The translations under genes and the position numbers were made by a program. A DNA stretch of 43,007 nt from Atractiella rhizophila. Taxonomy: Eukaryota. Positions 1 through 43,007 of the stretch are shown here, in pieces (position 1 is the stretch's first letter; each line of letters begins with the position of its first letter). A model generated the notes under the pieces. The model made no database searches, was not told where the DNA came from, and worked only from the letters and a program-made list of their open reading frames with translations. The stretch lies in assembly GCA_021432655.1 (NCBI GenBank), contig MU271548.1, positions 3,203 to 46,209 on the forward strand, given 5' to 3'.

Positions 1-1245
1 AGATCTATCCTACTACCCACCTCTTACCCGATCTTACCACGAAAGATAGGTGGGATGGCTGATTATAACTATTTCCCATTACATTATCCCTACGCTACCC
101 TGTTTACTGCTTACCGTCACATACTGCCTCGCTTTACGAGTTCGACCTAAACTTAGTGTGACCCTGGTTACCAACGACCAGGTCTAGATGCGGTCTTCTT
201 TGTACGATTAACACGTAAATCCTAGTGGCTCGTTCTGTATTATGTCTAGCGTTTGACCCCTAACTTATGACAAGCGTAGGGACAGCCCATCCGCGAGACC
301 AAAGAGTAAACAAATCGGTTAACAAAAACTGCGAGCCATCTATGACCTAGCACCTACCCCGCTCTCGACGGAGACTAGGTATACGCTGTCCTCCAAAGTC
401 GGCAGAAGTCGCGGATGACGTTACCACGTTGTGAGTGTTACAAATACGGTAGTAGCTAGAAGTGCGTCGCGGACCTCAGAGATGAGGGTTAGTTGTTAAG
501 CGACCAGTAAGGCAGGGGCGAAGAGTCCAACCTAAGATGTTGCTCCTATTGAAACCTTCTCGCTTTGAAAAAGAGACCTTATAGTGCTGAGTATTTTATT
601 GTCTGGGTAGAAAACGGCGCCAAAAGCGAGAACTTCAAGAGTTGCTTGGAACCTGCGTTTTGTGACCGTCGGGTAGGTTGTAGCCGGACTAATGAAGGAT
701 GATGGGCTGTCGAATAGTCTGATAAGCTTCGGCTCTCGTTCTCGACCCCTCCTGTACGAGTTTATGCCCTTGAGGAATGTTTGCTAGAAAGCTGTTCGCT
801 CGGAGAATATGGCTGACGGAGTTGTAGGACAAGTACCTGTGCTTAACCCCGTCACCGCTATCACGATGTAAGGACGGACCTAACTCAGCATTCCAAAAGA
901 AAGTGTAAAGGTTACAGCAAGAGTGTGATAACGTGAAATTTTTCTACAATACAAACTGCTGGTGGCTATGAAGCGTATGTCGGGACTGGAACTATGGTGA
1001 CCGCTTTAAGAGAGCATTTAGAACGTTTAAGACTTCACACGAGACTAGACTGGGCGAAAGATAGCGTCACGGCGAACGCTGTGGTTAGGACACTTCGTTC
1101 CCACGGCGAGGGTTCCAGAAAACCCCTCAAGAGCAGTCAAGAATGGAGGATTGCGCTTAAAAAAACCTGGAAAGACAGGTCCGACCGATGCTGCTTAGTC
1201 TTACCTCTAGACTTTGTGACCTTTGTGACGAAAGATGGTTTTAAT
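1..1245. other. Polarity-reversed segment holding the catalytic exons of the GH5 gene that starts at 2310
   Basis: The complement read left to right (not the reverse complement) gives GT-AG-bounded exons: MMGGEWARM / GCDGTNDEWQCMTERNAQAGFESHWDQW / ITEQDIIQIANWGLNTVRIPVG / YWIVDG..IIDLHAAPGVSTPNQQFAG..ALEVLNEPW..KRSFDKRASYTDCL.. / HVMFDDHRYFAY.. / ..GEFS. These are collinear with the GH5 gene at 32118-34486. Confidence 0.95.
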
Positions 1246-2310
1246 GGTCAGTTTAACCGGGCATGGATATCGAAGAACGAACCAGGGCTCAACGACAAAC
1301 AGTCCTCCTCTTGTTTAAACGATGAAACAATATGCGGGGGATAGAGGACAAAGCGTACAGGTTGACACCTCGAATCTTCCCGGAAGCAAAAGGGAGATTC
1401 ACTTCGTCTACGGGTCAGCCCAAACATTTCAACGGTAAAAGAAGCAATTACGAACCTGAAGCAAAAGGACCTTGATTGTAGGAATTTATCGTCTCGATGT
1501 AGAATCTGCCATCGCCAGAAACACAAATACCACCATGTGCATTCTGTGCAGCAGCACAATTGTTCGCGATGTAGTTGTTTACAGCAGCTTCATGAAACCG
1601 TTAAACAATCTAGAAACATTGCAAAATTTGAAAGAACATACCAAGGTCTGCCGTGCAATAGACAGCCTGAAATCCATTGAATACAGTGTAGGTGCTTAGG
1701 AATATCAACACACATCTTGTCCATCTGAGGCTTGGCTAAAGCGCCATTGTCAACTTTGGCAGGAATAGCATAAACGGCGGACTTGTGGAAAAAGGTCTTG
1801 CAAGAGTTTTTGACGATGGAAGTTTCCTGTCCTGCTTTCGTTGTGAACTGAGAGCCGTACACGCCCACGCTAATCATGCCGCCAATATCCGCACAGTCTC
1901 CTGTGTTGGGACCTTCGAGAGAACACTTCAGCCTGGTCTACTTCAAAGAAAAGGGAGTACACACCAGTACCCGCATCCCCTGTGATCACATCAACCATTC
2001 TTTAAACGTTTCTTCCTTTAGGCGTAGCATGGGTCAAAAACGCACCCGTGTAGCAGAAGGCTTTTGCAGAAGTTGTCAGCTCATAGACCCATGCACGTTA
2101 GAGGAATGCATACTAGTGCATTGACCTCCACATTCATTCGTCGTTCTCTTTCCCAGCTCCCCAGAGCCGTTGTAGACGGAGTGAAACTCTGCTCTCTTCA
2201 ACTTCTCCTTCAGCACCGGGTCATCCCAACCAGTGCTGGTACCAGTGTGGATAGAAGCAGCGTACGATGGCCTGCAAGGCCATAAAGGCAAAGAATGCGT
2301 TCTGGAGCAT
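1246..2310 (-). CDS. 5' part of a secreted GH5 beta-glucanase (GH5_15 beta-1,6-glucanase-like) with signal peptide, propeptide and 8-Cys N-terminal domain; continues in the reversed segment 1-1245; 3' end missing
   Basis: Manual splicing gives MLQNAFFAFMALQAI/RAEF..GKRTTNECGGQCT/TFCYT/GDAGT/GPNTGDCADIGG..KNSCKTFFHN..YCTADL/AAVNNYIANNC..GGICVSGDGRFYIE..GPFAS/VNLPFASGKIRGVNL/GGLFVVEPW. This aligns with the gene at 32118. A TATA-like tttataa lies near 2375. Confidence 0.88.
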
Positions 2311-2373
2311 GGTCTATGGTCTAGATGGACTTGGCTTCACAGATTCATGGAGACAGACATCAACAAGCCTCCG

Positions 2374-3585
2374 TTATAAACTAAGGGAGTATGGCCATAC
2401 TTCGGACCGTACAGGACGCATGAGGATGGCAAGGACATGGTTCCGCGTGTCCATTACTTCCCGCGTTGCGTCTTGGGAGAATGAAGAGAGGATAAGCAAG
2501 CAATAGATCGATTCAGCGCTGATCCGTAGATAGATCGCCTGTTGTTCATTTGGCTGTTGCTTGCGTGAGGAAAGCCAATTCAAACCCCAGAATACAGGAC
2601 GGTATCGCTCTCCGCGGGGTCGATGGACCGGATTACATCCACGTGTGCGGTTCAACGAATGGGGAGAGGATAAGTAAAGAGAGGTCAGGTGAGGTGTAGA
2701 GCACAAGGACGAAGCTTGAAAATAGCAGCGATGATGCGTGCTTTGGGAGATGAATGGTGTAGAAGCGCTGACAGTCTGGCCGAGGTACACAATGCCACTC
2801 ATCTGCACCTTTTTACCTCTGATGATTGGGAAAGAAGTCGTGCTGGCAGAAAAAGGGACTGACTTAGCGTCCGGAAAGATGACGGGAGGGAGCTCAGCGG
2901 TTAACTCGACCATACCAGAATATTCCTGTAACCGACGTCTTCCATGGGGATAAAACCCTCGTTAACCGTCGTCGACCCTCCAGAATATGGTAAGACTGTT
3001 GACGGCTAAAGGTAAGAAGGTAACGACTGGAAATAGTTTGGAAGGACCGTCCGCTGGTGTGCGCCTGGGTCTACTATTCTCTTTGAGCCATCGTGAGGTA
3101 TCCTCGCCTGACCTCATTGGGCCTAGCCAGTTCCATCCAGAAGAGTTGGAGAAAACGGAGACACAATCTTTAGTGTTCTGTCGCAAATATTGGAGATAGT
3201 CGGAAAACGCAACACCATCAAGTGACAGCTCCATCTGTGAACGCAATGATCCATGGAGCGACGAATGACGGCGAGGTGGAACATCCTCAAGCGTATCGTT
3301 TGCCAGTCCTTGCGCTCCCCCAGAGACGAAACTGGCGTGTCAATCGGGGTGGAAACAAGCCATTGATTGCTAGCCACTTGTAAAGATACCTACTGCGCCT
3401 CTTCTCAGCCAACATTTGTCTTTCTTTCTTACTAATGTGCAATAGCAGATCTCTCTTTCATGAAAACTTGGACGAAATGCCTGCAGCCGCAGGAACATAA
3501 TTGGGGAACCTAGAACAGAATTTGTCGGCTTAACGCTAGTGGTCATTCTAATCTTCTCCTTCATTTGAACACATTGTGGGACTCT
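2374..3585 (-). other. Possible hypothetical or degraded multi-exon gene
   Basis: Stacked minus-strand ORF fragments (2374-2913, 2962-3246) with splice-like signals; no recognisable motif. Confidence 0.2.
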
Positions 3586-5753
3586 CAACGTAAGCCCAAA
3601 GAAGGGTCATTTTCATTCATCAAACACAAAAATATGGGACTTTCCAACTTTCAGGGATGAATCCTCAATAGCTTTGGGAGCAGCTTGTTTCATTCTCCAC
3701 TGTAACTCATCCTCCCGTTCCTCACGGATTCAACACGCGCCGTTGAAGATCATCATTCTTGGTCCTCCTCTTCCTTGGAAGCTAACAAAGCAACAGTTGG
3801 CGAAACGAACACCGCCGAGCAAGGGAACACATCTGAACGTTGATAATGGCTCCAATATTTTACTTTAAAAGGACGAGTAGAGGAATATCTCTCCTCGCTA
3901 GCAAGAACCCGAGCGATTCTTTAAAAGTCAAAGTACCTCTCCTTGCTCGCTTCACATGGATCAGCTTGAACACTAGCGAATTGTCCCAACGAGCACGAAG
4001 GACACCAACACAGTGAGAGACAGAGACTGATAGAACGTACGCTCCACTCTTATTAATTCTCTATGCATCATAAACGACAGCCCTGCATTGATACGTTAGC
4101 TCCTTTTATTATACCAGTCGACGAGATTGAGTTGGTCATGATGCATGGTCGTTTCAATTACAAAAACAAACCGATTCCAGTTCAGAAAGAGGGGAGGCCG
4201 ATAATCTCCAGCTCGAATTTATGATAAAGACGCAGGTAAAGATGGGAAGAAAAAGATGTTGGGTCGACAATTACCACAGAAAAATACTACTACTGTAAAA
4301 GATCATATACATAAATAATCCAATGGACTATATATCCTCTCCTCCCGCTCCCACCTCTATCCCCAAAAACGGCCACAAAAAACAATCCTCAGCATCTACT
4401 GACCCTGTTCAAACCATCCCTCCTCCAACCGTCCCGTCCCGCTCCTTCCCCTCCCACCATTTCCACTCCCACTCCCTTTCCCCTTCCCCTTCCCATCCGC
4501 TCCAGCAAAGCCGCCGACAATGACCGCGCTCTTCCTCGGCACGTGCCCATACGTCCTACCCCCTCCGATTCCAGAAAGGTCGCTCCTATTCTTCCTCCTC
4601 CTCTCCCTCCCCGACATCCTCCTCCCACCCGTCAAACTTCCCATCCCAATTCCATCTACTCAACGTAAGCCCACAGAAGGGTCATTTCATCAAACACAAA
4701 GTTTCCAAGATCAGGAATGAATATTAATGAATCCCCAATAGCTTTGAGAGCAGCTTCCTTCATTCTCCACTGTAACTCATCCCCTGGTTCCTCACGGATT
4801 CAACCCACAACCTTGAACATCCTCCTCTTCCTTGGAGATTCCTTCCTCACCTCGTTCACCCAACAAAGCGACGGTTGGCGAAACGAACACCGCTGAGCGA
4901 GCGAACACATCTGAACGTTGATAATAGCTCCAATATTTTACTTTATGAGACGCATAGAGGAGCATCTCTGCTCGGCAGCAAGAAGCCGTGCGACTGTCTC
5001 AGAGTCAAAGTACCTTGCTCCTTGTTCGCTTCATGTGGATCAACTTGAACACCCGCGAATTGTCCCAACGAGCACGAAGGACATCAACCCAGTGAGAGAC
5101 AGAGACTGATAGAACGCACGCTCCACTCTTATCTCAATAAGCGCACAGCATTGCTTCTCTGTGCATCATAGACGACAGCCCTGCATTGATACGTTAGCTC
5201 CTTTTATTATACCAGTCAACGAAATCGAGTTGGTCGTGATGCATGGTCGTTTCGATCACAAAAAGAAATCGATTCCAGTTCAGCAAACGGGAGCCGATAA
5301 TCTCCAGCTCGAATTTATGATAAAGACGCAGGTAAAGATGGGAAGAAAAAGATGTTGGGTCGACAATTACCACAGAAAAATACTACTACTGTAAAAGATC
5401 ATACATAAATAATCCAATGGACTATATATCCTCTCCTCCCACTCCCAACTCTATCCCCAAAAAACGGCCACAAAACACCAACGCTTAGTCATCTACTGAC
5501 CCTGTTCAAACCATCCCTCCTCCAACCGTCCCGTCCCGCTCCTTCCCCTCCCACCACTTCCACTTCCACTCCCTTTCCCCTTCCCCTTCCCATCTGCCCC
5601 AGCAAATCCGCCCACAATCACCGCGCTCTTCCTCGGCACGTGCCCATACGTCCTACCCCCTCCAATTCCCGAGAGATCGCTCCTATTCTTCCTCCTCCTC
5701 TCCCTCCCCGACATCCTCCTCCCACCCCCCAAACTTCCCATCCCAATTCCATC
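3585..5753. repeat. Diverged head-to-tail tandem duplication, ~1.08-kb units (3585-4657 and 4658-5753)
   Basis: Both units begin ctcaacgtaagccca-agaagggtcattt and end ..cttcccatcccaattccatct. They share long near-identical blocks (e.g. gataatctccagctcgaatttatgataaagacgcagg) with SNPs and indels. Confidence 0.95.
4396..4657 (-). pseudogene. Duplicated 3' coding fragment of the DedA/VTT gene
   Basis: Translates to essentially the same C-terminus (..RRMSGRERRRKNRSDLSGIGGGRTYGHVPRKSAVIVGG..LEEGWFEQGQ) as 5493-5753 but lacks all upstream exons. Confidence 0.85.
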
Positions 5754-7253
5754 TCCTCTCCCTCCCACCCCATTCCCGGCACCGGTCAAGAGACTGACAT
5801 GGGCAAGGAGCGCCGTCACCGCTCTCTGCAGCTGGTTCTTCGCCACCAGAGGGACGGTAGAGACCAAGCTGACAAACAAGAGCTTTCCGACCATCCTCGC
5901 ATTCCATATGCCTCCGATCCCCTCTTCGCTCGCGCCGGCCAGGGCCAGGATCTCGCCGCACTGGGTGGTGACGTAGTTGTAGGGCCAGCTGCCGACGACG
6001 ATGGTCCAGAAGAACGGTTGGCGGGGGTGGTGGAGGACGCCGGAGACGAGGTTGAGGACGGAGTAGGGGAGGAGGGGGAAGAGACGGGCGAGGAGGAGGG
6101 AGGAGGTGAATTGGGAGGAGGTGGGAGAGGGGAGGGTGCGTTTTGTGAGCGAGAGGGGCGTGGGGAGGTAGTATGATACCTACAACATATCCAACAAATG
6201 AGATTTAGTGTTTGAGTGGAGAGAGGGGAGAACGAACGAGAGGAGAGAAGATCCGAGCGAGCTCGTAGGCAAAGAGAGAGCCGAGAGCGGTGAGGAGACA
6301 GGAGTAGAGTGTGGCGGCCCAGGTGGAGTAGAGAGCGCCGAGGAGCATGTTCATGAGTATGCTTCCAGGGATGGAAAACGTTTGTTTGAAGAGGAGCAAC
6401 ACGCTGTTCCAAATAGCCGAACATCAGCCGTCACTCCAGCCTTCATTGACAAAGCAAAAAAGGGCAAAGAAAGAGAGCAAAATACACACCATAGAACAGA
6501 GAGTACGTGCACCTCTGCACTCCATGAACTTGTACGGTACTCTTGTAGGCCTTTAAATATGCCCAGCACATCCTTCGCTTCGTGTGGGATCTTCAAAGCT
6601 GGTAACGTGGAGACGAGGAAAGCACAGATTGCGAGGGAGGAGAGGAAGACGACGGATAATATGAGCAGTCCTCTCCGCAACACTCCCGGTTCGAGTATGA
6701 TCGGAGGTTCGAGTAACGGAGGAGGGAGATGGGATGTCGGTTTGGATGTATCTGGATCGGAGGGAGGGTTCGACGTGGGCGGAGTGGACGAGGTGGATGC
6801 TTCTTCCGAGAGAAGATCGTCCATCTCCAACGACACATCGCTCCCATTCTCCCTCCTTCTCTCCTTCCCCTTCATCGACACACCTCCTTGTAAAAGAGCG
6901 AGCGCTGATCCGGCCTCATCCCCGATCCCACTCCCGGCCTTCACATTCATTTCCTCATTCGATGAGTCCTCGCTCGACTCTTCCACCTTCGCCACCGCCG
7001 GCTGCAAGTTCGGATTGCTCGAGTCCTGGGTCTGTCCATTCGTCACGCTCCGCGCTCTGATCCGCTGCGCACTCGTCGACGCATCCGGCCTGAGGTTGAC
7101 CGCGGAGGGCATCACGTCCATCGGCGGGCTGAGAATGGTGCGCGTGGGGGTGAGGGGCAGCGACTGGGAGTGGGCGTGGGGCGGGTGCGAGGGGAGAAGG
7201 GGCGAGGGCGAGGGAGGCGGAGAGAAGGTGAGGAACAGTTTAGGTGCTTTCAT
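5493..7253 (-). CDS. DedA/VTT (SNARE-associated, TMEM41/Tvp38-like) membrane protein
   Basis: Motifs KQTFSIPGSILMNMLLGALY..LLTALGSLFAYELAR and LLARLFPLLPYSVLNLVSGVL..FFWTIVVGSWPYNYVT; disordered Pro/Ser-rich N-terminus; about 3 exons; start codon uncertain. Confidence 0.85.
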
Positions 7254-8622
7254 GGTGTGTGTGCCACCGTTTGCGATCGCCTTTTTCTCTTCTAGTTCCG
7301 CCGGAAACGGGCCGAGTATTCCTTTATTGGCCAATTGCCAAGACAAGGCGGAGAAAAGAGCGAGTATTCGACTTTGTGGGCTGACATGCTCATGTGGAAA
7401 GCTGGGCTGTTCATTGTTTGTTACTAAAGCATGTTCTAGGTCTCAGCGATATGAGTTGATTCTTCGAGCTGTAGCGCTAGGCAGCTATGCAGAGAGAGCT
7501 CTCTATGGGTACACATGAAGGCAGTCGAAAGACGTGTTTGTCCAACCACTACGTGCTCCCTCTTTCATGAGCAGTTAGAAGGCCTAATACAGAGTACTTC
7601 TTGCGCATGAGCGACTCAAAAGCTCGATTCAATGCATGGTACCATATCACAAGATTGAAGACCTTCCTCCCTCTTAATTTCTTCCGAAAAGACCTTGCTC
7701 TGTCCTCCATCATCGCTTGACGTCTGAATTCCATCAAGATGGAGTGGTTGAGCGACTTAGAATTGTTTAAAAACATTTCGTTGCCTCGTTTGATGATACG
7801 AGTGTGAGAACAGGACGATTTACAGAAGATATCGAGTCTTTGTAACTCACGTGATGACACAAAAAGAAAAAAACATTCTTTCTTTGCTGAGAGATATGGA
7901 CCCAATAAATCTTGACATTGTTTACTAGCAGTGATGATGTGGTGGTCAAAAAATACGATGGAGCTGATCCCCTGTCCATTTAGCATTCAGCTTATTCTCT
8001 CTGTTCAGCAAAACACTGCGAGCTGCACCGTCCTTTGTCTGGCCGTGACGCTGTATGAATGAGCGAATGCTTCCGTAGGTGGAAAGGGCAAGGCCAATCA
8101 CCCTCAGAGAAGGCCAGCGTTTGTTAGCAGCTCCATCAGGAGGGAGAGATGAGCGATAACAGTCTGAAAGACGAAATTGGCTCTATGTGAATCGGATGGA
8201 TACAGATTTTGTTCTCGAGTGCCCATCCATTGTGTGGCGGTTGAAAGTGCAACCGTGTGACGAAGAGGTTCTCCTAAGGTCGGATCACTAAGGATGAGAC
8301 GGTGACTGTTGCCACCTCACCATGCTCACGCGCTCATATCCAATGATTGTCAGGATTTGAAAGGGAGAAGATGAGATATAGTGCACCTAGCAATGATGTC
8401 TGCTATAGCTATTTCGAAACAGGCTCCACGGACCACTAGCTCATGCGGGGTCCCCTCCCCCAACCAGTAGCTCTTGCGGGGAGAGGTGGAGGGAGGCGTG
8501 ACGCGTATCACGACGAGGCCATCCGGGCCTTCTTCCGAATGCTCTCCCCCTTTTCTTTACATCTATATCTATCTCTTCGTCACTCCACCTGGTAGCGCTC
8601 CAAGGACGGAGTTTCAAACACC

Positions 8623-11600
8623 ATGCCTCTCCAGCTCCCCCTCTCTGCCGCCTTACTTCTGCTTCTGCCTTTGACGGCAGAGGCAGCAAGAATCGCCCTC
8701 ACTCCTCCTCCGAATCCGACATCGACTTCAAAACGTCCTGACACCCTCAATGCATTATGGAGTGTCGGACCTGGCAAGGACTGGTACTATCAAGCATACC
8801 CCATGTTCGTCTCTCCTTGCTTTCCCTTCCATTGATCTTGATTGTCAAACTTGGGATGCATTAAAGAGGAAACGGGTACCTGGGCGAGATGACGACGGGT
8901 TCACCAGACTTGGACACCCATTGGGTCCGTTCTCCCATCTCTTCATGTCAACGGTGTAATCCTGAACCATTGCGTGCAGCTCAACATCCACTCGTTGTGG
9001 CTTGGTGGGCCATTCAGAAACGCTTCATACAGTGGTGGCGTACGTTTCTTGAGCTTTCACATTCCAACCATGGAGCGGAAAGGGCCAAGCTCAAGAGGGA
9101 CATGTAGAATCCACCAGCTTCGACAGCGGATTATTATGCCCAGGAACTGGCCGCTGCGCGTGCTAGGATATTTGCGAATGGAACCGGACAGATTGACAAT
9201 CTTCTTGGACCAGGCTCAGACGACTATGTGGGTTTGCATTCCCTCACCAGCAGCTTTGTGGTCATTGATACATTCTTTTCTTTTTCATAACAGGGTACAT
9301 ACATCACGGCAGGGTCACTCAATATCTCGTCTCCTTTTAGACTCGATGATCTCACCTCCTACACTCGAGCGTTGGACATGGATAGAGGCTTGATAAACGT
9401 GACTTGGAGCGATTCATCAGGGAATTATGAGCGGTGAGCTTCAAACTCACTCGTCAGAATAGCAAACTAAAAGTCTGTCCAGTGTCTCATTTTGTTCATA
9501 CCCCGCCAGTCTCTGTGCGACCAACACAATCTCTTCCGTACCCATCAACTTCACTTATACTTTGGGAACGCCTATGTCTTTCGTTCCGAAGGCAAAATGT
9601 GTCTCGGAACAAACATCAAAGGCGTCGGCATCGCTCTGGCTTGGAGGAGAAGTGACGAACGACACGTACGGAGTGGATGCTATGTCATATGGTATCTTAG
9701 CATCGGTGCACGCCGACGATGGGGCGGCCGTTCAATGCGAGGACAATGCAGACGGAGCGAAAGTACTGGTGACGGGAGCTACAGAGTGTCGGGTTGTTTG
9801 GAGCGGTGAGACCAACTTTGACCTCTCTCGTTGTGGAAAGGATGGCGGATATTCTTGTCGCGGCAATGACGAAGCCGGTACCCTTCCGGTGTCGAACGTG
9901 AATGTGGCAAGCGTGAAAAGTTTTGACGATTTACTGGGTTCGTTTTCTGCCGCCGTCACAGCCTAGAGGTGATTAACAGCGACGAGTAGCTGAACACATC
10001 CAAGACTACGCTGCTCTCTCGGGTGCCTTCAAGTTGGATATTGGGCAGTCATCTAACGAGGAAGACATCAACACGCCAACTGATCAGCTGACTGAACGTT
10101 ACGACTATTCGGTCGGGAACGCTTTACTCGAATGGAATGTTTTCAATTTTGGGAGGCATCTGTTGATCAGCAGTGCGCGAAAGGGAAAGGATCGACCTCA
10201 TCATAACCTGCCTCCGAATCTTCAAGGTATTTGGTTACAAGATGTCTCCGGTATGATTGTTGCCGCTTTACGGGGTTATTCCTTGCTGACGTCGAATTTC
10301 TAGGTCCTTGGGGAGCAGGTAATTACTTCTCTCGTGATATGTAGAAGTTAAAGAGTGTTAGACTACCATCTCGATATTAACATTCAAATGTATCAATGGG
10401 CTGGAGAGACAACAGGGATTGGGGAAGGGATCGAGAATATGGGTTACTGGATGCTCGTATGTCGTTATCTTTTGCTTTCGCGAATTCCTTCTCACTAAAG
10501 ATCAACAATTGCAGTACGCGCTGAAAGATCGTGGGACGGAGACCGCACAAGTTCTTTATAATGCCAGCGGATACACGGCCCATACCGAAAGCAATCGTAA
10601 GACCTCGAAGCTCAGTTGTCTAGGCTGACGTGCCTTTACTCAGTGTTTGGATATACCGGAATGAAGGTGGGACCGTCCTTCCATATGTGAACTGCATCTG
10701 AGAGGCATTCACGCAGGGGGCGGGATCACCTTCTCATCCACAGGTATTGAATTCCTCAACGATTCCACAGTTGACAAATTAGATCGCAGTGGGCAGATAT
10801 GTCGTCTCTGCCTGCTTGGCTATTGCAACACTTGCATGATCACCTAGATTACAATCCATCGGAAGTCGATTTCTTCAGAGAAGTTACATGGCCCTTGATG
10901 AAGGTGAGTTGTATTTAGCGATCCTCATAATGTGCTGAAAGAACGCCAGGATCATGCAAAATTTCAGATGTCATTCCTCGTAGAAGACCAATACTTCAAT
11001 GACTCAACTCTTGTTATTAATCCATGCAACTCAGCGGAGCAGAGTATGTTGCACTTTGATCTAGGAAGGCCAATGCTGAGAGTGGGCAGCAACCGTCTCT
11101 TTCGGGTGCACTGAGAACCAAAATGCGATTTGGGAGCTGCTCCACGACATCAGGAAGGATTGGGAACCATCTGGAGAGACCGACACAGAATTCCTCTCTA
11201 ATGTGGAGTCGACCTTGGAGCGACTCTCAGACGGCGTCAGAATTGGTGCGTGTCGTAGCCGACAAGGTATTGATACCTGACGAACACAGGGAGTTGGGGA
11301 CAGTTTCAAGGCTCGTACTGGTATTGTTTCGACGTCCGCATAATTTATTGTCAATCTAGAATGGAAAATTGACTACGACAACCCGCAAGATCAGCACAGG
11401 CATCTTTCTCACCTTCTGGGGACGTATCCCGGCTACCAAGGTTTGTCAACCTCTCATGTCTTCCAAGATCAAACTCAGCATAAACTTGTCCTAGTGAGCG
11501 GATATCTCGGAGATTCTCTTAAAAACCAAACGGTGCTGGACGCTGTCGCAGTCTCTTTGAATGCACGAGGCAAATGTTTCTTCTACATTCATTCTTCTGC

Positions 11601-12379
11601 TGTGTCTTTAAAGCTTACCTGGGCTGTATGGCAGGCAAAGGAACGTCCGATTCAGATGCTGGTTGGGAAAAGGTTTCAATTCTGCTGACTGAGAATCGTC
11701 CCTCACCCTAAACGCAGATTATGCGTTCTGTTGTTGCTAGCTCTTTGGGTAACAGTACTTGGGCGACGTTTCAGCTACGGTACACAATATGGTCGTCAGT
11801 GTACACTTCCCTCTCCTTCACTCCTGCTCATACTACCTCAGTAACCTTGCGGGCAATCTCCTGTCGATGTATAGCGGACACAAGGCACTGTTCCAGTTTG
11901 TGAGTAGCCCCTTCGTATAGAGATATATGACAAGTTGTGCCGCTTTGCCTAGGATGCCAATGGTGGAGCCCCAGCAGCTGTGGTGAACATGCTTTATCGG
12001 TCACTTGATTCAACACTTGAGTGCGTTCATTGTCCTCATATCTTGCTGTCATATCAGCAGGCACAGTCTGATCTCCCGCAGGTTCCGGAACGAGACGCGT
12101 ATCACGATCCTGCCTGCATTGTCTCCTTCTTGGCCATCAAGCTCTTTTACTGGCGGCAGGGCCAGAGATGGTATTGGAATCTCTCTTGTTTGGGAGAACA
12201 GTGTACCTCAGAGCATCCAGCTCATCGCGGACAAAGCTGTCAAAGATCGAACAGTTGCTTTGATCTCGAACACATTTCAAGGCAAGCGCGCCGAAGGCGC
12301 TGGTGTGATCCAGCGAAGTGGCACAGAGATTGCCGTGTTGCTCAGGAGAGGCCAAAATCTCAAGATAACGTTCACATGA
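8623..12379 (+). CDS. Secreted GH95 alpha-L-fucosidase-like glycoside hydrolase (many exons)
   Basis: Signal peptide MPLQLPLSAALLLLLPLTAEA; family-typical motifs GNGYLG, QLNIHSLWLGGP, FNFGRHLLISSAR, LPPNLQGIW, YHLDIN, HRHLSHL, DANGG and ILPALSPSW..GGRARDG. Confidence 0.9.
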
Positions 12380-12451
12380 TGAGTGTTTGACAGTCAATAA
12401 AGGCATGGTGAAAGGAAATCCAGTTGAATCATGTATGTTGTGCAATAAATA

Positions 12452-15321
12452 CTAACGTTTTATCGTCGGGAGATGCTTTCTTGGAGTCAATGCCTGTATA
12501 CTCTCTTTTCCTTCATCAGATGACGTTGCTCTCGTCTCTTCCGCACTTATTCTCTGACTTTGGCTATTCGCCTCGTCAGAAATCTCTCCTACATCCTGAG
12601 TCTGGCTCTCAGTCTCAGTCCGGCATGTATTCGACGTGGATGGCCGCTGTTCCTTCTCGTTCACATCTCTCAGCCCTACCGCTTTTCTTCGCATTTGTAT
12701 TGGTGTGGTACGGTCGCCGTTGTGATATCGTCTCCTTACAAGGAGAAGGAGCAATTGCTCTCCCACAACTATCGCAGTGTAAATGAATAGAACGAGAGGA
12801 ACTAGTGAGGGCACATCAACCGGTAATGTCGTATGCATTGACCATTGGAAAGCTTACTTAGCCAATTGTCCTCTAGGAGGATGTAAGGGACCAAGTTTGA
12901 TGAGGTTCCTTTGTTGCCGATGTCGAGAAGAGCGAAGAAGAGCAGGATAACTGCTATCGCTGCCAACGCAGAAATCGAAATCCAATCCCACAGGTCTACA
13001 GAAGTACACGTCAGTGAGACGGTCTTAATGACAAAGGGAGATGAGACTGACCACGCGGCCATCGAGTACTCAGACGAAGTACTGAAACAGAAAAGAGGAA
13101 CCCTCCAGCAACTGGAAGGAGAAAGAGTGAGGGTTTTAGTGCAGCTGAGAGCACCTCGTTAATATATTCAGTCGTGACGGCTGTCATAATGAGCACCTCC
13201 TAATCACTGGCAGAAACAAACAGCGTCACCTTCTGTGATATTTTTGTAGTTATTCACAATACCCCTTTCTTTGAAGAGCAGTCGGTCATCCAACGCAATC
13301 TTATACTTTTGAAAGGCATCCGTGATGACAATGAGGAAGAATCGCTGAACCTCCGAGCCGATAACGTCTTCCGCACTCGCGTTGCCCTGCTTGACAGCGG
13401 CTGTGACTGTCTCATTCCAACTATACAGCTGTATCTCTACTCATATGAAAGTCCAACGACAAGAAAATACCAACTGTATTAGCCCAACTGATTTCGTACT
13501 GCAGCAGATCTTTCGTGATCTCGCGATTCTCAGGTGAGCTATTGATAGAAAATGTAGCTGGATCCTCGAAATATATCTCTGCTTGGTTGGAAATTTTGTT
13601 GAACAATTTCGTGGCAAGTTCGACAACGTTCTATCGAGTCTTGAGATGCAGAACCAAAGCGACTGGTCAAAGCACCCACCACAGCATTCAGAGAGCTTTT
13701 GACGGCACTGAATCTGGTACATCTACCATGAGAATTCATTCAGACAATCACGTAAGTGGGCTCACAAAAATACGATGCAGATTTGGACAAAATAATGAGT
13801 ATAGATCCAAAATATAGACCGCAGTCTCCCTGTTTGGAGCTTTCTCGAAAACCCATCAAAATAGATTGCCCTGATCCACAAATGAGATATTCTTTCATGT
13901 TAAATCTCATGAAGAAAGGACAAACCAAGTGCAATAAACGAGAAGAAAAGAGCAGAGTAACTGAATATACGGTCCTAATCCGTAACCGCCTGCGCCAACA
14001 ACAAGCGTCCCAACGCCAACGAGGGCGATGATGGATTCACCTGGCAGAACAGGCTTCCCTCAGCTTCACCACCGCGAAGTATTTTTGCACATACCGAGAA
14101 TGATGAGGGTGAATAACCCGACTCTCTCCCCTAAGATGGTCCGACGAAATCTCACGTATCCTACCATTTGTGTCCCCACAACTTCAGCACCAAGCTCCAA
14201 ACCAATACCTCCGAACCAGAGAGACAACCTGACAGCGGCCAGCGATTTTGAGTCGGGTGAGTTGGTGAGAAGCACGTATCCCACGCTCCAAAGAATGAGG
14301 GAAACGAGTTGGGCGGACATGGTGAGAAGGATGGATTTGTTGGCTTTGTGTTTCGCTCGACGCAGGTAAACTTGCACTGACATTTCATGATCAGCATTAA
14401 ACGCAGAGAGAGGACAGGAGCGTGGACTGACGACGTAGATACTGGATTATGAGGACTGCACGAGAAACAATGTAGATTATGCTTAGCGCCTGTAATGCTC
14501 GTTTCGCGTCGGCAGCTTTGAAATCTGTTTCGACAGTCGCTTCTTCAAGGGTTTCCCATCCAGAATCTGCGATCTCTTGTGGACTTATGGACTAACGTCC
14601 TCATCACTCAGAGTTAGAAAGAGTGCGCGACCGAACTTACTGTTGAGAGGCCAAATGTAAGATCTATCTCCTCGCTGTAGGATCCGAGAGTGGCGAATAA
14701 GACGAGTTGATAGATCTTGATGACGCGGTGAAAGACATCGGAAGTGAGAAATTTAATATCGTAAATGATCTGGCGAGTGAAGGTAAACCAACGAACAATG
14801 CCAGCACAAATGCTCAACCTGCGAATTCCATATCCACCATATCGCGAGAAAGAACCCAGCGTACGTCGCCAATTGAGGAATAGTTGCGAGTTCGTGCTCC
14901 TCATTAAATGTCGAAATGGCAGAAATCTTACTTCTTATTAGTTGTTATAGAGAAGAGGGAAAGTTAACTCACAAAGAATAGATCCATTAGCCCGTCTATG
15001 GAGAAACATCAAGATTACACCCGTTGTTCAGCTTGTTCCTCACCAAGCCATGGTTCATCAGGGTTAACCTCTCCTTCAGCTTCCTCCACATTTCCTCCAT
15101 AGATTAAGTGTGAAGAATCAGGGTCGACACTGTTCACTTCATGCTTGGGTGCTCCGCTACTCTTGTCATCAACAACCACAGCCGTTCTGCACAAGTTCAA
15201 CGACGAGCACGCACTGGAAGTCGCTCAAGATCTCGCGCTTGTTTTTGAAAGGATTTTTGGAGAAAAAAAGTGAGCGCTCAAAGCGCTCTTTACGAAGGTG
15301 CTCGCTGGGCATTTGGGGCAT
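12452..15321 (-). CDS. LtrA (low-temperature requirement A)-like polytopic membrane protein
   Basis: EPWL/DGLMDLFF N-terminal motif, YDIKFLTSDVFHRVIKIYQL and GERVGLFTLIILG; several hydrophobic exons; ends approximate. Confidence 0.75.
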
Positions 15322-16126
15322 GATGTTGAGCAAGAGTAGCGATTATGTGGAATGCCGCTGGTGTGAAAAAGCTACAGTTTATCCCGTACCGTTCTTAATA
15401 TCATTGGTACTTATTGTTAAAATTGAACACTAGGATGGGAAAGGTAAAATTCCGGATTTGGCAAGGTCGCAGAACATCACAAAGCAATTGCACACGAAGG
15501 ATCATAACTGAATATTAATGACACAAATGACACATATGAGTATGAGGCATTGGTGGCAGTGGCATAGAAGGTGAGAGACACTCAAACTTGCATATCCAAC
15601 GTGAAATTAACGCGCCTTCTCGCAGGCTCCCCAAACAGCCACCGCACTCGATAGCCCTCATTTCTTGCCATACTCCCCATATTCCTTCTTCCCCAACCTA
15701 TAGCCGTGTAGTGAATAGATGACTAAGTTGACCTGTGCCTGACCTGGGTCTGCACAATAGCACAATTGCTCACATGACGTTGCCTGGTCAACCCGAAATG
15801 CCGCCCCATGCCGAAGCCAAGCAGGCTGACCAATTGGGAGGCAAGTGGGGGTAACAAAATGCTCGAATCACTTTCTTGTGCAACTCCCAAAAAGTAGCAA
15901 AAGCCAGAGCAGGAGAGTCCAGCGTCGTGCTTCTATTCCGAGAGTCGTACAGTTGATAAGTGAAGTCGTTTGATTTGCAAACGGTCGCACAAGTTGTAGG
16001 CAGGCAAGTACTACAACATTTTCATCTGTCTGTCGTCTGACCCGGAGATGTGAAGTCTACAAGATCTCTCTACTCCTCAAAGTATACTCAGATTGTCATC
16101 GCTATCTTCAGCTCAAAACAAGCAAA

Positions 16127-18379
16127 ATGCCTTTCTTCAAACGCTTCAAGCGTTCCGAAAGAGCTGAGCAAGAACTCGCGTCCCTTCCTGCATTCTTCGC
16201 CATCCGTTCTTCAGTCTGGTTCATCGCCTCGACCGTTGGATTGGCCGTGTTCACCGATTTAGCGTGTTATGGTCTCATGTGAGTGACTTGCCTGGTGCCA
16301 ATCTTGCTGCTCTCTGAAGAATAACGTCCTATTCCAGGATTCCCTACATCCCTTTCCGCCTTGAAGCTCTTGGCTACAGCGACACCTCTAGTCTTGCTGG
16401 GTGGCTAGTAGCCGCATACGCGGGTGGTGTGTGGTTTCTTGACTGCGTTTGTATTATCCAGACAGCTGATTTTCCCAGGCCTCATCGTTTCCTCTCCTCC
16501 CATTGGATGGATAGGAGAATATGGAGGAGCACGCCGGCTGCAGCTACTCATATACCTTAGTATATTAGCTGGCGGCACGGTGCTGTTTATGCTCAGTAAG
16601 TCCTTCTTTCGCTCCCTCCTCATCCAGAGCCTGATGGTGATGGAAGGCACGAATTTCTCCATCATGGTGGTTGCTCGTATCCTTCAAGGAATCGCGGGAA
16701 CAGGAACTTGGACGTTGGGACTTTCTCTAATCTCTGACACTGTTCCTGAGCACCGAATATCTGAAATTATGGGCTATGTGATGGTTGGGTATGTTATTGC
16801 TTCGAATACTGGACGAGAGCTGACGTTGATGAAGTTGGTCTGCGGGAGGAACAGTTGGTAAGTTTTCAAGTGTCGTTCAAGGGTTTGTTAAAGTTGGATT
16901 GATATGATATGCAGGTTACCCACTTGGTGGAGTGCGTATCTCTGTAACTGGGCTTGAAAATGTGCTCATGCACCGGTCTTTATCGCAATAGATATTATAT
17001 CAGAAGCTTGGCTTCCGTGCCCCATCTGTTTTCGCTTTAATCTGCAGTATGTCCCCTTCATCTCCTATTCACTTGGAAAACGGCGTCTGAGAAGACGTGT
17101 AGTTTTCCTCGATTTTGTACTTCGACTTCTTATCATCGAAAAACGGCCTGCAGCAAAACTGCTCAAGAGGCATCAAAAATATCTGGACCGTGTAGCGGAA
17201 GAAGGCTCGAAGGGGAAGGAGGTCGAACATTCGGAAAAAGAGAAGGAAGAGGATGACTTGGAAAAGGAGAAGAGCGGCATCGAAGATTTGGAAAATGAGA
17301 TCAACAGTCCGGAAAAGGACAAGACAGAGGCCGATGTTGGGGACGAGAAGGCGGAGCCTGCGATTGGAGAACGAGGGAAGGATGATTTGGCGATCGAAGA
17401 GACTCCCGGATCAAACGCTACAGACGCTCCAAAATCGACTCCTACTCCAAAATCTATTGCGAACTCGCTGAAACCCTCGTCAGCATCGACGAGGCGGAAG
17501 ATGTCGCCAGTCAAAGCTTTCATCTACCTCTGCAGCTCTCCTCGCGCAATGTCGCTCTTCTTCATGAGCTTCTGTCTTGGATTCGTATATTCTGCTCTGT
17601 TGGACACTGGCATTCCTATACACTTGGACAAAAAGTGAGTGGCTTGTCTTGAGGTGTGAAACCATGGCCTGAACAAGAATTGAAAGGTACGGAATGACCC
17701 CATTGGTTGCCGGCGTCGTCATTCTAGCAGCAGTAAGCGTCTCATTTTTTGCAGCTTGTTCCTCCCACTGATTGGTACCCTGGCACAGACAACTCCAAAC
17801 TTTGTGGTTGGACCAATAGGAGGAGCTCTCGCCGATCGCTATGGTGCGAGACTAATCATTTGCAGTGAGTATATTCCTCCATCCTTCAACCGATCCATTT
17901 CATTTTATTGCACAGTTGGTACAACTCTGTCCCTTCCGTGGTACGGCGTCCTAGCAGTTCCTTCCAACTCTCTCGCGGCATTTATCGTTCTCCTCGTCTT
18001 CGCCTTCACATTCCAAAACTGCTCCATGGCTCCTGTCGTAGGGGACATGTCGAAGGTCGTCCTTACCGCTCCTCCTGAAGCAGGATTGGGCTATTCGCAC
18101 CTCTACGGATTATTCAACTTCTGTTTCAGTACCGGATTGTTTGTCGGACCAATAGCAGCTGGACAGGCTTTGGAACACCTGGGAGGGAGGACTGGAGGGT
18201 GGAACTTCATAGTCATTATCACCGTCTGCCTGCTTGCCATTCAAGTGCCCTTTGCATGGTTCTTCGTTGGCAGGGAGGGAACAAGGACTGCAAGACGGCG
18301 GCAAGGAGAGGTTGAGGCTGAAAGGACGGCGGAAGAGGGAGCTCAAACGGAGGTGGACCCAGCAAGAGAAGGGGCTTGA
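16127..18379 (+). CDS. MFS transporter (DHA1/vesicular amine transporter-like)
   Basis: IRSSVWFIASTVGLAVFTDLACYG, VVARILQGIAGTG, GGALADRYGAR (motif A-like) and YGLFNFCFSTGLFVGPIAAG; acidic central loop. Confidence 0.92.
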
Positions 18380-20560
18380 GGGGAAGGAGGGTAGGAAGCA
18401 CTGACAGCAAATTCATCGCATTATTATTTATTCTTGCCTGCACGTGCTCATCATGCCTCGCTATTCGATTCAAAAATGCCGGAGACGATCATCTTGAATG
18501 TCATATGCTCACATGTTAGTTGCACAGTCAAAATTGATAGAAATGTAATGCTATGCTTGCCCACTCTTGATATTCCATCACAAGCAAACGAATACTTGTA
18601 TTCGTAAGAGCTCGCGAAGAGAGAATGCCTGGACTAGGAAATCGATTCGGATGTACTGTAACCATGCCGAAGCTCAGGACCTCACCAGCCTTTTCGTCCA
18701 CTTAAACAGGATTTCCATCAGGAGGTGCCAACAAAGACTGTCGGATCCTTGATGTGCTCCTCGCTGGACTCCTCGTCGAATCTCTCCTGCCGCTGCTTCC
18801 CCTCTTACTCTTCGCATGATGCAAGTTCTCATCACCTCCCATGGCTGGATATGCCACTCCTGCCTTCCTGTCTTCGTCCAACTCTTCATCTTCGTCCAGG
18901 TCTTCTGCGCTTGTGGCCGCTGCTTGAGAAATCCGTTGATGGGTTGACGAATGACGAAGAAGTGGGTCTCGCTCAGTTGCTTCTGCCACGTCTGTGGGGG
19001 TAGCTTTCTGCAAAGCAAGGGCAGGCAGATTGCGGGCGACTTGTGATCCAAAAGTAAGGAATATGCTGTAGAAGAGAGGACGAGACTGACGCATAATGAG
19101 CGGGGCAGAAGTGCCATGCACGATGATGGAGCAGAACACGACGAATGTCTACCGTTTATTTAGTCTTTGACCAATTAATGAAGAGTTGACGCACCACGAC
19201 CGGGATGATCCTGCTTCTGGATGTGTAATCGTGTGGTAGTTCCTCTGTCGCCTGCAATAACGTTATCAGGGCACTCAGAAGAAATCCAACATACGACCAA
19301 GGCATAATAGAGTGCGCCAACCCCAATCGGACCAAAAAATCCTACAAATGTAGCCTCCTTTCTGGCCTTGATGAGGGGGACGTGGTTTTGCAGGAACAAA
19401 ACAACAGGTAATCGGCGGAGGATAAGAATCAACACTCCAAGGAGAACGAGCCGTCCAAGCGGGAGGAAGTTTGGATCGGCCCAGGTTGAGAACGGTAAAA
19501 TGGAGCCCAAGAGGAGGAACACGGAGGTGTCGAAAAAAAAGTTCCACTCCTTCTGAGAAGTGGGAGTGGAGATCTTCGCTTCTTATCTATTCCATCCCAA
19601 GTTAGTCCCTACAGTTGCTCGGGACAGTGGAATAATCGTACTTTGTCCGTCCAATTGAGCGCAGTTCCAGCGAAGAAGCACGCCAACAGTTCGTTGGTCT
19701 TAAAAATGTTTGCGATCCCGATGGTAAAAAAGGCGAGAGCGACAGAAAACACCAGCATGCTCTCCCTATCGATGGTCTCTTTTCTCCTCGCTATCTTTAA
19801 GCCCTTTCTCGCTGCATATCCAATCATGCCTCCCAAGAAGCTTCCCCAAAAAGTATCCCAAAAAGCGGTGTACAAGAAGAAGTCTCGTGCTGTCTTTCCC
19901 GCTTCGTAGTTATTTAGGACTGCGAACAACGGTATGAAGAGGAAGGGAGATCCGAAGCCGTCATTGATCCCCGATTCTGCTACAAGGAGCTCTCGAATGT
20001 ATTGTGGGACGTGCTGCTCCGCAAAGATGCCTTTGACCACTGAATTCGCGAGTACAGGGTCCGTTGGCGCAATACAGGCACCTTTCCATCATACTTCGAT
20101 GCGATATTGTGATAAAGAGGAAGGACGAAGGACGCACCAATCATCAATGCCTCTGACATGCGAGTTGAAGGGAGACAGAGTTTGACAAGAGCTCCAGTGA
20201 CGAGCCAGGAAACTGTCATCACTGGGATTAAGAGAACGATGAGAGATTTGACGTTCTTTCCTTCCAGGAGCCATCTGGAAGGTAATGTCGAAGCTGCGAA
20301 GAGGACCTTGTTCCCCACAAACCAGAATCAGCAATCAGAAGCTCGCAAGCCTATGACATAAGCTTCACTTGAATCCCAATGACGATTCTGCAGAACCACT
20401 TCAGGGTCTCCCTCGCCTCCTCCGCCTCTCCACCCTCCTCATCCATCCACTGCTCAGGCACAAGATTGACGGCGCCCAAGATCCTAGGACCTAGCGCGAT
20501 TCCGAACAGCGTCGAAAGCAAAGGTTCAGAGAGGTAGGCATTCTTTATCACCCGAGAATA

Positions 20561-23453
<2,893 letters not shown>

Positions 23454-23809
23454 CTACTGACCACGTAGACAGCTGAGTGTGAAGGGTTGCAGACGAAGGT
23501 CGTCGAAAAAGTCGTGCGTGGCAAAGGAAGCGCTTTCGGTTCCGAGTGCCGACAGCGCCAGGACAAGTCTCAGTCTCAGGCCAATTTCCAGGACGAGAGT
23601 ATGAAAGGTTTATCGTTAAAACAGGGTAGATTACTCGGTAATAGTCTCTGCAGGGACGCAATTGTGCATGGCGAAAAACAATCTTGAATGCATGATGGGA
23701 CATAAGTATTCGACTTTTGCAACCTGCTCCAGCCTCCATACTACTCCTCCTCCTCCTGATACTCGCTCAATCCTCCGTTGTGCACATCGAATCAGAAAAA
23801 GGAAGAGAT

Positions 23810-24285
23810 TTAGTGTGCACCAGTCCTCCTCTGTTCTGCAATCACGCCTGTAAGGTCATCGATCTTTCTCTTTGCCCTCTTGAGCGTGCCGAGCTGTTCA
23901 CCCACACGAAACACCCACATCATAAGCCAATCAACATACATTCTCCAACAGCATTGTTGAAAGCAGGTGGAACTAGCGGAGGAAAAGACATACGCGAGCC
24001 TTGGTCAACTTCTTCGCCTTCTTATCCTTTGAGTTCCTGATCAACTCCATCACCCTCTTCTCGTACGGCGCGAATCCAGCGACCTCCCGGACAATGTTCT
24101 TAACGAAGAGGTTGCGCTTGGATTGGGCGCCTTTTCGGTTGGCTGGACGGGCAGGGAGGTTTCGTGTGCGAACCACACGGCCGCGGTTCATGCCGTTAGG
24201 AAGACCTTCCCACGCCACTTTTCATCAGGACACCAACCCTTACAACATAAACATGAGAATACTCACCAGTTTTCTCGACAGACAT
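23810..24285 (-). CDS. RPL36: 60S ribosomal protein L36 (eL36)
   Basis: [67 protein letters not shown]; 3 exons. Confidence 0.97.
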
Positions 24286-24454
24286 GGCGATGAGATGATA
24301 CTTTACCTTGGACGAAGTAACGATTTGCTGTTTTCCACGAGACCCTACTTCGATCGTGTGGCTCACTATTTTCCTGACGTGACCCTACCTTCACCACCGG
24401 TACTGTCTCCTCTTTTCTTTCTCTCTCGATCGACTGGACGACTAATCATCTACG
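24286..24454. promoter_or_regulatory. Bidirectional RPL36/RPL6 promoter with two GACCCTAC boxes
   Basis: Only 169 bp lie between the divergent ATGs. GACCCTAC occurs at 24341 and 24381 and resembles the Homol-E (ACCCTACCCT) ribosomal-protein element; TGACGT sits at 24375. Confidence 0.65.
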
Positions 24455-25287
24455 ATGGCACGTAACTCGACCATCTCCGCCCATATCGGGCGCCACTCCA
24501 GCTCCAAGCTTCGCTCCAAGACCGGCCTCTACAAGCGGAAGCCAGCATCCACTACCGCCTCCAAGACTGCCACTGAGGCGACAAAGACGAAGACCATCGG
24601 AGGAAAAGCTAACGGAGGCTCCCGCGCCATCCCTACCACCAGGGGACCCAAATATTACCCCGCTGAGGACGTCAAGACGCCGAAAAAATCACGAAAGTCC
24701 ACTTCCGTCGCCAAACTCAGATCCACCATCACCCCTGGTCAAGTTCTCATCCTTCTCGCTGGAAAGTACGCCGGAAAGCGTGTCGTCTTCCTCAAGCAAC
24801 TCTCTTCCGGCCTCCTCCTCGTTACCGGACCTTTCAAGCTCAATGGAGTGCCGCTGAGGAGGGTGGATCAGTCTTATGTTATTGCTACCAGCACAAAGGT
24901 CGATGTTGCCGGTGTGAAGGTGCGCTGATTCTTTATTCTATTTAAGAATGGTAGCGTAATGGTTTTGCCTGTCATCTTGCAGCTTGATGAGAAACTTGAC
25001 GATAAATTCTTTTCCCGCACGGTCTCCAAGAGCAGGAAAGGAACTGAGGGTGAATTCTTCGAGGGCAAGAAGTGCGTCTTCATGTTTCATTGCGCTGCTT
25101 TTGGCGTAACTAACGCGTTGTGGATAACAGGCAAAAAGTGCCCGCCTCAGAAGAGAAGATTGCCTCCCAAAAAGAAGTCGACAACTCCGTCCTCTCCGCC
25201 CTCAAGAGCACTCCCAACCTCGCCAAGTACCTCAGCACCCAATTTTCCCTCTCGAGGACACAACACCCCCATTTGTTGAAATTCTAA
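24455..25287 (+). CDS. RPL6: 60S ribosomal protein L6 (eL6)
   Basis: [76 protein letters not shown]; 3 exons. Confidence 0.97.
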
Positions 25288-26078
25288 ATGATGGGATTGT
25301 GGAGATGCAGGTGGATGGATGAATGGAGCGTTTTTTGGAGAGTGGGCGTAGGACGCACGTGCCGGCTTATGAGCTTGATATGAAATATGCGATATGCTTT
25401 TTCTTCCCATTTTCACGCAACGCAGCTGAACCGCGTCCGCTTGGTGTTGATCAAGCTGCACGCTTCTTTCGTGCCCAGTCGTCTTCCAAAGGGTAGAGGA
25501 TAATGATCTGTTGACCGCATTTCTAAGATGCAATGCCGATGGTTCCCTTCAGCTGGAAACGCACAAACGAGTTGACAATACCATCTACGTTAAGCACCTC
25601 AGCTCTTGCACGCTTGCTTGGATACCGAGCCTGTAATGGTTCCGAGTGATGCGTCGCGCCTTGCAGCACAGCGCCTGTTCAGGCATCCATTCTTTATCGA
25701 GTGCTAGTGGTGGACCACCAACTTCTTGCTCAACATTTGTCAGTGTCCCAGTCTAGACATATCCGCACGGTATATATGCGCCAAACAGGTATCCTGGAGG
25801 CGACACATAGCCCAGTGTCATCCCTTCTTCGATTTGCTGAAGAGGAAAGTACCCAGTCATTCAAGTTCAAGCTAAATGGCTAGTACAACTAGAAAATAAT
25901 AACTCCAGTCAGCTCCAGTGTTAATCCAAAGCTCGTTGAACGGCCTGGAGAACATTACCGAATTTGTACAGAGTGAACTGAGTAAACTTTGTTCGATGTG
26001 TTCCTTATAAAAGGTTCGATCCTGCTTTCAAATCCGCTCTTTCAATCGAAACAAATAAACAGGAAGGATAGCCCCGCC

Positions 26079-26953
26079 ATGGCGCTTCCACTCCCTCCTG
26101 TTCTCTCTCCCCTCAACGATTTAATTGACTGTTTGCGTTATTCTCTCTCTCCAACCATTCGAGCTGTCTTTCGAAAACCTGCCCTCCTTCTCTCCCCTTC
26201 TGCTCTTCGTCGAGAGTTTTTTTCGCACACTTGGGCATTAGCTTCTGATGGTATGGACGCTGGACGGAAGGAGGCGAAGCAGAAGCTGCTAGAAGGGAAG
26301 GTGGAAGGGAAGGTGCTTGATGTTGGCGCTGGCCGTGGAGTTACACTTAGATACCTCGATAAGCACAAGGTATATATTTGCTTCACAAATACTGCTTGAA
26401 AGAGTCAACATTTTGATTCCTGCATGGCTAGGTTGAGCTTTATATTGCTCTTGAGCCGAATGTGAATATGCACAGAGCGATTATGGAAGAAGCACGAGCA
26501 CTCGACTGGCGGCCGTCGCAAATCCTGCTTCTTCCTTACACGTTGGAGGGTGAGCATTCATCATCTGCAGGACAATCTAATGGCCAAACAGAACTTCCTT
26601 CGCTGTTTTCTTCGCCCTCCGTGCCTATTTCCCCAAACTCTCTCAATCATGTCCTCGCGATCCTCACTCTCTGTTCCTGTCATCAGAGCTCCATCAGCAA
26701 CATTCACAATGTCCTCAAACCTGGTGGAACATTTCTGTTCCACGAGCACATCCTGCATCCCTCGTCGCGCTGGATAAGGACATGGCAACGATTTTGGAGT
26801 CCCATCGTTGTGTGGTTCTTCGATGGCTGCAGGCTTGACAAGAATACAATGGAAGGCATTGGAAGAGCGGGAGAGTGGAAAGAGGTCGAATGTGAGACGG
26901 TAGGAAGGCTGGATGGCTTATACCCGGCAGTGAGTGGGTTTGCCACAAAGTGA
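26079..26953 (+). CDS. Class I SAM-dependent methyltransferase (METTL7/TMT1-like)
   Basis: GKVLDVGAGRG motif I, YIALEPN, ILTLCS, LKPGGTFLFHEH and FDGCRLD; 2 exons. Confidence 0.9.
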
Positions 26954-27242
26954 TTCTTGACGGACTGCTGCATCGCAGCAGGTCGGAAGCTGCTTCGTCA
27001 TTGTTCTTAATATAAATCTTCGAAAGGAGTTTGTCTTGGTGATCCACAAGACGATAGCCCCGCTTCGTGTCTTATTGTGGGATTTGCTTCCATTCTGTGC
27101 CTTCAGCTTATAACAAAGCGTGAATCTTGCCCTTGCAGGCGAAACGTCCTTGCTTCGTCCTCCCTCAGATTTGGATGGAATTGTATCCCTGTTATGCCTG
27201 GCCAGAATCAACACAGTGATATGTATTCGTTGTCAACTTGGG

Positions 27243-28710
27243 TTAGAGATACAAAAGATGTCCTTCATTCTCCTTCAATTGCTCGAAATTCTGGCAGAAG
27301 TGAAGGGAAGACTCGTTGCCGTGACTATCAGCCTGGTCAATGAGCCAAACGTCGAATGCTTCTTCGCTGCACATGTAGACATCGCCCTGCTCGTGATCAT
27401 TGAACTGCAGCGGGTGTAAATTTCGAAAGTCATATGATTCCCTGAAATGAGATACAGAGCTCTTCCTTAAAGAAGTGTGAAAATCACCAGCTGCGTCAAT
27501 AAAATCACAATCGCAGAAAAAGGTCTTGAACTGGAGGATTGGGCGCTCCCTACTAATTCTTGGGCGTAAATAGAGCGACACTAGGAACTGTGCTATGTCG
27601 CGAGCTCGAATATCACAGTAAAGCATCACAATTTCCTCCCAATAAGACGGGGTTATTTGCGATATCGAATTTAAAACTGAGGAAGAAACAAAACCTGAAG
27701 CTTCGTGAAGTCCATCGAGATACAGCCTTCTCAGGTGGATGATACGATGGAAAATTCCATCCAAAGGACGTTGCACGGAGCATGGCAGTAATCTGTCTTC
27801 GCTAAGAGTTTGAAATGCAAGACAGAGCTCTTCGAGGCCAAGTATATTGGCTATGAAATCAATAATGTTGTCGATCCCCACAGACGGATTAAAGGAACTG
27901 AACTGGAATTTCGATGTAAACAGCCCTCGCACATTCCGAAAGCTCTCCTGTGATAGCTGGCATTGCAGGAGCCCAAGGGAAGTCATATGGGTGGCGGTAA
28001 AAGTCCGCGCGTCCGCAGTGCCTTCTGTGGAATGCAATCCACAAAAGGTATACCGTCCAAGCGGACGGGCGGCGCTCACGATGATCTGGTTCAAAGACAT
28101 GTCCACAATCTCGCTGTGAAAATGGAGCGTTAAGTCTGACGTAGCAGTTTGAGAAACAAAAGTTAGGTTTTGAAGGAGCGTCGCAAGGTCGAAGTTCCTC
28201 CAAGGCAAGGAATAAACCGAAATCTGAGCAACGCGCTCGGGATCAGAGGCGAGTATGACTTGATAGCTATTCCATGCCTCCTGCGTTGAAGGTGGTGGCT
28301 TTCCAAAGAACAATTTTGGAGTTTTGGGGCAAATGCAGCAGATTGTGGACGTGAGCGAGGTTACGCAGATAGGACAAGCGCAGGAAGTGGCGAATAAAAG
28401 TAGACGGGAAGTTTTGGACGTAACGCTCCAAGATGTATATGACCAGCATGGCCCATAATGAGCATGTTCCGCGCAGACTGTTCAACTGACAACAAACGGT
28501 TGCATCAATATGCTCGACTCGGGATACTGGGGGTAAGTAGAAGGAGAAAGTATGTAGGATTAGTTCATGAGGTAGTTTCCCAATGTGACAGCTCTGATTG
28601 GGCCGGTGCACGATGGCTGCCTGAGAACGCAACCGAGGGGGAAGAAGAGCGGCGTCCTTGGAGTTGATGCCGTCTGTAAGAAACTCGCGGCCATCCTGGT
28701 ATGGTCTCAT
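27243..28710 (-). CDS. F-box-like domain protein with LRR-like C-terminal region
   Basis: IGKLPHELILHTFSFY..LRGTCSLWAML F-box-like N-terminus; a 356-aa downstream ORF with LEELCL/LRRLYL repeats. The join near 28300 needs an intron or a frameshift. Confidence 0.6.
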
Positions 28711-30391
28711 TCGTAAGTTCTCCTATAACTGAAACAAACTGTTACATATTCAGTCCACGATGAACGCCGCCTATGTGCGGCAGATGGCTCAATAAATTCC
28801 AAAAAAGCGTCGGCATCCCAGGACTCAGGAGCTTTTAGCGAATCTGGGGAATAACGTGACACTTAGACTCGAGTGAGAATACAGTTAGACATTGGGAAGA
28901 AAACGCACGGGAACTTGACGAGACGGAAACGTTTGTGTCTGTACGCGCTGGCAATGGAGGTTGTCGGAATATCCGGCTGAGAAATGGCATACTTTGGACA
29001 GAAACATCCTCTTCTTCGGCAAGGGATTCCATTGACTCTAGAATCCGTTGTAGTCCCTGAGCCATGTCCTTCTCTTCCCACTTGGATCGTATCTGGGTCG
29101 GTCCGACTGGCAGGAAAGTGGTTGTGCAGCAACTTGTCCTCGCTTCAAGTAGTTCGAACTCTGAATGCCAGTTCGGGGCTGCGAGCAAGGGGAAATCAGA
29201 AGGTGCAGATGACTCTGTATTTTCGCTTGTCAAACATTAGAGAATCTGGAGAAAAGAACGCCTATAAATATTACAGCGTTTGGGCTTCTCGTTACTATAA
29301 TTCAGCTAATGTATATAGCCTTAACCAAGTGGATTCATCCAAGCATCCATTATGCATGGAACACTCTGATAGTCTGCAGACTCACTGTCTCAAGCAAAGG
29401 ATTTGACAGTTCACAACAGTGCCCTATCACTGTATAACTTACAGCATCTCCGCTCGACACTGAGCTAGTAATCAAGTAGACACTGAAGTACTGCAGTACT
29501 GGGCGTCTGCTGCCAAACAGGAAGAATGTTGCACGTGACTCTACCTCTGACTACTGAAACTCTCCCGCCGTGTATTTATGGACGCGACTGGCAGGATGTC
29601 GCCAAGATCGCACAGTATTGGAACGTCAACGCTTGTTTAGGTAGCCAATGTTCCTCTCCGTTCCTCCTTCGCGGATCCATCCCAATCCCAACATCACAAC
29701 TTTTAACCTCCCACAACCTCTCCTCCACGTACTCCTCTCCTTCTCGGATCTCTCGCCGTGGATTGAATGCGTTTTACGCGGGTACGGAGTTGGCTGCCGG
29801 ATAATATGTGAAATACCTTCAACGAGATCCGAAAGACCTAGCGACTGGCGGAAACTCCTGTAAAGTAAACGTGAAAGGATCAGGATAGTATGTGGTAATC
29901 TAGAGAGGTAGATCCGAGCCCCGGGAGAAAAAGGTGCGCCATACTCTCGTCTGCTCCGTGTTAGTACTGTGGAAGTACGAAGGCCGTGGAAAGTCGGGGT
30001 GAAGAGAATGTATGGGATTGTAACGATCGAAAATCATTCAAGTCCGCCGGTCATATAGCTGACTCCCATCCATCTCGGTGGACACCGTTGGTAACCACTT
30101 ACGCGCGTCATTTTGTCAGGAACACAGAACATTGTACTCTTTGTGCAACTAAGGGAACTGAACGGCGATTGTGTATAGGCATTAATCCATTTCAAGTGTT
30201 CTAAGCATAGAAATATCTTTACCCATGCCGAGTCTTCTTTCTGTCACTGTCACTGCTTCTCTTACGATGTTCGCCCGATGATTGTGGTTAGCACTGTAAT
30301 TGCCCCGGATTCACGTACGCGATAACGCATAACCCCCGACTGTTTTTCCTGCTTCAGACGCGAAGTCGCTCATTCAAAAAGCCACCGCGTC

Positions 30392-31043
30392 ATGTCACAT
30401 CTGCAAATGCAACCTCAAAAACTGGAGGCAGAATTGGAAGGGAAGAAACGGAAAAGAAAATTCAATCCTTCCACCCTACCGAAAAATAAAGCATGTTATG
30501 CTTGTCGAGTTCGCAAGGCTTGTTTTTTCTATTTCTCCTGCGTCCTTCTCAGAAATATTCTGCAGATCAAGTGTGACGGCCTCCAGCCAGCTTGCTCCCC
30601 TTGCTTAAGACTAGCGAGTACCAGCGAGGGAACCCAAGGCCCGGATTGCGTTTATCTCGAGAAACCAGTAAGCGGCTCAGGGCCTGCAGCTGAGGAGGAG
30701 CCAACCTTCGACTCAGTCGACGCACTGGAGAAACGACTGCGTAAGTCACATCAAATATTGGACGTTAAGGTGAACTCATGCCCTACAAGATGACTTTGAA
30801 TCCAACCTCACAAACTATTTGCGACAACGACGGGTCCCTAATGAGTGGATCATTGCTAATATTCCGCCGTCTCCTTCGACCTCTCTTGACGGTCCTGTAG
30901 ACTCCCCTCGCGGTGATAGCACGCGTACACTGTCAGAGCTGGAAAAAATCCTTGCTTCTTGGACAGATGCTGATTTTCTGGCTGTAAATGTTTCAAGTTC
31001 AGAGACTGCACCTTCATCTTCGTATTCACATGCTCGCAATTAA
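30392..31043 (+). CDS. Short Zn(II)2Cys6 transcription factor
   Basis: ACYACRVRK/IKCDGLQPACSPC..DCVY, a basic NLS-like KKRKRK and a VDALEKRL coiled coil; 3 exons. Confidence 0.85.
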
Positions 31044-32117
31044 TTTAAGAGCATTTGTTGGCTTCAATCTGACTTCAAATATTTATTTACGTATATATAA
31101 TTCGCTCAAATTTTTTTGTTTGCCACCCTTGCCATACCGCCTAATGGGTGATTTTATTGCAGCTCTTTACTTTCATCAATAACTAGGCTATCTGCTCTCT
31201 AGTGAGGTTCAAGTCAGGGGAAGAAAGTGCCATGGCGCAGTGTCTAATTAATACTTATAATCAGACGTCGCATCACTTGCCCCATTCTAACATCTCGCCT
31301 TGGTGGTCTTGAAAGCTTCCTTCGTGCTGAATACTAAAGAAAGCCCTGCGGATCTACCTAACATCATACGAATGACTTTGGAGGTTGAGCGATTAACCAC
31401 AGTCGTCCGTGCACTGCAAGTTTTGAGTAAGAAATAACCTTGGGAGGTGAAGAACCGCGGAGAGGCAGCTCAGGTGCATCATCCCCCTGTTTATCAAAGT
31501 TGTCCTTTTTTGTTCCTGCGTTCTCGCGTATGTTCACAACACATCCCTTCGCGTAGCCAATGCACGTGCTGCACACATTCACCAGAGATAGTGATGTCAG
31601 TTGTTACCCTGAGTTCGATGTGCAGAGTTACAGCAAATTATAGCAGCCGCAGCCGTCCTGGTTGCTCGCCTCAATCATTCCTTCCACACCTCTCACCGAT
31701 GCTAAATGATTATGACGACTGGAAACCCCGGATTACATTTTGGTTACACTGTTCCTTCCCATGTTCGTGTTCCGCCATGTTCATTAGTCCGCAACTCCGC
31801 ATTTTTTTTGCCGAAGTGCCCCCCCCCCAAGATAGGTCTTCCCAGTAATGACTGCTGGCATTCAAGCTCATGGAGAGTAAGAAACAATCGAGCGTTTCTG
31901 ATGGGATGGTGCTGTCCCTGAAGCTCACCCTCACAAGACGAACAGGCAGACTCCGTAGTAGCCTGAAAAGCTCCCTGCAGCATCACACGGTGACCGGGAA
32001 GGGGCTTGGATACGGACGGTGCCACATTTCGTTTCAGATTCCTACTTCATGCCATAAAACAGCTACTCTATCGCTCTATCAATTTTCTTTTCTTTCTGTT
32101 TGCCACGACCACCCGCT

Positions 32118-34486
32118 ATGTTGGCCGTCATCCTCCCCCTCCTTCTCCCCCTGCTTCCCTCCGCAAATGCCGTGACGGATGAATGTGGAGCAGAGTGCAT
32201 CACGACGTGCAACGCCTCCGGAAACGGGCCATGGACGGGGCATTGCGACCAGCTCAACACTCTTTTGAACGATGGAGTGTACGGCACTACGTTCGAGACC
32301 GGAGCAGGGGCAACTCGAAGCTTCGTCCAGAACTCTTGCAAGGCACAATTCGTCAATTCTGCAATCGATTCCACCTCTTATTGTGCCAACGATTTCGCTG
32401 CTGTTGCGAGTTACATCGCTGGAGCATGTCCTTCGGGAGGCGTCTGCAAGTCCTCCAACGGCAGATGGTCAATTGAGGTGAAGAATAGCAATAACGCCGG
32501 TCCCTTTGCTACTGGTTCGCGGTTTCTACTCTATCAGAGACCTATCGATCATTGAGCGTTACAACAGTCAATCTTCCATTTGACAAAATTCGAGGAGTTA
32601 ACCTGTATGTCTTCTCTTGCCGCATATTGCTGTTTAGGCATTGACCTGGATGATCAGAGGCGGGTTGTTTGTCATCGAACCTTGGTACCGTTCTTCGCTT
32701 CAGCGATGTACAAACAATTGATCGAAAACACAGGATGATGGGTGGGGAATGGAGCCGTATTGTGCTTGCGTTTCTATTGCGAGATTACAAAAGTGCTGAC
32801 CTGAGTAACCATCAAGGGCTGCGGTGGCTACAATGACGAGTTCGAGTGTATGACCAAGAACCCTTCAGCTCAAGCGTCAGTTTTTTTTCCCTCCAGCCAA
32901 AGCTGACCTCACATAACATTCGATAAGATAGTGGATTTGAGGACCACTGGGCAAACTGGGTTGGTTCACTCCCTTCATCCTCCCGAGAATCACTGAAGAA
33001 GGTGTGGGTAGATATCACAAGCGGATATTCAACAGATCAAGAACTACGGGCTGAATACCGTGCGCATACCCGTGGGCTATTGGATCGTAGACGTCAGTTC
33101 TACACCGCTCTTTCTTGTTTGCCTTAGGCTGACAAAAGAAATCCAACCATAGGGTGCAAGAGACGCATCCGATCCATATGCTAAGGGAGGTTTCAAGTAT
33201 TTAAAACAGCTGCTGAGATGGTGTGCGGATGCTGGAATGTCTGTGCTCCTGATTTCAGGTGAAAACAGCATTAATCGAATTTTCTTCTGGATAGCTACGC
33301 CATCATCGACCTCCATGCCGCACCGGGTGTTTCGACTCCTAATCAGCAATTCGCTGGTAAATCTGTTTCCGATGCTGACGTTGGATTCTACAACGAAGAC
33401 AATTTCGGGCGAGCCAAGTATTGGGCTTGGAACATCACTACTTCGAAAGTAAACGATCCAGATTTCGCTGCTGTCTTCGCCATTGAAGCCCTCAGTATGT
33501 CACTTCATTTCTATCCTAGTCCGAAAGTATAACTGAGAGGGACGTGGTTGCAGATGAACCCTGGACAAAAAGCTCAGGATCTCCCTCAAATAAGGGACTT
33601 ATTACCTCCTATTACCCTAGTACGCTTCCCCTGTGTCACTTCGACTTTGTGGAATCGAGCCTTATCTCATTGGTACAGCATTTCACACCACCGTTAGAGA
33701 CACTGAGGAGAAGCTGGGCGTGAAGTGCTCCAACACGGGAAGCCCGTACAAGCGAGCGATGCCTTTCGGCAAAAGGGCATCATACACTGACTGCCTCAAT
33801 ATCGTTTACATGGCTGCGAACTGGGGTAGCGGCGATTCCTCAACATTCCTTCCCAGCTTGTCCCACGTTATCTTCGATTCGCATAGGTTCGCTTTCGAGA
33901 TCTCGTGTCGATGTATGGATCTCTGATGGGTTGGTGTTAGGTATTTTGCGTACAGCGAACAAGGGTGTGTCACGACTGCTTCATCCTAGCAGGACTGGCA
34001 TCTCATGGGTCCATAGGAGTGCTGCAGACGTTCTCTCCAACTCTTGCAACACGGCGGTTGCTAAAGAAGTGAACATTTCCTCTTTGGAAGATTAGACTAC
34101 CACTGATACAGAGTCGTTCAGGATCCTGAACCGGTAATGATTGGAGAGTTCAGCCTTGCGCTCCCAAACAACGACGGAGACTTCTCTCAGGACAACACGG
34201 ATTTTTACAGGAAATTCTTCGCCAATCAAGCTTACGTCGCCGAACAGGGCATTGGTGCGCCGAATAAATCTTTTCGTGGGTGACGCGGCTGATAGCAGAT
34301 ATTCAAGGTTCCACTTTCTGGACTTACAAATGCGAGGTTGGAGCCAGCGTAAGCACTTTCATTAGTGCGCAGAGAACCATAACTAAGACTTCTTTGTTGT
34401 GGACGAAGTGGTGCTATACGTCGGCCGTCGAGAAGGGTTTCATTCCTACTAATGCGGCTGATGGAAAGAATGGCAACACATGTTAA
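32118..34486 (+). CDS. Secreted GH5 beta-glucanase (GH5_15 beta-1,6-glucanase-like) with 8-Cys N-terminal domain
   Basis: Signal peptide MLAVILPLLLPLLPSANA; KIRGVNLGGLFVIEPWMM, GLNTVRIPVGYW, IDLHAAPG, NEP (acid/base), GEFS (nucleophile) and FWTYK. Confidence 0.92.
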
Positions 34487-34873
34487 ACGCCTCCAGTCAT
34501 CAATCCTTTAACATTCCTCTCATTATCTATTCAAAGTGCCACGCGGTCGATAATGTTTCTCTAACAACTAGTCTCGAATACTCTCCTTATTACAACGCAA
34601 GTTGCACTTGCTTTCCCTCGTTGTAGCTACCATGATTGATCAAATGCACGTAACCTGTTCATGTACCTGCAGTCATAGTCCAAATTTGGTTCTCTGAGTT
34701 TTTAACATGATATGGGTACGTTGGGTATATGGAACGATAAGGCGTTGATAACACGCTGATAATAAACTCGATAATCAACACTTTTCTTCTCCTGAACAGC
34801 AGTGCATGAAGCGTTCCGAACCTTATTTTGGTCTCAGAAAAATCGACATCGCGCCAATCGACCGTAAACGAAG

Positions 34874-37090
34874 ATGTCCGCACCATCAGCACCTGCAGGG
34901 GGAGCGTCCACGTCCACTGCACAGCGGCCGTTCAAGGTACATCAGCATCTTTCTCTTTCTTGCTGGTCCACCTAACACGGTGTGTAGACTCACGACAAAC
35001 CCAATGAAGTTCGATTGTCCAATTTGACAGCCGCCAAAGGTGAATGACTCTGGTTAAGTCGCAATAAGGACTGGAGATCTGATTGCTCTTTGTTTCGTCA
35101 GCTGTTAGCGATGCTGTTCGAACGTCTTTGGGTCCAAGAGGCATGGACAAGATGGTACGCCGTTTTCTCCTCGCTCACGCGATAGGAAGTTGCAGTTGGG
35201 ATTGAGTTGGAATGTACAGATTCAGAAAAAGGATGGAGAAATTGTGGTGACCAATGATGGTGCTACCATTCTCAAGTGCGTCCTTTGCATTCATGCTGAC
35301 TCAAAAGCTGATCAGAGGTCAGGCACATGTCCGTTATGCATCCAGCTGCACAGATGGTAATTCTTACTGCTGATGGGTTTGAACTCGTGGGCTCACAGAT
35401 CTGGGTAGCTCGTGGATCTCTCTGCCGCACAAGATGTGGAAGCGGGAGATGGAACAACATCTGTCGTTGTCCTCGCTGGCTCTCTCCTCCATGCGGCTGA
35501 GAAGCTCCTCGCGAAAGGAATACATCCCAGTCTCATCGCTGAAGCTTTCACGAAAGCGGGAGAGAAGTGTGTGGAGTTCCTCGAGGATTTGAAGGTTGAG
35601 GTTAAGCTCAGTGAGAAGGATGCGCTCGTGAAAGCTGCTGCCACAAGTCTGAACTCGAAAGTGCGGCACCTCTCTGCTCGTCTAAACAGGTGGATGCTAA
35701 TGCTTTGGCGATTAGGTTGTGTCACAGTATTCCAACATCCTCGCTCCGATTGCTGTTTCTGCCGTCCTTCGACTTCTCCCTTCTTCACCTTTGCCGACAT
35801 CGAAAGAGCCTTCTCCACCACAGGTACATCCCCAAAACGTAGATCTGCGCGATATTCGGATTATCAAGAAAGTAGGAGGGACGATCGAAGATACTCAACT
35901 TCTCACTGGTCTCGGTTTGAAACAAAATGTTGTGACAGCAGCTGGTGGACCTACAAGGGTGCAGAAGGCGAAGATCGGGTTAATCCAGTTCCAGCTTAGT
36001 CCTCCTAAACCAGATGTAGGTTTTCACTGTCCTCAAGGTATTACGGCGAAGGTTTTGATGCGGGTGTTGTGCCACCGTGCAGATGGACAACCAAGTGCAC
36101 ATTTCGAACTACCGCCAGATCGACAAACACATCCAAGAAGAGCGTAAATACCTTCTAAACCTCTGTTCCGTCATCAAGAAAGCGGGCTGCAACGTGCTAC
36201 TCATCCAAAAGTCGATCCTCCGTGACGCAGTCAACGATCTTTCGCTCAACTTCCTCTCGCGTCTCAAAATCGCCGTCGTCAAAGACATTGAAAGGGACGA
36301 AATCGAGTTCCTATGCAAGACCCTGGGCTGTAAACCTATCGCTGACATCGAGCAGTTTACCGCGGATAAACTGGCGGAGGCTGACCTGTTCGAGGAGACC
36401 GAGGAAAATGGAACGAAGTTGGCTAGGATTTCAGGTATCAAGAACGGGGGCAAGACCTGCTCCATCCTTTGTTCGGGCGCTAATAGCCTCGTCCTTGATG
36501 AGAGCGAGAGGAGTATCCATGATGCTCTTTGCGTAGTACGTTGTCTGGTAAAGAAGGGGTTCGTCTCTCCACCTCACTTGAAGAGCTCATACACTCAGGA
36601 ATTACCAATAGTGCTCTGATTGCTGGAGGTGGCGCGCCTGAAATCCACATGTCGCGTCTCCTTTCTCAGCACGCACATTCAGTAAAAGGCATCGAGTCCT
36701 ACTGCTTCCAAGCATACTCTGATGCGTTAGAGATCATCCCCGCCACTCTAGCAGAGAACGCCGGCCTGAACCCGATCGCCATCGTCACCGAACTTAGAAA
36801 CCGTCATTCGAACGGAGAGAAGACGGCTGGAATCAACGTACGGAAAGTTAGTCGGCATTTCTCTGCAGGTAACAGGAGACAGGCTGACCACGCTTCTCAC
36901 TGAACTTTAGGGTTTGATCACCAATATTTTGGAGGAAAATGTGTTGCAGCCGCTGTTGGTGACCACCTCCGCTATTCAGCTAGCTACCGAGACGGTTGGG
37001 TTGTTGCTCAAGATAGACGACTACAGTGCGTTTTCTCCCTTCGTTCAATATTTCTCGTGCTGACAGGACGTTTTAGGCCCGACGCGCTAG
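34874..37090 (+). CDS. CCT4: T-complex protein 1 subunit delta
   Basis: [75 protein letters not shown] and [17 protein letters not shown]. Confidence 0.97.
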
Positions 37091-37493
37091 ATGTCGATGT
37101 ACTCAGAAATATAATGTGCAATATCTTTAAGCTGCTTCTTGAAAAGCATCCGATGATGAAGAAACTTTCGACGAGTCAGGATCCTGCTTTCTTGCAATTG
37201 GTTAGTATTTTGAGTACACGTTAAAGGTGACGATCCATAACGAGCATTTGAACGAAGATTTGCTTGGAATAAGAAGAGTAAGAGATGCTGGACGATATTT
37301 TTGAGATATAAAGAAGAAAGGAGCAAGAGAAGAAATTGAAGAATGACGAATTGCCTGGCATCACCTACAGCACTACAACTAAAGCCACTGGCAACCAACA
37401 TGACAGGCACTTGAATTTCAGAATTTCAGAGTAAGAACGCGAAACAAAGCCCTTATTGACACGGAATGCCCAAATAGTATTGATCACTGCATC

Positions 37494-38664
37494 TCAGTTC
37501 GCTGCTCCTTTGCCCCTCCTATCATTGAGCAATTGCAACAGCTCAACTGTCTCTTCGTTCATCAAAGCCTCGCTGAACTGAAAAGAAATATATCCCTCAA
37601 AGTCTTCCGAGACTCCTTCCGATTCTCTAGTAGCCTGGACGTGGAGAGGAACCCTGCATCAAAAAGGGCATATTTGATCAGCGTGATGGTTGACATATTT
37701 CATAGTGTGAGGGAGGACGAACCCGACGAAAAGCTCAATGACCGTGTTTGCCTCCTTGGCCGACTTCTCCTTCTCCGAATGCGAACGCGTACGTTTCATA
37801 GAGAGAGATTGGGTCCGTTTGAGGGAGAGAGACTCTTCGGGGATGTCGGTGGAAGATTCTATAGAGAGGATGTGGTCGAGTGGGACCTGGACTGCTGTTA
37901 TCGTTTCTCCCTAGGAGACGTTAGGTAGAGTCAACCAACACAGCCACAGTGATGGAAGAGGACATACTTCGAGCTCGAGTGGAGGCGCGATTTCCGTCAT
38001 CTTCTCGGAATGATCCTTCAATCCAGTTCTACAACAGTTCCACCAGGCGTTGGAGACGTCGTCGGATTCGTGTAGAGGAGTAGAAGCTGCTGAGACAGTG
38101 GGAGGCGTGGTCGGGTAGAAGACAAACAGCAGCTCAGACTACATTGCGGAGGTTGGAGTCAACTTGTTCGGTCGTCAGAAGAAAGAGATGGAAAGTGCGT
38201 ACCTTCTGAACCCATATCGTTCCCTCCGCCTTCAGAGTCCACAACCGATTCTTCAATCCGTCCAAATCCTTTTTCGCCTTCTTCTTATCTTTCTGGTTCG
38301 TCACCTTTATCAAATGACCATGTTCCCAGACCTGTGTCGCCATGAGACCATAAGTACAAATCATACCTGAGAGGATGGAGAGAAGACGAACCTTGACCGC
38401 CGCCTCTACCTTCCCAAAAGTCCTCCATGTCCCAGGGTTTTTCAAGGCTGGAATGGCGATAGACTGCCTCCTCCCACTCGTGGTGGAGCGACGAATCTTT
38501 TGAAACTGTTCGTGAGCTCTGTCCGCCACTTCCTGTTCAGTCCCAACGGACGCCGTTTCGTCCACTGGGGCGGGGTGAGGTGGTGTATAGAATGGTTGGG
38601 ATAAAAATTCCTGACAAAACACATCTCAGTCGTCACTTGGAACGTGAGAGGAAAGACGAACCAT
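37494..38664 (-). CDS. Hypothetical multi-exon protein
   Basis: Splice-consistent exons M/EFLSQPFYTPP..VEAAVK/VWEHGHLIKV..IWVQK/.. ending ..LLNDRRGKGAAN*; no family recognised. Confidence 0.55.
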
Positions 38665-41002
38665 GTTGAACCAGCTGAAAGTAAGTTGGTCGTGAAAGAC
38701 TGGAGGGCTGAAAGAGGGAGTCCTTTTAAATGCCAACTAAGAGCACCAGGTCTGCTGACGCTGTCTGACGCGGGGCTATATTCCTTTGATTCGCCCAATA
38801 CACGATTATTGTTGATTGAATGAGCCTCTGGATTTCCTTGGCGCCCAAGGTTGCTAATTTCGATCAATATCACAAATCACAGTAGATCACTTGTCCCGAC
38901 CGTGGGAACGCGAAGGGGTCTGGGCGTTAACTGGAGTATCTGTGTAGCTTGGCGAGTCTGCTCAAAGCAGAGGACGAGTTGATAGACATGGACTCCTTAT
39001 ATACTGTAGCAGGAGGCAGAGCAGGAGGAGCAGGCAGAGGGACGGGAAGCGTTCGGCTAGTTCCGAAAGCAATTCACTTCCACTTCCGGAAGGGGCTTCG
39101 ACGGTTCTCTTTCGGACTCGTCCTTCGGCGGCCGCATCCGACGCACAACGTCATCAACCAGAGAACGATGCGAGCTCGCAATTTCGTCGCATATGCAGCT
39201 TGCTTGTCGCAATGCTGCAAAGTCTGCAGGTAGTGCAAGAAAGAAGGCCGTAGACCCGGGGAGAGACACCAAGACAGGGTGGTTGCCAATTGTCCGTTGA
39301 CTCGGCGACAGGAGGTCCTCAGATCTTCAGATAAGAAGCAACAAAGCAGCTTATTATAATGAAGAAGAACTTGAGAGAAGCTCAACCCTTGGAATTGTTA
39401 TTAAAGCCAAGAAAGACACGCAGCAGACAAGTAGACTCGGAACACAAAGAGGACGTGATCCACAAATGCCAGTAATTACAGGTTGAATATAGAGTCTTGG
39501 GAGCAAATTAATCTGTTTGGACGAGCATATCGGCTGAAGCCCAAGCTTCTAGCTCTTTGATCCGGAGGAGCACAACTCCTAGAAAGTATTGCATCATCCT
39601 TGAAGGGGTTGGTAGGTTCAACGTTCGCCAGCCTTTCCAGCGAGACCTAACCTGACAGGAGAACGGCAAAGGACGTCCATGGCCGTGGACCGTTCAATTT
39701 CACCATCTCTGAACATTGTCTCCAGAAAACGACGGGAAGATCCCCAGTGGTTGACCGATAATACAGACTCCAACTGATAAGAGGGTTGTTCATGAAAAAC
39801 TCATCGTCTATCCACTCGTATCCATCGACTCCATTCCGTGTCCCTTTCTCCCTTTCAGTTCGGGCTTCCAGCTTTATCTCTCATATCTTAATGTTCGTTC
39901 TCTACACCTTGGACAGTCCGATAGTGCTATCTTAAGCCAAGATGATAAGATTGGGTGGATATGTGTCGAGTGAAAGCGTGAACTGCCCAACATCAATCGA
40001 GGCACGAAGCAGTCTCTCATTTGTCATGATTTGAGCAGTCGTACTAGTTTAGCCGCAGCCGGACTAGGGTGTCTCATTCCCGACGGGCGTTTGGCGACGA
40101 GCAGTTACTCCAGTAGAACCTGATGAAACAAGAAAAGGAGCATGAGCATAACTTATAATGATACGGAAGGAGGATTAATCCCGAAGATCTTATAACATAA
40201 ATCATCATAATGTGGTGTGATCACCAATCGCCAACCACTTTGTCTGTGGGTCCATCTTTCTGACTTTCTCGCTCGCAATGAACAGAGCACTCCTATCTGC
40301 CAGTGAACTGCAATCTGCAAGACTCTTTTTCAATGAAGCACTGATTCCGCAAGGTTAGAGCAGGGGCATATATTCCTGGTTGGCTCTTAAAGAGCAGGCA
40401 AATGTAAAACCCTTTACTCCTACGCCCTGAGTGAGCGTGGCAGCAGCTTGATTCAGACATGTAGATTATGCGTAGATTGTTTGGCGCAAAAGTCCACTCA
40501 AGCAATCTCAGTTCGTGAAATGAAAAAAATGCTCCAAGTTCAAGGTTGTTGTTTAGGGCATCGATATCCCTAACCACAGCGCTCAACTCAACAGTCCATG
40601 GCATCGAGCGCATGTCCAGAGGGTGGTTTTGAGAGCTAGGTGTCTAGACATGAAGCACGCAACAGTACAGAATAAGTACCATCGCCGCGCTCCTTAGCTC
40701 GTTTCAAGCACTCAGCAACCTCAGGCGGGATGAAACCAGATGATTGTCGACGGACTTTTTGTCTTTCCCCTGCTGTGAATTGACATCCCTCTCCCATGTG
40801 GTACGCCATAATGGTTGATGATGAGTAAAGGGGGACCGTTACACACTGGCAGAGGGAGAAATGGACGCTGGTGAGTTGTCAGTCCCGCTAGAGATATAAA
40901 ACTCGCTATCTCGATTTTATCCTTGGATCCATTCTATTTACCCGTACCGTATTTGACACTCTCTTCTTCGATCCCTCGACAATATCCGCTGTTCAAGTTA
41001 TC

Positions 41003-41846
41003 ATGCTCACCAAATCTTTCTTCTCCATTTCCCTCCTTGTTGCAGGAGCTTTCGCCTCCCCTGCACCAGTCCAGAAACGACAGTACGAAGCGGATCTCAA
41101 GGCCGGAATTGTAGGTATTGGGGAAAAGTGGAATGAAATCGCCAAATTGGTGGATAACACCAATATACCATCTATAAATGGGAGCGGCATCGCTTTCAGC
41201 TCCATCAAGGTACACTTGTTTTTTGTGTTACGATGAAGTTGACGAAGTGATGTCCTTTGACGAAATAGCCGGTCGCGACTGCTCTCGATCAGCTGGGAGA
41301 CTACATCGCCGCCGTTGTGAATGGTCCCATGCAGGTTCGCAATCTACCTTCCTACGTTGTATGGAGAATGAAACTGACTGAGAGTTTTGAAGACCAATGG
41401 TGCATTCGTGAGCGAAGCGGAAGCCCAAGCATACGTCGACGATGTCAGGGCCAACGGTCCCACAGCCGTGAAGGTTATGCAGGTAGTGATTAACAGGTCA
41501 CCGCAAGTCATGGGTTAGGAGCTCTGCTCGCGACGTCAGATTGTCAACTGAACGCGATGGCAGATATTGGGAAGCTTGACGGATATGGCGTCTACCTCTC
41601 AGCGCTTGACAAACTCGCTTGGGCGTATGGCGGACTTTATTCTATCTCTTTGAGAGTTCTCGTACTCTATTCCTCCCATCTGCAGTTAGAGGAATTGACC
41701 CGTTCATTTAGCTCGTTGGATACGAGGACCTCCTCAACGGAGTTGAAGCGCCAAATGGACAGCTTGATCTCGTCAACAATGCTTACACTCTTTACAGCGC
41801 CGAATATAGGAAGGAGTTTAACCATGAGGTTTACGGCACGAAGTAG
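41003..41846 (+). CDS. Small secreted helical protein with Kex2-type propeptide
   Basis: MLTKSFFSISLLVAGAFASPAPVQKRQ signal and propeptide; gatataaaa TATA at ~40893; about 5 exons; 3' structure tentative. Confidence 0.7.
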
Positions 41847-42438
41847 AGTACGAAGGATGAGAGTTGAGTTGCGTGTTGCTAAATATCCGGTACATATACC
41901 CGAGCCCCATAAGAGTTGCCAATCAATGAGAGGTTTAGCAGCAAGTATCATTATTCGACACAGTATGCGTTGATAGGTACAAGTACCATACGAACTCTCC
42001 GGATAATGAAACTCTTAAGTTATGTATACAGATTTCGAAACGAGGACTGAAAAGATGGGGACAGACATAGTGAAAAGAAGGAAAATATCTTAATCCTACA
42101 AACAAACAGCTCGAAGATGACAGAACACAAGTCTGAACGTATTCAAAACGACCCTTGATTTGGGTATTGTTGCTGATTGCGAATTTGAAACGAGACTACG
42201 AAATTGAGTTGGTTCGGGAATGTGAACTGCAAAGACTAAGTGAACGGAAGAACGTATACTGGATGTTGCGTGTTACGGGTTATAAGATATGAACTGAAAG
42301 AGGCTGCCTTGAAGATGGGAAATGTGAAGCTAAACCTCGAGTGTTCGTGTATGGATGAAGGCGTTTCCACTCAGAGTAGACGATCCCATCGTGTGTTGAC
42401 CGCTATCGAAGTGCTGGGTGCAAAGAACCATCAACGAC

Positions 42439-43007
42439 TTAGCTTGGAGGCGAATAGGAAAAAGAAGGCATACATCTCTCCCATTCAGCTTCCAATCTCG
42501 CCTCTTCTAAGGCGATCGATCTCGCGATCGCTCTCCTCGTCCTCTCCTCCTTCGCCCTTCTCTCCTTATCCGCTCTCACCGCCGCCCACCTCTGAACGAG
42601 CACGCAGAACCCCTCCTTCCTGTCTTTCGCAAACTCAAACTCCTTCTTCGCCCTCCTCAACTCCACAAGTTCCTCCGTCACCCTCGCTCTCCCTGGAGAA
42701 CCAAAGGGCAAATCGAGTAAAGTTTCGACGTAGGCCTGCTGTCCCAAGAACTCGATTTTCTTCGATCGGAGGGAGGAACAAAGGAACGAGAGGGCAGCGG
42801 TGTTCAGTACAGCACGACGTAAACAAACGTTCCTCGAATTTTCCGTGTGGGCCATCGTTTCCAACCTCATCGTGAGCTGGTCTGGTGGTCCTGGAGGGAC
42901 GTATCCTTTGGGGCTCCTCGCCGGGGGCAGGAGAGGAGAATACGGCGCGAAGCTCGTAAGAGGATGGAAGGTCTTGCCGTCTCTAATGTAAAGGGAGCGC
43001 ATTGAAA
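42439..43007 (-). CDS. 3' part of a hypothetical protein with charged coiled-coil C-terminus (runs off the window)
   Basis: 187-aa ORF with an E/R/K-rich helix (RADKERRAKEERTRRAIARSIALEEARLEAEWER). Confidence 0.5.
   Translation of the reverse strand, partial: SMRSLYIRDGKTFHPLTSFAPYSPLLPPARSPKGYVPPGPPDQLTMRLETMAHTENSRNVCLRRAVLNTAALSFLCSSLRSKKIEFLGQQAYVETLLDLPFGSPGRARVTEELVELRRAKKEFEFAKDRKEGFCVLVQRWAAVRADKERRAKEERTRRAIARSIALEEARLEAEWERCMPSFSYSPPS

Follow-up and report, generated by a model that had tools for sequence, protein, structure and literature searches.

Reversed but uncomplemented letter order over 1.25 kb at a contig end of Atractiella rhizophila appears to conceal the GH5 domain of an annotated gene

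The window considered here is the whole stretch of 43,007 nt that was analysed, taken from contig MU271548.1 of the fungus Atractiella rhizophila, a species reportedly described by Bonito et al. in 2017, and positions in it are given as w numbers where a plain number could mislead. No genome paper on A. rhizophila was found among the papers listed as mentioning the organism. The left end of the window carries a GH5 gene on the minus strand, the 5′ part of which is written normally and continues into a block that has to be read in mirror order. A second GH5 gene, written normally throughout, lies at 32.2 kb. Two annotated proteins, P0001 and P0002, serve as references for the features, which are as follows:

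1 to 1245, strand not applicable: mirror block, with letter order reversed and not complemented
1 to 9, strand not applicable: last part of the junction intron in plain-complement reading, with a terminal AG (spliced alignment)
10 to 37, 89 to 171, 222 to 287, 341 to 888, 945 to 1014 and 1069 to 1099, mirror-read: exons encoding P0002 residues 204-478
1100 to 1245, mirror-read: outer contig tail, holding the rest of exon 1069-1133, intron 1134-1181 and exon 1182-1245
1246 to 2310, minus strand: normally written 5′ portion of the GH5 gene (P0002 residues 1-203 by spliced alignment)
1292 to 2438, minus strand: annotated truncated model P0001, a hypothetical protein of 229 aa (229 of 229 residues, 0 mismatches)
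2264 to 2265, minus strand: two bases fewer than in P0002, with a resulting frameshift after codon 15 (spliced alignment and run contigs)
32175 to 34483, plus strand: normally written GH5 paralogue (tblastn to P0002 residues 58-561; open reading frames)

When the minus-strand exon 1590-1937 was used as the query of a protein search, two proteins were matched, both from A. rhizophila. P0002 is a GH5 protein of 561 aa encoded on a different contig (51718 nt), and its residues 230-530 match PF00150 (E 3.3e-17; 63.3 bits, cut-off 23.5). P0001 is the annotated model of the gene at the left end of the window. It uses an alternative start at 2438 and 8 introns, bypassing the frameshift at 2264 by means of this upstream start and an 87-nt intron, then reads through intron 1358-1310 to a TGA after 1292. 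No Pfam family is matched by P0001. Since P0001 is exactly encoded by the deposited letters, the window is part of the record annotated with it, and since it stops 46 nt before the 1245/1246 breakpoint, the annotators saw no usable continuation. It had been proposed in the preliminary description of this DNA that the block hides a real gene from annotation, and this holds: the model ends at w1292 without a Pfam family, while its intact relative P0002 possesses PF00150. The open reading frame that crosses the junction as deposited (w937-1344, plus strand) gave six candidates among public proteins, none of them with E ≤ 0.001.

The structure of the gene was followed by spliced alignment to P0002, in which only GT..AG introns were accepted and frameshifts were permitted. 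With such an aligner canonical intron ends are true by construction, thus the evidence lies in the exact placement of the introns alone. In the form as deposited, the alignment reaches residue 203 of 561 with 194 matching codons and 8 introns, whereas in the repaired form 493 codons match, 15 introns are placed and the alignment extends to residue 508 of 561. The correctly written part begins with the ATG at 2310-2308 and comprises 10 exons, the last of which is 1309-1283, after which the junction intron starts and occupies 1282-1246. These minus-strand bases and w1-9 in mirror reading together form a 46-nt GT..AG intron of phase 2. Both motifs quoted for this place in the preliminary description were recovered, the branch-site motif (aactgacc) as the reverse complement of w1246-1253 and the intron tail (tctagatag) as the complement of w1-9. 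Beyond this intron, the block contains seven mirror-read exons and six introns, corresponding to P0002 residues 204 to ~508, with the final exon, 1182-1245, ending at about residue 508. The last ~53 codons of the gene are absent because the contig ends.

In the mirror exons, 275 of 275 residues are identical to P0002 residues 204-478 with 0 differences, and it is through this identity that the hidden gene belongs to PF00150. When P0002 was compared with the deposited DNA by tblastn, collinear matches stop at residue 205 (w1276), and within deposited positions 1-1245 only chance-level matches were obtained (best E 0.91). With the 1-1245 letters string-reversed, collinear minus-strand matches cover residues 204-509, one of them being 186 aa long at 387 bits. 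The two short motifs that had been read from the sequence alone are both present in the hidden gene, since the complement of w642-650 reads NEP and that of w1123-1134 reads GEFS. These motifs presumably hold the GH5 catalytic glutamates, with the acid/base in NEP and the nucleophile in the later GEFS. The earlier claim that the plain complement of w1-1245 continues the minus-strand GH5 gene is therefore upheld by splicing, by tblastn and by residue identity.

In the six normal frames of 1-1245, the longest open stretch is 103 aa, while one complement-only frame holds an open stretch of 270 aa with GH5-type motifs. When the window was divided into 34 tiles of 1245 bases, the first tile ranked highest for open length in mirror frames (270 aa, against 68-167 in the other 33 tiles) and lowest for open length in normal frames (103 aa, against 107-415). 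None of seven as-deposited open reading frames in or beside the block passed the Pfam cut-off, the best values being E 0.11 and 0.28. A biological inversion was also considered and rejected for 1-1245: it would leave the ancestral order reverse-complemented, and the reverse-complement frames of the block are closed (≤84 aa), with nothing found there by tblastn with P0002. The coding frame, the splice sites and the homology of the block are visible only once the string is reversed.

The orientation of the block was also assessed independently of annotated proteins. The rest of the window served as training data for a strand-symmetric Markov model, by which each 415-base segment was compared with the same segment reversed. 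The three block segments have the lowest log-ratios of all 103 at k=4 (-18.4, -9.8 and -9.9), the other 100 segments having a mean of +8.56 (sd 4.07), a minimum of -3.1 and only two values below zero. The result at k=5 is similar, with the block segments again the lowest three of 103, and that at k=6 is noisier (-20.1, -7.9 and -3.8 in the block, against a minimum of -11.9 elsewhere). No second mirrored segment was detected by this test in the 43-kb window. Slightly negative scores at 23.2-24.5 kb were examined as a candidate and attributed to a spacer between two divergent, normally written genes, which we take to be an ARF-type small GTPase-like gene (22602-23453, minus strand) and a ribosomal protein L6-like gene (24446-24928, plus strand).

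Further support comes from the paralogue at 32.2 kb, which has the same architecture, an N-terminal Cys-rich part followed by GH5, and the tblastn pieces of which share 28% to 78% identity with P0002. When the reversed window was compared with the window itself, mirrored w444-642 matched w33296-33494 (72% over 199 nt, E 6e-25) and mirrored w742-877 matched w33712-33853 (70% over 142 nt, E 6e-12), whereas the block as deposited matches only itself. On sequence grounds, this paralogue and the presence of P0002 on another contig point to a small family of such enzymes. The N-terminal Cys-rich region of ~180 aa (P0002 residues ~17-200; window 2265-1359, minus strand), which P0002 and the 32.2-kb paralogue have in common, matches no Pfam family. 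Elsewhere in the window, a tandem duplication of ~1.1 kb (3657-4661 and 4727-5758, spacing 1070-1098) was observed, the segments of which are 79-100% identical, include one identical stretch of 111 nt and contain a proline-rich open frame.

Five public sequencing runs share words with w1-4000, the fraction of sampled words being 0.56 for X1, 0.54 for X2 and 0.05-0.07 for X3 to X5. X1 and X2 derive from one sample, which makes them not mutually independent, and this sample may be the source of the record itself. Contigs of X1 to X4, which are assembled contigs and not raw reads, were aligned to w1-2490, and 30 letters of each loose end were compared. One X2 contig fits from w1246 rightwards and has ~255 unmatched letters to the left, which begin directly before 1246 and thus place the breakpoint at exactly 1245/1246. 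The 30 letters compared in this contig are the reverse of w1-30 (30/30). Similarly, the loose end of an X1 contig before 710 is the reverse of w729-758 (30/30). In X4, an intron-less contig passes from the exon ending at w1283 through mirror w10-37 to the next exon, with 29 of 30 letters in agreement and a synonymous change as the sole difference. Contigs of X3 and X4 skip introns 1310-1358, 1402-1455, 1588-1641, 1667-1713 and 1736-1782, in agreement with the spliced model; the library kind of these two runs is uncertain, though their contigs are without introns, and there are no RNA runs among the matching runs. The check that had been proposed, in which reads are mapped across the repaired junction, was thus carried out with assembled run contigs and came out in favor of the repaired form, with the junction in X2, the interior in X1 and the spliced join in X4.

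The deposited junction at 1245/1246 is bridged by no contig of the four runs, though missing contig cover cannot prove absence. The same limit applies to the depth of X1 to X4, which is 0 in 14 of 15 bins of 1-1245. The cover in one X1 bin (665-747) is caused by a string palindrome of 19 bases at w710-728, which gave the X1 contig its anchor inside the mirror block. In the 43-kb window, only this palindrome and one near 26302 have arms of at least 9, probably by chance. The deposited junction (w1221-1270), searched as an exact string, gave 0 matches in viral_contigs and 0 in metagenome_contigs, neither of which is expected to hold fungal genomes.

Relative to P0002, this copy of the gene carries four frame-breaking indels. 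Three of these are one-base surpluses near w1100, w1119 and w1213, each of which can be placed in a short one-letter run. In the order of the real DNA, w1 adjoins w1246 and the contig truly ends at w1245. All three surpluses fall within the 146 bases next to this end, and the 275 preceding residues are without difference, a clustering consistent with thin support at the true tip of the contig. GEFS is flanked by two of the surpluses and therefore does not lie in frame in this copy as it stands, so that its agreement with P0002, unlike that of NEP, appears only after a frameshift. The fourth indel is the two-base deficit at 2264, because of which an alignment without frameshifts ends at residue 15. 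The missing CG (2264-2265) is present in P0002 and in X1 and X3 contigs, and is absent from an X2 contig as it is from the window. At w2095 and w2125, all X1 and X2 contigs differ from the window. Given the differences between the window and the run contigs at these three places, part of the indels may reflect true allelic variation instead of errors at the tip. X1 and X2 each contain two contig variants at 1276-1391 and at 1962-2077, those at 1276-1391 differing at 3 positions and in depth (~162 vs 90 in X1, ~261 vs 141 in X2), so that the sample has two close copies or haplotypes of the gene.

Very probably, w1-1245 arose through faulty string handling where an assembled contig has its 5′ end, and the DNA of the organism is ordinary. 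The two strands of DNA are antiparallel, and by established base-pairing chemistry the product of an inversion or a template switch is always the reverse complement; a segment that is reversed only can neither arise nor be copied as duplex DNA. This chemistry and the run contigs, which carry the repaired form, jointly identify the block as a software error, a polarity error at the contig end of the record. The true sequence would be the reverse of the w1-1245 letters joined to w1246, and the repaired GH5 gene would comprise at least 16 exons on the minus strand, running from 2310 off the true contig end. Several slips could account for the block. A leftward extension may have been collected base by base outwards and prepended unturned. 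Alternatively, a minus-strand piece may have been complemented without being reversed, or a plus-strand piece may have been reversed in error. All three yield exactly the observed geometry, with w1 beside w1246 and the true terminus at w1245. The software polarity error that the preliminary description had suggested is thus supported by the mirror relation, the breakpoint and the repaired run contigs, whereas the kind of slip is inferred.

An ordinary orientation misassembly resembles the block in several respects, since it likewise places at a contig end a segment of wrong polarity to its neighbor and breaks a gene at the junction. However, such a misassembly is a reverse complement, shows its genes in normal frames and is possible as DNA, none of which is true of w1-1245. 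The string operation itself is identical to that behind the reversed, uncomplemented decoys that serve as a null model in homology searches. In an RRE preprint, genome segments that are “reverse but not complementary” are generated for setting false-discovery thresholds, an approach credited there to Wheeler et al. 2012 (10.64898/2026.04.14.718546). Decoys of this kind are deliberate and kept apart from data, whereas w1-1245 is joined to real sequence in a gene-annotated record. An exact-phrase search of the literature, a weak test of absence, found no description of a reversed, uncomplemented block as an assembly artefact among the papers listed, and these use the operation deliberately.

It is conceivable, though improbable, that the public record is correct and that the reversal was added later, either when the window was excised or as a deliberate decoy or control. 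In favor of such an origin, the block begins exactly at base 1 of the window, and the window of 43007 nt is not the whole record, given that the contig of P0001 has 46209 nt. Moreover, copies that are reversed and not complemented are made on purpose for false-discovery calibration, as the same preprint describes (10.64898/2026.04.14.718546). Against this stands the public model P0001, which reads through an intron, ends 46 nt short of the breakpoint and is without a GH5 domain. A correct sequence would offer 275 P0002-identical codons after exon 1309-1283, and a homology-guided model should use them. By this single argument from P0001, the public record itself would appear to contain the error, and the GH5 domain to have been hidden by it.

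That the mirrored order is real in the DNA of the organism is scarcely credible, as nothing beyond the record itself favors it, the run contigs show both a repaired junction and a repaired interior, and a reverse-only join would require 5′-5′ and 3′-3′ linkages. A chance likeness of the mirror frame to a GH5 protein has nothing in its favor and can be dismissed outright in view of the identity of every one of the 275 residues, the 387-bit match over 186 aa and the collinearity of the block with the upstream exons via the closing intron.

As a string-handling artefact, the block is no biological feature and brings no new biology; its relevance is to data curation. A public fungal record appears to contain 1.25 kb of impossible sequence, and as a consequence the gene of a GH5 enzyme is annotated as a hypothetical protein of 229 aa without a domain. 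Blocks of this type escape standard six-frame or BLAST checks, and the same fault may affect further contig ends. That it is systematic, the assembly or finishing step having written many extended contig ends backwards in this assembly and possibly in others built with the same software, is a tentative suggestion that we consider less likely than not. If the fault were systematic, several public genomes would have genes concealed at their contig ends, and these could be recovered by the k-mer orientation test combined with a protein search in mirror frames. Since the orientation test requires no annotation, the screening of whole assemblies for such hidden genes would be feasible.
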